Source: Coriobacteriia bacterium | GTDB lineage: Bacteria > Actinomycetota > Coriobacteriia > Coriobacteriales > UBA8131 | NCBI GenBank assembly: GCA_009783085.1 | Contig: WRHU01000001.1 | Span: forward strand, 128,196 to 192,195 | DNA: 64,000 nt | Reading direction: 5' to 3' | In this document: positions 1-64,000 of the stretch, one piece after another | Layout: each line of letters starts with the position of its first letter | Position numbering within the stretch: position 1 is the first letter of the stretch | Notes under the pieces: model-generated | What the model was told of the DNA's origin: nothing | What the model saw: only the letters and a program-made list of their open reading frames with translations | Databases searched by the model: none | Position numbers and translations under genes: made by a program

Positions 1-105
1 ACCACGTTCACGGTGACTTTTACATCTTCATTCTAGCATATTTGACTTTTGCAACCTAAGTCGCTCTCTTAGAGAACCGGTACTTTGGCTTTTGCTGATT
101 TGGCG

Positions 106-1707
106 CTACTTCCCCCGCTTGCGTCTAACAAGTAGTATGATGCCAACGGTAAGCACAAGGCAGCTAAGTGCAACGAGCCCCACTAAGACTACGAACAAAA
201 AATTCTGCGGTATTGCACGTGGTAGCTTGGTGGGTGCACTAGTAAATCCATCACTCTTTCCGTAGGTAATTTTTAGCTTGGTCCACGTGCTGCCTGTGTT
301 GTCCATGCCGCCTATTGTTGCTGGCAGTGCGCCATCGTATTCTGTAAGCACGTTTCCTTCAGCATCAGTAAGCTTGAGAGACGTAAGTTTCCAAGCTCCA
401 GGCTTTGGATTGTCGTCTATAGCAAAATTGATATACCAGTCATATTCATTCGCTTCAAGATCCAAGTTATTCATGGTAACAATATCGGTAAAATCTGCTA
501 TGAAAGTATCACCTTGAATCGTAGGCCAACATGCTGCACTGCCGTCAAATTCAAAATCGATGATTTCCTCGCCACCGTGTAAAGCCCATCCAAGATTATA
601 GGAAACATAGACAGCATCCTCAAAACCAGCTGTAGCATCGTCCGTAAAGTCTAGTACGAGGGCATCAGGATCGTCGGGTTCAGTGTTTTTGGCAAACTCA
701 GCTCTCTCAGCGATGCCAATAAGCTCAAATTCGGCTAGCAGTTTGACAGAGCGCTCCTCAGCGCTATAAATATAGGTTTCAACAGAGTCTGTATGCTTCT
801 CCATCTCACTGTAAGGCAACCAGGCAAAGCCCTCATTTCCCCACGCTACACCCCACGAGTTGACAATCTTATATGCACCCGTCTCCCCTGCATCTATAAT
901 GCCGTTGTTGTTTCGATCGAGCCATATTTGGTCATGGTAGCCCACTATGGTCATGGCGTGATTGCCAATCTCTTCGGTTGTCGTAAGATGGCTTTTCGAA
1001 TCAGGATTATTCTTGTCAATATCGATCGTGTCAAGATCAAAATTTTGATCATCAAAAATTACGAGCTCAAGAGGCACATCCTCTCTAATGCCAAGCAAGA
1101 AAATGTAGCCATCTGCAAGGTATTGATTCAGTTTTTGGTGTCCTTGCGGCGTGTTGATGTCCTCTACCCTTAGCAGCTCTGTAGCCCTGTGCTTAAATGA
1201 CTCTCTCCAGAGCTCTGGCGCAACAGGCTTACTGTACTCAAGAGCATTTTCGTTCCAGGGCCAGGCTTCAAGCGTTAGTAGGCCCATTGCCAAACCACCT
1301 GTCCCTACTGAATTTGCCTCATACGTAAAGCCTGGCGAGAAGATAGCGTCATTGCCAAGCGCCCTTACATCTATATCTTGTGCCTGGGCTCTCATGTAGG
1401 TTGAAACATAATATACGCTTGCAAAACTTGCACAGGCACCAAGGGATCCTTGATCGCCAACTGGAGGAAAATATTTTGAATCACTATTGTCTACCACTTT
1501 TGGTAAAGGGGCGGGCAAGGAATCGAGCTGCTCGTCAACAAGCTTTACGCAGCTACGCTCACTTTCAGTTTCAGCACTCCCTTCTTTTTTTAGGGCAAAG
1601 CTCGGCCCTGCAAAAAGAGGAGCAAGCACAAGTGTTGCTATGAGCGATAGTATCGTTGCGCAAGAAAGAGAAAAAACAACGTTTCTTTTGAGGGAAGCTT
1701 TGTTCAC
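106..1707 (-). CDS. Secreted or membrane-anchored papain-like (C1 family) cysteine peptidase
   Basis: ORF 106..1785. Motifs DQGSLGACASFA (catalytic Cys region), GNHAMTIVGY (His) and IVNSWG..WGNEGF are typical of clan CA C1 peptidases. Preferred start is GTG 1707, 5 nt after AAAGGAG, which gives a signal-peptide-like N-terminus (NKASLKRN, hydrophobic core, SFA). The C-terminus is a hydrophobic helix followed by RRKRGK. Confidence 0.8.
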   Translation of the reverse strand: MNKASLKRNVVFSLSCATILSLIATLVLAPLFAGPSFALKKEGSAETESERSCVKLVDEQLDSLPAPLPKVVDNSDSKYFPPVGDQGSLGACASFASVYYVSTYMRAQAQDIDVRALGNDAIFSPGFTYEANSVGTGGLAMGLLTLEAWPWNENALEYSKPVAPELWRESFKHRATELLRVEDINTPQGHQKLNQYLADGYIFLLGIREDVPLELVIFDDQNFDLDTIDIDKNNPDSKSHLTTTEEIGNHAMTIVGYHDQIWLDRNNNGIIDAGETGAYKIVNSWGVAWGNEGFAWLPYSEMEKHTDSVETYIYSAEERSVKLLAEFELIGIAERAEFAKNTEPDDPDALVLDFTDDATAGFEDAVYVSYNLGWALHGGEEIIDFEFDGSAACWPTIQGDTFIADFTDIVTMNNLDLEANEYDWYINFAIDDNPKPGAWKLTSLKLTDAEGNVLTEYDGALPATIGGMDNTGSTWTKLKITYGKSDGFTSAPTKLPRAIPQNFLFVVLVGLVALSCLVLTVGIILLVRRKRGK

Positions 1708-1820
1708 ATTGGCTCCTTTAATGAGTGTCACCCACCACAAATATGGTGACTTTTGCCATTGCATTGTAGCATACCGAGTTTTCAATAACGTGGTAAAAGA
1801 CTTAGATCAGTGTCGCTGCA

Positions 1821-3947
1821 CTATTTCCTACGGGATTGCGCCCGTGACTTTCTGGCACCCATTTTAGACCCCTTGCGAGCCGTGATGCGCAGACGGTCTA
1901 AAACTGCTGTTTCGGTGGTACCCTCAATGCGTGCACGCAGCTTAACAGCCTGATCACGCAGTTTGGCAGCCTGTTCAAAGTCCATACTGGCAGCTGCGGC
2001 TGCCATATCGTCTTCCAGTGAACCAATAATGCGCAAAACGTCCTCGCGTGCCAAAGAGGCGAGCTCGTCGGTAACGCTGTCTATATCTCCTGCTCCCCCG
2101 CCAGACCCGTCGTCTATAAACTGCATAATGTCATTAACTGCCTTGCGGATAGTCTGCGGCTCTATGCCGTGCTCTGTATTAAAGGCAATTTGTGCGTTGC
2201 GGCGCCGCGCGGTTTCGTCAATGGCAGAACGCATGGAGTCGGTAAGTTTGTCGGCATACATTATTACCTCGCCGCTCACGTTGCGCGCGGCGCGCCCAAT
2301 TGTCTGAATGAGCGAACGATGGTTGCGCAAAAAACCCTCTTTGTCGGCATCGAGAATGGCCACGAGCGAAACCTCGGGCAAATCAAGTCCCTCACGCAGC
2401 AAGTTGATACCTACTAGGACGTCAAAATCTCCCAGGCGCAAACTACGCAATATTTCAACACGCTCAAGCGTACCAATATCTGAGTGCATATAGCGGGCGT
2501 TGACCCCTTGACCTAACAGATAGTCGGTCAAATCCTCCGCCATCTTTTTGGTAAGCGTGGTAATCAGCACCCGCTCGTTACGCTCAGCACGGGCCTTTGC
2601 CTCGTCAACTATGTCGTCAATTTGTCCCTTGATGGGACGCACCACGACCTCAGGGTCAAGCAGTCCGGTCGGTCGAATAATCTGCTCAACCGTTGCCTCG
2701 CTTATGCGCTGCTCGTAGTCTCCCGGCGTAGCGGACACATAGATAAAACGAGGCACCCGTTGCTCAAACTCATCAAAACGCAGCGGGCGATTATCTAATG
2801 CGCTTGGCAGCCTAAACCCGTGTTCGGCAAGCGTAATTTTGCGGGAACGGTCGCCCTCATGCATGCCACGCACCTGTGGCACCGTTACGTGGCTCTCATC
2901 AATAATGCACAAAAAATCATCAGGAAAATAGTCGATGAGCGTAAAGGGCGGTTCTCCCGGATTGCGTCCATCAAGATGACGAGAATAATTTTCAATTCCC
3001 GAACAAAAGCTCATAGTTTCAAGCATCTCAAGATCATAGCGTGTGCGCATTTCCAAACGTTGTGCCTCAAGGAGCTTGCCCTCTGCCTTAAACTCCTTTA
3101 TGCGCTCCTCAAGCTCAGCGGCAATAGTATCAAGTGCGTTTACCACCTTGGGGCGTGAGGTTACATAATGCGAAGCAGGCCAGATAGGAATACTCTCAAA
3201 ATCCTTTATGACCTCGCCCGTTAGGGCATCAACTTCGGCAATGCGCTCAAGTTCCGTCCCAAAAAACTCGAGCCGTAAGGGGTTATCTGCATAGGGAGGA
3301 AATACATCAACCGCATCTCCGCGCACCCTAAAACTGCCACGCAAAAGCTCGTAGTCATTGCGGTCATATTGAATGTCGATAAGCCCGTAGATGAGTGCGT
3401 CACGCTCTAGCTCCTCATTTTTATCACAAAATACTGCCATGCCAGCGTAGTCTGCGGGCGAACCAATGCCGTATATGCACGACACACTGGCAACCACTAT
3501 GACATCTTTTCTTGAAAGCAGCGCTGCAGTAGCAGCATGGCGCAGCTTTTCTACTTCCTCGTTGATGGAGGCGTCTTTTTCAATAAATGTGTCTGTGGTA
3601 GGAACATAGGCTTCGGGCTGGTAATAGTCGTAGTAGGACACAAAATACACCACCGCATTATGGGGAAAGAACTCCTTGAGCTCAGAGGCAAGTTGGGCAG
3701 CAAGTGTTTTATTGGGAGCAAGCACCAAGGTAGGTTTTTGTAAGACCTCAATGGTTTTAGCCATGGTAAAGGTTTTGCCAGAGCCCGTAACGCCCAGCAG
3801 CGTCTGATAACATCTCCCCTCTTGCACGCCTTTCGCAAGCGCTGCTATGGCCTCAGGCTGGTCGCCGGCCGGCTCATAGGGCGCTACTACCGTAAGCTCG
3901 CCGGTAGCAAGTTGATCCTCGCGAAGTTTTCCCTCCATGTGCGCCAT
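1821..3947 (-). CDS. uvrB: Excinuclease ABC subunit B
   Basis: Motifs PAGDQPEAI, Walker A GVTGSGKT and helicase motifs, plus a C-terminal UVR-type motif ([12 protein letters not shown]). Start ATG 3947 has AAAGGA upstream. The longer ORF to 4016 adds a non-homologous N-terminus. Confidence 0.95.
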
Positions 3948-4053
3948 GCTTAATCCTTTCGAGCCAGCTAAATAATTGACGGCCTTAAGCAACCTCACGC
4001 AAGCGGCCTCCCTCAAGCGGTCTTGGCCTCACTCAAGCTGCCTTGCTCAAGCC

Positions 4054-4665
4054 CTAAAACAATCTTTCGCTCGTACGCTTGGTATACCAGCCATTAACCT
4101 GCTCCTCGAGCGCTCCCAATGTACCGTTGTTGTCAAAAATAACGGTGGCAATCTCACGACGTTGCTCGTCAGTTGCCTGCAGAGCCAAACGATTGAGCGC
4201 ATCTTGCTTGTCCATTCCTCGTTCAACAGCACGAGCAAGACGAAGCTCCTCATCTGCCTCGACGGCTATAACCTCGTCGGTCAAATCTAAAAACTCAGGA
4301 GCCTCTGCAAGAAGCGGTATTTGGACAACAATAAGTTCGCTCGAAAGTCGAGGCGTGCAGCCGCCTCCTACCAGTATGTCTGCCAGACGCTCTCTCACGG
4401 GAGGGTGACAAATAGCATTGAGTTCAGCTACGCTCTCAGCATTGGCGAATGCGTAGCGGGCAAGGGTTTTTCGGTCGATACTCCCCTGCTCATCTACAAT
4501 ATCGTCGCCAAAGGCTTCTTGCAAAGCCTCCAGAATTATGGGGTTTTCTTGTTCTTCTTTTGCAATGGCGTCAAGATCAAGCACCGCAGCTCCACGCTCC
4601 TTGAGCATAGCACACACGGTATTTTTTCCACTTGCCAAACCTCCGGTGACAAATACGGTATACAT
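4054..4665 (-). CDS. coaE: Dephospho-CoA kinase
   Basis: N-terminal P-loop VTGGLASGKNTV and about 200 aa length. ATG 4665 is preceded by AGGAG (5 nt). An alternative TTG lies at 4692. Confidence 0.85.
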   Translation of the reverse strand: MYTVFVTGGLASGKNTVCAMLKERGAAVLDLDAIAKEEQENPIILEALQEAFGDDIVDEQGSIDRKTLARYAFANAESVAELNAICHPPVRERLADILVGGGCTPRLSSELIVVQIPLLAEAPEFLDLTDEVIAVEADEELRLARAVERGMDKQDALNRLALQATDEQRREIATVIFDNNGTLGALEEQVNGWYTKRTSERLF

Positions 4666-4791
4666 CGCTGCTCCTGTCGCTGCCGCTTTCAATCAAATTT
4701 GTGAGCGTCGCTTTTGCAGCGAGCGCACCACTTATTATTCGATAATCTTACCGCAAAATACTATTCGCAGACTCCATTGTACTGTGCTTCA

Positions 4792-4800
4792 TGTTACAAT
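4792..4800 (+). promoter_or_regulatory. Candidate extended -10 promoter (TGTTACAAT) for tRNA-Leu
   Basis: TGnTACAAT lies about 20 nt upstream of the tRNA 5' end. No clear -35 element. Confidence 0.3.
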
Positions 4801-4820
4801 ACCACGCACGCTAAAAATGT

Positions 4821-4905
4821 GCCCGAGTGGCGGAATGGCAGACGCGGAGGTCTCAAAAACCTTTGTCCACAAGACGTGTGGGTTCAACTCCCACCTCGGG
4901 CACCA
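4821..4905 (+). tRNA. tRNA-Leu (anticodon CAA), CCA encoded
   Basis: Acceptor stem GCCCGAG pairs with CTCGGGC. Anticodon stem GAGGT/ACCTT encloses loop CTCAAAA (anticodon CAA). Long variable arm (class II), T-arm GTGGGTTCAACTCCCAC and terminal ACCA. Confidence 0.9.
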
Positions 4906-5012
4906 TAAGACGTAAAGAAACGCAGTGCAGTTTCTCTCCCATAAGCCAATCCCCTATATTCTGGTCACGGAAACAACACGCCATTGTATACAGAAAGTGA
5001 GGGAAAACAGAA

Positions 5013-5561
5013 ATGGCTCCTAAAACCTACCTTGCTCTTTTGCGCGGAATAAACGTTGGCGGCAAGAATAAAATTAATATGGGTCAGCTCAAGGCGGTAT
5101 TTTCAGAAGCTGGCTTGAGCGACGTGCAAACCTATATCAACAGCGGCAATGTTATATTCTCAAGCGATAAGGACGCCCGCAGCGTTCAGTCCCTCTGCGA
5201 AACCCTCATTGTTGAGCATTTTGGGCTTACCATCTCTGTTGCTGTTCTGAGTGCCGATGAGCTGCTTGATGCCATTGCACACGCTCCACAGTGGTGGGGA
5301 GCTGCCCCCGACTCCAAGCACAACGCCATATTTGTTATCTCGCCTGCACGTGCGGAGGACATTTGTGCAGAGGTGGGTGAAATAAAGCCAGAGTATGAAA
5401 GCATCGCTTTTTATGGCAACCTGATATTTTGGTCTGCGCCGCTGGCAACGTTTTCGCATACCAGATGGGCAACCGTGTCAAAACACTCTACCTATCAAAA
5501 AATTACCATACGCAACTTCACTACAGCACACAAGTTGGCAGAGCTTGCAAAAGATAGGTAA
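5013..5561 (+). CDS. DUF1697 family protein
   Basis: The N-terminus YLALLRGINVGGKNKINMGQLK is the hallmark of DUF1697. Length 182 aa. Confidence 0.75.
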   Translation: MAPKTYLALLRGINVGGKNKINMGQLKAVFSEAGLSDVQTYINSGNVIFSSDKDARSVQSLCETLIVEHFGLTISVAVLSADELLDAIAHAPQWWGAAPDSKHNAIFVISPARAEDICAEVGEIKPEYESIAFYGNLIFWSAPLATFSHTRWATVSKHSTYQKITIRNFTTAHKLAELAKDR

Positions 5562-5722
5562 GCTTTAGCTAACATTCCTCTCAAAACTAAACACTTGTGA
5601 TACCATAAAGCCCATAAAGCAATGGACTTTTGTTGCGCATGCGCTCTTTTTACGCCTGCGAAAAACTTGAGTTTTCTGGCGGAGAGCTCGCAGCAAAACT
5701 ATCACGGAGGTGGAGGTTAGGT

Positions 5723-7240
5723 ATGGCAGACAAGAACAAGAAACTAACCAGAACAACAGGCGCACCGGTGGCGGATCACCAAGACGTTGCTACCGCTGGA
5801 GCGCGAGGACCTATGGTACTGCAAGACGTTTGGTTCCTCGAAAAAATGGCTCATTTTGACCGCGAGGTTATCCCCGAGCGCAGAATGCATGCCAAAGGAA
5901 GTGGCGCATTTGGCACTTTCAAAACAACGCACGATGTAACCCAGTACACCAAGGCAAGTCTATTTTCAAAAATCGGAAAAGAAACCGAAGTGTTTGTGCG
6001 CTTCTCTACCGTTGCCGGTGAGCGTGGCGCTGCAGATGCTGAGCGTGACATTCGTGGCTTTGCCATGAAGTTTTATACCGATGAGGGCAACTGGGACTTG
6101 GTGGGCAACAACACACCCGTATTTTTTATTCGCGACCCGATTCATTTCTCTGACCTTAACCATGCGGTCAAACGTGACCCCAAGACTAATATGCGAAGCG
6201 CCCAGAACAACTGGGATTACTGGACTATGCTTCCAGAGTCGCTTCATCAAGTTACCATCGTTATGAGCGACCGGGGCATTCCCGATGGCTATCGCCATAT
6301 GCACGGCTTTGGCAGCCACACCTACAGCTTATTTAACGATAAAAACGAGCGGGTGTGGGTTAAGTTTACCCTCAGAACGCAGCAAGGTATCAAAAATCTG
6401 AGCGACGAGGAAGCGGCGGAAGTGGTAGCAAATTGTCGTGAAAGCTCGCAAGATGACTTGTTTAGCGCTATTGAGAAAGGCGACTTCCCCCGCTGGACAC
6501 TCTATTTCCAGATTATGACTGAAGAGCAGGCACGTGCTCATAAGGACAGCCCTTTTGACATCACCAAGGTCTGGAGCCATAAGCAGTATCCACTTATTGA
6601 AGTGGGCGTACTTGAGCTCAATCGCAACCCCGAGAACTATTTTGCCGATGTTGAGCAGGCGGCATTTAACCCCACGAGCATCGTGCCCGGTATTGGGCAC
6701 TCCCCTGACAAGCTCTTGCAGGGTCGTCTTTTTTCTTATGGCGATGCACAACGCTACCGTCTTGGCGTTAATCATTATCAGATTCCCGTCAATTCTGCCA
6801 AAGTGCCCATTCATGCCTATCACCGCGACGGGCTTATGCGCGTAGACGGCAACTACGGCGCAACTAAGGGTTATCACCCCAATAGTTTTGACGAGTGGGC
6901 TGCTCAGCCTGAGTTCAAAGAGCCGCCACTCGCCATGGAAGGCGCTATTGACCACTACAGCCAGTACGATGATGACGATTGCTTCTATCAGCCGGGCGAT
7001 TTGTTCCGCCTTATGGAAGAGGACAAGCGTGCCCTTCTCATAAAAAACACAGCGGCAAACATTGAGCCCGTTACGAGCAACATTAAATACCGTCATGCTG
7101 CCCATTGCTATCTTGCAGATGAGGAGTACGGCACAAGGATTGCAGAGGCTTTGGGCTTGGAGCTTGCCAAGGTCAAAGAGCTTGCGGGCTTAGGGCGCGA
7201 GGAACGACTTGCTGCCACGAGCGAAGCAGCGTGGAAGTAA
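5723..7240 (+). CDS. katA: Monofunctional heme catalase (small-subunit type)
   Basis: Motifs [20 protein letters not shown] (distal His), RGFAMKFYT and [14 protein letters not shown] (proximal Tyr). ATG 5723 is preceded by GGAGGTGGAGG. The longer ORF from 5630 is rejected. Confidence 0.95.
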
Positions 7241-7280
7241 GACACAAGTAAGACACAAAAAGAACAAGTGGAGTTAGAAA

Positions 7281-7319
7281 AAGCGCAGCAGCCGGGCAAA
7301 TTGCCTTGCTGCTGCGCTT
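7281..7319. terminator. Long GC-rich hairpin between convergent genes (candidate bidirectional terminator)
   Basis: AAGCGCAGCAGC...GCTGCTGCGCTT forms a 12-bp stem with an inner GGCAA/TTGCC pairing. It has an A-run on the 5' side (a T-run on the minus strand). It lies between the catalase stop and the aldolase stop. Confidence 0.6.
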
Positions 7320-7366
7320 CGGTTATTCCCTCATTGCGCAAAAACTCATTCCTTGCACACAGAGCG

Positions 7367-8083
7367 CTAAGTAAGAATGCTCACAATCTCTGCTGAACGC
7401 TCAAGACATGATATGAGCTTGTAAGCTTCCTCAAGGCTGGACGCAACGGCAAAAGGCCCATGCCCTGCCACAACGGCAATGCACGCACCCATACTAACCA
7501 GTTCAGCCATTTTCTCTGCTGCCTCAACACTCGCCACTGCTTCTTTGGGAGCTATGACGCTTACGCTCTCCCCTAACAAAAGCTTTCCTTCAGAATCTGG
7601 TGGGCAAATCTCGGCGTCCACAAGCGATCGCGCAACCGTATGGGCGGGGTGAGCATGAATAATGGCGGCACGCATCTCCCCTGCCGTATCAGCGACCTTG
7701 AAACTCTTGGCAAGATCTCCGTTTTCTGAGGCAGCCAAAGCTTGGTAAATGGCACGGTGAACCACAAGCTCCATAGAAGCCTCGGCATCACGTCCGCTTG
7801 CATCTGCGCCCCATGCGGTTTCTACAATGTTGCCTGGTGTAACACGCCCTAGCATCGCTCCTGTGCGAGTAATCCAGATAGAGGTTCCATCAGTTTCGCT
7901 CATGTTGCCACCATGGCTCGTTATCAGTCCACTGAGGAACAAGTCACGTCCTGTTTCTGCAAAACGCTTGTAGCGCTTAACGTCTGAAGTCATGTCTTGT
8001 GCAGCAGTCGAAACGCTATCTGCGGCAGCGCTCAGTCCTTCAAAAAGCTCAACCTTAAAACGATCGAAATCAAAATCACTCAT
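7367..8083 (-). CDS. Class II aldolase/adducin-family protein
   Basis: Motifs SHGGNMSE and IIHAHPAHTVA resemble the fuculose-1-phosphate aldolase / MTRu-1-P dehydratase fold. AAAGGAG lies before the ATG. Confidence 0.7.
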   Translation of the reverse strand: MSDFDFDRFKVELFEGLSAAADSVSTAAQDMTSDVKRYKRFAETGRDLFLSGLITSHGGNMSETDGTSIWITRTGAMLGRVTPGNIVETAWGADASGRDAEASMELVVHRAIYQALAASENGDLAKSFKVADTAGEMRAAIIHAHPAHTVARSLVDAEICPPDSEGKLLLGESVSVIAPKEAVASVEAAEKMAELVSMGACIAVVAGHGPFAVASSLEEAYKLISCLERSAEIVSILT

Positions 8084-8219
8084 CTTTGCTCCTTTACGTC
8101 GTCGCTCGTATCTCGTCCTTAGTATCCTTATGGTGCGAGCCCCGTAGTTTGGCTCAGTTTATGCGATAATCACCTTATGAGGTAATCATAAACTACCCAA
8201 CAGCCTTGCGAAAGGTTAT

Positions 8220-10475
8220 TTGCTGACGGTAACCATTTTGTTTGCTGCTGAGCTCAAGTACAGTCGAGCCAACAGCCCAGAGGCATACAGAGAAATAAGA
8301 GAGGCAATTTTGAGCGATATCACAAAAAAAACGCACGCACACGATGACGAACGTCCGCTTGCTGAGCAAACCCCCCCTGACGCTGCCCGCCCGCAGTGGC
8401 CGAGCAAGGCAGTGGTAACCGCTGGCATGCCCTATGGCAATAAGGGCCTGCATTTTGGACACATTGGTGGCGTTTTTGTACCCGCCGACGTGTTTGCCCG
8501 TTTTTTGCGCGACCGTATTGGCGAGCAAAATGTCCTTTTTATTAGCGGGACGGATTGCTACGGCTCCCCCATTGATGAAGGTTATCGCAAACTTGTGGAA
8601 ACAGGCGATCTCAACGGCAGCATCGCTGATTTTGTTGAGAGCAACCACAAGGCTCAGGCAACAACGCTTAAAAGCTACGACATCTCTCTCGACATTTTTG
8701 AAGGCTCAGGACTCGGCATTTCAAAGCAGGTACACGAGCAAATGACCGTCGATCTGCTTACTCGTTTGCACGTAGGCGGTTATCTTTCAGCCATTGAAAC
8801 AGCACAGTTTTATGACGAAAAAGCCCAGACCTTTCTCAATGGACGGCAAGTTGTGGGTTATTGTCCCGTGCAAGGCTGCAAGTCTGAACATGCCTACGCT
8901 GATGAGTGCGACCTTGGCCACCAGTATATGCCTGAGGATCTTATAGCGCCCAAGAGCAGCATAACGGGCGATACTCCCCTCATGCGTAACGTTTCAAACT
9001 GGTATTTTGAGCTGCCTACGTTTAGAGAAGTGCTTAAGGGCTATGTTGCCGAGCGTGAAAGTGCTGGTGCAACCCGTCCCGTGGTTCTCAAAACCATCGA
9101 GGAGTTTTTAGGCGCGCCCATTATCTACGTAAAAAATGAGCATCAAGAACTTTATGAGAAGCTGCGCCCCACCCTCCCGTCCCATACTTTTAGGCCAGCA
9201 GAGAAGGGCAAGGCTTCTTTTGAACTTGAGTTTGAGCATTTTTCTGAGCGTGAGCAGGCACGTGATGCCCTCGTTGCTGCTGGAGCGCGCCTTAGAACCG
9301 GAAAGACGCTTGTTCCGTTTCGCATTACGGGAAACATTGCCTGGGGTGTGCCTGCTCCTCGTTTTGGTGCTGCATCCAAAAGCAGTGCTGAAAGTGATGA
9401 AACCTCGGACAAACTGACCGTGTGGTGCTGGCCTGAATCGCTCTGGGCACCTATAAGTTTTACTAAAGCACGACTTACGGCTGGTGCCGAACGGGTGGAA
9501 AGCCTTAACCCTGAGCGCCCTGACGCAAAGAACGATAGTTGGGAGAGCTATTGGTGCGACCCTAAGGCACGTGTGTACCAGTTTATTGGGCAGGACAATA
9601 TCTATTTTTATGGTGTTGCACAAACGGCATTATGGAGTGCCTTAGCAGCAGGTTCAAATGTGGGGAGCTCAGATAAGGCAGGTGGCAACGTGCTCGTTGA
9701 CCCATCTGCTGGCGAAATACAGCAAACGCAACTTATCGCAAACTACCACCTGCAGTTCTTGGGCAAAAAGGCATCCTCTTCAGGTGCCATACGTCCTCCA
9801 ATGGCAGATGAGTTGCTCGATTACTATACCCCCGAACAACTACGTGCGCACTTCTTAGCACTTGGCTTGGGGCAAAAGCCCGTGAGCTTTCAGCCCAAAC
9901 CGCTTAATCCTGAGGCAGCAGCAAATGAGGGTGACCCTGTACTTAAAGAGGGTGTTTTGCTTACCAATGTACTTAACCGCCTCGCACGCTCTTGTTTCTA
10001 CGCTGCCCACAATGACAATGAGGGCAAAATGCCGCTCGTAACGCCCAGCGAGGAGCTGGTCAGCGAAGTACGCAAAACTCTTGAAGCTTACGAGAACCTT
10101 ATGTTTAAGCAGGAGTTTCATGGCATCATGCATCTAGCAGATACCTTTATTCGTTTTGCCAACAAATACTGGGCAGATAGCAGCAAGGCATCCGTTGATG
10201 ACCCCAAGATGCGCCGCAGCGTGTTGGGCAATGCCTTTTATTTGCTGCGGGCCGCTTGTCTTATGATGCACCCCGTTGCCCCCACGGGCACACGTATGGT
10301 GTTTGAATACCTTGAGCTTGACACAGACGAGCGCAGTTTCTTTTCTTGGGAACACGCTTTTGAGGGCTATGAACCCTTTATATCAGAGGCAGACCGTGCG
10401 AAAGGCGAACACGCCGTCAAAGAGCTTCCGCCCCGTACCGACTTTTTTGCCAAGCACCCCAGCCAGTTTGAGTAG
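8220..10475 (+). CDS. metG: Methionine--tRNA ligase
   Basis: Motifs PYGNKGLHFGHIGG (HIGH-type), Zn-knuckle CPVQGC...CDLGH and a KMSKS-like FLGKKASSSG. The true start is probably TTG 8310 (AAGAGAGG 5 nt upstream). The track ORF starts at TTG 8220. Confidence 0.9.
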   Translation: MLTVTILFAAELKYSRANSPEAYREIREAILSDITKKTHAHDDERPLAEQTPPDAARPQWPSKAVVTAGMPYGNKGLHFGHIGGVFVPADVFARFLRDRIGEQNVLFISGTDCYGSPIDEGYRKLVETGDLNGSIADFVESNHKAQATTLKSYDISLDIFEGSGLGISKQVHEQMTVDLLTRLHVGGYLSAIETAQFYDEKAQTFLNGRQVVGYCPVQGCKSEHAYADECDLGHQYMPEDLIAPKSSITGDTPLMRNVSNWYFELPTFREVLKGYVAERESAGATRPVVLKTIEEFLGAPIIYVKNEHQELYEKLRPTLPSHTFRPAEKGKASFELEFEHFSEREQARDALVAAGARLRTGKTLVPFRITGNIAWGVPAPRFGAASKSSAESDETSDKLTVWCWPESLWAPISFTKARLTAGAERVESLNPERPDAKNDSWESYWCDPKARVYQFIGQDNIYFYGVAQTALWSALAAGSNVGSSDKAGGNVLVDPSAGEIQQTQLIANYHLQFLGKKASSSGAIRPPMADELLDYYTPEQLRAHFLALGLGQKPVSFQPKPLNPEAAANEGDPVLKEGVLLTNVLNRLARSCFYAAHNDNEGKMPLVTPSEELVSEVRKTLEAYENLMFKQEFHGIMHLADTFIRFANKYWADSSKASVDDPKMRRSVLGNAFYLLRAACLMMHPVAPTGTRMVFEYLELDTDERSFFSWEHAFEGYEPFISEADRAKGEHAVKELPPRTDFFAKHPSQFE

Positions 10476-10489
10476 GCTTTGGTGCAAGC

Positions 10490-11428
10490 CTAGAGCTTAA
10501 AATCCTCTTTGCCCTCAAAGACATCAAGAGCCTCGTCCACGTCATAGTCAGCAAGCGTAATGGCACTGATAGCCTTGGTAAGACGTACTGCCTCGTCCAA
10601 AGAGCGCTGGTGAATGTTACGACCCGTTGCGTTACCACACGCACCGCCAACGTGAATTTGCTCGTAAAGCTGTGTTAGGAATTGTTTGGCATCAACGGTT
10701 GAGCCACCAGCGCAAACAAGACCTGTGCGCCCTGCAGCAGCAGCAGCGCGGGCAAGCAGTTCTGCAGAACTTGCGCCATCAGATGCCTTGGGAGGATTAA
10801 CTTTGACAAAATCTGCACCCAAGCACAAGGCTACACCAGCAGCTCCCGCAATAAGGTCGGCATCTTTTTCATCTTTGACCGCTTTGCCACGTGGATAAAT
10901 CCACAACACAACAATAAGACCGTTAGCATGAGCCTCGGCGATAAGCTCCCCTGCCTCAGAGAGCATGGTTGACTCGTACTCAGAACCTAAATAAATGGTA
11001 TAACCCAAGCCAACAATGTTTACCCCTGCCTCACGCAAAGCAAGTACGGCATCAAGTGAGTAGAGCTGAGGTGAATACGGATCATCTTGGTCGGTGTCAA
11101 TAAGGTTAGTTTTTGAGTTCATCTTAATGAGATAGTTAATTTCAGGGTAATCAGCTGCATACTGCGCCACCAACCCTCGCTGTCCAGCGAGTACACCAAT
11201 CGTTCCTTGGTCACCAATCTTGAACAGATGCTCGGGGTCGTTATCATCGGGGTGAATGCCCTCGCCAAAAAAATCATCGTTAAGATGCTCAACTTTTTGA
11301 TCGCAGGCAAACAGCATGAGGCGCCCCGTGCCCTGCGTTGCCGCAAGATAGTTATCAACATACACTTCGCGTGCTTCAGGCAGCACATCAACAGGAATCT
11401 TTACCTCATCGGCAGTTATTTTTAGCAT
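10490..11428 (-). CDS. Class I aldolase, DhnA/FbaB (DeoC/LacD) family
   Basis: ADFVKVN (Schiff-base Lys context) and GRNIHQ near the C-terminus, about 310 aa. AAGGAGGA RBS. Confidence 0.65.
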   Translation of the reverse strand: MLKITADEVKIPVDVLPEAREVYVDNYLAATQGTGRLMLFACDQKVEHLNDDFFGEGIHPDDNDPEHLFKIGDQGTIGVLAGQRGLVAQYAADYPEINYLIKMNSKTNLIDTDQDDPYSPQLYSLDAVLALREAGVNIVGLGYTIYLGSEYESTMLSEAGELIAEAHANGLIVVLWIYPRGKAVKDEKDADLIAGAAGVALCLGADFVKVNPPKASDGASSAELLARAAAAAGRTGLVCAGGSTVDAKQFLTQLYEQIHVGGACGNATGRNIHQRSLDEAVRLTKAISAITLADYDVDEALDVFEGKEDFKL

Positions 11429-11489
11429 TACGTCCTCCTTAACAAAGCCTTGCGGCTCACAATAGATATAGAATGTTTTGCTTATATTA

Positions 11490-12587
11490 CTACAAGTCAG
11501 GGGGAATATCGGGCGGCAGATTGGCTTGCTCGCTTGTGCTGCCTTTTGGTGAAGCGCCCAGCCGAGGCACGTTCTTTTTCTTTGACTTAAAGCTCAGCTG
11601 GGCAAGTATCACGGCAATAAACATCAGGACACAGCCAAGAACTTCTCGCCCAGATAAAACTTCGTGAAGCAACGCCACGCCACCCAAAACGCCAAAGACT
11701 GACTCCATGCTCATAACAATGGAAGCGGGAGCAGGAGGCGCGTACTTTTGCCCAATGGCAGCAAGCGTAAAGGCAACACCTGATGACAAAACGCCCGTAT
11801 AGGCAAGGTGGGGCAAGACGTTATGTAAGGCACTGAGCTTTGAAGGACCGCCAATAATGAGTTCATCGAAAAAGGGAGCGCAAATAAGCGACAATACCGC
11901 CGTTACCGTAAACTGAGCAATACAAAGTTTCAAAACCTCACGCTGCCCCAAATTAGGCACAAAGCGGTCAATGAACAAAATGTGCAGCGCCCAAAACACG
12001 GCGCCAAGTATCAAAATAAAATCGCCAGATGTTATGGTGAGGCTCTCGGTAATACAAAGTAGATACAAACCCACTATAGCAATGCCTACGCTTATCCAGG
12101 TATTCCAGTGAGTGCGATGCATAAAAGCAATGCCGATAAGCGGTACCAGCACAATGTAGAGCGTGGTGATAAATGCACTTTTTGATGCCGAGGTAGTTAC
12201 CAAACCAATTTGTTGTAAGTTGCTCGCTACAAATAAAACACAACCGCAAACCAAGCCACCTACGATGATGGTGCGCCAGTTGGTTGTGCTGCTTGTGCTA
12301 GTTGTACTGGCTTCCTTGGTGGCTTTGCGCAGGGGCGAAGTTGCCCGCTCTCCCCTGCCGCGCACAGCGCCCCAAGCCTTGCTCACCAAAAACATAATCG
12401 CTAAGACCAAAATAAGTGTCAAAGCGCCCAGCACGTTGCGCACGCCATTAAACAAAAACGGTCCAACAAACTCCATGCCCGAACGCTGGGCAACAAAAGC
12501 AGTTCCCCAGATAAATGCCGTAAGCATCAGGAGAAAAATAGCACCTACTTTGTGCTTACGAGGAATATGACTGGTATCTCGAGGCAT
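11490..12587 (-). CDS. DMT-superfamily (EamA-like) transporter
   Basis: About 10 predicted TM helices in two halves separated by a Ser/Thr-rich loop. The sequence pattern is EamA-like. Confidence 0.7.
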   Translation of the reverse strand: MPRDTSHIPRKHKVGAIFLLMLTAFIWGTAFVAQRSGMEFVGPFLFNGVRNVLGALTLILVLAIMFLVSKAWGAVRGRGERATSPLRKATKEASTTSTSSTTNWRTIIVGGLVCGCVLFVASNLQQIGLVTTSASKSAFITTLYIVLVPLIGIAFMHRTHWNTWISVGIAIVGLYLLCITESLTITSGDFILILGAVFWALHILFIDRFVPNLGQREVLKLCIAQFTVTAVLSLICAPFFDELIIGGPSKLSALHNVLPHLAYTGVLSSGVAFTLAAIGQKYAPPAPASIVMSMESVFGVLGGVALLHEVLSGREVLGCVLMFIAVILAQLSFKSKKKNVPRLGASPKGSTSEQANLPPDIPPDL

Positions 12588-12592
12588 AGAGT

Positions 12593-14323
12593 TTAGTTTT
12601 CGAGAATACTCATGCCTTGCGGGCCGTCGCTTAAGTAAATGCTGCTCAGGTAGTCTAAAACGTCAGTATGGGGCACCAGCTTTCGATTGTGGTCTTTGAA
12701 CCCTGAGCCGAGAGGCCAGTTGCGCTCTTCATTCATAGAAACCGTACCAAGCGTTGGCGCAAGCGGCTCCTGACGACGCTTAAACTCGGCAATACTCACC
12801 ATATCCAATACCGAAGCCACTACCTCAGGATCAAGCGCTCGCTCGCCCGATTCCTGTTTTGCAATCTCGAGAATCTGGTCAATGCCCAAATCATCTTCGA
12901 TATGTAGGCGCAAGATGCGATCAAGCTCCTCATAGGGCGGCAAGCTGTCTGCGTCACGCTGATCGGGCGAGAGTTCGGCACTGGGCTCTTTGTCAACAAT
13001 GCTTTGCGGAATAACCCTGCCTTGTGCGTTGCGCCAAGCCACTAGGCCATAAAGATCTGTCTTGTAGAGATTTCCCAGCGGCGCAAAGGCTCCTGCAGTA
13101 TCGCCATACAAGGTCGAATAACCAACCGCTGATTCCGACTTGTTGGTTGTGTTGAGCACCAGCCAGCAGTGTGTATTCGACAAATGCATTAGTACCAACA
13201 TGCGCAGGCGTGCCTGAAGGTTTTCCAGAGCAACCGCTGAGCCCTCCGTTTCAAATTGGGCTGCGCTCTCATTTTTGAAGAGTTCAAACAGGTTAGTTAT
13301 GGGAAAAGTGAGCGTTTGGATTCCGAGCGTAGCGGCAAGTTCCTTTGAGTCACTCACGCTGCTTTCAGATGAAAAGGGCCCCGGCATCAGCACGCCAAAT
13401 ACGTGTTCTGCGCCCAAGGCCTCAACCGCAAGGGCAGCAGTCAGGGCAGAGTCTATGCCGCCCGACAACCCAATTACTACATTCTCGAACTCGTTTTTGC
13501 GCACAAAATCCCGTAGAGAAAGTTTTAGCGCTTCCCAGTCTGCTTCAAAAGGCAAAAGAGGTTTGACGGTCTTACCAACTTCTGCCAAAACGCCTGAGTT
13601 TTCATCAAGCTCAAGGTTCACAACGAGGATTTGCTCGGCAAAAGGCTCGGCACAATCGCGCACCTGTCCCTTCGAATCGATAACAAGACTTGCGCCATCG
13701 TAGACTATCTCGTCTTGGCCGCCCACCAAATTAGCAAGTACCAGCCAAGCATCATTCTTTTTTGCAAGATTTGAGAGGTAGTTTTCCTGAGTTGACGAGG
13801 TAAAGAGAGCATTGGTACCTTCATATTCCTTTGCAAGCATCATAACAATCACGTCTGCCTGCTTAAAGTCATCGTCAGAGTCAGGGAAATCATTCATGCA
13901 CACGGTAAGCGTTCGGTCGTCAATATGTATGTCAACACTCGATACATACCGGGCGCTGTGCCACGGATTTTCTAAATCGACAAAACCAAGTGCGCCGCCT
14001 TTGCCTTCGCTGCAAAAAATAACCTCGGGCTCGCAAACAAAGGAATGGATATCCTCCAAAGGACGTGGAATGAGCGTTCCAAAAAGCGTTGGCAAGGGGC
14101 TGTTTTCAATAAGAAACTTAGTAGCGTCCATACACTCAGCGGCAAAGGCATCATGATGATGAAGTCCTTTTACGTTGACGCCCGTAAGCGCATGGGAGGG
14201 CAATACTACTAAATCGGGCGCATACGGCATCTCGGCAAGCTTTTTAATAGCCGCAAGCGCTGCCTCGGCATTTTGCCGCAAAGCCCCGATGGTCGGATTT
14301 GACTGTACCACTGCGATATACAT
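12593..14323 (-). CDS. nadE: Glutamine-dependent NAD+ synthetase
   Basis: N-terminal CN-hydrolase-like domain plus a C-terminal PP-loop GLSGGIDSA. 576 aa. Confidence 0.9.
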   Translation of the reverse strand: MYIAVVQSNPTIGALRQNAEAALAAIKKLAEMPYAPDLVVLPSHALTGVNVKGLHHHDAFAAECMDATKFLIENSPLPTLFGTLIPRPLEDIHSFVCEPEVIFCSEGKGGALGFVDLENPWHSARYVSSVDIHIDDRTLTVCMNDFPDSDDDFKQADVIVMMLAKEYEGTNALFTSSTQENYLSNLAKKNDAWLVLANLVGGQDEIVYDGASLVIDSKGQVRDCAEPFAEQILVVNLELDENSGVLAEVGKTVKPLLPFEADWEALKLSLRDFVRKNEFENVVIGLSGGIDSALTAALAVEALGAEHVFGVLMPGPFSSESSVSDSKELAATLGIQTLTFPITNLFELFKNESAAQFETEGSAVALENLQARLRMLVLMHLSNTHCWLVLNTTNKSESAVGYSTLYGDTAGAFAPLGNLYKTDLYGLVAWRNAQGRVIPQSIVDKEPSAELSPDQRDADSLPPYEELDRILRLHIEDDLGIDQILEIAKQESGERALDPEVVASVLDMVSIAEFKRRQEPLAPTLGTVSMNEERNWPLGSGFKDHNRKLVPHTDVLDYLSSIYLSDGPQGMSILEN

Positions 14324-14331
14324 ACGTCCTC

Positions 14332-14976
14332 CTAGTATTCAACGAGCGCACGCTTGCGTTCAAGCGCAATAGACGTTGGCAAATCATGCCCGGGATATAT
14401 TGTTGTTTCATCGGGAAGTTCTGCGAGCTTGCGTAGGCTTGCTTGCATTTGGGCTGGACTGCCGCTTTCCAAATCGGTACGACCAGTAGTGCCATAAAAT
14501 ATCGTATCTCCCGAGAAGAGCACCTGCTCGTTTTCTGCATACAGGCACATACTGCCAGCCGAATGCCCTGGTGTGTGTAAGACCGCAAGTTCAAGCTCTC
14601 CTATGCTCAGGCGTGCTCCGTCTGCAAGCGTAACAAGTTTGCTCTCAAGTACGGAGGCAAGCTCTGCCTCATTCCACTTTCGCAGCTCGCTTAGCACACC
14701 GTCTTTATCAAGCTCGTGTACATAGACGGGAACAGTGCCTGCTTCCCAAAGTTCACGAAGCTCTACCAAGGCAGCGGTGTGATCAATATGGCGATGGGTT
14801 AGGATTATGCAGCTAACGTCGCGTGTGCCAACAATCTTAAGAATGGCAGCCGCACCGTCGCCCGGATCAACAATACCAAGCGCACTGTTCGCAGAATCAT
14901 CGCCAACAACATAGCAGTTCATCGTATAGCCGTTGTTAAACTTTTTGATAGGCGTGGTAATTACCTCAAGGAACAT
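14332..14976 (-). CDS. MBL-fold metallo-hydrolase (glyoxalase II-like)
   Basis: THRHIDHT (HxHxDH), HTPGHS and GD..F motifs. Confidence 0.85.
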   Translation of the reverse strand: MFLEVITTPIKKFNNGYTMNCYVVGDDSANSALGIVDPGDGAAAILKIVGTRDVSCIILTHRHIDHTAALVELRELWEAGTVPVYVHELDKDGVLSELRKWNEAELASVLESKLVTLADGARLSIGELELAVLHTPGHSAGSMCLYAENEQVLFSGDTIFYGTTGRTDLESGSPAQMQASLRKLAELPDETTIYPGHDLPTSIALERKRALVEY

Positions 14977-14977
14977 A

Positions 14978-17257
14978 CTAGTCCTTCCGCTTACGCATGA
15001 CTTCGCCGGGCAACATACGTCGTGCGTCTATAACGCCCTCAATGGCACGTAAGTCACTCAGAATACGATCTATGCTGGCAATCTCACTTACCTCATACAA
15101 AAAGCGCATCTCCACAAAGCCGTCGCGATGGCTGTTGCTGCTCGCGCCAATGACATTAACGCCACTGTTTGCCAGCGTGGTAATAACGTCCTGCAGCAGG
15201 CGCAGACGGTCAACGGCTTCAATAAAGACCTCTACGTTGTACGCACCTACGGGACGGTGATCCTCTGCCCAGTGAACGTCAATAATGCGCTCGGGTGTTG
15301 AGCGTAAGTCCTGGGCATTCGGACAATTTGCACGGTGAACCGAAACGCCGCGCCCGCGCGTCACAAAGCCAATAATTTCATCGCCCGGAACGGGGTTGCA
15401 GCAATGCGAAAGACGAACGAGTACGCCATCAAGCCCTTTGACCACCACGCCAGAAGCATCTGTTTTGGCGCGCGGGCGCTTGTCGCGTACTGGCTCAAGA
15501 ACTTGGGCATCGAGGTTTGCAATGCCAGCAATTTTTTCGACATTAGTGGTATCAGTCTCCTCTTGCGTTCCCAGCACCCGGAGCATACGGTTTGCCACTT
15601 GCTTGGCAGACTGTTTGCCAGCACCAATGTGAGCAAAAAGGTCATCGACGGTTCCCGCAGAAAGCTCGTCTGCTACCTCTTTTAAGGCGCGAGTTGAGCG
15701 TGTAGAGGCAATGCCCAGGCCGTGTTTGCGCATTTCTCGGGTAAGAACATCGCGCCCGCTGAGAATATCATCATCACGCGTCATCTTAGAAAAATAGCTG
15801 CGTATTTTTTGCCGCGCCGAGGGAGTCTTAACAATGGGAAGCCAATCGCGAGAAGGGCCCGTACCCTTTTGCGTAAGAATCTCAACACGGTCGCCCGTTT
15901 GAAGTTCATAGCTGAGCGGCATAATTGCCCCATTGACCTTTGCGCCAACGCAGCGATTGCCCACCTCGGTATGAATGGCGTAGGCAAAGTCAATTGCCGT
16001 TGAGCCGGTTCGCAGGTTTATAACCTCACCTTTGGGCGTAAAGCAAAATACCTCGGTGTAGTTAAGGTCATGCTTAAAGGCTTCAAGAAACTCACGAGAA
16101 TCTGCCTCGTCATCTGCCCAGTCAAGCATTTGTCTGAGCCAGACCAGTTGCTCGTCAAAAACAGCATCAAAGCTCTCGCTCTTGCCGCCCTTATAGCGCC
16201 AGTGCGCTGCAACGCCGTATTCGCTGGTGTGATGCATATCTTTGGTGCGTATTTGTATCTCAAGAGGACGTGCCGCCAAACCAATAACCGTGGTGTGCAG
16301 CGACTGATACATATTAAACTTGGGCATAGCAATGTAATCCTTAAAGCGCCCCGGCATAGGTCGCCAAATGGTATGCACCGCTCCCAAACACGAGTAGCAC
16401 TCCCCTATGGTTTCAACAATAACACGCAGGGCAATAAGGTCATATATCTCAGAGAAGTCCTTGCCTTTTTCTACCATTTTTTGATGAATGGAATAGAGGT
16501 GTTTTGGGCGCCCCGTTATTTTAGCGCGAATGTTGAGCTTGTCCATCTCGGCATTAAGTTCGTTGATGGTTTTTTCGAGATATTCTTCGCGAGCACTACG
16601 ACTTTCTGCAACCATACGTTGTATCTGGCTAAAACGCACGGGCTCAAGATAATAAAAGGACAAATCCTCAAGTTCCCATTTTATGGAGTTAATGCCAAGA
16701 CGGTTAGCAAGGGGGGCATAAATCTCCATGGTTTCTTGCGCCTTAAAAAGCCTTCGATCTTCGCGCAGTGCTTGCAAGGTGCGCATATTGTGCAGGCGGT
16801 CGGCAAGCTTGATAACAATGACACGAATATCGCGTGACATAGCCAAAAGCATTTTTCTCATATTGTTGGCCTGCTGCTCTGAGAGCGACTCAATCTCAAT
16901 GCGCGTAATTTTAGTAACGCCGTCTACCAGCGTCATAACGTCATCAGAAAAAACCTCGCCGACTTCCTCAATAGTTTTAGAGGAATCCTCGACGGTATCA
17001 TGCAAGATGGCTGCCACAACGGTGTCGATGTCCATGCGCAACTCAGCCAAAATAAGGGCTACCGCAAGCGGGTGGTTGATAAAGGGTTCCCCTGACTTTC
17101 GCGTCTGTCCTTCATGAGCCGATAAGGCGAACTCATAGGCTTTATTGAGCAGAGCGATTTCGGGCTTACCCATGTAGCTGGCAGCCTGATTAAGGATTTT
17201 ATCAAGGATACTTTGTTCCTCTTGTTCCAGTTCTTTTTGTATCGGCTTTTCGCTCAT
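14978..17257 (-). CDS. rel: Bifunctional (p)ppGpp synthetase/hydrolase
   Basis: HD domain (HPLAVA..HDTVED), RelA/SpoT synthetase core (DLIALRVIV, YQSLHTTV), and TGS and ACT-like C-terminal domains. Confidence 0.95.
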   Translation of the reverse strand: MSEKPIQKELEQEEQSILDKILNQAASYMGKPEIALLNKAYEFALSAHEGQTRKSGEPFINHPLAVALILAELRMDIDTVVAAILHDTVEDSSKTIEEVGEVFSDDVMTLVDGVTKITRIEIESLSEQQANNMRKMLLAMSRDIRVIVIKLADRLHNMRTLQALREDRRLFKAQETMEIYAPLANRLGINSIKWELEDLSFYYLEPVRFSQIQRMVAESRSAREEYLEKTINELNAEMDKLNIRAKITGRPKHLYSIHQKMVEKGKDFSEIYDLIALRVIVETIGECYSCLGAVHTIWRPMPGRFKDYIAMPKFNMYQSLHTTVIGLAARPLEIQIRTKDMHHTSEYGVAAHWRYKGGKSESFDAVFDEQLVWLRQMLDWADDEADSREFLEAFKHDLNYTEVFCFTPKGEVINLRTGSTAIDFAYAIHTEVGNRCVGAKVNGAIMPLSYELQTGDRVEILTQKGTGPSRDWLPIVKTPSARQKIRSYFSKMTRDDDILSGRDVLTREMRKHGLGIASTRSTRALKEVADELSAGTVDDLFAHIGAGKQSAKQVANRMLRVLGTQEETDTTNVEKIAGIANLDAQVLEPVRDKRPRAKTDASGVVVKGLDGVLVRLSHCCNPVPGDEIIGFVTRGRGVSVHRANCPNAQDLRSTPERIIDVHWAEDHRPVGAYNVEVFIEAVDRLRLLQDVITTLANSGVNVIGASSNSHRDGFVEMRFLYEVSEIASIDRILSDLRAIEGVIDARRMLPGEVMRKRKD

Positions 17258-17258
17258 G

Positions 17259-20200
17259 CTAACTCACTTCAATCTCTTTGATAGGCGTAGCAGTTTTGGA
17301 GGGCGCAGCCGCCTCAACGGATAGCTCCACCGTTACCTCGCCGTTTGCAACCTCGGGAGTAAGCGGGCGGCTTATGGTTTCGGCAAGTTGCTCAGAGGGC
17401 GCGCTAAAAGCCCAATCCCGAAACTCCTCGAACAGACCGCGCTCCCACAGTCCTTCGAGATACAGCAAACTTGTTTCAAGATCTGCCTTTTGCTCTGGCT
17501 GACAAAGTGTGTAGCGCTCTTTGCCCTCAAGCTGCGTGCGCTCCAAAAGACCAATCTCTTCAAAAATGCACAATGCAGTAACAATACCACGAGGGTCAAG
17601 CCTGCAGCCTCGCTTGCACAGGCTCAGGTTCAAAACAATTTCGCTTACAATCGGCGAGAGATCCTCACACTCAGCAGTGCAATTCATCATTTCGCTCGGC
17701 GGCGCTTCAAAACTATCATAACTCATTTCTTGCAAGACACGCCACACGCAAGTAAGATCCTCCCGTGTGGGCACCGAAAGGGAAAGCATGCGGTTATTTT
17801 GGCTGGCATCGTGACGATTAAACACAAGATGAATGTGCGCCAGATCGCCGTCGCGCCCTGCCCGTCCCGACATTTGAACAAAGTCAATGAGGCTAAAGGG
17901 CAGATGATATAAAACTACGTTGCGCACGTCAGGAATGTTGATGCCTTCTCCAAAGGCGGAGGTGCATATTACGCAGGAAACCTCGTTATCGCGCAAGGCA
18001 CGTTCAACGCTCAGGCGATCTTGCGTAGTAAGACCGGCGTGATAAAAGGCAACGTTGTTTGCCTCGTGCGGCAAAAGTTTGCGCAATGTGCGGGCGAGCA
18101 TTTGAGCTTCATCGCGTGCGTTGACATACACAAGAGTTTTTTCGTCTGAGGCAACTATGGAGGCAACGTAGCGTTCTCGATCTTTGAGCGTACGGTAGTC
18201 ACAAAGAGAAAGATTGGGACGCATAGTTGGGTCAACAATGCATTTTTTTATGGCGAGGCTTTCTTGGATACTCTTGCAGGTTTCCGTATCCGCCGTGGCA
18301 GTAACGGCAAGTTTGGTAGCTGTCTTAAAACATTCTAAAATAGTATTCAGATTGGTATAAGCACTTCTAAAACTTGATGAAGAAGTAGCAATATGGTGAG
18401 CCTCATCTATTACCACAAGCCCAACACTGCGTGCTTTGGACAAGCGCTCTGCGTGACGCTCAAGAAACTCAGGTGTTGTCAAAATGATATCGCTCTCCCC
18501 TGCCCCAAAAGCCTCAAAGGAAGCCTCACGCTCCTGACCCTGCACTTCACCCGTGAGCCTCGTTGCTTTCAGGCCAAAGTGCGCAAAGGTTCGTTCAAGA
18601 AAAAAGGCTTGGTCGTTTATGAGCGCCCTGAGTGGAAATACAAAGATGCTCGCCTCTTTGTGCGCAAGGGCTTGGCGGGCAGCTTCTATATGAAAAATGA
18701 GCGATTTGCCCCGCCCTGTTGCCATAATCGTTAAACAGTTTTGATTATCTGCCAGCGTTGCAAGCGTTTCTTTTTGCGCCTCATGCAGCTCGGCACTTTT
18801 TCCAAGGGTTTTGGCAACAAAGGCCTTTGCAAAGGCTGGAGGGTCTTTATGTGCGAGCTCTGATAGGTTCTGCGATTTTTGCGCAACCTTCTCTGTTGAA
18901 GGCTGAGTTTCAAAAAGCAAAGGCTTCTCGCTTGCTTCATCACCTGCGGGCTCAGGATAGTTCTTATCAAAAAGCCCCTTAATATGAAGCTTAATGAAGG
19001 TTTTGCCGTTCCACGTTTCAATCTTGGGAACAAAGGCTACGTCGATGGCATGACCAACAGCAAGCCAATGTTCAGTGTCAGAACAGTTAAACCAGATGGC
19101 ACCAAACTCGCTTGCGCCATCGCAGACGGTAAAGGAGAGATGCTTGCTGTCGGCTCCCACACTGCGAACCCGTGTGATAAAAACATTTTCCGCCACATAT
19201 ACCGGCTCTGGATTTTCTTGTCCGTAGGGCTCAAGGCGAGCAAGCTCACCTATGGCTTCTTTGTTCAAATTCTTAAGCCGTATGCTTGCATCGACTAAAA
19301 GCGGCGGATAAAAGTTCTCCTCAGGCTCTTTTGCGATAACCGCCTCAAGTCGTGTGCGAAAAGCAGACAAATCTGCCGCCGCAAGCGTTACGCCCACCGC
19401 AGCACTGTGGCCTCCAAAACGCTCAAGCATATCGGCGCATTGTTCGGTAGCTTCAAAAAGATTTATCGCACCAACGGTTCTGCCACTTCCGCGTGCCTGA
19501 TTATCCTCAATGGAAAATACGATGGCAGGCACCCCGTAGGTTTTTGTAAGGCGTGAGGCAACAATGCCCTTTACGCCATCATGCCAACCAGCCTCACCTA
19601 AAACCAGCACCCGGGCATCTTGCTGATAAAGAGCCGCCTGTGCGCTCGCCTCTTCAAACAAGCTGCGCTCGGTAGCACGACGCTCATTATTGAGGGTTTC
19701 AAGTTGCTCGGCAAGACTAAAAGCAGCGCGAATGTCATCAGAGAGCAGCAGGTCTAACGAGAGCTGCGCGTCCCCCATGCGCCCTGCAGCATTAAGACGT
19801 GGGATAAGCGAGAAGGTTAAATCAGTGGTGTTAAGCTTGGCTGGAGCCAAGGGCAAACGTGTTTCGCCGCCACGCGCAACATTCGAATTGCTCGAGCTAC
19901 CAGAAGCCGCCTGAGAGCTAGTATGGAGAGCGGCAAGTCCAGGGCGCAAACCAGCGTTCATGCGAGAAAGACCGTCACGCACCAAGGCGCGGTTTCGACC
20001 GGTAAGTGGTACAAGGTCGGCAAGTGTTCCAAGGGCGGCAAGATCGGTGTAGGCACGCCAGATTTCTGGCTTGTCAAAGCGAGCAGACAGCAACTCGACT
20101 ACCTTAAGCGTTATGCCAACGCCAGCAAGCACCACATCAGGGCTGTCTGGGTTAAGTTTAGGGTTACAGAGCACGCAATCAACCGGCAACTCTGCGGCGG

Positions 20201-20720
20201 GCTCGTGATGGTCGGTGATAATAACCTGTATGCCCTGCGTGGTCATAATGGCTATTTCGCTGCAGGCAGAAATACCGCAATCAACCGTAATAACAAGTTC
20301 AGGCTCATGGCTTACTATTCGTGCGACGCTTGCATCGGTAAGCCCATAGCCCTCCTCGTGACGGTTGGGTATGAGCGTTATAGGATCTGCACCAAACTCC
20401 CGCAGGGCACGGGTTAGTAAGGCAGCTGAACTTAAGCCATCAACATCGTAGTCGCCAAAGACAAGAATACGTTTTTTGGTGCGAATGGCAGCCTCAATGC
20501 CGTCTGCGGCATCAATAATGCCCGGAACCGTGGTGCTATCTCCCCATGCATCAAAAAAATCTGCTTCGAGAAAATCTTGTACGGATTCAGGCGTTGAATA
20601 ACCACGCGCCACCAAGGTAGTAGCCGCAAGCTCTCCGCACCCAAAGGCTTCTCGTATCGAAGCAACCAGATGCGGGTCAACGTCACGTGTTTTCCAACCA
20701 TAATTCAAAGAAAAGGCCAT
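17259..20720 (-). CDS. recJ: RecJ single-stranded-DNA exonuclease fused to a RecQ-like DEAH helicase core
   Basis: Residues 1-585 carry the DHH motifs (GDYDVDG, ITVDCG, ITDHHE), DHHA1 (FGGHSAAVG) and an OB-like region. Residues 640-975 carry MATGRGKS, VVIDEAHH, VTATAD, FYHAGL, TSAFGEGINIPDVR and QMSGRAGRDG (a RecQ-type motif VI). Confidence 0.85.
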   Translation of the reverse strand: MAFSLNYGWKTRDVDPHLVASIREAFGCGELAATTLVARGYSTPESVQDFLEADFFDAWGDSTTVPGIIDAADGIEAAIRTKKRILVFGDYDVDGLSSAALLTRALREFGADPITLIPNRHEEGYGLTDASVARIVSHEPELVITVDCGISACSEIAIMTTQGIQVIITDHHEPAAELPVDCVLCNPKLNPDSPDVVLAGVGITLKVVELLSARFDKPEIWRAYTDLAALGTLADLVPLTGRNRALVRDGLSRMNAGLRPGLAALHTSSQAASGSSSNSNVARGGETRLPLAPAKLNTTDLTFSLIPRLNAAGRMGDAQLSLDLLLSDDIRAAFSLAEQLETLNNERRATERSLFEEASAQAALYQQDARVLVLGEAGWHDGVKGIVASRLTKTYGVPAIVFSIEDNQARGSGRTVGAINLFEATEQCADMLERFGGHSAAVGVTLAAADLSAFRTRLEAVIAKEPEENFYPPLLVDASIRLKNLNKEAIGELARLEPYGQENPEPVYVAENVFITRVRSVGADSKHLSFTVCDGASEFGAIWFNCSDTEHWLAVGHAIDVAFVPKIETWNGKTFIKLHIKGLFDKNYPEPAGDEASEKPLLFETQPSTEKVAQKSQNLSELAHKDPPAFAKAFVAKTLGKSAELHEAQKETLATLADNQNCLTIMATGRGKSLIFHIEAARQALAHKEASIFVFPLRALINDQAFFLERTFAHFGLKATRLTGEVQGQEREASFEAFGAGESDIILTTPEFLERHAERLSKARSVGLVVIDEAHHIATSSSSFRSAYTNLNTILECFKTATKLAVTATADTETCKSIQESLAIKKCIVDPTMRPNLSLCDYRTLKDRERYVASIVASDEKTLVYVNARDEAQMLARTLRKLLPHEANNVAFYHAGLTTQDRLSVERALRDNEVSCVICTSAFGEGINIPDVRNVVLYHLPFSLIDFVQMSGRAGRDGDLAHIHLVFNRHDASQNNRMLSLSVPTREDLTCVWRVLQEMSYDSFEAPPSEMMNCTAECEDLSPIVSEIVLNLSLCKRGCRLDPRGIVTALCIFEEIGLLERTQLEGKERYTLCQPEQKADLETSLLYLEGLWERGLFEEFRDWAFSAPSEQLAETISRPLTPEVANGEVTVELSVEAAAPSKTATPIKEIEVS

Positions 20721-20863
20721 CCGTATCAGTATTCATATTTGTGTATCGATATCATTGTACATGGTATTCGCAGTATGGGGTACACTATTCCTAGCATTTT
20801 TATGATGAACCACCATGGGCGACCGATAAAGCGGTCATACAAGGTTATACGGGAGCAAATAGT

Positions 20864-21652
20864 TTGGCACAGTTTGGCAGAAGACGACAACGGAGATGGC
20901 GCTTTGGGGACGGCGGCAATCGTTTTGACGGCAAAACGCGGGCTCCACGCACTACGGGGCAGCCCATCAGTCCTGCGCTCAAGCGTGGCGTGCGCCACTG
21001 CAAGCGTTGTGGCAACCGTGTTATTAGTCAGGCTGATAACTGCCCGTATTGCGGCGGAAGCCTGCTGCCGTTCTTTTTACGCCTGTGGTTTTGGTTGCTG
21101 GTAGTGCTAGCGGTAGCAGGAGTTGTCTTTTTTGCCGTGTTTAGGTTTGCGCCCTCTCCCACTACCGAAATTACACACCCCGAACAACCCAATGCTCCCT
21201 TAGTTGTAGGGGCTGAGGCTGGCACGCCCATCAAAGACCTCAAGATTGGTACCAAGATTGATGTTGATGGTCTTGAGGTAACGGTTACAGGTTTTGAGGA
21301 CGAAGGCTTGCTTGACAGAAATGAAAAGCCGCTTCAGGTTCTTACTGTGGAGTTTGTTAATAAGCGCAAGCAAGACGCAACGTTGTATTCTACTCAGTGG
21401 ATGGCAGAGCTTGCAGATGGCACCCGCATAGATACGTACATTGGTAGCACTATCGAAGGCACGCCAATAACTGGCAATTTTGAGAGCTACGAACTCCCCG
21501 CAGGGGGAAGTTTTAAGGGAAGGCTCTATTTTGAGTGCGAGGCAGCTGCGCTGATAATCTATCAACCAACGCCCCTTGCCTTTGACGAGGAGCTGCTGGT
21601 TACGTGGAGTACCGCTGACCAAAAGAAATCAGATAAGAACTCGGATAATTAG
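20864..21652 (+). CDS. Zinc-ribbon / single-TM / DUF4352-like extracellular domain protein
   Basis: CKRCGN..(8)..CPYCGG, then a TM helix (FFLRLWFWLLVVLAVAGVVFFAVF), then a beta-rich domain. The start (TTG 20864, GGGAG upstream) is uncertain. Confidence 0.55.
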   Translation: MAQFGRRRQRRWRFGDGGNRFDGKTRAPRTTGQPISPALKRGVRHCKRCGNRVISQADNCPYCGGSLLPFFLRLWFWLLVVLAVAGVVFFAVFRFAPSPTTEITHPEQPNAPLVVGAEAGTPIKDLKIGTKIDVDGLEVTVTGFEDEGLLDRNEKPLQVLTVEFVNKRKQDATLYSTQWMAELADGTRIDTYIGSTIEGTPITGNFESYELPAGGSFKGRLYFECEAAALIIYQPTPLAFDEELLVTWSTADQKKSDKNSDN

Positions 21653-21680
21653 AGAAGGTCGCGCAAAGCGCGACCTTCTC
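21652..21680. terminator. Bidirectional rho-independent terminator hairpin
   Basis: GAGAAGGTCGCGC-AAA-GCGCGACCTTCTC is a perfect 13-bp stem between the convergent 20864..21652 gene and secF. Confidence 0.75.
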
Positions 21681-21737
21681 AACAATCTCTAAAATGCCTG
21701 AGCCCTAATTTCGCCGGCTAGCAGACAGTACCTACAG

Positions 21738-22709
21738 CTAGTCTTGCAGGTTGTCGGCAGTGGTAAAGACACCGACCCCTTCCCCATATTTTTTATACAG
21801 CTTCTTGTACTTGGGTTCTCGTTGTTTCCAAAGCGCGAATATGGGTGACGCCAACGCAATGGACGAGTACGAACCAAGCACCAAACCAATCGCCATAGCA
21901 AATGCGAAGTCCTTCAGGGTTTCGCCTCCAAAGAACAACATCGCCAAAACGGGAACCAGTGAGGTTAAAAGTGTGTTGATGGTACGCACAATAACCTGGT
22001 TGATTGAGTGGTTGGCCACCGTAATAAAGGAGTGGTTTTTCGTTGTCGAAACATTGTCGCTAATACGGTGGAACACAACAACCGTATCGTAAAGCGAGTA
22101 ACCCATAATAGTGAGCAGTGCCGCAATAACATTTGGCGTTATCTCTCGGCCAAAGACCGCATAAATACCAACGATAATGATAAGGTCGTGGAACAACGTT
22201 AGAATTGCCGAGATACTCATCTTGTACTCAAAGCGAATAGACATATAGATGATAATGAGCGCAATAGCAACCAGGAAGGCTATGAGTGAGGTACGCGTAA
22301 CTTCAGCACCCCAACCTGGACCAACGGTGGTAATCATGGGCGCCTCTGCGTCTTTATCAAGCTTGAGCGTTTCAGCAGCTTTGCTTACAAACTCATAGGT
22401 TTCGGCAGCATCAGTTGAAGCAATGCGCACGATAAAGCCCTTGGTGCCGGTAGCATCAGTTGTGGTTTGTATAGTGGGGTTTTCAACACCTGCTTCCTCG
22501 AAAGCAGAGCGCATCTCTTCGGTTTTTATATCTCCCGTATCAGTAAAGGTAATAGAACTACCGCCCACAAACTCAATACCGTAGTTCAAGCCTCGCAACG
22601 GTATGGCCACAAGCGAAATAAGAATAAGCACCAACGAAATGGCAAAGAATATTCTGCGATGAGAGAGAAAGTCGATATCTTTTTTGAATGGCCTAACCAT
22701 TTGCAACAC
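21738..22709 (-). CDS. secF: Protein translocase subunit SecF
   Basis: Typical SecF TM pattern and the motif YDTVVVFHRI. Candidate starts are GTG 22709, TTG 22706 and ATG 22700. Overlaps the secD stop. Confidence 0.9.
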   Translation of the reverse strand: MLQMVRPFKKDIDFLSHRRIFFAISLVLILISLVAIPLRGLNYGIEFVGGSSITFTDTGDIKTEEMRSAFEEAGVENPTIQTTTDATGTKGFIVRIASTDAAETYEFVSKAAETLKLDKDAEAPMITTVGPGWGAEVTRTSLIAFLVAIALIIIYMSIRFEYKMSISAILTLFHDLIIIVGIYAVFGREITPNVIAALLTIMGYSLYDTVVVFHRISDNVSTTKNHSFITVANHSINQVIVRTINTLLTSLVPVLAMLFFGGETLKDFAFAMAIGLVLGSYSSIALASPIFALWKQREPKYKKLYKKYGEGVGVFTTADNLQD

Positions 22710-24264
22710 CTCGATTCAGCTCACCGGAAGCAAGTGCGAACTCCTCGTCCTCCTTAACACCCCAGAAACCAGGGTGCTTAGCAATGAAGCGAGGAGCGAG
22801 CAACCGAACCACCGGAGCTTTGAACAAAATCATAGTTATGATGTCGCAAACAACGCCGATTGCCAACGTAAGACCAAAACCCTTGACGGTACCAACGGCA
22901 ATAAAGAACAAGGCAAGAGCCGAAATTAAGGTAACAAAGTCAGCATCAAGCGAGGTTTTAATTGCGTGCCACACACCAGTTTGCGAGGCGGCGCGCACCG
23001 AGCGTCCCATACGGATTTCTTCTTTGAAGCGTTCAAGAACAAGAATGGACGAGTCGGCGGCAACACCAATCGACAAAACGATACCTGCGATACCGGCAAG
23101 CGAGAGCGCAAAAAAGCCGAGACTTGAAAGCAAGGCAAGCACCCCAAGATACAGAATGGCAAAGACACCTACTGCCGCAGCCGTCAAAAGACCAATGCCT
23201 TTATAGAAAAACAAAAGATATAAGGCAACCAATGCAAGACCAATGAGGGCAACCAAAATACCCGCCATCAAAGATTCCTGACCCAAGGTAGGCCCAACAA
23301 CCTGTGCGTTAATAACACTGAGGCTTACCGGTAGCGAACCTGATTGTAAAATGGTTTTAAGTGAGTCCGCTTCTTTAAGGCCGTAGTTTCCCGTGATGGA
23401 CACCCGTCCATCGCCGATGATGGTTTGAACGGCAGGGGCAGACTGAATGGCGCCATCAAGCACTATCGCAATTTTGCCCTTGGTAGGCGCAAGCTGCGTA
23501 GTTACCTCTTTGAAAGCCTGCGCTGCTGTGCGGTTAAGCTCAAGTCCAACTGAGTAATCAGGACCAACACCGTTGTCAAGCCCTACGGTTACTTGCGTAA
23601 TGTCAGCACCGGTAAAGATGGGAGTATAGTCTTTTTCGTCAATGGAAATGAGCTGATAGTAGTTGCTGTCGCCCTCTGAGTCCTCATCCCCGCCCCCACT
23701 TATGTCGAGAATGGTATAGATACCCATAGGAACGCGTCCGGTTTGCTCATCTGGGTTTGCATTTAATATTTGGTTAGGCTTAAGATCCCCAAACGCGAGC
23801 TTTCGGTTTATCTCTTGATCGGTAACGTAGACGCCACTCTCAAGAGCCTCAATGGCACCCTTGTTCTCAAGGTCGGCAACATTAACAAAGTGGAGCACAC
23901 CAGTTTTGCCAATTGTGCTTACCGCCTGCGCCTGATCAACAATGCCAGGGATTTGGACGAGAAGCTGATTGTTGCCTTGCACCTGAACGGTTGCCTCGCT
24001 AGCGCCGAGAAGGTTTACGCGCCGCTCAACAATTTGTCGGGCAGCTGTCATCTCTTCGCTCGACGGGTCTTTGTCGTCAGTCTTTTTTGCCTCAAGAATT
24101 ACAGACAAGCCACCTTGCACATCAAGACCACGCTTGATGCTCTCATTCGGGGGCATAAACAAAACGAAGGACGTTGCTACCAGTAAAGCCAATAAGGTAA
24201 GCAGCATCACATGATTGCGGGACTGCCCCGGCTTCTTTTTTGGTTTGAATCTCCTGTCGGACAT
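22693..24264 (-). CDS. secD: Protein translocase subunit SecD
   Basis: Motifs LGLDLQGG-like (RGLDVQGGLS), a large periplasmic-type loop and a C-terminal 6-TM bundle. GGAGAGAGG RBS. Confidence 0.9.
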   Translation of the reverse strand: MSDRRFKPKKKPGQSRNHVMLLTLLALLVATSFVLFMPPNESIKRGLDVQGGLSVILEAKKTDDKDPSSEEMTAARQIVERRVNLLGASEATVQVQGNNQLLVQIPGIVDQAQAVSTIGKTGVLHFVNVADLENKGAIEALESGVYVTDQEINRKLAFGDLKPNQILNANPDEQTGRVPMGIYTILDISGGGDEDSEGDSNYYQLISIDEKDYTPIFTGADITQVTVGLDNGVGPDYSVGLELNRTAAQAFKEVTTQLAPTKGKIAIVLDGAIQSAPAVQTIIGDGRVSITGNYGLKEADSLKTILQSGSLPVSLSVINAQVVGPTLGQESLMAGILVALIGLALVALYLLFFYKGIGLLTAAAVGVFAILYLGVLALLSSLGFFALSLAGIAGIVLSIGVAADSSILVLERFKEEIRMGRSVRAASQTGVWHAIKTSLDADFVTLISALALFFIAVGTVKGFGLTLAIGVVCDIITMILFKAPVVRLLAPRFIAKHPGFWGVKEDEEFALASGELNRGVANG

Positions 24265-24348
24265 AGTACCTCTCTCCTGCTTTCTTTCTTACGAACCCAC
24301 CACATATCTCCACCACGCAAGATATGGCTACAAACCGATAATTATAAC

Positions 24349-25494
<1,146 letters not shown>

Positions 25495-25542
25495 TCACAA
25501 TGGTGCGTCATTGAACCTACAACCTATTTGGTCAACAACTGT

Positions 25543-25660
25543 CACCAACCTACTGCTCTCCCATTAGGCACCGGGTCAAGCCCGGTGCGACATACCGCCA
25601 AGCACAGTGCGACATACCGTCAAGCACGGTGCGACATACCGTCAAGCACGGTGCGACAAC
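25543..25660. repeat. Intergenic repeat element: conserved leader, 7-bp hairpin and 3.5 copies of a 22-nt tandem unit
   Basis: CACCAACCTACTGCTCTCCCATTAGG, then CACCGGG-TCAAG-CCCGGTG, then GTGCGACATACCG(C/T)CAAGCAC(A/G) repeated at 25585, 25607, 25629 and 25651 (partial). The same module occurs at 48741..48970. Confidence 0.85.
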
Positions 25661-25661
25661 A

Positions 25662-26714
25662 CTACACTATAAGCATGGCATCGCCAAACGAAAGGAAACG
25701 ATAATCGTTTTCCAGTGCCTCATTATAAGCCCGCATGATGCTCTCTCTGTCTGCAAATGCACTCACGAGCGCTAAAAGCGTTGAGCGCGGTACGTGAAAA
25801 TTGGTGATAAGTGCATCTACAGCTCTAAACTGATAACCCGGCGTAATAAAAAGCTCGGTTGCTTCGTTAGTGCGTGGCGTGAGCTGTTGGTTCGCTTCAT
25901 TCCATGCGCTTTCAAGACAGCGCACACTGGTAGTTCCAACGGCAATAACACGCCCTCCCTGTTTGCGAGTTTGCGCGATAGCATCAATGACCTGTTGGCT
26001 CACGGTGTAGTTCTCTGAGTGTATCTGGTGCTCCTCAAGATGTTCTTCCTCAACTATGCGAAAGGTATCAAGCCCTACGGTTAAGTCAACCGTTTCAAGA
26101 CGTGTACCCTGCTCTTTGATTTGTGCGAGGAGCTCAGGGGTAAAATGCAAGCCAGCCGTTGGAGCAGCCGCAGAGCTTTCATGTGCCGCATAGACGGTTT
26201 GATAGAGTTCGGTGTCACCGGTGTAGTTTGTAATGTACGGCGGCAGGGGCAAACTTCCTATTGCGTGAATGGCCTCATGGAGGTTTTGATTGCTGAGGGC
26301 ACGCAGCTTTACCACACGCTGCCCGCGCTCGCCTGAGATGACCCAATTTACAATTTCTGCTTCCATACCCTCAAAACTAACCAGCGCACCCGGCTTAAGA
26401 CGCTTTCCGGGCCGCACCAGAGCCTCCCAGAGCTCCTCTCGCTCGTTAAGAGTTTCTAGGCGGTTAAGGAGCAGCAGTTCTGCCTCTCCCCCGCCTGAGC
26501 GTGTTCCTATAAGGCGGGCGGGCATAACCCTGGTTTCATTGACCACCAGCAAGTCCTTGGGAGTAAGGTAGGTAATAATGTCGCTAAAAACGCGATGTTC
26601 GATGCGCTGTTTAGCACGGTTTAATACGAGCAGCTTGCAGCTATCACGCGGCACAACGGGGCTTTGCGCGATGCGCTCTTTGGGAAGGCTGTAGTCGAAG
26701 TCGCTTGTTAGCAT
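25662..26714 (-). CDS. queA: S-adenosylmethionine:tRNA ribosyltransferase-isomerase
   Basis: N-terminus FDYSLPKERIAQSP, then HFT.EL and GTTSVR motifs. Overlaps the queH stop by 7 nt. Confidence 0.95.
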   Translation of the reverse strand: MLTSDFDYSLPKERIAQSPVVPRDSCKLLVLNRAKQRIEHRVFSDIITYLTPKDLLVVNETRVMPARLIGTRSGGGEAELLLLNRLETLNEREELWEALVRPGKRLKPGALVSFEGMEAEIVNWVISGERGQRVVKLRALSNQNLHEAIHAIGSLPLPPYITNYTGDTELYQTVYAAHESSAAAPTAGLHFTPELLAQIKEQGTRLETVDLTVGLDTFRIVEEEHLEEHQIHSENYTVSQQVIDAIAQTRKQGGRVIAVGTTSVRCLESAWNEANQQLTPRTNEATELFITPGYQFRAVDALITNFHVPRSTLLALVSAFADRESIMRAYNEALENDYRFLSFGDAMLIV

Positions 26715-27511
26715 GAGCTGCCCTGCTGCTGTTCACTTAGTTGTGGCTTCTGCCGGGTTTGCAGACGCGCTTCTTTTTGTGCTTCTTTTTGTTCTTTTTT
26801 TCGTGCCTCTCGCTCCAATCGAGCCTCCTCTTGAGAGAAACGACAACCGCAATAATTTTGTCGATACATGCCCAGTTCTTTGCTGCGCAGAGTTGCCCGA
26901 GGATACTGCTCCTTGAAGTCAACGCAAAGCGGCGTTAAGCCATATTTATGCGCTGCCGCTTCGAGCTCCTCAAAAATAATCTCGGTAAATTGATAAGGAC
27001 TTATGGTAAGCGTGGTTGCAAGATACTCAAAGCCCTGTTCTTTTGCAAGCAAGGCAGCCTGTTCAAAACGCAGACGGCAGCAAGCTCGACAACGCTTGCG
27101 CCGAGCACACAGATTGTCCTTATAGTCAGTTGTGTCGCCATAGTCGGCAGAGCCCTTGGAGCCAGCAGAGCCCTGAGATCCAGCCGCTCCCTTAGTTCCC
27201 TCAATAAGCGGATATGGGCCACCAAAACAACCAACCTGCTCCTCCCAAGCCTCGAAATCATTTGATGACGCTAAAACAGGTAGCTCGCAGGCATCGGCAT
27301 ACGCAAGAAAGGTGTCGAGCCGTTTTTGATACTCCTCGTCTGGGTAAATATTGGGATTAATATAAGCTGCTGCCACCTCAAAGCCATCGTGCCTAAAAAC
27401 ATCGAGAGGCACTATTGAGCACGGTGCACAACAGCTGTGCAGTAAGAGTTTTTTTGTGTTTGGATTTTTATTTGTGTCCATCAGTTTGCCTGCCATGTTG
27501 TGCAGCTGCAC
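26708..27511 (-). CDS. queH: Epoxyqueuosine reductase QueH (DUF208)
   Basis: LLLHSCCAPCS signature and conserved Cys pairs (CRACC, YCGC). Start is uncertain (GTG 27511, ATG 27496 or ATG 27481). Carries an internal Gly/Ser repeat and a Lys/Glu-rich tail. Confidence 0.85.
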   Translation of the reverse strand: MQLHNMAGKLMDTNKNPNTKKLLLHSCCAPCSIVPLDVFRHDGFEVAAAYINPNIYPDEEYQKRLDTFLAYADACELPVLASSNDFEAWEEQVGCFGGPYPLIEGTKGAAGSQGSAGSKGSADYGDTTDYKDNLCARRKRCRACCRLRFEQAALLAKEQGFEYLATTLTISPYQFTEIIFEELEAAAHKYGLTPLCVDFKEQYPRATLRSKELGMYRQNYCGCRFSQEEARLEREARKKEQKEAQKEARLQTRQKPQLSEQQQGSSC

Positions 27512-27603
27512 GGCAAGAACCTCGCCCTGCCATACCGCACCAGAAAGAAAAGAAAGGCGACTTAAAAAAGCCGCCTCACCTTTAAGCTAATGTCGTAAAA
27601 CGA

Positions 27604-27807
27604 TTAGAGCTTGCGGACATTGCTGGCTTGGAGTTTGCCATTCTGTCCAGTTGTGATGTCAAACTCAACAGGAGCATCTTCCTCGAGGGTCTTAAACCCA
27701 TCGATCTGGATCTCTGAGAAATGAACAAAGAGATCGTCGCCGTCTTCACGAGAAATGAAGCCGTAGCCCTTGTCAGGGTTGAACCACTTTACCTTGCCTT
27801 CAGCCAT
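27604..27807 (-). CDS. cspA: Cold-shock protein (CspA family)
   Basis: [18 protein letters not shown] (RNP1) and DLFVHFS (RNP2), 67 aa. The longer ORF to 27891 is rejected. Confidence 0.95.
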
Positions 27808-27908
27808 GTTTTGCCTATCTTTCTGCCTTTCGGCACACACAAACGACGCTTGCACGGCCACGTGCAATACGCCGCGAACCACTGTGAGCAAAATCGCTCA
27901 CAGGCAAT

Positions 27909-27939
27909 AGTCTACCACATTAGCTCTTTTATGTGTCAA
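27909..27939 (-). promoter_or_regulatory. Candidate cspA promoter (TTGACA-N19-TAGACT with TG extension)
   Basis: On the minus strand: TTGACA (27939..27934), a 19-nt spacer ending TGG, then TAGACT (27914..27909). This leaves a 5'UTR of about 100 nt with the hairpin GTGAGC..GCTCAC, as is usual for csp leaders. Confidence 0.4.
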
Positions 27940-28054
27940 GCGCAGAAAATGGTGAGCGGCGTTTTTGTAAAAATAGTGCCCTATTGGGCCAAAAATATGG
28001 CTCTGACCTGTTCTTTTGCTTTTCATTCAACAAACGAGAAACCATTGCAAAAAC

Positions 28055-31000
28055 TCATCGTTTGGGCAGATATAAAGCCAATTTCTCAATAACCTCCTCA
28101 ATATCAAGAGGTTTTCCTACGTGAGAGTTCATGCCAGAATCGAGGCATTTTTGGACATCATCTTTGAATACGTTTGCCGTCATAGCGATGATAGGAATGT
28201 CCAATGCTTTCTCAAAACCCAGCTCCCGTATTTTTTGTGTGGTTTCGTAACCGTCCATTTCGGGCATTTGTACGTCCATAAAAATAGCGTCGTAGGCATC
28301 GGGATGAGCCTTAAACATTTCGTAGGTTTCTATGCCATTGACGGCACAGTCAATAGCCAGCTTGGTTGGCTCAAGTAAGGTCACTACTATCTCACGGTTG
28401 ATTTCGATATCCTCGGCAAGCAAAATATGATAGCCCTCAAACTGACCAATATGCTGCGTTACATCTCCGTCAGAGACCACCAACTCCTCACCAAAGAGTT
28501 CGTCGATAACTCCTTCTATGTCCGAGGAGAACAAAGGCTTAGAAACAAATCTGTCAACGCCTGCTGCCTTGGCAACACTTTCGACTTCGCTCCAGTCAAA
28601 GGCAGACATCAACACTACATAACAGGGCAAGGCACGCTTTTTCTTCTGCGACCGTATGCGCTTAACCAACTCAATGCCGTCGATGCCCGGCAGCTTCCAA
28701 TCAACAAAGCAAAGGTCGTAGCCACCGTTTTCTCCAATAAGACGCAAGGCGTATTCAGCCGTTTCTGCGGTGTCGCACGCAATGCCAAGCGAGCGCATGA
28801 TTTCCTTAAAGTACCAGAGCGCATCAGGATCATCTTCAACGGCAAGAACCTTCAGGTGCGTCCAATCATAGGAGGGCTTTAGCTGCTCGGCCCCCTCTGT
28901 CAACTTGACGGTAAAGCTAAAGGTTGCGCCATTGCCCAGTTCAGAGTCAACCCAAATCTCGCCGTCCATAAGCTCAATAATTTGTTTCGAGATGGCAAGC
29001 CCCAGCCCGGTACCGCCAAACTTTTTAGAGGTGGTGCTGTCCGCTTGCTGGAACGACTTAAACAGCTTGGCTTGCTGCTCGGGGCTTATCCCTATGCCAG
29101 AATCCGCTACGGACATCTTTATAGTGCACATTCCTTTGACGTTTTCGACTAGCTCAGTGTTTATGCTAATCGCTCCCTTGTCAGGAGTAAACTTCACCGC
29201 ATTACTCAAAAGATTGCTGATTACTTGTGCAAGATGCTGATCATCTCCGTGCAATACTTTGGGGATTTTACGGTCAACGTGTACTTCAAAGTCCTGCTGT
29301 TTTTCTTCAATGCGGAACTTATTAACACCCACTACGCGCTGCAGCATCTTTTCAAAATTAAAATCCTCGAGCGAAAGTTCAAACTTGCCCGCCTCAATTT
29401 TTGACATATCCAAAATATCGTTGATAACGCCCAACAGGTGCTTGGAGGCGACGTCTATCTTGTCAAAACAATCACGGATTCTGCTGCGGTCGCTTGAGTG
29501 CCTACCAATAGAAGTCATACCGATAATGGCGTTCATGGGCGTGCGAATCTCATGGCTCATGTTTGCCAAAAATGATGACTTTGCGCGGCTTTCTTGTTCC
29601 GCAACTTCAAGCATGCGCTTTTGATTTTTTGCTTCCTCGATGTATGAAATGTCAATAAAGTTTTCAAGCACCGCCGGGCGCCCATTGTAGGAGATGTTTG
29701 AAAGCGATTTTAGAATGGGAACAACCGTGCCGTCTGAGCGGGTAAACTTTTGCTCGGTTTTATTGGAGCCAGGCCCCAGGTCGAGGTCTAAGATAGGACA
29801 CATAACCGCCGGACAGAAAGTGTCTTGGCAAGACACGCCTACAATATCCTCCTTATTGCCTCCAAACAAACGCAATGCGGCTGGATTTACGTCGAGTACC
29901 TTGCGTGTTTGAGCGTCTATTACCGCAATAGAACTCTCAACATTTTCCCATACGGTTTCAAGCTGTTGGGATATATTGCGGTTTATGTCGTGTTCCTCTT
30001 TGGCATCATTCATAACCTTGACCATGCAGTTGGCTGGCAAATTGACGTTAAAGGCTATTTTTCGTGCCATGTTGTGACAGGTGCCAGACCCACAGGCGCC
30101 ACAGTCGATATTTTGCTCAGCATAGGTGTTTTTCTTAAGCTGCGCAAAGGCATCTTGAATATCTTGCTCGCCAATGCTGGGGAGCTCAAGGTCGATAGTC
30201 TGATAACCTCTTAAAAAGTCTGCAAGCTCAAGTTCTTTGTCAAGCTTTTTGTAGGCGGCTTCAAAATAGGCCTTATCATGGCTGTCCACAACACGCTTGC
30301 GGCGAGTGTTCATTGTTTTTTCTATCTCAAAAGTGGTTCTTGTGTGTGAGCTAGCAGGCCCCACGTTGCAGCCGTCCTCACAGTTGAGCACGTCAAACAA
30401 GTCGGGCAAGATTTCTGTAGAGGTTTTGGCGTAGGTGTTAAGTTTCTCGTAGACAGAAAACCCCTCTGCCTTTGAGATAAAGGGTTTTTTGCCCATAAAA
30501 AACTCGATATTTTCTTTAAGGCCTCCCGGCATGGGAAACAGTGCCCCCAGCCCGCCCTCGTCATAATCAAACTCTGTTTCTATCTCTGGAAGCTCAACCT
30601 TATGTTCCTCTAAATAAGCAAGCAGTTTTTCAAAGGTGACATTGTATTCTGCGATGCCTGTCTCGGTAAACTCACTCGTTTTGGCAACGCAGGGAGATAG
30701 GGCGGCTATGCGATCGCCCACCTTACGATAATTTTTCATGTAAATAGACGCACAGCCCATAGGACCGTGGACCGGAATAAGGTGCTTGAGGAGGTCGTGC
30801 TGATAGATCTCGCAATAATTGACAATCGCGGGGCACGGCTGTGTTATAAGCGGGCCCTTATCGCCTTGTTCAAGATAGCGCACCTGAGCCCAGATGCTAA
30901 TGTCAGCACCCAGCGAAACATCAAAAATGCTCTTGAGCCCCAGCTGCTTAAGATAGGTAAATATACGCTTGTAGTTAGGGATATTGGTTCGAATGGCAGG

Positions 31001-31285
31001 GGCAGCCATCAGAGTAATGGGAACGCCATTTTTGAGGTCTTCAAAAAAGCGCTCGGTATCATCAAGAAAGAAACGGGCATCATGCTTGCACGCCTTAAGA
31101 CAACGTCCGCATAAAATGCACTTGTCGCTGTCAACCTTAACTTTGATAGCACCTTCGCCGTCCTGATACGTGATGTTTGCCATCTCCATAGGACACTCGC
31201 GCACGCATCGGTTGCAGCCCGTGCAGTGTTCAGTTCTGGTGCTGATTATTGCTCTCACCTTGCACCACCCCTTTTTGAAATGCAA
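28055..31285 (-). CDS. Hybrid sensor histidine kinase/response regulator with N-terminal 2x[4Fe-4S] ferredoxin and [FeFe]-hydrogenase-like domain
   Basis: CTGCNRCVRECP and CILCGRCLKAC motifs. H-cluster-like motifs TQPCPAIV, SPCVAKTSE and NCEDGCNVGP. CGACGSGTC..(16)..C, a PAS-like region, the H-box MSHEIRTPMN, HATPase motifs (DSGIGI, GGTGLGL) and two REC domains (FVDWKLPGIDG, FMDVQMPEMDG). Start is TTG 31285 or GTG 31258. Confidence 0.85.
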   Translation of the reverse strand: MHFKKGWCKVRAIISTRTEHCTGCNRCVRECPMEMANITYQDGEGAIKVKVDSDKCILCGRCLKACKHDARFFLDDTERFFEDLKNGVPITLMAAPAIRTNIPNYKRIFTYLKQLGLKSIFDVSLGADISIWAQVRYLEQGDKGPLITQPCPAIVNYCEIYQHDLLKHLIPVHGPMGCASIYMKNYRKVGDRIAALSPCVAKTSEFTETGIAEYNVTFEKLLAYLEEHKVELPEIETEFDYDEGGLGALFPMPGGLKENIEFFMGKKPFISKAEGFSVYEKLNTYAKTSTEILPDLFDVLNCEDGCNVGPASSHTRTTFEIEKTMNTRRKRVVDSHDKAYFEAAYKKLDKELELADFLRGYQTIDLELPSIGEQDIQDAFAQLKKNTYAEQNIDCGACGSGTCHNMARKIAFNVNLPANCMVKVMNDAKEEHDINRNISQQLETVWENVESSIAVIDAQTRKVLDVNPAALRLFGGNKEDIVGVSCQDTFCPAVMCPILDLDLGPGSNKTEQKFTRSDGTVVPILKSLSNISYNGRPAVLENFIDISYIEEAKNQKRMLEVAEQESRAKSSFLANMSHEIRTPMNAIIGMTSIGRHSSDRSRIRDCFDKIDVASKHLLGVINDILDMSKIEAGKFELSLEDFNFEKMLQRVVGVNKFRIEEKQQDFEVHVDRKIPKVLHGDDQHLAQVISNLLSNAVKFTPDKGAISINTELVENVKGMCTIKMSVADSGIGISPEQQAKLFKSFQQADSTTSKKFGGTGLGLAISKQIIELMDGEIWVDSELGNGATFSFTVKLTEGAEQLKPSYDWTHLKVLAVEDDPDALWYFKEIMRSLGIACDTAETAEYALRLIGENGGYDLCFVDWKLPGIDGIELVKRIRSQKKKRALPCYVVLMSAFDWSEVESVAKAAGVDRFVSKPLFSSDIEGVIDELFGEELVVSDGDVTQHIGQFEGYHILLAEDIEINREIVVTLLEPTKLAIDCAVNGIETYEMFKAHPDAYDAIFMDVQMPEMDGYETTQKIRELGFEKALDIPIIAMTANVFKDDVQKCLDSGMNSHVGKPLDIEEVIEKLALYLPKR

Positions 31286-31508
31286 GCTTTCTAGGAGCGG
31301 TCATACGACGCTGCCCCATGGCATATTCCTCCCCGATATGCTAGATATATTGTACGCCCCTTTTTGTGGAAAAAGACTTCAAGTTTAGGTGGTTTATCTG
31401 GACAAACGGCACTAAGCCTAAGGGCAGAATGCCCAAAAGTTTGCCGATTGGGGCTCTTAATTTAGACTTTTATTTGCGGGTATTATTTGCGAGTGCTTTT
31501 TGCAGGTA

Positions 31509-32000
31509 TTAGCCGTTGGCAAAACGTGAGCGCAAGGCAGCTTCTACCTCTGGGGGAACCCAGGCGGCAATGGAGCCTTGCAGAGCGGCCACCTCTTTGA
31601 CCATTGACGAGGAAAGATACATATTGGCGGGGTTAGACATGATAAAGACTGTTTCGAGCTCTGGGTTAAGCTGATAGTTGATAGATGCCTGCTGGAACTC
31701 ACTCTCAAAATCAGTAACAACACGCAAGCCTTTAACAATAGCCTGCGCCCCCACCTCAACGGCAAAGTCAACCAAGAGTTTGCTAAAAGATTCCACACGT
31801 ACCGTGTTTAAGTGCTTGGTCGCCTGCTCAATAAAAGCCACACGCTCCTCAAGATTAAACAAGGGGCCACGACCGTTCTTTGAAGGTGAAGCAGCAACTC
31901 CCACAACAATTTTGTCAAAAATCTGGGTGGAGCGCTCAATAATATCAAGATGACCATTAGTTACCGGGTCATAGGTTCCAGGGATAAGAGCTGTAGCCAT
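31509..32000 (-). CDS. coaD: Phosphopantetheine adenylyltransferase
   Basis: IPGTYDPVTNGHLDII (T/HxGH motif), about 163 aa. ATG 32000 is preceded by AAAGGA. The longer ORF to 32060 is rejected. Confidence 0.95.
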   Translation of the reverse strand: MATALIPGTYDPVTNGHLDIIERSTQIFDKIVVGVAASPSKNGRGPLFNLEERVAFIEQATKHLNTVRVESFSKLLVDFAVEVGAQAIVKGLRVVTDFESEFQQASINYQLNPELETVFIMSNPANMYLSSSMVKEVAALQGSIAAWVPPEVEAALRSRFANG

Positions 32001-32047
32001 GCCAGAAGTCCTTTCTGCTTGCAAGCGTGTGCAATACGTAAGATAAG

Positions 32048-32662
32048 CTAAGGTGCACAATACCGCAGATAGTCAAGTGCTATTGTGCCGTATTTTTTTT
32101 GTGCTTCCAGTATAAACGAAGTATGAGCTTCGTGTGTAGAGTTCAGGTTTTGCTCGAAGATGTGAGCTTTGGCAGCGGCAGGGCGCTCATAACTGATAAG
32201 GCAACCCTTTGAAAGTCCGCCCTCTTGAGCAAGGCTGGTGAGCAAAGCTTCAATTTTTGCTGGTGGGGTGTCATAGGGAGGGTCAAGAATAACCAAGTCA
32301 AACGGACCCTTTTGCGCAAGAATTTCAATGGTTTTGGGCTTGAGGCTGTCGATATTAGTGCCTTGCGCGCGAGCTTCATCGTCAAGTCCTAAGGTTTTAA
32401 GATTGTTTCGCAGTGTTGCAAGCGCACGATGATTGTTTTCGCAAAAGACCACTTGCTGCGCTCCGCGCGACAAAGCCTCGATTCCCAGTGCACCACTTCC
32501 CGCAAAGGCATCAAGCACGCTCGCTCCCTCAAAACCATTCGGCAAAAGGTTCTCGACCGTACTTGCCCACGCCTCGCGTACTCTATCGGTAGTGGGACGC
32601 GTACTTTTTGAGGGCACTGCCTCGAGCTTTCTGCCGCCGAACACCCCCGCAATTACCCGCAT
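32048..32662 (-). CDS. rsmD: 16S rRNA (guanine966-N2)-methyltransferase
   Basis: MRVIAGVFGGRKL, DAFAGSGALGIEALSRG and DPPY motifs. Confidence 0.9.
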   Translation of the reverse strand: MRVIAGVFGGRKLEAVPSKSTRPTTDRVREAWASTVENLLPNGFEGASVLDAFAGSGALGIEALSRGAQQVVFCENNHRALATLRNNLKTLGLDDEARAQGTNIDSLKPKTIEILAQKGPFDLVILDPPYDTPPAKIEALLTSLAQEGGLSKGCLISYERPAAAKAHIFEQNLNSTHEAHTSFILEAQKKYGTIALDYLRYCAP

Positions 32663-34938
32663 GGCTCACCATCGCTTTTAGGTATCCGCCGCAAAAGTTC
32701 ATGGGCTAAAAAGGCGTGTTCAGGCGCACTCAATTCAGGGTCATTTTTGAGGAGTGTGGAGGCCGCCTCATTTGCCTGCGTAATAAGCTCGGCATCATCG
32801 AGCACCTTAATGAGCTTTAGGGCTGCACTCCCATGTTGCCTGCTTCCCAAAACATCGCCCTCACGCCGCAGGCGTAAGTCGGCATTGGCAAGCTCAAAGC
32901 CATCAGAAATAGTTTCAAGCAGCTGCAGCCGCTTGCGTGCCTCCTCATTTTTGGTGCGGGTAACGAGGTAGAACTCGCCGTCCCACGCACCACGTCCGAT
33001 GCGGCCTCGAAGCTGATGCAGCTGCGTAATGCCAAAACGGTCGGCATCTTGCACAATCATAACGGTCGCGTTGGGCACATCAACACCAACCTCTATAACC
33101 GTTGTTGACACCAGCACGTCTATGTCTCCGTTCCTAAACGCGCTCATAGTATTTTGCTTCTCGTCAGAGGTCATACGTCCTGTCAAAAGTGCAACCGTGT
33201 GATCGGGAAACACCTTGTTTTGCAAAAAGCTCACTTCTTGCTCGGCGGCAGCAATGGCGGCTTTGTCATCGAGGGCTTCTGCATCAGTAAATAAATCTAT
33301 GAGGGGAATATCCTCTAAGCTGTTGTATTCCTGCTCGATGCTGCCTGCATCTTTTTCGATGCTTATCTGCTCGTCCACGTTTTTGAAGCTGGAAACTTCG
33401 CTTGATGCTATCAAAGGGCAAACCACATACGCCTGATGCCCCTCACGAAGCGCCTCTCGTACGGCATCATAGGCATGACCTATAAGGCTGTGGTGCACAA
33501 CAGCTGTGCTCGTTTTAGAAGTACGGTGACTCGTACGAAGATAGGTAGGTGAAAGATCGCCGTATAGCACCAAGGCAAGCGAGCGAGGAATGGGTGTTGC
33601 CGTCATCATAAGGGCATCGCAACCTGCACCCTTGGCACGCAGGGCAGCACGTTGGTCAACGCCAAAACGGTGTTGTTCGTCAATAACCGTCAACGAAAGA
33701 TTCTTGAAAATAACGTCTGGCTCTAACAACGCATGTGTGCCAAACACAACCGTCAGCTCTCCAGATTTCAGCTGCGCAAGGAGGTCACGCCGAGCTTGGG
33801 GAGTAACCGACGAAGTCAACTGCGCCCACGGAATGCCCAGCTCGTCAAAAAGAGGCCCGAGCTTAAGCGCATATTGCTGAACCAGCACCTCAGTTGGTGC
33901 CATCATGGCAGCTTGAAAACCCGAGTCAAAAACGATCGCAAGCGCAAACGCCGCCACAATGGTTTTGCCTGAACCAACATCGCCCAATAAAAGACGGTTC
34001 ATAACATTGGACTGCGCCATGTCGCCGGCTATCTCTTTGATAGCGGCTTCTTGGTCGGGACTCAAGGTAAAGGGCAAGAGCGTTTTGAGGCGAGCAAACG
34101 CTGTAGAGCCTGTTGTATGAGTGCGGGGAGTTGCACTGATGTTTTGTTGAGCGCGCAGGCGCTTGAAATACAGCATAAGATAGAAAACTTCGTCAAAGGC
34201 CAAGCGCCTGCGCGCTTCGCCCCGTGCGTCTTGAGAGCTTGGTTGGTGTATGTCGCGCAGTGCGCCTTGAAAAGACGCAAGTCCCAAATCGCGGCGCAGC
34301 TGAGGCGGCAGAGGGTCAAACGGTGCTGGGGCTTGTCCAAGTACTGTTTTTACCAACCGTGCGACCCATGAGCTGGTAATCCCCGCATTTGCGTGATAGA
34401 CCGGAAGTATAGAACCTGCCTGCGCCTTGACCTCCGGTGAGCTTAGGCTCTCCGCATCTAATCCATCGTCCTCGCCAAGCACCGTAAGGAGCGGATTCGT
34501 CATGCGCTTGTAGCCGTATGAGTGTTCAACTTTGCCCCGCAAAAATACGGGTGTTCCTGCTGCCAAGCTCTTGTTCAGCCACGGCTGATTAAACCACGTA
34601 GCGTACAACACGCTCGTGCCATCTAAAACAGAAACCTCTACAAGACTAAGTTTAGGACGGGGCTTTTTAATTTTTACCTCATCTATGCGCCCAAAAATGC
34701 TGACGTTTTCTCCCAGTGGTGCTTCTCGTATTGAAACCACATCAGAAAAATCGTCATAGCGAAAAGGATAGTGAAAGAGCAAGTCGCCTACGGTGTGAAT
34801 GCCCAGCTCTTTGAGCGCCTCAAGGCGTTTGCCACTTGCGTAGCGTACGGCAGAAACTGGTTTATCGAGCGCAAGCGTTTGGGCGGTTCGGCTCGCAAGG
34901 CCATTGGTCTTTTGTCCTGTTGCAGCTTGCTGCGTCAT
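32653..34938 (-). CDS. recG: ATP-dependent DNA helicase RecG
   Basis: Wedge/OB N-terminus, helicase motifs GDVGSGKT, DEQHRFG and TATPIPR, and motif VI QLHQLRGRIGRG. Confidence 0.95.
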   Translation of the reverse strand: MTQQAATGQKTNGLASRTAQTLALDKPVSAVRYASGKRLEALKELGIHTVGDLLFHYPFRYDDFSDVVSIREAPLGENVSIFGRIDEVKIKKPRPKLSLVEVSVLDGTSVLYATWFNQPWLNKSLAAGTPVFLRGKVEHSYGYKRMTNPLLTVLGEDDGLDAESLSSPEVKAQAGSILPVYHANAGITSSWVARLVKTVLGQAPAPFDPLPPQLRRDLGLASFQGALRDIHQPSSQDARGEARRRLAFDEVFYLMLYFKRLRAQQNISATPRTHTTGSTAFARLKTLLPFTLSPDQEAAIKEIAGDMAQSNVMNRLLLGDVGSGKTIVAAFALAIVFDSGFQAAMMAPTEVLVQQYALKLGPLFDELGIPWAQLTSSVTPQARRDLLAQLKSGELTVVFGTHALLEPDVIFKNLSLTVIDEQHRFGVDQRAALRAKGAGCDALMMTATPIPRSLALVLYGDLSPTYLRTSHRTSKTSTAVVHHSLIGHAYDAVREALREGHQAYVVCPLIASSEVSSFKNVDEQISIEKDAGSIEQEYNSLEDIPLIDLFTDAEALDDKAAIAAAEQEVSFLQNKVFPDHTVALLTGRMTSDEKQNTMSAFRNGDIDVLVSTTVIEVGVDVPNATVMIVQDADRFGITQLHQLRGRIGRGAWDGEFYLVTRTKNEEARKRLQLLETISDGFELANADLRLRREGDVLGSRQHGSAALKLIKVLDDAELITQANEAASTLLKNDPELSAPEHAFLAHELLRRIPKSDGEPCG

Positions 34939-34977
34939 AGGCTCTACGCCTTCTTTGATGGACGATCCATCGAGACC

Positions 34978-36630
34978 TTATTCAGCAGCCATAACTAACG
35001 GATACAAGGGCTGCTCGCCACGCTGAGCGTCAATCTCTAAGTCGGGATAGCGCTCCTCAATGCGTTCAATAAGTGCCTCAAAATCATCTTGAGCAAAATC
35101 CATACCTGCAAGCATGGTCAAAACATCGCAGTCCGCAGAAATAATCCCCACAAGCTCAAGCGCAACGTCTGAAACATCTGAACCAACAACGTCGATAGCT
35201 CCTTCGGCAATGCCAATCACATCGCCTTCTTTGATGGGTGAGCCATCGGCAGCCTTTGCATCTTTAATGGCAGTGGTAATCTCGCCGCTGCGCACCGCTT
35301 CAATTGCCTCGTTCATCAACGCAACATTCTCGTCAAGACCCTCGCCGGGGCTTGCAGCAAATAAAGCCGCAAAAGACTGGGGTACGCTTTTAGTGGGGAT
35401 AACAGCAACCGGTCTGTCGGCTACCTCGGCAGCTGCATTGGCAGCAAGGAAAATATTTTTGTTGTTCGGGAATATGATGATTTGCTCAGCATTAACAGCA
35501 GCAATGGCATCAACAAAATCTTTGGTAGAAGGGTTCATAGTCTGTCCGCCACGAACCACCAAATCAACGCCCGCACTCTCAAGAATACGCTGCGTACCCT
35601 CGCCCGCACACACGGCAATAAAGCCCAAGGGTTTTGGCGGAGTATCGGTCTGCGCTGTGCTTCCCGCTCCTCCAGCAGCAGAACCGCCCAGTTTTTCGGT
35701 ACGCTCTGCAGTTTGGAGCTGCATATTGTGGATATGCACCTCAGAAACCTGTCCACGCTCCGTCATATACGTAAGCACCGTGCCCGGATCATTGGTGTGC
35801 ACGTGTACCTTAAAATCAGGGTGAGAACCAACCAAAAGCTCACAATCTCCCAAGGTGCCCAGATAGTCGAGAGTTTCCTCACTGTCGACCTCATCGCTTC
35901 GCAGCAAAAACTCGGTGCAATAACGATATTCGCTGCCCTCCCAATCGTTGACTTGCTCAATGGCAACCTGCGGAGCAGGGCGTGTGAGCATGGCGTTATC
36001 GGGAATGGCCGTTGTGGAGCCCGTAAGAGCATCGACAAATCCTTTAATAAGTATTGCCAAGCCAAAGCCACCGGCATCAACAACTCCGTTTTCTTTAAGC
36101 ACGGGGAGCAAATCGGGCGTGCGACGCACCGAAGCAAAGGCCTCCTCAGAAACAAATAGCAGTGCCTCTTTGGCCTCGAGCTTATCTTCTGCTGCTTGAT
36201 GAGCGGCATCGGCGGTGTCGCGAAGCACGGTAAGAATAGTGCCCTCAACAGGCTTGCGTACGGCGCCAAACGCAACCTCTACAGAACGGGCAAGTGCACT
36301 GGCGATAATATCGGCATCAAAAGTATGAGGCTTGGGGTGTTGCTCAATGCCTTCGCACATACCACGCAAAATCTGCGAGGTGATAACACCAGAATTGCCG
36401 CGTGCGCCCATAAGAGAACCATGCGTAACGGCCTTATGTATCTCGGTAAGCGTGGGCTCTGAGCCCAGTTGCATAAGCTCTTGAACCACTGTTTCGAGCG
36501 TCAAGGACATATTGGTACCCGTGTCGCCGTCTGGAACGGGAAACACGTTAAGATTGTTTATCTCCTCTTTTCGCTCAGACAAAGCATGAGCACCAGCGGC
36601 GATATACGAAACAAAATCAGTTGAAATCAT
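34978..36630 (-). CDS. DAK2 (DhaL-like) domain protein, YloV family
   Basis: N-terminal LNVFPVPDGDTGTNM (DhaL motif) and 550 aa. The asp23-yloV-recG synteny matches Bacillus yloU-yloV-recG. Confidence 0.85.
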   Translation of the reverse strand: MISTDFVSYIAAGAHALSERKEEINNLNVFPVPDGDTGTNMSLTLETVVQELMQLGSEPTLTEIHKAVTHGSLMGARGNSGVITSQILRGMCEGIEQHPKPHTFDADIIASALARSVEVAFGAVRKPVEGTILTVLRDTADAAHQAAEDKLEAKEALLFVSEEAFASVRRTPDLLPVLKENGVVDAGGFGLAILIKGFVDALTGSTTAIPDNAMLTRPAPQVAIEQVNDWEGSEYRYCTEFLLRSDEVDSEETLDYLGTLGDCELLVGSHPDFKVHVHTNDPGTVLTYMTERGQVSEVHIHNMQLQTAERTEKLGGSAAGGAGSTAQTDTPPKPLGFIAVCAGEGTQRILESAGVDLVVRGGQTMNPSTKDFVDAIAAVNAEQIIIFPNNKNIFLAANAAAEVADRPVAVIPTKSVPQSFAALFAASPGEGLDENVALMNEAIEAVRSGEITTAIKDAKAADGSPIKEGDVIGIAEGAIDVVGSDVSDVALELVGIISADCDVLTMLAGMDFAQDDFEALIERIEERYPDLEIDAQRGEQPLYPLVMAAE

Positions 36631-36632
36631 AG

Positions 36633-36998
36633 TCAGTTGCTCCTGGGAACGTGGACACCCTGAACGTGTACAGACACGCCAGCGATAGTTTGGTCGGCAA
36701 GATTCTCGATAACAAAATGCACGCGATCAACGAGATTTTGCGATACCGTGGTGAGGCTAACCCCGTGTTCGATAATGATGTAGAGGTCTATAAGAAGCCC
36801 TTCGTCAGTCTTTACCGCTGTTATGCCTCGCCGTAATGCCCGTGTTGGGAGCAGCTTTGCAATGCCGTCTTGAATACTTGGAGCAGCCATTCCAACCACA
36901 CCAAAGGTTTCAAGTGCCGCATATCCTATTAAGTCGGCGATAACCCCGTCGGTTACCGTCAACGCTCCCCCTGTTACCCTGCCTGAACTTGCAGTCAT
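36633..36998 (-). CDS. Asp23/Gls24 family envelope-stress protein
   Basis: 121 aa with a pattern (VIADLIGYAALETFGVVGM) typical of Asp23. GGAGGTAATT RBS. Confidence 0.85.
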   Translation of the reverse strand: MTASSGRVTGGALTVTDGVIADLIGYAALETFGVVGMAAPSIQDGIAKLLPTRALRRGITAVKTDEGLLIDLYIIIEHGVSLTTVSQNLVDRVHFVIENLADQTIAGVSVHVQGVHVPRSN

Positions 36999-37236
36999 AA
37001 TTACCTCCGTGTTACAGAAGTTTCCCTATTTTTAATCTCTTACACACACCACGCTGAGCGCCAAGAGCTCAACGTGAGCCCCTTATTATAGCAAAGCTGC
37101 TATCATGCTTTGAGTGACACTGGTTTTCGCTTAGAAAACAAGCTGGCAGGAGTTTGTGGCAACAGTGTCCAGCCTGCCTAAGCTTTAATGAAATTTTGCA
37201 CGTATTTTTGTAGTAATTCGCTTTTGAGGAGAGAAT

Positions 37237-38160
37237 ATGCCCGATTTACACCTGCGTCTTGGCCGCGATATGCTTATTGTTGACGGTTCTTTAGAAACCA
37301 TGCTTCAACGCGCTGACATTCCCTCAGATGAGTGTGCTGCGTATCTCAATGTGCTTGACCCTGAGCTCATAGAGGACATTCATCGCCGTTACCTTATGGC
37401 AGGTGCTGCGTGTATCTCTACCAATACCTCGCAAGCTACCCGCGCTCAATTGGCGCAATTTGGGCTTGAGGAGCAGCTTGAGGAGATAAATCGAGCTGGC
37501 GTTGTGGCAGCTCGGGAGGCGGGAGCGCCCCATATTTTAGCGACAATGGGTTTTTGCTGGGAGTTGCTTGCTTTAAGCGAGCCCTGCAAACAGGACGAAA
37601 AGCAGCACTACAACCGTTGCTTTGATCACTATCTTGAACAAGCCTGCGCTCTTGTTGCAGCTGAGGTTGATGCCCTACTCATAGAGAGCAGAACCTCTCT
37701 TGATGATGCTCGGTGTGCCGTCCGTGCTGCAAGGACTGCCTGCGCTGCCATGGGAAGCATGCCTTTAGTAATTGCGAGCTGCACTTTCTTAGAAAACGGA
37801 CGTATGGCTAGCTGCGGCTCTGACGTAGCTCGTGCAGCATCTGTACTTGAGGAGGCAGGTGCTGACGTGATGGGCCTGAGCTGCATGGAGCCAGCGCACC
37901 TGATTGAGCTGATGCAGCAGCTGGCTTCTGCGACAACTTTGCCCCTCATTGCCTTGCCCAATACGGACACACCTACCCTCGATGCCAACGCCTTGGCTCA
38001 CTATTCCATTACCCCTGACGAAATAGCTTTTTATGCCGAGCAACTACACACCTGTGGGGTTCAGTTTATCGGCTCATGTTGCGGGTCAACGCCTGCCCAT
38101 ACGGGAGCTCTCTACGCTACGCTCGGCGATAGAGATGTTATTGCCCGCACAAACTCCTAG
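37237..38160 (+). CDS. Homocysteine S-methyltransferase-domain protein (stand-alone Hcy-binding domain)
   Basis: MLIVDGSLETML N-terminus and the C-terminal Zn motif IGSCCGSTPAHT, like the MetH/BHMT Hcy domain. GAGGAG RBS. Confidence 0.75.
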   Translation: MPDLHLRLGRDMLIVDGSLETMLQRADIPSDECAAYLNVLDPELIEDIHRRYLMAGAACISTNTSQATRAQLAQFGLEEQLEEINRAGVVAAREAGAPHILATMGFCWELLALSEPCKQDEKQHYNRCFDHYLEQACALVAAEVDALLIESRTSLDDARCAVRAARTACAAMGSMPLVIASCTFLENGRMASCGSDVARAASVLEEAGADVMGLSCMEPAHLIELMQQLASATTLPLIALPNTDTPTLDANALAHYSITPDEIAFYAEQLHTCGVQFIGSCCGSTPAHTGALYATLGDRDVIARTNS

Positions 38161-39167
38161 CTCAGGTAGGGCTCAAGCGCAGCAGACAAAACCTCGACGT
38201 GGGCTTGGCCCTCATTGAGGCACGGCACGTAGACAAACTCCCCTTTTTGTAGGGGCACTCCTGCCTCCGCGCAAGCGTTTTCATAGTGCAACAACAGCTC
38301 GTGGGGTATGTCATACAGCGTTTCAAGGCAATCTACCGAAAATCCTGGACAGACAAAAAACAGGCGCCCCTTTTTGTTGGCCGCTTCTTGCACAAGCGTT
38401 TCTTTGGTAAAGGGCCCGAGCCAATCTCTTCCTTTGTCAAAGCGGCACTGATAACTTGAGCTTAACTGCTCGTCTGTAATGCCCAAGGCACGCGCTACCG
38501 CAGCACTGGTTGCCTCACACTGCTGCTGATAGGTATCCCCTGCCGCTACATCAACCAAGGGTATCGAGTGGTATGAGAGAAGCAGTTTGTCGCCTTGGGC
38601 AGCGTTAAAACCAGCCTCTTGTATTGAACGAGCAAGGGCGTTTGCGTAGCTGTTCACAGCATGATAGTTGCCAATAAGTTGCCAGCTTATGTTCCAGTCA
38701 AGCTTGGCAAGTGCTGCAGCCACCGCATCCTCAACAACCTTAGTAGTCGAATGGGCGCTTTGCGGGTATAGTGGCAACACTACCAGCTTTTCGCAGCCAG
38801 CCTCACGTAAGTTTTCCAGTACAGTAGGTATGCTTGGTTCACCAAAGCTCATTGCTGAGAGAACCTGCACCTTTTCAAACCCCTCTTTTTGCAAAGACCG
38901 TTGGAGATTGGAAGCCAGAGCTTCTTGCAAAACCAGCAGCGGCGAGCCTTTATCCGTCCACACCGCCTCATATTTTGCAGCACTTACTTTTGAGCGCCGA
39001 GGCAAAATAGCAAGGCGCAAGATAAACCACCAAATAACAGGATTCATGGGAACAATGCGCTTGTCCGAGAGAAACTGTGCCAGATATTTTTTTACCGCCT
39101 GAGGCGTGGGCTCAGAGGGGGTGCCGGTGTTGGCAAGTATGATGCCGAGCTTTTCCTGCGTACTCAT
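38157..39167 (-). CDS. hemH: Ferrochelatase (possibly coproporphyrin ferrochelatase)
   Basis: N-terminus GIILANTGTPSEPT, PLYPQ and LLLSYHSIP motifs. 336 aa. Its start overlaps the upstream GNAT stop (ATGA). Confidence 0.85.
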   Translation of the reverse strand: MSTQEKLGIILANTGTPSEPTPQAVKKYLAQFLSDKRIVPMNPVIWWFILRLAILPRRSKVSAAKYEAVWTDKGSPLLVLQEALASNLQRSLQKEGFEKVQVLSAMSFGEPSIPTVLENLREAGCEKLVVLPLYPQSAHSTTKVVEDAVAAALAKLDWNISWQLIGNYHAVNSYANALARSIQEAGFNAAQGDKLLLSYHSIPLVDVAAGDTYQQQCEATSAAVARALGITDEQLSSSYQCRFDKGRDWLGPFTKETLVQEAANKKGRLFFVCPGFSVDCLETLYDIPHELLLHYENACAEAGVPLQKGEFVYVPCLNEGQAHVEVLSAALEPYLS

Positions 39168-39661
39168 GCGTCCCCTTTCGGGTGCTCAACGAGTTTTTCC
39201 ATATACACATAGTTGTAATCATCACAAATATATTCTTCGTTATAGATTTTGTAGCCGTGACGTTCGTAGAGCCGTATATTCCACACACTTTTGTTTGCGG
39301 TCATAAGCTCGTAACGGTGAGTAGGACATTCGCTCTCAATGGCATCAAGCAGCATGCTCCCGATACCTTGCTTGCGCCAGCTTGGGTGCACAAAAAGCTT
39401 TCCAACATACACGCCATTACGCACTGGCTCAGCACGCACCGAACCAATAATGTTTCCCGTGTCATCGCAAGCCTTCAAGATTACGCCCCGCGCGTACTCC
39501 GCCTGTACTTCCTCGATAGTTTGCGTCAGAGGCTGTATGGAAAAATCATGGTAAAACGCTGCCTCACTTTGATACGCCACATACTGCTGTTCAAGTATCT
39601 GCTCTAAATCCGCTTCCTCGGCGCGTTTGATGGTTACATGGGCTGCTGGTTGAGTAGACAT
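39164..39661 (-). CDS. GNAT family N-acetyltransferase
   Basis: Acetyl-CoA motif A-like VHPSWRKQGIGSMLL. 165 aa. Confidence 0.8.
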   Translation of the reverse strand: MSTQPAAHVTIKRAEEADLEQILEQQYVAYQSEAAFYHDFSIQPLTQTIEEVQAEYARGVILKACDDTGNIIGSVRAEPVRNGVYVGKLFVHPSWRKQGIGSMLLDAIESECPTHRYELMTANKSVWNIRLYERHGYKIYNEEYICDDYNYVYMEKLVEHPKGDA

Positions 39662-39682
39662 GAGCGCTTTTACCTACACTTG

Positions 39683-40228
39683 CTACGACTTCTTGCCAAG
39701 GCCGTTAAAGAAGCTTGCAATTTTTTTACGATTAAGAACAAGGTGAACTATGACAGCAACGAGCATGACCCGTGTTGCTATGCTGTGCATACGATGAAAC
39801 AGAGAGGCTCCTGAAAGCTCGCGCCCGCGCTGCAAGCCAAGACCTCTAGTCTCTGCGCCCGCATTACCGTCTGCGCCAAAGCCTTCTCCAAGTCCGCCGC
39901 CGCCAGCACCCAAGCTCTCATCAAGGCCTTCACCAAAGCCACCGGTAAGGAGCTCAGAGGTCAGCAGTCCTGTAGATGCCGCTAGGAGAAACGCGAATAA
40001 CAATACGCCATAGAGTACCAGTCGACCCTTTTTAACCTTGCTAAAGTTCTTGAGCATACTCGTTATTACGTTTATGTTGACGGTAAGATGGACTACTACC
40101 AGAAGAAAAAATAGAATGTTCACAACAAGGTGGACAGTAATGCCTGTTGCTCTGCTGAGCTGCAGCAGTAAAAACAGTGCTGCCATACAGCAGCCAAGAA
40201 TCATCTTACTTTTCATACTCATTTTCAT
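39683..40228 (-). CDS. Hypothetical integral membrane protein with Gly-rich loop (DUF4405-like?)
   Basis: Four hydrophobic helices with His-containing segments (VHLVVN, VVHLTVN, VIVHLVLN) and a central GFGEGLDESLGAGGGGLGEGFG loop. AAGGAG RBS. Confidence 0.5.
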   Translation of the reverse strand: MKMSMKSKMILGCCMAALFLLLQLSRATGITVHLVVNILFFLLVVVHLTVNINVITSMLKNFSKVKKGRLVLYGVLLFAFLLAASTGLLTSELLTGGFGEGLDESLGAGGGGLGEGFGADGNAGAETRGLGLQRGRELSGASLFHRMHSIATRVMLVAVIVHLVLNRKKIASFFNGLGKKS

Positions 40229-40232
40229 GGGA

Positions 40233-40598
40233 CTACTCCTTAATCTGTTCTTTTACGTGTTCGTGCCACTCAGGCTCCTTAAAGCCCACAAGCACAAAGT
40301 TTTTATCGACGAGCAAGGGGCGCTTGACGAGCATGCCATCGGTGGCAAGCAGCTTGAGGCATTCGTCCTCGTTCATATTTGGCAGTTTGTCTTTGAGGCC
40401 GAGCGCCTTGTACTGCAAGCCGCTCGTGTTAAAAAACTTTTTGAGCGGAAGACCGCTCGCTTCGTACCATGTTTTGAGTTCTGTGTAACGGGGATTGTTT
40501 TCTTTGATGTCACGCAGCTCGTAGTTGATGCCCTGAGCATCAAGCCACTTCTGTGCTTTTTGACACGTGGTGCACCGTGGATAGCAAACAAAAAGCAT
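40233..40598 (-). CDS. ArsC/Spx/YffB-family thioredoxin-fold protein
   Basis: MLFVCYPRCTTCQKAQKWL (CxxC near the N-terminus), LVKRP motif, about 121 aa. ATG 40598 follows GGAGG. Confidence 0.8.
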   Translation of the reverse strand: MLFVCYPRCTTCQKAQKWLDAQGINYELRDIKENNPRYTELKTWYEASGLPLKKFFNTSGLQYKALGLKDKLPNMNEDECLKLLATDGMLVKRPLLVDKNFVLVGFKEPEWHEHVKEQIKE

Positions 40599-40754
40599 GG
40601 GGAAACCTCCTGTAACGTAACGTTTTTCCAAGAAAAGCAGATATTAACAACAAGCTACTGTAATTGTAATGCAAACTTGTGCCAAGTATGGTAGACTATT
40701 GCGGTTTCGTCAAAGCCCCACTGCGACGAAAACAACAGAAAGAAAGGTTTTAAC

Positions 40755-41027
40755 GTGGCAAACATTAAGAGTCAAAAAAAGCGTAACATCACGAACGAAA
40801 AAGCTCGTCTGCGCAATCGTGCGGTCAAAAGCGAGCTCAAGACGGCAACGCGCAAGGTTAAAGATGCTGTGGAGGCTGGCGACGCCGAAGCTGCAACAAG
40901 CAGTGCTTTGGCTGCAAGTCGCTTACTTGACAAGGCAGTTTCAAAGGGTGTCATTCATAAGAATCAGGCTGCAAATCGCAAGTCTGGCGTTATGAAACTC
41001 GCTCAGAGCGTTGCAGCAAAGAAATAG
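40755..41027 (+). CDS. rpsT: 30S ribosomal protein S20
   Basis: (M)[28 protein letters not shown] start. 90 aa. Confidence 0.95.
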
Positions 41028-41086
41028 TTTGCTCGGCGCGCGGTAGCTGCTCTTGTACCTGCTCTGCGCATGCGCTTATTCAAACG

Positions 41087-41114
41087 AAGCGTCGGTTTAC
41101 CCGACGCTTTTTTG
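41087..41114. terminator. Rho-independent terminator shared by convergent rpsT and era
   Basis: AAGCGTCGG-TTTAC-CCGACGCTT followed by TTTTTGTTG on the plus strand. Confidence 0.8.
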
Positions 41115-41122
41115 TTGCTTGC

Positions 41123-42073
41123 TTAGCCACCCTCGCCATAACCAAAACGACGTATCTGGCTGGCATCGCGCCGCCACCCCTTGCGCACCTTAACACGCAA
41201 GTCAAGATAAACATCGGCGGCAAGAAAATGCTTTAGGTCTTGGCGCGCAGAAGTGCCAATGGCCTTTATCATCGAACCCTTTTTGCCCACAATAATGCCC
41301 TTTTGCGATTCGCGCTCAACATAAATAATCGCATAAATACGATAGAAGTTTCGCTTGGGGTCAAACTCAAGCTCCTCAACCATCACGCCAACAGCGTGGG
41401 GAACTTCATCAAAAGTTGACGTAAGGATTTTCTCACGAACAAACTCCGCAACGATTACTTCAAGGGGCTGGTCAATGCCAATTCCCTCGGGAAACCAGCG
41501 GGGACCTTCTGGCAAATAGGAGCGAGCCGTTTTAACAAACTGCGCAATATTGTGGCCTTCAAGAGCGCTGAGTACCACGGTATCGGCAGCTTGAACCACG
41601 GCCTGTGCCCGTTTAATTTGCTCTGCAATAGTGTCCTCGTTCGCAAGATCAGATTTTGAGATAACCAAAATGCAGGGAGCTTTACCTGCCGACACAATGT
41701 CTGCAACCCATGCATCGCCCTTGCCAAAGGGCTGGCTCGCATCAACCAAAAACGCAACTAAATCAACGCCTTCAAGCGCCTTAAGCGCCGAGCGATTGAG
41801 TTCATCTCCAAGAGCATCTTTGGGTTTGTGGAGTCCGGGGGTGTCAACTAAAACCATTTGAAACTCAGGGTCGTCAAGAACGGCCCTAAAACGATGACGC
41901 GTAGTTTGCGGTGTGTTAGAGGTAATGGCAACCTTGCGCTGCATGAGTGCATTTATCAGGGTGGATTTTCCCGCATTCGGACGCCCAATGAGCGCAACAA
42001 AACCAGACTTAAAGTCCTCAGTTTGCGGCGGCTCAAAGCCAGGGGCTGCTTGCTCGTTTACGTAGTTGTCCAT
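41123..42073 (-). CDS. era: GTPase Era
   Basis: G1 GRPNAGKST, G3 DTPG, G4 SKSD and a KH domain C-terminus. ATG 42073 is preferred. The ORF extension to 42226 overlaps dgkA and is non-homologous. Confidence 0.95.
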   Translation of the reverse strand: MDNYVNEQAAPGFEPPQTEDFKSGFVALIGRPNAGKSTLINALMQRKVAITSNTPQTTRHRFRAVLDDPEFQMVLVDTPGLHKPKDALGDELNRSALKALEGVDLVAFLVDASQPFGKGDAWVADIVSAGKAPCILVISKSDLANEDTIAEQIKRAQAVVQAADTVVLSALEGHNIAQFVKTARSYLPEGPRWFPEGIGIDQPLEVIVAEFVREKILTSTFDEVPHAVGVMVEELEFDPKRNFYRIYAIIYVERESQKGIIVGKKGSMIKAIGTSARQDLKHFLAADVYLDLRVKVRKGWRRDASQIRRFGYGEGG

Positions 42074-42090
42074 AGTTTTCACCACTATGC

Positions 42091-42450
42091 CTATCCAGCA
42101 AGACGCATAATCGCGCTGCAATAGATAATCAGCCCTACCACAGCAGCAATGAGTGCCATGATGAGTACTGCGCCTGCGGCAGCATCTTTTGCTGTTTTGG
42201 CAAGAGGGTGGAGGTCGGTAGAGCAACGGTCAATAGTGGCCTCAAGCGCCGTATTAAGACATTCAAGCGTGAGCACCAAGCCCACCAATATAAGCACTAC
42301 CGCCCATTCGACTGGAGTAAGGCAAACAACAAAACCTCCGATAACCGCAGCCACAGCAACCGCAAGTTGGATTTGAAAGCTACGCTGGGTGCGTGCCGTA
42401 TGCGCAATGCCCGAAAGCGCACAAGAAAATGCATAAACTAAATGTTTCAT
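42091..42450 (-). CDS. dgkA: Diacylglycerol/undecaprenol kinase DgkA
   Basis: 119 aa with 3 TM helices and motifs ECLNTALE and AKD.AAGAV. Confidence 0.9.
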   Translation of the reverse strand: MKHLVYAFSCALSGIAHTARTQRSFQIQLAVAVAAVIGGFVVCLTPVEWAVVLILVGLVLTLECLNTALEATIDRCSTDLHPLAKTAKDAAAGAVLIMALIAAVVGLIIYCSAIMRLAG

Positions 42451-43052
42451 AACTCCCCCTGCTCGTACGGACGCTCTTGTTCTTGAACAAAAGCGTCAAG
42501 TTCTTTATTGGTACGGAGATAATCACCCCACTGCAAAAGCAATTCATCTTCAAGGGCTTGCATGATGGCGTAATCGTCATCATCAACGTGGTCGTATCCC
42601 AAGAGATGCAAGGTTCCGTGAATAAGCATTAGGTGCATCTCGTCAGTAAAGCTGGACTCGAACTCTTGAGCGTGCTTGCGGGCAACGGCTGGTGCAATTA
42701 CTACGTCGCCCAGCACAAAAACCTCGCTTGCGCTCTCGTTGTTTTCCTCCGCAGAGCTGTTAATTGAGCTGTCGCTTGGGCTGCCAGCGGCTTCATCTCC
42801 AAGGTCTTCGCCAAGCCCCTCGTCAAACTCGTCATCAACTTGGTCACAGACAAAGGAAAGTACGTCGGTGGGTTCGTCCACCTCACGATAAATGCGGTTA
42901 AGCTCCTGTATTTCATCAAGGTCAACCAAAGAAACGGCAATCTCAGAGCCGTCAACCCTGCCCTGATTTTCAAGCACAAAAAGTACGCAGTCGCGGTACA
43001 GGTCAAGCGGTAGCGCCTCTCCGCTCCGGTTATCTACTGATACGGTGTTCAT
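42447..43052 (-). CDS. ybeY: rRNA maturation endoribonuclease YbeY
   Basis: HGTLHLLGYDH zinc motif. About 50 aa longer than usual because of an acidic insertion. ATGA overlaps on both sides. Confidence 0.9.
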   Translation of the reverse strand: MNTVSVDNRSGEALPLDLYRDCVLFVLENQGRVDGSEIAVSLVDLDEIQELNRIYREVDEPTDVLSFVCDQVDDEFDEGLGEDLGDEAAGSPSDSSINSSAEENNESASEVFVLGDVVIAPAVARKHAQEFESSFTDEMHLMLIHGTLHLLGYDHVDDDDYAIMQALEDELLLQWGDYLRTNKELDAFVQEQERPYEQGEL

Positions 43053-44026
43053 GGTTTAAGCTCCAGACGTTCCTGCCGCTGTTCGTCGGCGGCATCATAG
43101 GCGGCAACAATGCGTTGTACCAAGGAGTGACGCACTACGTCTTTGCCGGTAAGTTCAACAAAAGAAATGTCACGCACGCCTTCAAGAATGCTCCGCACCC
43201 CAATAAGCCCACTAGTGCGCTCTGGGCGGTCAAGTTGGGTCACATCGCCCGTTATGACCATGCGCGAGCCAAAGCCAAGCCGGGTAAGGAACATTTTCAT
43301 TTGGTCGGCGGTGGTGTTTTGCGCCTCGTCAAGAATGATAAAGCTATCGTTGAGCGTACGCCCACGCATAAAAGCCAAAGGCGCAATCTCAATAATTCCC
43401 TGCTCGATAAGCTGGTTGCCACGCTCCATGTCCGTCATGTCAAAGAGTGCGTCATAGAGCGGCCGAATATAGGGGTCAATTTTATCGTTGAGCGTGCCGG
43501 GGAGATAACCCAGCGACTCCCCTGCCTCCACCACCGGACGGGTGAGAATAACGCGGCCGATTTCTTTGCGCTTAAGAGCCGCAACTGCCATCGCCATAGC
43601 AAGATAGGTTTTGCCGGTGCCAGCAGGGCCAATGCCAAAGGTCACCGTGTGATTGCGAATGGCATCAACATAGCGCTTTTGTCCGCCCGTTTTGGCACGA
43701 ATAGCCTTGCCGCGGTACGTGAGCAAAATATCCTCACGCAAAATGGCAGGGGCAAACTCACCGCCGCGGATAAGGTCAATGGACTGCGAAAGATTGGTCG
43801 AGGTTATCTCATGACCGCCCTCAAGCATTCTAATGAGATCAGAAAACAGCGCAGTAAGCATCTGAATTTCGAGTGCATTGCCGTGTATTTCAACGTAGTT
43901 TCCGCGAAAGGTAATGCGTGCATCAAAGTTGTCCTCTATCTGGCGGAGGTGCGCATCATTGACGCCAGTTATTAACGACGGATCGAGAGTGTCGGGAATA
44001 GTAAGTGAAACCTGTGTGAGTTCCAA
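43049..44026 (-). CDS. phoH: PhoH-family ATPase
   Basis: Walker A GPAGTGKTYLA and LDEAQN motifs. TTG start preceded by AAAGGAG. Confidence 0.95.
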   Translation of the reverse strand: MELTQVSLTIPDTLDPSLITGVNDAHLRQIEDNFDARITFRGNYVEIHGNALEIQMLTALFSDLIRMLEGGHEITSTNLSQSIDLIRGGEFAPAILREDILLTYRGKAIRAKTGGQKRYVDAIRNHTVTFGIGPAGTGKTYLAMAMAVAALKRKEIGRVILTRPVVEAGESLGYLPGTLNDKIDPYIRPLYDALFDMTDMERGNQLIEQGIIEIAPLAFMRGRTLNDSFIILDEAQNTTADQMKMFLTRLGFGSRMVITGDVTQLDRPERTSGLIGVRSILEGVRDISFVELTGKDVVRHSLVQRIVAAYDAADEQRQERLELKP

Positions 44027-44121
44027 ATTGCTCCTTTTTATAACAATTTATTGCGGCTTGCAAGGGTAAAGCACATTGCCGCACCGTAAGCTTTACTCGT
44101 AGAACCTTATCATACCAAAAC

Positions 44122-45450
44122 TCAATTAAACACCCGTTTTACACCGATAATATCGCTTCTTTGTCCGTTCTTAACAGGCCAAATTACCACCTTATTAGGC
44201 CAAGACTCAATGACGTTTCCATTGCCAAGATAGATGGCCACATGAATGACTGTTCCTCCACTACCATAAAAAATCAAATCTCCTCGCTTTTTTTGGCTGT
44301 AGGGAACCGTTTTTAGCTTCTTAGAAGCCCAGAGGTTTCTGGACTCATATTCATAGCCGGGCTTAGAATGACGCACGCTGCTCACGGGGTACGGGTCAAC
44401 ACCGGCGGCATACAGGGCTTGCATGACGAGCCCGGAACAGTCTGCTCCTTGTGACGGTGTGCCAGAAGCTCCCACCACGTAATCTGAACCAAGGTAATCC
44501 ATGGCCCTGTCAATCATCGCGTCAATATGCTGTTTTTTTGTGCTGGAAGGGTTTACCTTAATGGGCGACACATACGCACCGAGCGTGTACCAAGATTTCT
44601 CCGAAAAGCCCATTTTGAGCCAGGTTGCTTCATTGACAACGCCAGTTGCCTTAAGTTTGTGCTTTTTTTGAAATTGCATGACCTTTGATTTTGTTTGGCT
44701 GGTATACCGTGGCCAATGCTTGCTGCCAATGCCAAAATAGCTGTTGACCTTTCTTGTTTTGAGCCCCATGTAACCAATGCTTAAGCTATAAGCTCCCGAA
44801 TGTTTAAGCGCAATCTCGTCTTTAATTTGCACATATTTTTTGGGATTTTGGTAGTAACGCTTGGGTTTTATCGTAGTGGTTGCACTGGTATAGGCGGTAC
44901 CCTCAGGGCTTTCAGGAATAACTATTCTCCATTTTGATGAGGCGAGCTTCCACCAGTCTTTGGGAAAGGCCAGCGTTACTGATGCACTTCCTGAGTTGGG
45001 AAGCGTGAGGGTTTTCTTGGTAACCCATTTATCTTTCTTGCACATTTGGAGCTTAAGGGTGCGCCCATACGCAGGACTTACCGTAATAGTTTTCTTGAGT
45101 GTGCTTCGGGCTTTTTTGGTGATTTTTTTATCGAGGCTGGTTGCCGAGGTAGTTTCTTTTTGTGAAGTGGGCGGTGTGGTTGATAGCACCTCTCCCGCCT
45201 GCGCACCGCTGTTGCTGGAGGAAACGCTGTTGCTGGAGGAAAGCTTAGTATCGCCGACGTTCGGCTCTGCCAACGCATCTAGTTCCTCGTCAGGGTATTC
45301 CTCCGAAAGGGCATACTCTGGGGTATCGGTGCAGTCAGTGCTGGCGTCAATATCAGAGATTTCATCGGCGTGCGCAAGCGGCGCAAGGCTCACCAGCAGG
45401 CACAGCGACAGAGCAAAACTCAGAAAGATTTTCAGGTACTTCAAGCGCAC
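44122..45450 (-). CDS. Secreted NlpC/P60 peptidoglycan hydrolase with PG-binding domain
   Basis: Signal peptide (LSLCLLVSLAPLAHA), PG_binding_1-like segment VMQFQKKHKLKATGVVNEATW, catalytic DCSGLV and GDLIFY...HVAIYLG. Confidence 0.85.
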   Translation of the reverse strand: MRLKYLKIFLSFALSLCLLVSLAPLAHADEISDIDASTDCTDTPEYALSEEYPDEELDALAEPNVGDTKLSSSNSVSSSNSGAQAGEVLSTTPPTSQKETTSATSLDKKITKKARSTLKKTITVSPAYGRTLKLQMCKKDKWVTKKTLTLPNSGSASVTLAFPKDWWKLASSKWRIVIPESPEGTAYTSATTTIKPKRYYQNPKKYVQIKDEIALKHSGAYSLSIGYMGLKTRKVNSYFGIGSKHWPRYTSQTKSKVMQFQKKHKLKATGVVNEATWLKMGFSEKSWYTLGAYVSPIKVNPSSTKKQHIDAMIDRAMDYLGSDYVVGASGTPSQGADCSGLVMQALYAAGVDPYPVSSVRHSKPGYEYESRNLWASKKLKTVPYSQKKRGDLIFYGSGGTVIHVAIYLGNGNVIESWPNKVVIWPVKNGQRSDIIGVKRVFN

Positions 45451-45802
45451 AGGCTCACTCCACAGTTAGTAAATCGGGGTGTATATTTTATCATACTGCC
45501 CCCTTTTCTTTCCACTTGCACAGGTCATATTTGCGCAAAGTTGAAGTGCATATTTTCCTGTTGTCAAATACAAAATTGTTTCAGGAATGGAAGGCGGCAG
45601 TATTGTTTTTCCAGCTCAGGGCAACACTGCTCCCTCAAGTAAGAACTGGCTAATTTATCCTGAGAATTGACCTTCACAGTGATGATGCAGGGAAGTCAGC
45701 TAGGCATAAGCACTAGCTGACTTCCAAAACAAAAACCGCCGGGATACCGCCCACTCGACTGGGCCCTGTATTCCTTAAGAGGTATAATACCACATTTTCA
45801 TT

Positions 45803-48604
45803 CTATTTCTTAACCTTGATGGTTACGGTCTTTGTTGCCTTACCTTGCGAGTTTTTAGCCGTAATGGTTATCTTATAGGTTCCCGGCTTAATACCCTTTT
45901 TGATAGTGAGCTTGCCTGTTTTGGAAATCGAAATCTTTTTGGCAATGCTCTTAGGTGCTTTTGTTATGCTGAACGTAGGAGCAGGAAAACCTTTGACCTT
46001 AAAGGCAATGGTGGTCTTTTTATAGTTCTTCTTTAAGGTAACTTTTGACTTGCCACCCGTAATAGTAGGTTTAACAAGTTTTTGGTTTACCTTAACCGCA
46101 ACGGCCTTGTTAACGGTGCCAGAAGGATTTTGGGCCTTGATAGTAAAGCTGTAGTTTCCTGCCTTAAGCCCCGCCGGTATCGTTAAAGCACCAGCAGGTG
46201 TAATACTAAAGCCAGCCGGAGCACCTACCAAAGATACCGTAGGTGCAGGTGTGCCTGCAATGGTGTAGTTCTTGGTCAGCTTGGCATAGCCTTCGGTAAG
46301 GGTAATGGTAGCGTCACCTGAGATGGTAGGCTTTGCTGCCGTTGCCTGCGGGCTTCCTTGTGGCAATACTTGCCCCTCGTTGTTTTTAAGCCACGTCTCA
46401 AGCGCAGCAGTATTGCTAATAAAATTATTCTGACATTCCAGATAGCATAGATATTTATTCTTGCTTATATCAAGGGCGGCAAGATTATTGTAGGCACAAC
46501 GTAGTTGAAAAAGATTAGTGTTCTTGCTCACGTCAAGCGTGGTGAGGCTGTTACGCTCACACCACAAATTCCCAAGATTAGTGTTTTTGCTAAGGTCAAT
46601 AGAGGTGAGTTTGTTTCCATGAGTTGCCTCATCATTGTTTCCAAAATCCAACAAATATAGATTTACATTCTTGGTAATATCAAGAGCTTTGAGCTGATTG
46701 TTGCCGCACCACAAGCTTACCAGCGCAGTGTTTTTGGTTACATCAAGAGAGCTGAGCTGATTGTCAAAACACGATAGTCGCTCCAATTGTGTGTTTTTGC
46801 TTACATCAAGTGCTTTGATTTTATTGTAGTCACAAAAAAGGATATCTAGTTCAGTGTTTGCACCCACATTAAGTACGACAAGCTGGTTCAAGCCACAGTC
46901 AAACCAGCGTAACTCAGAGTTCAAGCTTACATCAAGGGCGGTAAGCTGGTTAGTGTGACACCATAATTCGATAAGCATAGTATTTTTGCTTACATCAAGT
47001 ACAGCAAGTTGGTTCCAAGCACAACTCAGCCACATCAGCTCAGTGTTATTGCTTACATCAAGGGCGGTAAGCTGGTTGTCGTAGCAATAGAGCATCCCAA
47101 GCGCTGTATTGTTGCTTATGTCCAGTGTGCTTAGTTGGTTCTCATAACAGTTCAGCCACATCAGCCCAGTGTTATTACTTACGTCAAGCGTTGAAAGCTC
47201 AGTGTTACCACAACTTAAATCCGTTAAGTTAGTGTTCTGGGTTACGTCAAGGGTTCCAAGAGGGTTGTCAGAGCAATGCAAAGCTCCCAACTGCGTACAG
47301 ACGCTTACATCAAGAGAACTTAGGTTGTTGCCCGAACACTCCAAATAAACGAGTGCTGTTGCGGCGCTCACGTCAAGGGAGTCCAAATCACACCAAGCTA
47401 ACTCAACGCTAACAACATCAACGTTATCAATATCAGCTGGAACAACCACCGCTGAGGAGGCTCCTACGTAGTCATAAATGTAAATCCCACCATCGTCCTC
47501 ATAATACTTGAGGCCAGCAGCGGTAGTGGCGCCACCCTGCGGCATTACTTGACCCCAATGATCAGCATCGTCCAGCCATGCCATAAGCGCAGTAACGTCA
47601 GTAATGGAATTGTAGGAACAGTCTAACCAGCTCAGAGCTAAATTATTGCTTATATCAAGAGCGGTAAGATTATTGTAGGCACAATCAAGGTCTTCCAGCA
47701 AAGTATTGTTGCTTACATCCAGCGTAGTAAGTTGGTTGTTGTAGCAATAAAGACAATAGAGCTCGGTATTTTGACTCACGTCAAGCGTAACAAGTTGGTT
47801 GTTGTAGCAATAAAGACAATAGAGCTCGGTATTTTGACTCACGTCAAGCGTAACAAGTTGGTTGTTGACGCAATCAAGATGATAGAGCTCGGTATTTTGA
47901 CTCACGTCAAGTGTTGCAAGCCCAGTACTATCACAATCCAAATAACCCAACTGAGCATTATTGGTCACATTAAGCGTTTCAAGTGAATAATTGTAATAGC
48001 AATATAAGGTTCTCAGCTGCGTGCAAGCGCTTACGTCAAGTGAGTCTAGGTCACAGTCTACGAGCTCGACTTCAACAATATCCATACCATTTATTTTTTC
48101 TGGAACTATGACATTCGAGGTGCTACACCCATCTACATAAACCTCATAGCCATCATCCCAGTAGTAAAGACCAGAGACCACATCGTATCCGCTGGATAGT
48201 GGTGTTATTGTTTCATCATCGCTGCCTGTTTTGGCTCCTTTTGTTTTCTTGTCTCTTTTGGTGCCATGAGCCTTTTTGTCATTTTTATTGCTTTTGCTGT
48301 TCTTGTCTTTTTGGTAGCCTTGTTGAGCGCCAAAGCTGCTGGCATCTCTTTTAGCCTTGCTCTCATCAGAGCCCGTTTTTGCCGCTGAGCTATCAGTGCC
48401 ACCTGCAGCTTTTGTGTGTGGCGCAGGCTCGTTAGCAAAAGCGCTTGCGGGTGCAGACGCAAAACCCGAGCACACCAAAGCCAAAGCAAGGAGCATGGCA
48501 AGCAGACGCTTAGAAAGCGCTGTAGGCGTGGCTCGTTTGATTGGAGGAGGAGAGCTTAGCTTGGGATCAGAGAGAGAGGATTTACTACGTGGTTTACCAA
48601 TCAT
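45803..48604 (-). CDS. Secreted leucine-rich-repeat surface protein with two C-terminal Ig-like domains
   Basis: Signal peptide (LLAMLLALALVCSGFASAPASAFA) and a Lys/Ser-rich linker. Two blocks of about 21-aa LRRs (LxxLDVSxNTxLxxLxCxxNQ) and two repeats of about 85 aa (PTI(S/T)G...). ATG 48604 follows AAAGGAAA. No LPXTG motif. Confidence 0.8.
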   Translation of the reverse strand: MIGKPRSKSSLSDPKLSSPPPIKRATPTALSKRLLAMLLALALVCSGFASAPASAFANEPAPHTKAAGGTDSSAAKTGSDESKAKRDASSFGAQQGYQKDKNSKSNKNDKKAHGTKRDKKTKGAKTGSDDETITPLSSGYDVVSGLYYWDDGYEVYVDGCSTSNVIVPEKINGMDIVEVELVDCDLDSLDVSACTQLRTLYCYYNYSLETLNVTNNAQLGYLDCDSTGLATLDVSQNTELYHLDCVNNQLVTLDVSQNTELYCLYCYNNQLVTLDVSQNTELYCLYCYNNQLTTLDVSNNTLLEDLDCAYNNLTALDISNNLALSWLDCSYNSITDVTALMAWLDDADHWGQVMPQGGATTAAGLKYYEDDGGIYIYDYVGASSAVVVPADIDNVDVVSVELAWCDLDSLDVSAATALVYLECSGNNLSSLDVSVCTQLGALHCSDNPLGTLDVTQNTNLTDLSCGNTELSTLDVSNNTGLMWLNCYENQLSTLDISNNTALGMLYCYDNQLTALDVSNNTELMWLSCAWNQLAVLDVSKNTMLIELWCHTNQLTALDVSLNSELRWFDCGLNQLVVLNVGANTELDILFCDYNKIKALDVSKNTQLERLSCFDNQLSSLDVTKNTALVSLWCGNNQLKALDITKNVNLYLLDFGNNDEATHGNKLTSIDLSKNTNLGNLWCERNSLTTLDVSKNTNLFQLRCAYNNLAALDISKNKYLCYLECQNNFISNTAALETWLKNNEGQVLPQGSPQATAAKPTISGDATITLTEGYAKLTKNYTIAGTPAPTVSLVGAPAGFSITPAGALTIPAGLKAGNYSFTIKAQNPSGTVNKAVAVKVNQKLVKPTITGGKSKVTLKKNYKKTTIAFKVKGFPAPTFSITKAPKSIAKKISISKTGKLTIKKGIKPGTYKITITAKNSQGKATKTVTIKVKK
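47731..47919. repeat. 63-bp tandem repeat x3 inside the LRR gene (two copies identical)
   Basis: Units 47731..47793 and 47794..47856 are identical by eye. Unit 47857..47919 differs at a few positions. Each unit encodes one 21-aa LRR (NQLVTLDVSQNTELYCLYCYN). Confidence 0.9.
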
Positions 48605-48740
48605 GAGTGGTTTCCTTTCTTTTAATTGTGGCTCATAAGCCGCCACCCTTATGTACCGCACACACTATACGCTCCTCAAACGCAAAATGCAAGGGTTTTT
48701 AGGGGAAATGGCACTACAACCACTATGGACAACACACGCT

Positions 48741-48970
48741 ATCAACCTATCACTCTTCCGCTAGACCCCGCGTCAAGCGCGGGGCGACAAACCGTCAATT
48801 CTGGTGCGACAAGCATAGGATTGCGGGTCAGGCCCGCAATGAAAGAGCCTTTCTGGGCAACAACCGTTACTAACCTACCGTTCTTCCGCTAGGCACCGGG
48901 TCAAGCCCGGTGCGACAAACCGTCAAGCCCGGTGCGACAAACCGTCAAGCCCGGTGCGACAAACCATCAG
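48741..48970. repeat. Two copies of the leader-plus-hairpin intergenic element, an extra hairpin and 2.7 copies of a 22-nt tandem unit
   Basis: Copy 1 hairpin is CCCCGCG-TCAAG-CGCGGGG (48766..48784). Copy 2 hairpin is CACCGGG-TCAAG-CCCGGTG (48894..48912). A third hairpin is TTGCGGG-TCAGG-CCCGCAA (48821..48839). Tandem units GTGCGACAAACCGTCAAGCCCG start at 48910, 48932 and 48954. Confidence 0.85.
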
Positions 48971-49059
48971 GTGCAGGGCGACATGTTCAACAGTGGTAGA
49001 GGTGGTCGCGCCGCATGGGTGACTGCAGTCAGATGACGGTTGGTGCGGCGGTGAGCAGA

Positions 49060-50382
49060 TTATTCAACTAAGGTTGCGGCTTTGCTGGCAGAAAAGGTAA
49101 CGGGCACAAGGCTGCCTGGTTCGTAATCGCCACTAAGTTCAACAACGTGATAGCTTTCAGACGTACCCCGCTCGGGGCTTTCAACAAGAACCAGCTCGGT
49201 CGTACCTATGCGACGCTCGGCATCGGCGGTGGCAAGCTTATCGGCAAGGTCAGAAAGCTTTTTAGCACGCTCGGCCTTGACGGGCGCAGGCACTTGCTCC
49301 TCCATCTCGGCAGCAGGAGTGCCGGGGCGACGAGAGTAGCGAAAGATGTGTATTTTGGAAAACTCTGCCCATTTGCAAAGCGCCATCGTCTTTCTAAAAT
49401 CATCGTCAGTTTCGCCGGGAAAACCAACAATAACGTCTGTGGTAAGCGCAAGCTGTGGCAAAAGACTCTTTGCACGGTGCGCAATAATCTCAAACTGTGA
49501 GGAAATATAAGGGCGCTCCATAATACGCAAGATGCGATCTGAACCCGACTGCAACGGCAAGTGAAGGTGAGCGCACAGCCTACCCTCAGAATGAACCATA
49601 CATCTCAGCAAATCGTGCGTTACGTCAAGGGGCTCAAGTGATGAAAGCCGTATGCGAGCCTTAGGGGCAGCCTCAAGACTTGCCTGCAAAAGCGAGGTAA
49701 GGTCATAGTCCTCGTCGGAATAACTTCCCATATTAACGCCGGTAAACACCAGCTCGCGCGCACCTGCACGAGCAGCTCGTTTTACCTCAGTAAGCACTTT
49801 TTGAACTGGTGTTGAAACTGCAACTCCTCGCACCGTTGAAACAATGCAGTAGGTGCAACGATTATCGCAGCCGTCTTGAATCTTTATGCCAACCCGTGTG
49901 TTAAAGCCCTCGCCTACCCGCAGTGCGTCGTCGTCGCCAAAGTCCATGGCGATAACAGACCCTGCGCCTTTTGAAGTGGTTTTTGCTTGGGCAGTTTTTT
50001 TCTTAGCTGAGTTAGATGAGGTTCTCTTTCCACGTTTTGGGAGTTCGTCAAGTAACTTGAGGGCTCGCTTGAGGGCAACGGCACGATCAGGCTCAACAAC
50101 CACACGCTCCCCCAGCTTCGCAAGTTCCTCTGCGTGTAAAACAGTTGAACAACCTGTTACCACAACCCATGGCTGCTGCTCAAAAGCGTGTGCCTGGCGG
50201 ATTGCCTTGCGTGTTTTGGTATCAGCCTCTGACGTAACCGTACAGGTGTTGATAACGATAAGAGCGGCGTCCTCACGCTCGACTCCCTGCGCGCCACTTT
50301 TGAGCAGCTGAGCGCGTATGGTGTCAGATTCCACGCGATTGACCTTACAGCCAATGTTATGTACATAAAAGGTTGCTTTCAT
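49060..50382 (-). CDS. mtaB: Radical-SAM methylthiotransferase (MiaB/RimO family; MtaB by synteny)
   Basis: N-terminal UPF0004 Cys triad region, CDNRCTYC radical-SAM motif and a TRAM-like C-terminus. Follows rsmE as in Bacillus yqeU-yqeV. Confidence 0.85.
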   Translation of the reverse strand: MKATFYVHNIGCKVNRVESDTIRAQLLKSGAQGVEREDAALIVINTCTVTSEADTKTRKAIRQAHAFEQQPWVVVTGCSTVLHAEELAKLGERVVVEPDRAVALKRALKLLDELPKRGKRTSSNSAKKKTAQAKTTSKGAGSVIAMDFGDDDALRVGEGFNTRVGIKIQDGCDNRCTYCIVSTVRGVAVSTPVQKVLTEVKRAARAGARELVFTGVNMGSYSDEDYDLTSLLQASLEAAPKARIRLSSLEPLDVTHDLLRCMVHSEGRLCAHLHLPLQSGSDRILRIMERPYISSQFEIIAHRAKSLLPQLALTTDVIVGFPGETDDDFRKTMALCKWAEFSKIHIFRYSRRPGTPAAEMEEQVPAPVKAERAKKLSDLADKLATADAERRIGTTELVLVESPERGTSESYHVVELSGDYEPGSLVPVTFSASKAATLVE

Positions 50383-50400
50383 ATTTCTATCTTACTACAC

Positions 50401-51393
50401 TCACGGGCTCTGGTTGCTTTCAGAAGTAGTATTAAGGTTAGACGAATTAATGTGGACGGGGTTGGGGCAAGAATTACTGCGGGCGGGGTTGGGGCAAGAA
50501 GGGCACGCATGCGAGGGGCTAAGGCCCTCAAGCACATTGCCTAACTCGCCGAGTTCGTGCAACGCCAGCGCACAGGCGATTACTGCCGCTGTTTCTGTTC
50601 TGAGAATACTACGTCCAAGGCTTACCGGGATAGCTCCTTTTGTTTGCAGTATCGCAATCTCTGAGCTATCAAAACCACCTTCTGAGCCAACAAAAATGGC
50701 AACGCGAGGCACGTTCGGCGGCGCAGGCAGAGCAAAAGCCTCTTTGGCATTGCCGTTTTTATCCTTTTTCAAAGTCTCGGACACGCACTTCTCAAGTGCA
50801 GCCCGTATCCCTGTGCCCGCATGCTCCTCATAAGCAACAAGCACTACGTCACAATCAGAAACAAGCGCCAAGGCTTCATCAAGTTTGCATGGTGCAGTAA
50901 TTTCCGGAACTAACGTGGCAGCTGATTGGTCGGCAGCGGCGCGTGCAAGCCGCATCCAACGCTCCTGTTTTTTGGGTCGAGCTTCTGCTGTGAGGCGCAC
51001 CGTTGAGCGCAGGCTTTCAAGGGGAACAATACGAGAAACACCCAGCTCTGTAACCTGACGAATGGTTTGATCCATTCTCTCGCCCGTTGAAATGCCTTGC
51101 ACAAGCGTTAAACGGGCAGGACGCTGATACTGCTGCTTTCCGCAAAAGCGCACTGACACAGCGACAGTTGCGTCGGTTGCTTTCTTGGGCGCACGAGGAA
51201 CTGCAGCAAGCTCAAAGGTGTGTGCTACCCCTGCCCGGTCAACCAGCACAAAGTGTTCACCTGCATTCAAACGAAGGGTTTTCATGTGCGCCACAATATC
51301 ACCTTCGACAGGCAGCTCAAAACTTACGTTCGTTTCATTTTTCTCACAAAATGAATGGGGTAAAACATCCGTATGAAAATGCGGATACGTCAT
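50401..51393 (-). CDS. rsmE: 16S rRNA (uracil1498-N3)-methyltransferase with C-terminal extension
   Basis: PUA-like N-terminus, the LESLRSTV.. region and the knot motif FVGSEGGF..E...L. About 80 aa longer than typical RsmE. Confidence 0.85.
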   Translation of the reverse strand: MTYPHFHTDVLPHSFCEKNETNVSFELPVEGDIVAHMKTLRLNAGEHFVLVDRAGVAHTFELAAVPRAPKKATDATVAVSVRFCGKQQYQRPARLTLVQGISTGERMDQTIRQVTELGVSRIVPLESLRSTVRLTAEARPKKQERWMRLARAAADQSAATLVPEITAPCKLDEALALVSDCDVVLVAYEEHAGTGIRAALEKCVSETLKKDKNGNAKEAFALPAPPNVPRVAIFVGSEGGFDSSEIAILQTKGAIPVSLGRSILRTETAAVIACALALHELGELGNVLEGLSPSHACPSCPNPARSNSCPNPVHINSSNLNTTSESNQSP

Positions 51394-51403
51394 GCAGGCT
51401 CAC

Positions 51404-52537
51404 TTATGTCAACGCATCTTTGAGCCGCTGAGAAACCGTCTTTTTGCCACTGAACTCCTCGCCAAAATCGGTAGCAAGCTCCTCGAGCAATTCTTGCTGG
51501 CGCTTGGTAAGTTTGCGCGGCACAACAACCGTTACGTGAGCGAACAAATCGCCTCGGCTTTCTTTCTTGAAAATTGACATTCCTTTGCTGCGCACACGAA
51601 CGGTTTGGTCGTTTTGGCAGCCGGGCGGTATGTTAACCTCGATATTCTCATCGGGCATTATTCCCTTAACAGAGATGGTTGCACCAAGAGCTGCCTGAGC
51701 AATCGAAACCTCAACACGTGTGTGCAGGTTGTCGCCATCACGCTGGAAGCGGTCATGCGAATCTATACGAATAGTAACAATCAAATCGCCTGCCGCTGCA
51801 CCGTGAATGCCCGCCTCACCGTGGTGCTGGAGGCGCAGCTGTTGCCCGTCGCGAATGCCATGCGGCACTTCAATGGTGAGATGTTGACGGTCGGGCAGCC
51901 TGCCTTGGCCCTCGCACTCGGGGCAGGGATTTTCGATGGTCTTACCGGTGCCGCCGCAATCAGGACAAGTAGTTTGGGTTTGCATATCACCGAGGAACGT
52001 GCGCTGAACCGAAACAATGCGCCCACGCCCCTCACAAGAAACGCACTCAACAAACGAGCCGCCCTCTCCTACTCCTTTGCCGTCACAAGTTTCGCAGGGG
52101 GCAAGGCGGTCGTAGACAATTTCTTTTTTAACACCAACGGCGATTTCCTCAAGCGTAAGCCGCAGGCCAACGCCCATATCTCGACCCTCTTTGCGCACTG
52201 CTGTGCGTCCAGCCGCAGCACCGCCAAAGAACTGCGAGAACAAATCGCCCATACCAAAACCTGAGCCAAATAAATCATTCAAGTCAACGTATTGGTAGCC
52301 AGCCCCACCAAAACCACCCGGGCCATCAACTGTGCCAAATCTATCGTATTGCGCACGCTTGTTGGAATCGCTCAGCACGTCATAGGCTTGGTTAAGCTCC
52401 TTAAAACGCTCCTCAGCATCCGGTGCTTTATTAACATCGGGGTGCAACTCACGAGCCTTTTTGTAAAAGGCTTTTTTTATGTCAGCGTCACTTGCTTCTT
52501 TAGAAACGCCTAATAATTCGTAAAAATCGGTAGCCAA
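51404..52537 (-). CDS. dnaJ: Molecular chaperone DnaJ
   Basis: J-domain (DFYELLGV, HPD), a G/F region and four CxxCxGxG zinc motifs. TTG start. Confidence 0.95.
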   Translation of the reverse strand: MATDFYELLGVSKEASDADIKKAFYKKARELHPDVNKAPDAEERFKELNQAYDVLSDSNKRAQYDRFGTVDGPGGFGGAGYQYVDLNDLFGSGFGMGDLFSQFFGGAAAGRTAVRKEGRDMGVGLRLTLEEIAVGVKKEIVYDRLAPCETCDGKGVGEGGSFVECVSCEGRGRIVSVQRTFLGDMQTQTTCPDCGGTGKTIENPCPECEGQGRLPDRQHLTIEVPHGIRDGQQLRLQHHGEAGIHGAAAGDLIVTIRIDSHDRFQRDGDNLHTRVEVSIAQAALGATISVKGIMPDENIEVNIPPGCQNDQTVRVRSKGMSIFKKESRGDLFAHVTVVVPRKLTKRQQELLEELATDFGEEFSGKKTVSQRLKDALT

Positions 52538-52593
52538 CAGTTCCCTTTCCTCGGTGTATTTATTCGGTGGTGTTCAAATAGTCTGTCATTAGT

Positions 52594-53445
52594 TTAGTTT
52601 TTCTCCCAGTCAATAACAACTGCGTTCAGGGCGCTTATTGCCTTGCGATAGTCCATTCTGGTTGAGCCAAAAAGTGCAATAACGCCGGTTGAGTCGGGCA
52701 GCGACGCACGGGAAGCCACCATAGAAAAAGCGTAAAGCTGTGCGTCTGCGTGTTCTGTTCCTATGCGAATGTGCAAGCCGGGCATGCTCTGAACCTCTTT
52801 AAGAATGCTGAGGAGGTCTCCTTGACTTTCGAGCAGCTGAATGAGCGGAAGCGCTGCGCTCGTTTCACGAAACTCTGGCTGCGTCATCAGCGTGGGCAAA
52901 CCACGGTGAAGCACCGTAGAACTTACCCGTGGAATCCATGCCACCGCCAAACAACCCACAAAGTCTGAGAGAAAGGCAAGCGTTTCGGTAATAAGTCGCA
53001 TCTGCTCGACAGGCTCCTCGCTCGCAAAGCTTCTTTTTCGAGCGATGGGCAGAGGATCTTTGGCAACACCGGAGCGTCCAGCAACGGCAGAACGCCCTGC
53101 AACAGCAGAACCCTGTGAGCCTGGAACAGAGGCTGGAATAGAGCCTGGCGTAGTTTCTTGCCACGTAGCACCGAGCCACATTTGAGCTGCCAAAGCTTCT
53201 GGGTGAAGCAGGAGGCTATTAACAAACGAGCGGTAACCAACATTGGTGGGAACACGCCCCGCAGAGGTGTGCGGCGAGATAAGATAACCGCGCTCCTCAA
53301 GCCACATAAGCTCGTTTCGAACCGTCGCAGAAGACACGTCAACAAGATAGCGACTCACGAGCCGCTTCGACCCAACAGGGTGAGCAGATTCAATGTATTC
53401 GCTAATAAGTGCCTGTAAGACGTTTTGTCTGCGCGTAGAAAGCGT
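52594..53445 (-). CDS. hrcA: Heat-inducible transcription repressor HrcA (start codon non-canonical or unresolved)
   Basis: The track ORF 52594..53358 starts inside the wHTH (SATVRNELMWLEERGY). The open frame continues upstream, encoding (T)LSTRRQNVLQALISEYIESAHPVGSKRL, with AAAGGAG at 53457..53451. The C-terminus GVIALFGSTRMDY is HrcA-like. Confidence 0.8.
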   Translation of the reverse strand, partial: TLSTRRQNVLQALISEYIESAHPVGSKRLVSRYLVDVSSATVRNELMWLEERGYLISPHTSAGRVPTNVGYRSFVNSLLLHPEALAAQMWLGATWQETTPGSIPASVPGSQGSAVAGRSAVAGRSGVAKDPLPIARKRSFASEEPVEQMRLITETLAFLSDFVGCLAVAWIPRVSSTVLHRGLPTLMTQPEFRETSAALPLIQLLESQGDLLSILKEVQSMPGLHIRIGTEHADAQLYAFSMVASRASLPDSTGVIALFGSTRMDYRKAISALNAVVIDWEKN

Positions 53446-53523
53446 AGAAACTCCTTTACTCCAACTCCTCTAGCTACCTGCAACTCAATTACTGCCAAAC
53501 TTCAATCAAGCCGCACGCAAACT

Positions 53524-53583
53524 GCAGTTCATGCCGCTGTTCGTGCCGCTGTTCGTGCCACAGTTCCTGCTGTTACTCAAGCT
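53524..53583. repeat. Degenerate 12-nt tandem repeat x5 upstream of hrcA
   Basis: GCAGTTCATGCC, GCTGTTCGTGCC, GCTGTTCGTGCC, ACAGTTCCTGCT, GTTACTCAAGCT. Confidence 0.8.
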
Positions 53584-53770
53584 ACAACCCACACACTAAC
53601 CCAAATTGCAGGATTTTTTTGGTAGTAGTATTTTAGTTATTTTTGGCTTGTTTTGAGGGAATATGCCCGTATCGTCACTGAACCGTCATAGTCATAAAAA
53701 GGCGGGCGATACTACTAAAACGGTGTAATGCGGGTGAGCCAACAGGGGCAATGAGAGAATTATGAGAGAA

Positions 53771-54970
53771 CTATGAGAGAATAAAGCGTGAAAAAAGCTC
53801 ATTGCCAAGAAGCCAGCCTTGGGTGGTGGGAACAAAACGCCCTGCTTTTTCCTCAACGAGCATGAGCGCTTGAAGCTCCTCCATAATTCCTGTGAGCTCG
53901 GGAAGTTCTTGGCTTGCGCTTACAATGCGAGAGGCTAAAACACCGTCTGCAAGCCGCATACCAAGCATCAAATCCTCCAAAACTGCCTCTTTGTGCGAAA
54001 GGCTTTCTATCACGGTATTACCCATGAGACGCTCACGGGCGCATTCACCGCCGTAGAGCTTGATGCGCATGCTTGCCGCATGCTCCCCTATTCCCAGATA
54101 CGGCACACCCGTCCAATAGGCAGTGTTGTGTTTGGAACGATAGCTTGCTGAGTTTTGCTTGTTTTCTCCCGTGCGTGCATACGAGGCAACTTCATAGCGC
54201 TCAAACCCAGCCTTGCCAAGCATCTTGGAAGCTGCAACCATCATGTCTGCTTGCAAATCCTCGTTGGCAGGCTGCAGAGCACCTCGGGCAACCGCAGCGG
54301 CAAGCGGTGTGCCTTCTTCGACAGTAAGCGGATAGATACTCAGGTGCGTCAACTGATGCGTAAGTGCTTGTTCGAGCGAAAAAGACCAGCTGGCGAGGTC
54401 TTGTACGGGAATGCCACACATAAGATCGACTGAAACATTCTCACATCGCTCCAAAATAGTTTCTATGGCACCGTGGGCTTGCTTGGCAGTATGGACGCGC
54501 CCCAAAGCGCCAAGCTCCTTGTCCACAAAACTTTGCACGCCGAGCGAAAAACGATTAACTCCCAGCGCAAAAACATCTCGCACCAAAGCCGGAGTGATGG
54601 AATCTGGATTGGCTTCAAGCGTAAACTCGGTGGTTGGCTTAAGGTTCACAGAGAGCGAAATAGTGTAGATGAGATTAACAAGGTGCTTTGCCCCTATGAA
54701 CGTAGGCGTGCCGCCGCCAATATAGATACTTTCTATGCTGCCGAGCAAGCTGTTTTTTGAGGCAGTGCGTATTTCTCTGATAGTTTGCTCAAGGTAGCTT
54801 TCTATGGCCAAATCGTCGCTGGGCAAAGCCTCAGTTTTGAAGTCGCAATACGTGCAGCGTTGTTTGCAAAAGGGAATGTGAATGTAGAGCGCACGATACG
54901 GCTCATACAGCTCTGCGTGTTGAGAACTGAGCTTAGGGATAGCGGGTAGTTTTTCGTTGTTTTCAAGCAT
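53771..54970 (-). CDS. hemW: Radical-SAM heme chaperone HemW (HemN-like)
   Basis: YIHIPFCKQRCTYCDF (CxxxCxxC), about 400 aa. Position lepA..hemW-hrcA is as in Firmicutes and Actinobacteria. Confidence 0.85.
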   Translation of the reverse strand: MLENNEKLPAIPKLSSQHAELYEPYRALYIHIPFCKQRCTYCDFKTEALPSDDLAIESYLEQTIREIRTASKNSLLGSIESIYIGGGTPTFIGAKHLVNLIYTISLSVNLKPTTEFTLEANPDSITPALVRDVFALGVNRFSLGVQSFVDKELGALGRVHTAKQAHGAIETILERCENVSVDLMCGIPVQDLASWSFSLEQALTHQLTHLSIYPLTVEEGTPLAAAVARGALQPANEDLQADMMVAASKMLGKAGFERYEVASYARTGENKQNSASYRSKHNTAYWTGVPYLGIGEHAASMRIKLYGGECARERLMGNTVIESLSHKEAVLEDLMLGMRLADGVLASRIVSASQELPELTGIMEELQALMLVEEKAGRFVPTTQGWLLGNELFSRFILS

Positions 54971-55988
54971 GACGAACCACCTGCTCAGTGTCGTTTTGCG
55001 CTTGTTCGAGAAGCTCGAGCAGCTCCTTGTAATCCTCCAGCTTTACGCAGCTGGTAAGTTTTCTCCGCAGGCTTGCCGCATGGGGCACTCCCTTAAAATA
55101 CCACGCAAAATGCCGCCGCATACTTACGAGTTTTTGCGGGTCAAACTCGGCGAGCTTGCAAGCGTGCTCCCAAGCAACCTCCATGCGTTGTTTGAGCGAA
55201 GGCTCATTGGTGTGCCCGTTTGCCCACTGCTCAGCCCTCTGCTCAGCCCACTGCTCAGCCCACTGCTCAAATATCCACGGATTGCCCTGCGCTCCCCGTG
55301 CCACCATAACGCCTGTGGCGCCACTGTCAAAATAATCGGCAATGTCGGCAGGAGTGTACACGTCGCCGCTGGCAATAACGGGAATGTCTACGGCGGCTAC
55401 CACCTGCTCGATGATTGAGCGGTCAGCCTCACCGTGGTAGTACTGGCGCGCGGTGCGCCCATGCACGGCAACCGCTGCGACCCCGGCAGCTTGCGCACCG
55501 CGCGCAAACTCAACCGCAGAGTTGTCAGAAAGCTCAAAGCCCTTGCGAAACTTGACCGTTACGGGCACGTGCACGGCAGCTACAATCGCAGCAAGGATTG
55601 CAAAGGCAAGCTTTGGCTCACTCATTAAGGCAGCCCCACCTCCCTTGTTGGCAACCTTTCGAGCTGGGCACCCCATGTTTACGTCTATGAGCGCAAGCTT
55701 ATCACCCAAGCGCTCCTCAAGCTCAGTTGCCATCGCTGCCATCGTTTCTGGCTCAGTACCAAACAGCTGAACAGCAAACGGCACTTCCTCATCAAGATAC
55801 GCCAACATAGTTTCCGTTTTGAGGTTGCCGTACGAAAGCCCCTTTGCACTTATCATCTCGGTGTAGGTAAGTGCCGCCCCTTTGCGTTTGCAGAGAGAGC
55901 GAAACACGGGATCATTGACTCCTGCCATCGGTGCAAGCATGACGGGTTTTGAGGCAAAAAACGTATCTAAAGAAAATTGCTTGTTCAT
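54963..55988 (-). CDS. dusB: tRNA-dihydrouridine synthase
   Basis: LAPMAGVND, DVNMGCP and the FMN-binding TIM-barrel pattern. Contains an in-frame EQWAEQWAEQRAEQWA repeat. Confidence 0.9.
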   Translation of the reverse strand: MNKQFSLDTFFASKPVMLAPMAGVNDPVFRSLCKRKGAALTYTEMISAKGLSYGNLKTETMLAYLDEEVPFAVQLFGTEPETMAAMATELEERLGDKLALIDVNMGCPARKVANKGGGAALMSEPKLAFAILAAIVAAVHVPVTVKFRKGFELSDNSAVEFARGAQAAGVAAVAVHGRTARQYYHGEADRSIIEQVVAAVDIPVIASGDVYTPADIADYFDSGATGVMVARGAQGNPWIFEQWAEQWAEQRAEQWANGHTNEPSLKQRMEVAWEHACKLAEFDPQKLVSMRRHFAWYFKGVPHAASLRRKLTSCVKLEDYKELLELLEQAQNDTEQVVRHA

Positions 55989-56026
55989 CTAAAAGTTCTT
56001 ATCAGGTAACGGTGCTGTTCGACTGA

Positions 56027-57844
56027 CTACTCGTCAACTTTGAGAATTGCCATAAAGGCCTCTTGCGGCACTTCAACGCTTCCAATACTTTTCATACGTT
56101 TTTTGCCCGCCTTTTGTTTTTCAAGCAGTTTGCGCTTGCGAGTAATGTCACCGCCATAGCACTTTGCCAACACGTCTTTGCGGCGAGCCTTTACGGTAGT
56201 GCGTGCCAAAATACGGCTGCCAATAGCTGCCTGAATGGGCACTTCAAACATCTGTCTCGGAATAATTTCTTTCAGTTTTTTGGTGAGAATATCGCCTCGG
56301 TCGTAGGCCTTGTCTTTGTGAACAATAAAACTGAGAGCGTCCACCGGCTTGCCCGAGAGCAGTATGTCAAGCTTGACTAACTCGGAGGCTCGATATTCAG
56401 AAAATTCATAATCTAAAGAAGCATAACCACGTGTGCGACTTTTAAGCTGGTCAAAATAGTCCATGATAAGCTCACTTAAGGGAATGGCCCATTTCATCTC
56501 AACGGTATTTTGCGAGAGGTATTGCATATTGTCAAAAATCCCTCGCCGCCCAACGCTTAAGTCCATAACCGCACCTACGTAATCAGGAGGAATGAGAATT
56601 GTGGCATCTAAATACGGCTCCTCAATGCGCTCAATTAAAGTGGCATCGGGCATATCTTGCGGCGAGTGAATGGAAAGTACCTCACCTTTTGTGGTGTAAA
56701 CATGGTACTCAACGCTTGGTGCCGTGGCGAGCAAATCAAGGTCAAACTCACGCTCCAAACGCTCCTTGATAACCTCCATGTGCAAAAGCCCCAAGAAACC
56801 AACACGAAATCCAAAGCCTAAAGCGTGGCTTGTTTCTGGTTCATAAATCAAGGCGGGGTCATTGAGGGAAAGCTTATCAAGCGCATCACGCAAATCGGGG
56901 TATTGGTCGCCGTCTATGGGATACAAACCTGTGTACACCATAGGCTTTACCTCACGATAACCAGACAAGGGCTCGCTCGCTCCCCCACGGGCAAGCGTTA
57001 CCGTATCGCCCACCTTAACATCTTTGGGGTCTTTGAGTCCCGTTACCAAATAACCAACCTCACCAGCGCTCAGGCTTTCAACCGGCGTGTTGGCAGGACG
57101 GCGAATGCCTACTTCCTCAACTTGAGTAGTAATTTTATTAGCCATAAAGGTTACTTGAGCGTTTTTTTCTAGCACACCATCTACTATGCGAACCAGCGCA
57201 ATAACGCCTCGGTAGGCATCAAAATATGAGTCAAAAATGAGAGCCTTGAGCGGTGCGTTTGGGTCGCCTGTAGGTGCGGGAATATGCTGGCATATCGCCT
57301 CGAGCAAATCCTCGATGCCCTCCCCCGTTTTTCCCGAGGCAAGTATGGCATCATCTGCCGGAAGCGCAAGCCCTTCCTCAATTTCTGCACGCACCCGCTC
57401 GGGGTCGGTGGCGGGCAGGTCAATTTTGTTAATCAGCGGAATAATCTCGAGCTTGGCGTTCATCGCCATAAGGGCGTTTGCAATGGTTTGTGCCTCGACA
57501 CCTTGCGTGGAATCCACCACCAACACCGCACCTTCGCAGGCGGCAAGTGAGCGAGAAACCTCATAGGTAAAGTCAACGTGCCCGGGTGTGTCAATGAGAT
57601 TAAACTGATAGATTTGCCCGTCGCGCGCCGTATATGACACACATACAGCTTGCGACTTGATGGTAATGCCCCGCTCACGCTCGATGTCCATAGAGTCCAA
57701 AACCTGCTCAACCATATCTCGCTCAGAAACGGTATGGGTAAACTCGAGCATACGGTCGGCCAGAGTTGATTTTCCGTGGTCGATGTGTGCAATGATGGAA
57801 AAGTTTCGTATGTTTTCTTGTGCAGTCATTTCTTGGGTAGCCAT
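56027..57844 (-). CDS. lepA: Elongation factor 4 (LepA)
   Basis: [29 protein letters not shown] and the LepA-specific C-terminal domain. Confidence 0.97.
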
Positions 57845-57878
57845 CTGTCCTTTTTTTTGGTATCTCTGTTTAATGAAA

Positions 57879-57908
57879 GAACCGCCGCCGCTTAAGCGGC
57901 GGCGGTTC
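57879..57908 (-). terminator. Rho-independent terminator downstream of rpsA
   Basis: GAACCGCCGCCGC-TTAA-GCGGCGGCGGTTC is a perfect 13-bp GC-rich stem, followed on the minus strand by TTTCATT. Confidence 0.8.
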
Positions 57909-57933
57909 TAAATCTTTTACTCAAACAACGTGC

Positions 57934-59361
57934 CTATTTTTCCTCGGCAGCCTCGTCGACTACTTCGGCAGCTTCTTCAATAACCTCTGCAACTTCTTCG
58001 GTTATCTCTGCAGCCGCCTCGACAGCGTCCTCGACAGCATCTTCAACAACCTCAGTAGCATCCTCAGAAAGCTCAGCGGCAGCTTCGTCTACAGGGGTGT
58101 CCTCAGAAGCCTCAACAGCCTCAAGGCTCTCGCCAGCCTCAGCAGCTATGGCAGCCTCGCCCTCCTCAAAAGCCTCCTCAACACTTTCGCCTCGACGAGT
58201 TCGTCCGTCTTTTGGCTTAAGCATAGAGGGGTCGGGCTCGGCAATCTCAATCTCGATGCCCAGCGTCTCAGCCGCAGCTTTCATAGAAAGCGAAATGCGG
58301 CGGCGCTCCTCGTCAATGTCTATGACTTTTACGTGTACCTCATCGCCCACGTGGACAACCTGTGCCGGAGCAATAATATGACGTGCAGCCATCTCAGAAA
58401 TATGAACAAGACCCTCAACGGTATCGCCCAGCTCAACAAAGGCACCAAAGGTGAGAAGCTTGGTGACCTTGCCCTCAAGAATTGCCCCCACAGGATAATT
58501 CTTAACCAGCTGACGCCATGGATCCTCGGTGGTTTGCTTAAGGCCCAGCGAGATACGCTCACGTCTCATATCAACGTCAAGCACCTCAACCTCAACCTCA
58601 TCGCCAACTTTTACTACCTCTGAGGGGTGGGTTACGTGGTTCCACGACAGCTCGCTGATGTGTACCAGACCGTCAATGCCACCAAGGTCAACAAAGGCAC
58701 CAAACTCAACAATCGAGGACACGGCACCTTTAAGGCGCATGCCCTTGGTAAGTTTTTCAAGTATTTCGGAACGCTCGTTTTTGCGGCCTTCCTCAAGCAC
58801 AACACGACGCGAAAGCACGACGTTGTTGCGATTGCGATCCATTTCAATAACACGAGCTTCAATTTGCTCGCCCGTAAAGGATTCCAAATCCTTAACACGA
58901 CGCAAGTCAACGAGCGAAGCGGGCAAGAAGCCACGCAGGCCGATATCGAGGATAAGACCGCCTTTAACGACCTCGATAACCTCGCCGATTACGTTTTCGC
59001 CCTCATTGAACTTCTGCTCAATGTCAATCCAGGCACGCTCGTATTCAGCACGCTTTTTAGAAAGGATAAGACGTCCGTCCTTGTCCTCTTTTTGAAGCAC
59101 GAGGGCTTCAATTTTTTCGTCAACAGAAACAATCTCTGACGGATCAGCGTCTTTGCGAATCGAAAGCTCGCGCGATGGAATTACGCCCTCAGACTTAAAG
59201 CCAATGTCGAGAAGCACTTCATCGTGCTCGATTTTAACAACAACGCCTGTTACCAAGTCGCCTTCATCAAAATCGCTGATGGTGTTGTCGATAAGTTCGT
59301 TTAGCTGCGCGTCATCGATGTCGCTCAGCTCAATTACCGACGGGTTCTTGATGTCACTCAA
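57934..59361 (-). CDS. rpsA: 30S ribosomal protein S1
   Basis: Four S1 motifs (G.V..I......V..G, repeated) and an acidic Ala/Glu-rich C-terminal tail. TTG start after GGAAGGGG. Confidence 0.95.
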   Translation of the reverse strand: MSDIKNPSVIELSDIDDAQLNELIDNTISDFDEGDLVTGVVVKIEHDEVLLDIGFKSEGVIPSRELSIRKDADPSEIVSVDEKIEALVLQKEDKDGRLILSKKRAEYERAWIDIEQKFNEGENVIGEVIEVVKGGLILDIGLRGFLPASLVDLRRVKDLESFTGEQIEARVIEMDRNRNNVVLSRRVVLEEGRKNERSEILEKLTKGMRLKGAVSSIVEFGAFVDLGGIDGLVHISELSWNHVTHPSEVVKVGDEVEVEVLDVDMRRERISLGLKQTTEDPWRQLVKNYPVGAILEGKVTKLLTFGAFVELGDTVEGLVHISEMAARHIIAPAQVVHVGDEVHVKVIDIDEERRRISLSMKAAAETLGIEIEIAEPDPSMLKPKDGRTRRGESVEEAFEEGEAAIAAEAGESLEAVEASEDTPVDEAAAELSEDATEVVEDAVEDAVEAAAEITEEVAEVIEEAAEVVDEAAEEK

Positions 59362-59499
59362 AGGTGGCCCCTTCCAACTACGGGGCCCCGTCCTAACCCA
59401 GTTACCATGCCGTTCTCAAACATACGTCGTGGGCTTACAAAAAATCTGTCCGGGGCCAATACAATACCACCGTATGCTCATGCATACGACTTTGATTGA

Positions 59500-59528
59500 A
59501 GTATAGGGCTTTATGTTCCTTTGCACAA
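59500..59528 (-). promoter_or_regulatory. Candidate sigma-70-type promoter of rpsA (TTGTGC-N17-TATACT)
   Basis: Minus strand -35 at 59528..59523 and -10 at 59505..59500. The spacer is nearly identical to that of the promoter at 61162..61190. Confidence 0.5.
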
Positions 59529-59557
59529 GCATACTTTGTTATTTTTTTCACAGAATA

Positions 59558-59586
59558 GTAAAAAGGGCCATGCTGACCCTTTTTAC
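59558..59586 (-). terminator. Rho-independent terminator downstream of the 59632..60423 gene
   Basis: GTAAAAAGGG-(9 nt)-CCCTTTTTAC. The T-run follows the stem on the minus strand. Confidence 0.7.
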
Positions 59587-59631
59587 CTAGATTTTTTATA
59601 CCCGCCTTACTCAAAACAGTGCAGTTTGTGT

Positions 59632-60423
59632 TTACGCAGCCTCAGCTAAATCCTCGGCAGCGTCGCCAGCGGCATCTGCGGCATCACCCGCGGCATCGGC
59701 AGCAGCAGCTGCGCCATCTGCAAGCGCATCGGGGTCAAAGCCAACTACACCAGCATTGTAGATGTCAAAATGCTTGGCGCAGTATGCACAAAGACGAACC
59801 TTCTTGGCAGCAAAAGCGCCGTCAACATCGCCCTCGGCAAGATTTCCTGCACCAATTCTGTTGAGTGCAGAACACTCAGCCCAGGTGTGATACACCTCGC
59901 CAGAACCAGAAGTCCAACGAGCATTACCGGTGCCAAAATCACTTTGCTGCGTATTTGATTTAAGAAGCTCAAGATCCTCTGCAGAAACAGGGTTCCAGTC
60001 GGCACTCAGACCAACAGCAGCTGCCAGGCACACCGCTGCAAGAATAGAAACCAAAGCTTTGGCTCTGCCGTCGAGGTTTTTGTCGGTAAGCAGCAAGATA
60101 AGAATGGGGAAAAATGCGATAACCGCAATGATAGCCCCAAGCTGCGTTTTGATAAAGAACTCGACCTTGTTTTTCTCCGAAGGAGGGTCAATTTTGTTGG
60201 CTCGCTTCCACAAAAACGAACCGGCTACTACGAGGATAAGGTCGATTATCAAAGCAGCAACAATAAACCAGATGTAGTTTTCTACATTTGGCATAAGCAC
60301 TCTCAGCAAAATGAGAATACCCACTACCTCAGCAGCTATACCAAGTACCCAAAGCACGATTGCAAGTGCCCTGAACGTGGTAGGATTGCCACTTGGTCTT
60401 TCGTATCTTTTTATTTCAGCCAT
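59632..60423 (-). CDS. Hypothetical multi-TM protein with C-terminal Cys/His (sunset-like?) domain and Ala/Asp repeat tail
   Basis: About 5 TM helices, then EVYHTWAECS..(27)..RLCAYCAKH, then DAAGDAADAAGDAAEDLAEAA. GAAGGAAG RBS. Confidence 0.55.
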   Translation of the reverse strand: MAEIKRYERPSGNPTTFRALAIVLWVLGIAAEVVGILILLRVLMPNVENYIWFIVAALIIDLILVVAGSFLWKRANKIDPPSEKNKVEFFIKTQLGAIIAVIAFFPILILLLTDKNLDGRAKALVSILAAVCLAAAVGLSADWNPVSAEDLELLKSNTQQSDFGTGNARWTSGSGEVYHTWAECSALNRIGAGNLAEGDVDGAFAAKKVRLCAYCAKHFDIYNAGVVGFDPDALADGAAAAADAAGDAADAAGDAAEDLAEAA

Positions 60424-60463
60424 ATTCTTCCTTCTTTCTCGCTTAGTTCAAGCTGTTCTCGAA

Positions 60464-61105
60464 CTATTTCTTTCCGCCCAACAAACCGCCGACAATATCG
60501 CCAACGTCAATTCCCTTGCCGTCTAATACGCCACCAAGAGCGTCCAGCATTCCGCCGCCCTCTTCCTCTTTTTCTTTGGCCTTAGATTTAGGTGCAGGAG
60601 CCGCTTGTCCGCCTCCCAATAAACCACCGAGAGCGCCGAGGAGATTGCCGCCACCGGCCTCTTCTTCCTCTTCTTCTTCAACAACAGCTTTTGCGGCTCG
60701 TTTAGGAGCAGCCTTTGCTGGAGCAGAACCACCCTTGCCGCCACCCAAGAAACCGGTGATAAGCGTACCCATCAAATCGGGTGAAGCACTTTTGCTCGCC
60801 GATGAACCGCCGCCGCCCAAAACACTGCCAATCAAATCGCCAATGACATTGGGGTGACCAGCATTGGTCTTGCTGCCTCCCGTAAGCGTACCAAGAAGGC
60901 TTCCCAGCAAAGCATTGCCGCCACCTCCGCCGCCAAGCAGCAAGGCAAGAATGCTTCCCATATCAGGAAGCGGAATACCGCTGATTCCAGAAATATCCTC
61001 AATAGATTCATGGGGATGACTTTTGAAACGGTCGACCATCTCGGGATCGTCTTTTAAGATATCGGCGACCTGCTCAGCAATTTGACGAATCTCTTTCTCG
61101 TTCAT
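60464..61105 (-). CDS. Hypothetical Gly-rich low-complexity protein
   Basis: Repeated LLG(G/S)LLGGGG-type motifs, a poly-Glu tract and a structured-looking 45-aa N-terminus. ATG 61105 lies 5 nt after GGAGGA. The upstream ATG 61117 is part of that RBS. Confidence 0.55.
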   Translation of the reverse strand: MNEKEIRQIAEQVADILKDDPEMVDRFKSHPHESIEDISGISGIPLPDMGSILALLLGGGGGGNALLGSLLGTLTGGSKTNAGHPNVIGDLIGSVLGGGGSSASKSASPDLMGTLITGFLGGGKGGSAPAKAAPKRAAKAVVEEEEEEEAGGGNLLGALGGLLGGGQAAPAPKSKAKEKEEEGGGMLDALGGVLDGKGIDVGDIVGGLLGGKK

Positions 61106-61161
61106 ACTATCCTCCATTCGTTGTTATAAACACACCACGGTAGTACAGACACATAATGCAG

Positions 61162-61190
61162 ACTATAGGGCTTTATGCCTTTTAACACAA
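61162..61190 (-). promoter_or_regulatory. Candidate sigma-70-type promoter (TTGTGT-N17-TATAGT)
   Basis: Minus strand -35 at 61190..61185 and -10 at 61167..61162, about 55 nt upstream of ATG 61105. Confidence 0.5.
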
Positions 61191-61210
61191 GGGGCGTTTT
61201 GCTATTTCTT

Positions 61211-62242
61211 TTATTTTTTTTCTGAGGGTTTTTCCAGTGAGTTTGAAAGCACCTCAAAAACACGGTTAGAAGCTGCGGTGCGTCCTCGTGATAAGGGCTC
61301 CAGCTCGTCCAAAACCTGAGCTAAATCGGCTGGTAAGATATCAAAAAACTCACAGGTTTCTTTTGTGGAAGGGTGCTGGAAGCTCAGATGCCATGAATGC
61401 AAGAACTGCCGATTGAGCCCTCGTTGAGCCTTGGGACGGTTTTGCGCACCGTACACCGGGTCGCCCACACAGGCATGACCGATATACTCGGCGTGCGCAC
61501 GAATTTGATGCGTTCTGCCCGTGTGAAGCTCACATTCTATAAGCGTGTAACCGTCGTCATGGGGGCCAGCATCAAAGCGCTCAAGAACGGTAAAGCTGGT
61601 AATGCTTTCGCGCGCACGGGGGCCTTGCCCTACAACAATTTTTTGCCTCTCAAACGTGCCCCGGGTAAGCGGTGCGTCGATAAGCCCCGTGTCTGGAGCG
61701 ATAATGCCATGAACCAGAGCAAGGTAGTGCCGCTTGACCTCTTTGGCACGAATACCCTCTTGTAAGGTGAGCCCTGCTGCCTGACGCTTTGCCGCCAGCA
61801 TAAGCCCCGTGGTGTCTTTGTCGAGTCGATGCACAATGCCCGGCCGGTCATCGCCTTGCAAAAGCGCAAGATTATCATAGCCGCAGTGTGCAATCAACGC
61901 ATTGACCAGCGTGCCAGAGAAGTAACTGCCAGCAGGGTGCACCACCAAATCTGCCTGCTTGCTCAATACGATAAGGTCGTCGTCTTCATAGCGAATATCC
62001 AGCTCAATATCCTCGCCTTGCAACATAATTGGTTGCTTGACATCTATCTGGTAGCTCAGCTCCTCGCCCTCGGCAACCAGATATTTTTTTTCGGTGAGGG
62101 GGTTGTTGTTAAGAGAAACCTCCCCTGCCTCAATAAGCCGCACTGCTTCGCTTCGGCTGGCTAGTCCGTCAAGCGTGGCGAGCAAAGCGTCAAGACGCAT
62201 ACCGTGTTCTTGTGCGCCTACCGTATGGAAATACTCAGGCAT
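61211..62242 (-). CDS. rluD: RluA-family 23S rRNA pseudouridine synthase (RluD-like)
   Basis: S4 domain, the HRLDKDTTGLML catalytic motif and HQIRAH. ATG 62242 is preferred (8-nt overlap with the lspA end). The ORF extension to 62305 is probably not coding. Confidence 0.9.
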   Translation of the reverse strand: MPEYFHTVGAQEHGMRLDALLATLDGLASRSEAVRLIEAGEVSLNNNPLTEKKYLVAEGEELSYQIDVKQPIMLQGEDIELDIRYEDDDLIVLSKQADLVVHPAGSYFSGTLVNALIAHCGYDNLALLQGDDRPGIVHRLDKDTTGLMLAAKRQAAGLTLQEGIRAKEVKRHYLALVHGIIAPDTGLIDAPLTRGTFERQKIVVGQGPRARESITSFTVLERFDAGPHDDGYTLIECELHTGRTHQIRAHAEYIGHACVGDPVYGAQNRPKAQRGLNRQFLHSWHLSFQHPSTKETCEFFDILPADLAQVLDELEPLSRGRTAASNRVFEVLSNSLEKPSEKK

Positions 62243-62801
62243 CGCTGTCTTCTTTGGGAGTGCTGGAGGAAGTGCTGGAAGCTTTGGCAGAAACCTTGGC
62301 CTCAACCTTCGAGCTTGCCGCTGGCTTAAAAAACTCAGAACCGAGAATATAAAACGCCAGTAAAATTGCGCCCACCGTTACGCAGGAATCTGCAACATTA
62401 AACACCGGAAACTCAATAAAGAGCGTATGAATAAAGTCGGTGACCTCTCCAAAACGAATTCGGTCAATAGCATTGCCCAGCGCACCAGCCGCGATCAGAG
62501 AAATGCCCAGAAGCTCAAGCACCGCATGAGATTTTGTCAGCAACAGATACAGCAGCAAACCAAAACTCACGGCAAAGGCTATCACCGTAAAGAGAAGCGT
62601 TGCGCCCTCCATCATGCCAAAGGCAGCACCCTTATTGAACACCAGCACAAAGTCTAAAACATGGGGAATAAACGCAATGGCCTTGCCGTCACTCAAGTGC
62701 TCAACGGCAAGTATTTTGGTAATGCGGTCGGCAAGCAACAGAGCGGCAACTAGGGCCACAAATAAAACAACTGAGGTGCTGCGCAAAAAACGCTTTTTCA
62801 T
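62235..62801 (-). CDS. lspA: Lipoprotein signal peptidase II
   Basis: Motifs NKGAAFG, GNAIDR, and FPVFNVAD (VFNVAD with the second catalytic Asp). Four TM helices and a Ser/Ala/Lys-rich tail. Confidence 0.9.
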   Translation of the reverse strand: MKKRFLRSTSVVLFVALVAALLLADRITKILAVEHLSDGKAIAFIPHVLDFVLVFNKGAAFGMMEGATLLFTVIAFAVSFGLLLYLLLTKSHAVLELLGISLIAAGALGNAIDRIRFGEVTDFIHTLFIEFPVFNVADSCVTVGAILLAFYILGSEFFKPAASSKVEAKVSAKASSTSSSTPKEDSDA

Positions 62802-62829
62802 CGCTTGGCTCTTTCATTATTAGGTCGCT

Positions 62830-62955
62830 GCTCTTTGGTCATTGCTCTTTGGTCATCACTCTTTAGCCGTTGCCCGGTAGTCATTACCCGGTAGTCGTTA
62901 CCCGACAATCGTCACTCGGTAGTCGCTGCCCGGCAGTCGTCACTCGGCAGTAGTC
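62830..62955. repeat. Degenerate 14-nt tandem repeat, about 9-10 copies, between lspA and ileS
   Basis: Units are GCTCTTTGGTCATT, GCTCTTTGGTCATC, ACTCTTTAGCCGTT, GCCCGGTAGTCATT, ACCCGGTAGTCGTT, ACCCGACAATCGTC, ACTCGGTAGTCGCT, GCCCGGCAGTCGTC and ACTCGGCAGTAGTC. The array runs into the ileS stop codon. Confidence 0.8.
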
Positions 62956-64000
62956 AGTCGGCACGTTTGCCGAGTACCGCTGCACAGCGCTCGCACAACT
63001 CAGGGAACGCAGCATTTGCGCCCAACTCCCGGATATTCCAACAACGAGGGCACTTCTCACCAGAGGCCTGGGAAACCTCGACAGCAATCTCGCAGTTTTC
63101 CTCCCCTACCTTAAGCTCAACAGCGGCTACTATAAAGAGTTCTTCAAGTACGCCAGCTGCCTGGGCGCTCAAAACAGCGTGCGCATCAGAATCAAGTGTT
63201 ATGTGCAGGGCTGCCTCTTGGCTTTTGCCAATAACTTTGTCATTGCGAGCCGCCTCGAGCGCCTTAGTAGCAACTTCACGCACGGCAAGAATGCTCTCAA
63301 AATCTCGCTCGATGACCTCGATTTTTTCAGGCGACAGCGCTGGGGCAAAATCCTCAGGCGCAGGCCAACCAGACAACACAACAGCCTGTGCGTGCTCCTC
63401 GGTGCGCAGACCTTGCGGATAAAACTCCCACACTTCATCGCAGGTAAAGGTCAAAATAGGAGCAAGCAAGCGCACCAACGCCTCCAATATGTTGACGAGC
63501 ACCGTTTGCGCCGCACGCCGCTGCACGCTTTTTGCCTCATCAGAATAAAGACGATCTTTTAAGACATCAAGATAGATGGCAGACAAATCGGTAACAAGGT
63601 AGTCATAGATGGCGTGAAACGCTGCATGAAAACGCAGACTCTCATACGCCTCGGTGACCTTCTCGGTAAGACGCATCACCCGCACGAGAGCCCAACAATC
63701 AAGCGGCTCAAGCTCATCGGCAGAAACAACATCCTCACTCCAAGAAAAATCACTGAGGTTTGACAGCAGGAACCTAAAGCTATTGCGAATACGGCGGTAA
63801 GCCTCAGAGGTGCGCTGGATAATTTCGTCGTCGATGCCAACGTCTTGGCTGTGGTCGATCGAACCAACCCACAGGCGCAACACATCGGCTCCATATTTCT
63901 CAACCACCTCAAGCGGGTCAACCACGTTGCCCCGTGATTTTGACATCTTGTTGCCGTCGCCGTCAACCACAAACCCGCAGCTCATAATTCCCTTGAAGGG
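62954..64000 (-). CDS. ileS: Isoleucine--tRNA ligase, C-terminal part (5' end outside the window)
   Basis: GNKMSKSRGNVVDP (KMSKS), the anticodon-binding domain and the C-terminal Zn finger CPRCW...CERC. The frame stays open to the window edge. Confidence 0.9.
   Translation of the reverse strand, partial: PFKGIMSCGFVVDGDGNKMSKSRGNVVDPLEVVEKYGADVLRLWVGSIDHSQDVGIDDEIIQRTSEAYRRIRNSFRFLLSNLSDFSWSEDVVSADELEPLDCWALVRVMRLTEKVTEAYESLRFHAAFHAIYDYLVTDLSAIYLDVLKDRLYSDEAKSVQRRAAQTVLVNILEALVRLLAPILTFTCDEVWEFYPQGLRTEEHAQAVVLSGWPAPEDFAPALSPEKIEVIERDFESILAVREVATKALEAARNDKVIGKSQEAALHITLDSDAHAVLSAQAAGVLEELFIVAAVELKVGEENCEIAVEVSQASGEKCPRCWNIRELGANAAFPELCERCAAVLGKRAD

Follow-up and report, generated by a model that had tools for sequence, protein, structure and literature searches.

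Fusion of a complete RecJ exonuclease to a RecQ-like helicase at the housekeeping recJ locus of Coriobacteriia

The DNA considered here, called the window throughout, is a stretch of 64,000 nucleotides from a bacterium of the class Coriobacteriia (contig WRHU01000001.1, positions 128,196 to 192,195). On its minus strand, window positions 17259-20720 hold a single frame of 1153 aa that begins with ATG and contains zero internal stops, confirming from the translation the uninterrupted frame described in an earlier note that named no strand. The stop codon of this gene lies at 17259-17261 and relA/spoT starts one base away, at 17257, so that the local order reads secD-secF-(DUF4352)-fusion-relA/spoT. 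The fusion gene is the organism's housekeeping recJ, at the conserved secD-secF ... recJ-relA position. Proteins of this family are currently annotated as "single-stranded-DNA-specific exonuclease RecJ" only. The parts of the gene, in the order of the protein, are as follows.

17259..20720, minus strand: whole gene, recJ::RecQ-like helicase fusion (1153 aa plus stop; ATG at 20720)
18966..20720, minus strand: RecJ module, aa 1-585 (Pfam, TIGR00644, PDB and Foldseek matches)
20025-20471, minus strand: DHH domain, aa 84-232 (PF01368, 82 bits)
19836..19910, minus strand: lineage-specific low-complexity insertion of about 20-25 aa, aa ~271-295, SQAASGSSSNSNVARGGETRLPLAPAK (alignment columns 281-300)
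19332-19613, minus strand: DHHA1, aa 370-463 (PF02272, 54 bits)
18978-19295, minus strand: RecJ OB fold, aa 476-581 (PF17768, 94.5 bits)
18897..18965, minus strand: disordered linker from RecJ OB fold to helicase, aa 586-608 (pLDDT <50 at aa 589-609)
17826..18896, minus strand: RecQ-like SF2 helicase core, aa 609-965 (Pfam DEAD and Helicase_C)
17334..17825, minus strand: family-specific C-terminal domain, aa 966-1129 (conservation and AF2 models)
17259..17333, minus strand: C-terminal tail, aa 1130-1153, with the stop codon (pLDDT 30-38; disordered, aligning with no relative)

Five Pfam families match above their gathering scores, namely DHH (84-232), DHHA1 (370-463), RecJ_OB (476-581), DEAD (647-815) and Helicase_C (856-958), and the motif strings quoted in the earlier note are all found in the translation: MATGRGKS, DEAHH, VTATAD, FYHAGL, SAFGEGINIPDVR and QMSGRAGRDG. 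The AF2 model of the full-length protein has a pLDDT of 87.6 and a pTM of 0.83; the latter is high for a chain of four or more domains with a disordered linker and suggests a defined domain arrangement. The frame is intact, catalytic centres are conserved in both halves and the architecture is class-wide.

The first 585 residues make up a complete RecJ, in agreement with the earlier reading, and follow the order N-terminal helices, DHH, long connecting helix, DHHA1 and RecJ OB fold. The NCBIfam model TIGR00644 (recJ) scores 452.4 bits, above its equivalog cut-off of 396.9, and the catalytic residues D90, D92, D147, D170-H171-H172, D235 and G436-G437-H438 are invariant in 61 homologues. Sequence matches to RecJ in the PDB reach E 4e-74, while Foldseek comparisons with RecJ structures give E values of 1e-26 to 1e-40, including 2zxo (TMt 0.74, rmsd 3.5, 582 columns) and, at E ~1e-40, 5f55 and 8y30. 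The N-terminal half is accordingly a bona fide RecJ, for which exonuclease activity is predicted from sequence. The low-complexity insertion in this module is missing from 14 of the 15 other homologues in a 16-sequence alignment, the remaining one having a shorter insert, and it is predicted to be disordered (pLDDT <50 at aa 276-289).

The second half begins with N-terminal helices and motif 0, and its closest known relatives are RecQ helicases. Invariant among the 61 homologues are Q649 of motif 0, K672 of the GRGKS Walker A motif, DEAH at 772-775, T809 of TAT, and Q949, R953 and R956 of the motif VI signature QxxGRxGR, the arginine-finger residues included. The half aligns to positions 13-350 of E. 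coli RecQ (1oyw), including Q649, GKS, DEAH, TAT and QxxGRxGR; the best NCBIfam helicase matches of the fusion are recQ and recQ_fam, all of the best 41 PDB sequence matches of the helicase half are RecQ-family proteins, and Foldseek finds the RecQ, WRN, BLM and RECQ1 cores at E ~1e-16 to 4e-19. That this half might group with a non-RecQ SF2 family, the outcome against which the earlier note had set its reading, is thus not the case, as RecQ-family models and structures are best by a wide margin. In RecQ, ATP hydrolysis is coupled to unwinding by an aromatic-rich loop that lies between motifs II and III. The loop is represented here by DEAHHIATSSSSFRSAY as compared with DEAHCISQWGHDFRPEY in E. 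coli: F-R..Y is retained and W and H are lost, leaving a remnant, F784-R785...Y788, of which R785 and Y788 are invariant in the 61 homologues.

The description of the core as RecQ-like therefore stands, but the helicase cannot be counted as a canonical RecQ. Its recQ_fam score (TIGR00614/TIGR01389 set) is 191.7 bits, below the cut-off of 219.8 and over model positions 10-345 of 470 only, and its score with the recQ model is 193.2 bits, where the cut-off is 640.2; canonical RecQs of related genomes score 420-580 bits. No invariant or near-invariant cysteine of a zinc module follows motif VI in alignments of 16, 61 and 25 sequences, no HRDC domain is matched by Pfam, and the chain ends as a disordered tail. 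Given the sub-cut-off scores and the missing zinc module and HRDC, substrate preference could differ from that of RecQ. In a tree, the fusion-type helicases form a clade apart from five canonical RecQ representatives. By its sequence, the helicase is a member of a separate RecQ-like clade, and not the organism's canonical recQ fused onto recJ. Members of this clade usually have a HIRAN domain, and some are stand-alone HIRAN-helicase proteins.

Downstream of the core lies a domain that the earlier note had regarded as the last 180 aa or so without a recognizable match. No Pfam family, RQC included, is matched by the last ~190 aa (194 aa, E<=10), so that the lack of any known family, RQC or HRDC match holds, but the segment is a conserved, confidently modelled domain and not filler. 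AF2 predicts (pLDDT 80-96) a hairpin at 969-998 that carries no Cys cluster, a winged-helix-like unit at 1023-1072 and helices at 1085-1116. Conserved positions include L1081, S1084, Y1087, E1089, G1090, F1100 and W1103, as well as an RP(I/L)xP motif at 1118-1122, and no cysteine is conserved. In the model the winged-helix-like unit takes the position equivalent to the RQC winged helix of RecQ, and Foldseek alignments to whole RecQ catalytic cores extend over about 520 columns. Homology to the RQC is not established, because the domain modelled separately gives nothing significant against the PDB in Foldseek, the best matches being generic winged-helix regulators (E 0.056).

The two halves are joined by about 23 aa, with about 60 aa between the end of the OB fold and the first helicase motifs. 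In most of the fusion family outside the window's order, a HIRAN domain, some 100 aa long or longer, occupies this linker (as in homologues P0008, P0084, P0098 and P0101). HIRAN (PF08797) has no Pfam match in the window's protein and is missing from the linker in most families of its order; genomes of the order with a HIRAN-less fusion that do have the domain encode it in a small ORF of its own (112-174 aa). Having lost HIRAN from its linker, the window's protein is a derived form. A C-terminal position of HIRAN in the longer homologues was ruled out, since the alignment places the domain in the linker. The HIRAN domain of HLTF binds 3'-OH ends at forks, and the ancestral presence of HIRAN in the family may point to forks or gaps, and not breaks, as the places where 3' ends are recognized.

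The spread of the architecture, which the earlier note had proposed to establish, bears directly on whether the long frame is real. The fusion was matched in 200 of 201 sampled Coriobacteriia genomes, single-contig and closed genomes among them, in frames of about 1100-1330 aa; beyond the class, several further lineages of the phylum have it, as does a MAG labelled Peptococcaceae (Bacillota), where it again lies in a secF ... relA context. Helicase-only entries of 450-570 aa were rejected as a real architecture and treated as probable gene fragments, because they sit on short branches adjoining fused proteins in the tree. The source genome is a 19-contig draft, 91% complete, which leaves some room for an artefact, whether through a stop or frameshift that was missed or through the assembly of adjacent recJ and helicase genes into a chimera. 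Against this, a separate Logan assembly of SRR6220664 has a contig of its own that encodes an identical 1153-aa protein, alignments of 16 and of 61 homologues stay in frame across the RecJ/helicase junction, hundreds of database proteins share the same set of six Pfam domains, and the AF2 model is confident to either side of the junction. The identical Logan protein, the class-wide open frames and the in-frame alignments make it very unlikely that a stop or frameshift was overlooked at the junction (18897-18965), where the earlier note had advised a check; the artefact reading as a whole is effectively refuted.

The idea that the gene is a Rosetta-stone fusion of recQ and recJ holds in part: the single chain is genuine and its RecJ complete, but the partner is a RecQ-like paralogue. 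A canonical recQ, searched for as the earlier note had advised, was not found in the source genome (91% complete), and a canonical RecQ accompanies the fusion in 60 of 121 sampled Coriobacteriia genomes. The fusion as a replacement of RecQ throughout the class was thus ruled out, and since half of the related genomes keep canonical RecQ, the fusion need not do RecQ's job. Full-text searches found no publication describing a RecJ-helicase or RecJ-HIRAN fusion; PMC12345164 deals with ExoDinG, not RecJ.

The best explanation, which we consider probable from sequence comparison, is that the housekeeping recJ product, in which RecJ is linked to a RecQ-like helicase with its own C-terminal domain, is a coupled helicase-nuclease that resects 5' strands before the action of RecFOR and RecA. 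The single chain would comprise a complete 5'-3' ssDNA exonuclease, a flexible linker, an ATP-driven RecQ-like SF2 motor and a winged-helix-containing C-terminal domain, with polarity and coupling deduced from homology. If the motor has the 3'-5' polarity of RecQ, it would track along the 3'-ended strand into the duplex from an end, nick or gap and peel off the 5'-ended strand, which the tethered RecJ ring would degrade 5'-3'; motor and nuclease would then travel the same way on opposite strands. The product would be a 3' ssDNA tail, or a widened gap, for RecFOR-assisted loading of RecA, and recF, recO and recR are all present in the source genome. At blunt or 3'-tailed ends RecJ depends on the 3'-5' helicase RecQ to begin resection, and a stable RecJ-RecQ interaction was not found in D. 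radiodurans (PMC4846377); here the covalent tether would provide the coupling. The fusion as the only resection enzyme of the source genome was rejected, given a separate AddA/AdnB-like UvrD-type helicase with a PD-(D/E)XK nuclease on contig C10, which could be the main double-strand-break resection machine.

Two other functions have to be set beside coupled resection. E. coli RecQ and RecJ process forks and gaps after UV, and the fusion might serve mainly at stalled forks and post-replication gaps. After loading there at a 3' end or a nascent-strand junction and unwinding the DNA, it would digest the newly made lagging strand or widen gaps, and breaks would fall to the AddA-like enzyme. The HIRAN domain that most family members have in their linker and the separate UvrD-type enzyme in the genome favor such a division of labor, as does the processing of blocked forks documented for RecQ and RecJ (Courcelle & Hanawalt 1999, as related in PMC4846377), but the window's own protein has no HIRAN, and as the main role we regard fork and gap processing as somewhat unlikely. 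The two roles are compatible and would use identical chemistry, and sequence does not separate them. A more distant prospect is that the helicase does not unwind duplex for resection at all and acts as an ssDNA translocase, as an aid to RecJ processivity that clears SSB or other proteins, or in another RecJ pathway such as base-excision or mismatch-type repair. The accessory elements with which RecQ handles duplexes and junctions (zinc module, canonical RQC, HRDC) are either absent here or have been replaced, the C-terminal domain has homologues in the tails of long RecJ proteins, and D. radiodurans RecJ makes partner and SSB contacts through a C-terminal domain of its own (PMC4846377). Yet the motor motifs are all invariant, with the Q of motif 0 and a portion of the aromatic-rich loop among them, and a winged helix is predicted where the strand-separating one of RecQ sits, so that we think a non-unwinding role improbable.

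The tails in question, of about 100 aa, form the C-terminus of the 'long' clostridial RecJ proteins (about 685-720 aa) and are homologous to aa ~979-1086 of the fusion (hhalign probability 97.4%, E 9e-12); hmmsearch matches of the C-terminal domain are collinear in six of seven long clostridial RecJ loci. An intermediate of 851 aa (L069) consists of RecJ, a RecA2 lobe and the C-terminal domain. The tails are either the remnant of a lost helicase or a pre-existing tail upstream of which the helicase was inserted. A possible, though doubtful, extension of the former is that the RecJ-(HIRAN)-RecQ-like chain is an ancient resection motor, autonomous and made of a single polypeptide, which resembles RecBCD/AddAB in function but is composed of wholly different parts, and that the long-RecJ tails are the leftover winged-helix module of its lost helicase; were this true, the C-terminal domains of 'long' RecJ in Gram-positive bacteria would be accounted for as its decay products. 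The homology may explain the origin of a functionally important RecJ domain.

RecQ and RecJ are the textbook pair of RecF-pathway resection and fork processing. The protein described here is a clean Rosetta-stone case for them, even though the partner is a RecQ-like paralogue and not RecQ, and as a natural covalent fusion of defined 1:1 stoichiometry it offers a ready-made subject for work on helicase-nuclease coupling by structural and single-molecule methods. Its conservation across Coriobacteriia takes in abundant human gut genera (Collinsella, Eggerthella-type genera, Slackia and Olsenella). The RecJ-only annotation hides half of the protein, so that repair-gene inventories of these bacteria miss a helicase.

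Among known systems, the RecQ and RecJ of the RecF pathway (E. coli and D. radiodurans; RecQ/RecS and RecJ in B. subtilis) pair enzymes of the same two kinds. By equivalog cut-off and recJ locus, the RecJ half is an orthologue of that RecJ, the best matches of the helicase are RecQ cores, and the expected product is likewise a 3' tail for RecFOR/RecA. In E. coli and Deinococcus, however, the two are separate proteins and not one polypeptide, and the fusion helicase, which has neither zinc module nor HRDC, comes from a distinct clade and scores under the RecQ family cut-off. Of the same family and at the same locus are the RecJ-HIRAN-RecQ-like fusions, 1210-1330 aa long and annotated 'RecJ', that occur in other orders of Coriobacteriia and in related lineages. 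They align throughout RecJ, helicase and C-terminal domain at 41-47% identity, but have HIRAN in their linker where the window's protein has none. Stand-alone HIRAN-RecQ-like helicases (630-690 aa), such as that of a 'Candidatus Acidoferrum' MAG (L078; 38% identity over fusion aa 591-1123), share the helicase core and C-terminal domain but have an N-terminal HIRAN and no RecJ module; in a quick RecQ-rooted tree, one clade of these branches first. The 'long' RecJ proteins of Clostridia share part of the C-terminal domain but are without helicase lobes.

Physical coupling of a motor to a nuclease, with unwinding and degradation proceeding together, is a feature of the single- or two-chain machines RecBCD, AddAB, AdnAB, eukaryotic Dna2 and WRN as well. 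The first four use SF1 motors of UvrD/RecD type with PD-(D/E)XK nucleases, whereas the fusion has neither an SF1 UvrD-type motor nor a PD-(D/E)XK nuclease, its Pfam domains being SF2 and DHH only. WRN, a RecQ helicase with a DnaQ-type 3'-5' exonuclease, sets a precedent for joining a RecQ-type core and an exonuclease in one protein; the fusion differs from it in pairing such a core with a 5'-3' exonuclease of the DHH family.

The RecJ-helicase fusion is encoded by a single open frame of 1153 uninterrupted codons, as the earlier note had read it, and every motif string quoted there is found in the translation; the frame lies on the minus strand, running from the ATG at 20720 to the stop at 17259-17261. 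The Pfam domains scoring above the gathering score are as follows.

aa 84-232, DHH
aa 370-463, DHHA1
aa 476-581, RecJ_OB
aa 647-815, DEAD
aa 856-958, Helicase_C

The gene order at the locus is queH-queA-tgt-secD-secF, a divergent DUF4352 gene, the fusion, relA/spoT (which begins one base past the fusion's stop), a metallo-beta-lactamase-fold gene and nadE; these are the classical surroundings of a Gram-positive recJ. A missed stop or frameshift at the junction had been raised as a concern, and was checked against the Logan assembly of SRR6220664, in which an independent 8.8-kb contig with the same neighbours encodes the identical 1153 residues. A match is present in 200 of 201 sampled genomes of the class Coriobacteriia, single-contig genomes included, in open frames of ~1100-1330 aa. 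Hundreds of clusters in the protein database, 41-56% identical, have the same set of six Pfam domains, and homologue alignments stay in frame through the RecJ-helicase junction. In light of the Logan copy, the sampled genomes, the database clusters and the in-frame alignments, an artefact is very unlikely, and the reality of the fusion is virtually certain.

The RecJ module also carries a Ser/Gly/Asn-rich insertion of ~20-25 aa (aa ~271-295; 19836-19910, minus strand), which is predicted to be disordered and is absent from the other homologues of a 16-sequence alignment, except one with a shorter insert.

A database search for the taxonomic spread recovered the fusion in all 25 of the family-level groups sampled in the class. 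Fused-size frames occur elsewhere in the phylum in small-genome lineages (f31, in 4/4 genomes, f63, f90 and f92), and in a Peptococcaceae (Bacillota) MAG the fusion gene likewise lies between secF and relA. Named records of the family come from Collinsella, Olsenella, Atopobium, Adlercreutzia, Parvibacter, Senegalimassilia, Slackia and 'Ca. Oleimmundimicrobium'. Where databases name the protein at all, it is only as "single-stranded-DNA-specific exonuclease RecJ" (Slackia, Enteroscipio/Adlercreutzia, Raoultibacter and Coriobacteriales MAGs), and a literature search found no description of the RecJ-helicase architecture. A 1111-aa fusion on a contig labelled 'Treponemataceae bacterium' (locus L015, 3001-6357) has the length and match pattern of many Collinsella records; this is probably a mis-binned Collinsella contig.

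The claim of a complete RecJ at residues 1-585 held up well. The TIGR00644 model gives 452 bits, above its cut-off of 397, the top PDB sequence matches of this half are RecJ of D. radiodurans, S. aureus and T. thermophilus, and the metal-binding Asp/His residues are all invariant across 61 homologues; this N-terminal part is a genuine RecJ. The assignment of the helicase half as RecQ-like stands in part. Its best NCBIfam models are recQ and recQ_fam (~192 bits), followed by DpdF (129 bits) and the ligase-associated DEXH helicase (94 bits). Grouping with a non-RecQ SF2 family was also considered, but the 41 best PDB matches are all RecQ-type (RecQ, BLM, RECQ4, RECQ1, WRN and RECQ5), the first other family being Hel308 at E 4e-15. 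Alignment to E. coli RecQ extends from motif 0 to motif VI, and the aromatic-rich loop keeps F-R..Y. Even so, recQ_fam does not reach the family cut-off of 219.8, and the match is limited to model positions 10-345 of 470. Family alignments contain no conserved cysteine after motif VI, and the RecQ zinc module is therefore absent.

The last ~180 residues had been described as matching nothing recognisable. Pfam and the alignments likewise revealed no HRDC domain in the protein. In a confident full-length AlphaFold2 model, for which 61 sequences were used (mean pLDDT 87.6, pTM 0.83), predicted disorder is confined to the lineage-specific insert at 276-289, the linker at 589-609 and the final 24 residues. 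With this model as query, the top Foldseek matches are structures of RecJ (E 1e-26 to 1e-40); RecQ catalytic cores, WRN, BLM and RECQ1 come next, and the entire ~515-residue RecQ catalytic core is covered in some alignments. Past motif VI the model forms a helical hairpin at 969-998, followed by a winged-helix-like unit at 1023-1072 and then by two more helices (1085-1116), the same order of elements as in the corresponding region of RecQ but without the zinc ligands. When the C-terminal domain was modelled separately (pLDDT 81.6), it drew only weak, generic winged-helix matches, the best at E 0.056, and for this reason the domain is termed RQC-like: as modelled, it resembles RQC in position and topology and is not demonstrably homologous to it.

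This C-terminal domain recurs in another setting. In six of seven clostridial loci for long RecJ, the fused-family HMM matches the ~100-aa tail collinearly, at positions ~970-1066.

Tails of long clostridial RecJ proteins (~100 aa) with homology to the fusion's C-terminal domain, by retrieved locus
L064, 4696-5097
L070, 4720-5061
L073, 4535-4909
L077, 4693-5055
L079, 4708-5052
L080, 4375-4716

Profile-profile comparison (hhalign) of the C-terminal-domain alignment with that of the seven tails returned a probability of 97.4% (E 9e-12) across 90 columns, corresponding to fusion residues ~979-1086, with the common pattern P-x-R..L..V(W/Y)R ... VF.E.GL ... K(A/V)(D/E)L..S. An unclassified MAG (L069, 2914-5469) encodes, upstream of relA, an 851-aa protein comprising RecJ, the second helicase lobe only and the family C-terminal domain (HMM positions 829-1095, E 4.5e-29), which looks like an intermediate or partly deleted fusion. 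Together with the HMM and hhalign matches, this protein supports homology between the tails and the fusion's C-terminal domain, with a history of either helicase decay or helicase insertion.

The earlier note saw a Rosetta-stone fusion of RecJ and RecQ. RecJ is indeed joined to a RecQ-type motor, but a canonical RecQ (420-580 bits) accompanies the fusion in 60 of 121 sampled genomes of the class, which indicates a paralogous system rather than a relocated recQ. The search for a separate recQ in the fusion's own genome (1.58 Mb, 91% complete) returned no other RecQ-family match. RecF, RecO and RecR are encoded there, as is a 1136-aa AddA/AdnB-like UvrD-type helicase with a C-terminal PD-(D/E)XK nuclease (L085, 4921-8331, on contig C10). 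Next to it lie an ABC transporter gene, a homoserine dehydrogenase gene and, on the opposite strand, a 374-aa ORF that has no annotation; these adjacent genes include no obvious AddB/AdnA-like partner.

Residues 591-1153, searched against 1.84 billion representatives, matched 585 clusters at E<=1e-30; canonical RecQs, which align only over the core, first enter the list at ~E 1e-41. The best 150 of the 585 clusters were sorted by architecture.

RecJ-HIRAN-helicase, ~1180-1310 aa, the commonest form
RecJ-helicase without HIRAN, ~1050-1160 aa, the type of the protein studied here
Stand-alone HIRAN-helicase, 589-690 aa
Shorter entries, apparently fragments of genes

The alignment places the HIRAN (PF08797) of the longer fusions in the linker that connects the RecJ OB fold with the helicase. 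Orders of the class other than Coriobacteriales have HIRAN matches inside fused frames of 1210-1330 aa; in Coriobacteriales, with the exception of one family, such matches fall only in small frames. A quick maximum-likelihood tree, only indicative given its long-branch root of five canonical RecQs, recovers the family as one group, with a stand-alone HIRAN-helicase clade branching earliest, at least nine changes of HIRAN state, and the present protein in a HIRAN-less clade of five members. The most economical history has a HIRAN-RecQ-like helicase joining RecJ at its C-terminus, with repeated losses of HIRAN, this lineage included. Apart from that one family, the RecJ fusions of Coriobacteriales are without HIRAN, and ~60% of the sampled genomes of the order have small HIRAN ORFs (112-174 aa); these may be either fusion partners or parts of mobile or defence elements.

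Two loci bear separate mention. The earliest clade includes a 679-aa stand-alone HIRAN-RecQ-like helicase that shares the fusion's C-terminal domain, from a 'Candidatus Acidoferrum' (Acidobacteriota) MAG (L078, 2458-4497); its gene starts within the end of secF, the usual recJ slot, and is followed by a NUDIX gene. The fusion's own genome encodes a 112-aa stand-alone HIRAN protein (L084, 2790-3128, minus strand, contig C11), whose gene overlaps an HNH_3/NUMOD4 endonuclease gene at the latter's start and has a WYL-domain gene on one side and, on the other, a Cas12a-like gene with REC1 and Cpf1 REC2 domains.

By itself RecJ degrades 5' tails; initiation of resection at blunt or 3'-tailed ends requires RecQ, a 3'-5' helicase; SSB stimulates RecQ/RecJ resection, and direct contact between the two proteins was not found in D. 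radiodurans (PMC4846377). If the fused motor has kept RecQ polarity, it would travel inward along the 3'-ended strand while the tethered RecJ degraded the displaced 5' strand as the motor advanced. Strong conservation of both active sites argues that nuclease and helicase activities are both in use, and a coupled enzyme for resection or gap processing is a reasonably likely role for the fusion. The main rival is a role in processing forks or gaps rather than in resecting breaks; sequence does not tell the two apart, and the ancestral HIRAN suggests loading at the 3' ends of gaps or forks. The protein is a putative helicase-nuclease repair machine whose two parts, RecJ and a RecQ-type motor, are known to be partners; it represents the HIRAN-less form. 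As a coupled resection enzyme, it is proposed to be a single-chain analogue of RecBCD/AddAB and of BLM/WRN acting with DNA2.

Follow-up and report, generated by a model that had tools for sequence, protein, structure and literature searches.

One gene in the window (the whole 64,000-nt stretch of DNA analyzed, from a Coriobacteriia MAG) encodes what is probably a soluble cytoplasmic hybrid histidine kinase with a hydrogenase-turned-sensor as its input. We consider it most likely a one-piece H2 sensor, a reading that we hold somewhat more firmly than an even chance would warrant. The kinase is a further member of a large, bioinformatically recognized family without any characterized fused member. 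As shown in Table 1, positions and Pfam searches confirmed the features that the first-pass annotation had listed: the Cys motifs, L1 to L3, Cx2Cx4Cx16C, the Cx4Cx4C of the PAS segment, HisKA, HATPase and two receivers. Its description of the protein as an experimentally uncharacterized candidate for H2 or redox sensing is still the best reading, and is strengthened by maturase genes adjoining the sensor genes of relatives.

Table 1. Window positions of the hybrid sensor kinase gene and its parts, with the basis of each assignment.
Feature	Window positions	Strand	Basis
Hybrid sensor kinase gene	28055..31258	(-)	probable GTG start 31258; stop codon 28055-28057
N-terminal ferredoxin-like domain, two [4Fe-4S] motifs	31076..31237	(-)	Pfam Fer4_7, residues 20-70, 3e-9
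[FeFe]-hydrogenase H-domain, residues 91-310	30356..31015	(-)	Pfam PF02906; PDB sequence matches 1e-18; Foldseek 1e-20
L1/P1 motif TQPCPAIV	30821..30844	(-)	alignment; homologue conservation
L2/P2 motif SPCVAKTSE	30671..30697	(-)	alignment; homologue conservation
L3/P3 motif LNCEDGCNVGP	30356..30388	(-)	alignment; Gly run degenerate
C-terminal accessory cluster motif, C395-x2-C398-x4-C403-x16-C420	30026..30103	(-)	exact Cx2Cx4Cx16C; weak Pfam FeS PF04060 match
Long helix leading into PAS, residues 421-448	29942..30025	(-)	AF2 secondary structure, pLDDT 80-82
PAS domain, residues 453-547	29645..29929	(-)	Pfam PAS_9 3.9e-8; AF2 PAS-like strands 509-545
Cys motif within PAS, C486-x4-C491-P-x3-C496-P-I-L-D500	29786..29830	(-)	same-architecture homologues
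HisKA/DHp domain 568-633, phospho-acceptor H578 (MSHEIRTP)	29387..29584	(-)	Pfam 1.9e-17
HATPase_c catalytic domain 680-796	28898..29248	(-)	Pfam 9e-30
Receiver domain 1, divergent	28502..28855	(-)	second Response_reg stretch; boundaries estimated from motif positions
Receiver domain 2, typical phosphorelay receiver	28079..28426	(-)	best Response_reg stretch, 954-1069

Residue numbers throughout count from the TTG at 31285 that opens the longest ORF (28055..31285, minus strand, 1076 aa), with the GTG at 31258 as residue 10. This GTG is likely the true start because AAGGGGTGG sits 6 nt upstream of it and because it matches the NCBI gene model; two NCBI proteins of 1067 aa, MDR2714219.1 and MCL1890538.1, are 100% identical to the kinase and of fitting length. 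A 1044-aa JGI/ENA gene call is less likely, since the first cluster motif would be lost. The gene is an orphan amid housekeeping genes in the window. Its flanking genes encode a cold-shock-domain protein and a CoaD-like cytidylyltransferase, in line with the cspA and coaD named at first pass. The claim that no Hpt protein or output regulator lies adjacent can be widened, as no Hpt or response-regulator gene occurs anywhere within the 64-kb window, nor does any hydrogenase or HydE/F/G gene. Around the gene, promoter and terminator matches were just as numerous as the shuffled expectation. Recent horizontal acquisition into the locus is unsupported; the GC of the gene is 47.3% versus 50.7 ± 2.2, but GC3 is ordinary.

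The hydrogenase-like nature of the input domain is supported by profile, fold and ligands. The Fe_hyd_lg_C profile matched residues 91-310 over its positions 4-245 of 245 (2.1e-26; 93.5 bits against a cut-off of 22.1). When the AF2 model of residues 1-565 (pLDDT 84.8, pTM 0.75) was searched against the PDB, the Foldseek top 50 were all [FeFe]-hydrogenases (E ~1e-20, probability 1.00), and no solved group C or D enzyme structure was among the PDB sequence and fold search matches. The four Cys put forward at first pass as H-cluster ligands align with those of CpI: C151 with the cluster ligand C300, C199 with C355 (in CpI and other solved hydrogenases), C302 with C499, and C306 with C503, the Cys bridging to the [2Fe] subcluster. 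The latter two were mapped via the conserved MACPGGC motif of 8a6t and two group-A hydrogenases. K202 corresponds to K358 of CpI, E205 to E361, S197 to M353 and L300 to M497. With its full-length profile match, hydrogenase fold, four ligand Cys and K358 equivalent, the domain belongs to the H-domain superfamily (PF02906).

Conservation across homologues points the same way. The ligand Cys and the equivalents of K358, E361 and P231 are kept in 117-120 of 120 homologues; within L1, Q, P and C are found in 116, 117 and 119 of the 120, and within L2, C, K and E in 120, 117 and 118. Relatives that are further removed and have different outputs keep the pocket residues too. The possibility that the region is a mere Cys-rich linker is ruled out by the significant full-length Pfam match, the matching fold and the near-invariant pocket, since constraint on the ligands and on K358, E361 and P231 is unexpected for a linker. 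A few family members have lost cluster ligands or K358; this counts against the H2-sensor reading, as does the lack of an Hpt domain or partner in the protein and window.

The pocket departs from that of catalytic enzymes. P150 stands in place of the proton-relay C299, a loss that the first-pass annotation had seen, and Q149 in place of S298; the proton-transfer pathway is replaced at three positions (C299 to P, E279 to Q, S319 to I). Prototypical group A is recognized by C299, E279 and S319 (with E282 and R286) and the motifs TSCCPxW, MPCxxKxxE and ExMACxxGCxxGGGQ, and was rejected given these replacements, the changes of M353 to S and M497 to L, and the degenerate Gly run. The residue of the alternative group-D proton path is absent as well, with Leu256 where the M2e-like protein L080_6 has Glu. 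Judged from the alignments, the details of the pocket match neither group C nor group D: CpI positions 298-299 are Q-P, 353 is S and 497 is L. That the family carries near-invariant Gln-Pro where characterized sensory enzymes have Ala is a new point. Pro at C299, in place of their Ala, counts against the H2-sensor reading.

Only two sensory enzymes have been characterized, TmHydS and TamHydS, both without a known partner, and a 2026 study called finding interaction partners of sensory hydrogenases critical. The signature given at first pass for putative sensory M2f/group C enzymes, Cx2Cx4Cx16C followed by PAS, agrees with the literature, in which the proton-relay Cys is missing and the enzymes do contain an H-cluster and show reactivity toward H2 in vitro. 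TmHydS (Thermotoga maritima, group C/M2f) and the kinase share the domain features of that group: two N-terminal [4Fe-4S] motifs, a relay-less H-domain with all ligand Cys, Cx2Cx4Cx16C and PAS. However, TmHydS stops after PAS and needs a separate signaling partner, whereas the kinase carries its signaling domains in cis. TmHydS has Ala at C299, Gly at M353 and Ser at M497, where the kinase has Pro, Ser and Leu. Its gene also shares an operon with another hydrogenase gene; the location near hydrogenase genes typical of group C/M2f is found neither in our 64-kb window nor, with two exceptions, at 79 loci of relatives. TamHydS (Thermoanaerobacter mathranii, group D/M2e) resembles the kinase in having Ser for M353, Leu for M497 and a C-terminal Cx2Cx4Cx16C cluster, a motif described for both M2e and M2f enzymes, and a histidine-kinase-like ATPase gene lies next door. 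It differs in lacking PAS and a fused kinase, in its Ala at C299, and in a group-specific proton path via E252, the position of Leu256 in the kinase. Membership in group D/M2e was rejected, given that PAS is present and Leu256 replaces the diagnostic Glu; the hydroxyl residue expected at M353 is there (S197).

Direct fusion of sensor and phosphorelay, which the first-pass annotation had taken as exceptional, proved common. Over 100 proteins show exactly this architecture, and kinase fusions make up 60 of 80 genome copies. The sensor module is fused to MCPsignal in 51 of 73 short relatives, and elsewhere to GGDEF, EAL, HD-GYP, SpoIIE, STAS and HK outputs, so it behaves as a typical portable input domain. 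Of 40 distant relatives, 4 carry a fused Hpt. The nearest relatives come from termite-gut MAGs that span many phyla, with the best match in the genome collection at 64%. Termite guts are H2-rich. Public annotations such as 'response regulator', 'diguanylate cyclase' and '4Fe-4S binding protein' hide members of the family.

Nor is the class unrecognized. HydDB lists putative [FeFe] classes C1 'histidine kinase-linked', C2 'chemotactic' and C3 'phosphatase-linked', and a 2024 paper noted HATPase_c fusion in some C1 members. In concept these classes resemble the kinase, since in them a hydrogenase-like sensor works with a kinase, an MCP or a phosphatase, but they are sequence clusters described as 'transcribed with' regulators, and the kinase is a candidate C1 member. 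No named HydDB class covers c-di-GMP-linked [FeFe] sensors. In a published survey of another phylum, P1-P3 motifs could hardly be found in 'C1' proteins, which counts against the H2-sensor reading. The class was also touched on in 2012, when the title of a paper by Ballor, Paulsen & Leadbetter (Microb Ecol 63:282) spoke of 'hydrogen sensors' in treponemes of the termite gut, in keeping with an H2-rich gut. Those sensors share the habitat of the kinase and probably its protein family; they come from Treponema isolates and the kinase from a Coriobacteriia MAG.

We next consider the neighbors of relatives' sensor genes, where maturase genes adjoin in 3 of 79 loci. At L074, hydG (463 bits), hydE (250 bits) and hydF (456 bits) come right after a sensor-MCP gene whose product has the same pocket; codons overlap in this run of genes, and the contig has no other H-domain ORF. 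At L078, hydG (797 bits) abuts the sensor gene, and at L083 a HydF-like ORF lies 1.7 kb away. Such adjacency argues for a genuine H-cluster. Counting against the H2-sensor reading are the rarity of hydrogenase (2/79) and maturase linkage and the lack of either kind of gene in the window. Genes for c-di-GMP response regulators occur no more than 500 bp from the sensor gene in 18 of the 79 loci, several with 4-bp overlaps; those abutting include REC-HD-GYP and REC-GGDEF types. On four long contigs, the conserved neighbors include no hydrogenase, maturase or Hpt genes. The adjacency of maturase genes, the c-di-GMP regulators beside sensor genes and the termite-gut relatives are new points.

An unlikely alternative is that the protein senses redox state, O2 or NO with Fe-S clusters only. 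Like Nar1/NARFL-type hydrogenase-like proteins, its H-domain would then carry just the [4Fe-4S] subcluster, and the kinase would report ferredoxin-pool redox or oxidative cluster damage rather than H2. A protein with five potential clusters would be a sensitive probe of redox or O2, some relatives have hemerythrin domains, either fused or adjacent, and the proton pathway required for turnover is missing. Consistent with this alternative, maturase genes are absent from 76 of 79 relatives' loci, and neither maturase nor hydrogenase genes occur in the 64-kb window. However, this absence is a weak argument, as it is common for maturase genes to lie apart from the hydrogenase genes that they serve. 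Moreover, residues known only for holding the [2Fe] subcluster (the equivalents of K358 and bridging C503, and the P231 region) are nearly invariant, and hydGEF shares an operon with one family member, the sole H-domain protein on its contig.

Cluster motifs flank the H-domain on both sides. Two CxxCxxCxxxC motifs, C21/24/27/31 (followed by P32) and C56/59/62/66, would bind the N-terminal clusters, presumed to be an electron entry/exit chain; the second is kept in 118 and the first in 90 of 120 homologues. Cys of the C-terminal motif are conserved in 119-120 of 120. In the AF2 model, the helix of residues 421-448 begins right after the last cluster ligand, C420, and the conserved sensor module stops at this helix in relatives with other outputs. 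We propose that, if the model holds, this helix is the transmission element.

The PAS domain itself could be the real sensor, with its Cx4CPx3CP..D motif binding a metal, Fe-S cluster or small ligand, or forming a redox-active disulfide, and the hydrogenase-like part no more than an appendage for structure or electron delivery. Kinases often use PAS domains as ligand-binding inputs, and NreB carries an Fe-S cluster in one. Among 54 same-architecture homologues the motif is well conserved (C486 in 46, C491 in 41, C496 in 46, D/E500 in 47). We nevertheless regard this alternative as improbable. The motif is rare among genome copies (9/60 with a relaxed pattern) and AF2 confidence there is low (57-62). 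Most MCP and GGDEF fusions lack PAS, which is present in 1 of 73 short relatives, and the hydrogenase module therefore signals on its own.

The kinase core is, by its conserved residues, predicted to be fully competent, with two receivers. H578 is present in 120 of 120 homologues, and the N, G1 and G2 boxes are intact (N695, D728/G730/G732, G757-G762). Response_reg matched two stretches (2e-41). Receiver 1 has D862, S894 and K916, with the Asp in 96 of 105 aligned homologues; in receiver 2, D1004 and T1036 are invariant and K1058 occurs in 119 of 120. Thus, every residue expected of a hybrid histidine kinase (H-box His, N/G1/G2 boxes, Asp-Thr/Ser-Lys of both receivers) is present, and a Pfam scan found no Hpt domain in the protein. 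That the protein is instead a working hydrogenase for H2 production or uptake, regulated by the attached phosphorelay domains, is very improbable: TmHydS and TamHydS do turn over H2 in vitro at low rates and the N-terminal F-clusters could link to ferredoxin, but the entire proton-transfer pathway is replaced, the group-D path residue is gone, the kinase core is fully catalytic, and fusion of the same module to chemoreceptor and c-di-GMP outputs would be senseless for a metabolic enzyme.

Under the H2-sensor reading, the H-domain would receive a genuine H-cluster from HydE/F/G, then bind and slowly oxidize H2. Poor turnover would be expected because the canonical proton relay is removed, as in the characterized sensory enzymes. 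The resulting state of the H-domain and of the C-terminal cluster domain, whether redox or conformational, would pass via the C420 helix into PAS and the DHp helices and so alter autophosphorylation of H578. A simple redox relay through the C-terminal cluster is disfavored because that of TamHydS is not reduced by H2 (2026 study). From H578, the phosphoryl group would reach D1004 and D862 of the protein's own receivers and then a partner encoded at an unlinked site. What is read out is probably the partial pressure of H2, set against the redox poise of the N-terminal clusters' electron partner. By analogy, the output is probably behavior (c-di-GMP, motility, attachment) and not hydrogenase gene expression, because relatives' genes abut REC-HD-GYP or REC-GGDEF regulators or have the sensor module fused to MCP or GGDEF. 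In termite treponemes, H-domain proteins were reportedly proposed to feed phosphorelay or methylation pathways. The [NiFe] system HoxBC-HoxJ-HoxA of Ralstonia eutropha (HydDB group 2b) offers a parallel, as a slow hydrogenase reports H2 to a histidine kinase with a PAS-like region; it differs in its unrelated metal site and fold, its separate polypeptides, and its output, hydrogenase gene transcription.

The kinase is of value as a test case and does not represent a new kind of system. It bears on whether group C/D '[FeFe] sensory hydrogenases' sense H2 and how the signal travels. Given that the signaling partner is here in cis, H578 autophosphorylation could serve as a direct readout. A molecular sensor for H2-guided behavior has so far been lacking, despite physiological hints; in a sulfate reducer, H2 promotes motility and biofilm dispersal. 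The hydGEF operons, c-di-GMP regulators, MCP fusions and termite-gut enrichment point to such behavior. More tentatively, and with more doubt than confidence, the Q-P-C-P module may represent a distinct clade of H2 receptors of hydrogenase origin that has spread among at least eight phyla of termite/insect-gut bacteria and is wired mainly to chemotaxis and c-di-GMP signaling and not to hydrogenase gene control. On that view, kinase-fused members would be the first form to allow a direct in vitro readout of H2-dependent signaling, the PAS Cys motif might bind a fifth metal center, and bacteria would use the module to steer or switch lifestyle along H2 gradients.

The sensor gene is present as the first-pass annotation described it and encodes 1076 residues when translated in the window from a TTG, the count used for residue numbers here. 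Translation probably starts at the GTG of residue 10 and yields a 1067-residue protein, because a purine-rich AAGGGGTGG stretch precedes that codon by 6 nt and the N-termini of homologues lie about 11 residues ahead of the first cysteine. NCBI names that product 'response regulator', with entries from Coriobacteriales/Coriobacteriia MAGs (MDR2714219.1, MCL1890538.1). Gene callers dispute the start (1067 versus 1044 residues), the 1044-residue call losing the first Fe-S motif, and public labels across the family include 'response regulator', 'diguanylate cyclase', '4Fe-4S binding protein' and 'PAS domain S-box protein'. The sensor module is not covered by any NCBIfam model; its highest-scoring one, TIGR04105, stays below the cut-off.

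All of the cysteine motifs were found at the positions originally assigned to them, and a Pfam search recovered every expected domain: Fer4_7, Fe_hyd_lg_C, PAS_9, HisKA, HATPase_c and two Response_reg stretches. The presence of a hydrogenase H-domain is supported far beyond chance. Fe_hyd_lg_C matched over its full profile length (E=2.1e-26), the top PDB sequence matches were [FeFe]-hydrogenases (CbA5H, HydABC and CpI), and a fold search with an AF2 model of residues 1-565 (pLDDT 84.8, pTM 0.75) returned only [FeFe]-hydrogenases as top matches, at E about 1e-20.

Coordinates of features in the query protein, in the window and at genome loci (L numbers) holding related sensor genes
Feature	Location	Strand	Details
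Query ORF	window 28055-31285	-	hydrogenase-like module and hybrid histidine kinase
Two CxxCxxCxxxC motifs	residues 21-31, 56-66	-	query sequence
L1	C151		TQPCPAIV; query sequence
L2	C199		SPCVAKTSE; query sequence
L3	C302, C306		NCEDGCNVGP; query sequence
C-terminal four-Cys motif	C395/398/403/420		exactly Cx2Cx4Cx16C; query sequence
PAS Cys motif	C486/491/496; residues 486-500; window 29786-29830		Cx4Cx4C, inside PAS
Haem catalase	window 5630-7240	+	Pfam Catalase 2.6e-184
Ferrochelatase	window 38157-39167	-
NlpC/P60 peptidoglycan hydrolase	window 44122-45450	-	adjoins leucine-rich-repeat gene
Leucine-rich-repeat, internalin-like protein	window 45803-48661	-	952 aa
Two adjacent ORFs	window 59632-60423, 60464-61117	-	263 and 217 aa
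Sensor-MCP and maturase genes	L074:3230-8612		Azoarcus MAG; sensor-MCP gene, then hydG, hydE, hydF with overlapping codons
Sensor-MCP and maturase gene	L078:923-4024		hydG (797 bits) begins one base past sensor-MCP gene
Sensor-MCP and maturase gene	L083:5631-11701		HydF-like ORF 1.7 kb from Q-P-C-P sensor-MCP gene
Example regulator loci	L015:8952-10004, L037:8991-10004, L018:13009-13938, L036:6692-7603
Group-A-like hydrogenase ORF	L024:14359-16119	-	beside sensor gene
Group-A-like hydrogenase ORF	L080:11083-12684	+	beside sensor gene
TamHydS-like gene	L080:5309-6598		429 aa

Pocket positions were assigned from alignments of the query to CpI, a solved [FeFe]-hydrogenase, and to group-A hydrogenases. 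The four candidate cysteines do align with H-cluster ligands, C151, C199, C302 and C306 corresponding to CpI C300, C355, C499 and C503, the last two placed via the conserved MACPGGC motif. Likewise, K202, E205 and P96 correspond to K358, E361 and P231. The proton relay is dismantled, with P150, Q140 and I172 at the positions of CpI C299, E279 and S319, and the methionines framing the diiron site are replaced (M353 by S197 and M497 by L300). This pocket is nearly invariant among 120 homologues: Q149 was retained in 116, P150 in 117, C151 in 119, S/T197 in 120, C199 in 120, K202 in 117, E205 in 118, L300 in 116, C302 in 119 and C306 in 120, while the C-terminal four cysteines were kept in 119-120. 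In the query, the kinase keeps its H-box and its N, G1 and G2 boxes, and each receiver has a complete Asp/Thr/Lys triad. A few kinase-fused paralogues (P0037, P0051 and P0062) have degenerate pockets, such as TQACEP and SSCLSMPDD, or IVRPNP with the L1 cysteine lost, and still carry the C-terminal motif; they have probably lost the H-cluster.

The signature proposed at first for putative sensory group C (HydS) agrees with the published definition of M2f/group C, namely two N-terminal clusters, an H-domain without the relay cysteine, Cx2Cx4Cx16C and a PAS domain. Two sensory enzymes have been characterised, TmHydS from Thermotoga maritima (group C/M2f) and TamHydS from Thermoanaerobacter mathranii (group D/M2e). 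Both have Ala at the C299 position, where the query differs in having Pro. The M353/M497 positions are G/S in TmHydS and S/L in TamHydS; the query shares S/L with TamHydS but has the PAS domain that M2e/group D enzymes are without. It also has Leu256 in place of the Glu of the alternative proton path of group D, as compared with an M2e-like protein from locus L080. No description of Gln-Pro at CpI positions 298-299 was found in the literature consulted. The L080 contig bears a TamHydS-like (M2e/group D-type) gene with SSACP, SPCPAK, GG-E and Cx2Cx4Cx16C, a sensor of the Q-P-C-P type (Gln-Pro-Cys-Pro in L1) and a group-A-like hydrogenase, and thus one organism can have both sensor types.

Fusion of the sensor to a kinase had appeared exceptional, which our searches contradict. 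Among 5.8 billion proteins, more than 100 share the identical architecture at 45-60% identity, in Clostridia, Spirochaetes, Acidobacteriota and others, and variants have extra PAS, GAF, hemerythrin or dCache domains. Searched by itself, the 431-aa sensor module matched 3091 cluster representatives at E≤1e-3, of which 592 reached E≤1e-30. Output domains were counted from the top 150 module matches, with 73 proteins scanned in a short class and 40 in a more distant long class. The short class was mostly the H-module joined to an MCP signalling domain (51), followed by GGDEF (7), HisKA (4), HD-GYP (1) and STAS (1). The long class had HATPase_c/HisKA (20/19), Response_reg (16), GGDEF (10), and EAL, MCP, SpoIIE and Hpt (4 each). 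Both classes alike retain the Q-P-C / S-P-C..K..E / C..C / four-Cys signature. Since outputs vary while the signature is constant, the sensor module is a portable input domain, and kinase fusion is one of its common outputs.

The proposal of an uncharacterised system holds in part: the literature search turned up no fused member studied biochemically or genetically, but HydDB already recognises putative subtypes C1 (histidine kinase-linked), C2 (chemotactic) and C3 (phosphatase-linked). HATPase_c fusions were observed among C1 proteins by a 2024 survey, the title of a 2012 paper names 'hydrogen sensors' of termite treponemes, and one genome-mining paper dropped C2 matches as unvalidated hydrogenases.

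With one genome taken per species, a scan located 315 stretches related to the sensor module, and the 80 best (47-64% identity) came almost entirely from MAGs of higher-termite gut compartments, judging by sample codes (Nt197, Emb289, Lab288, Co191 and Th196 were confirmed), and the remainder from other MAG sets and insect-associated OttesenSCG single-cell genomes. A shared habitat is expected among the nearest relatives because the query, whose accession series also includes termite MAGs, is itself very probably from a termite-gut MAG, which biases the ranking. Taxa among the best 80 included Treponema, Oscillospiraceae, Lachnospiraceae, Defluviitaleaceae, Holophagaceae, Fibrobacterota lineages, Synergistaceae, Desulfovibrionaceae, Azoarcus and Oxalobacter, often with two or three sensor copies per genome. 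This cross-phylum spread is the notable part of the relatives' distribution, and the pattern of the closest ones suggests habitat-specific expansion or horizontal spread.

Kinase fusions made up 60 of these 80 sensor genes. In 18 of 79 loci, the sensor gene has a response regulator (REC-HD-GYP in 14, REC-GGDEF in 4) no more than 500 bp away, with a 4-bp overlap in several, and 13 of 46 kinase-type loci with sufficient flank had a REC-HD-GYP or REC-GGDEF neighbour. Such neighbours suggest that c-di-GMP is often the output. A 'helical domain + REC' protein also occurs in L038, L043 and L015. Canonical hydrogenase genes adjoined the sensor in two loci only, and none was near the homologues on four long contigs, three of which have another hybrid kinase nearby. 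Two group-A-like hydrogenase ORFs beside sensor genes (L024 and L080) have MPC..KK.E-type and MACPGGCVNGGGQ motifs, and their L1 reads ITSCSPGW, with Ser for the second Cys of TSCCPxW, which may be a genuine variant or an artefact of the alignment.

In the window, the query gene sits among housekeeping genes, between a cold-shock gene and coaD-rsmD-recG. The reported lack of an adjacent Hpt protein or output regulator extends to the whole 64-kb window, which holds no hydrogenase, maturase, Hpt or response-regulator gene. Catalase and ferrochelatase genes in the same window as an Fe-S, presumably O2-sensitive sensor suggest that the host meets oxygen or peroxide. Elsewhere, the leucine-rich-repeat gene has the lowest GC (44.4%) among the larger genes and, with the NlpC/P60 hydrolase, may make up an island for surface or host interaction, and two adjacent ORFs had no Pfam match at E≤0.001.

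The earlier suggestion of an H2-, redox- or O2-sensing kinase is the best available reading, and we lean slightly towards its H2 (or H2/redox-poise) form. An Fe-S-only redox or O2 sensor is unlikely, and against it stand the maturase genes adjoining relatives' sensor genes at three loci, two of them in Azoarcus MAGs. At L074, the sensor-MCP has the same pocket as the query and a module 48% identical to it; hydG (TIGR03955, 463 bits versus a cut-off of 312) and hydF (TIGR03918, 456 versus 326) scored above their cut-offs and hydE just below (TIGR03956, 250 versus 254.6), with no other H-domain ORF on the 13-kb contig. This linkage is the best available evidence that the family bears a genuine H-cluster and not Fe-S clusters alone, and it speaks for the family, not for the query itself.

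A sensor centred on the PAS domain appears quite improbable. The PAS motif C-x4-C-P-x3-C-P-[IV]-[LM]-[DE] is conserved in 41-46 of 54 same-architecture homologues, some with a fourth cysteine, and could serve as an additional metal or redox site; AF2 confidence is low at these residues. The AF2 model shows a helix of 28 residues (421-448) that begins directly past the last cluster ligand, C420, and enters the PAS domain, and a second (547-564) that runs from PAS toward HisKA. A primarily catalytic enzyme is the least credible of the named readings, very improbable for a protein in which the relay is absent. A small share of the probability goes to other explanations.

For the favoured H2 sensor kinase, the domain order, conserved ligands, intact kinase and receivers, absent relay and C420-to-PAS helix are observed. 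The H-cluster would be inserted into the H-domain in a HydEFG-dependent manner, and H2 would be slowly bound or oxidised there. A redox or conformational change could then travel by way of the C-terminal cluster domain and helix 421-448 into PAS and DHp, modulating autophosphorylation of H578. Published TamHydS data disfavour a simple model in which H2 reduces the C-terminal cluster, and that domain more probably acts by changing conformation. Phosphoryl transfer from H578 to D1004 and D862 would reach an unlinked partner, with c-di-GMP or behaviour the probable output by analogy with relatives.

The query architecture is common and its class already recognised bioinformatically, yet uncharacterised. 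At the level of the family, the Q-P pocket, the hydGEF operons, the wiring to c-di-GMP and MCP outputs and the spread through termite guts are worth attention. As a single-polypeptide system, the query makes directly testable whether, and how, HydS-type proteins signal H2.
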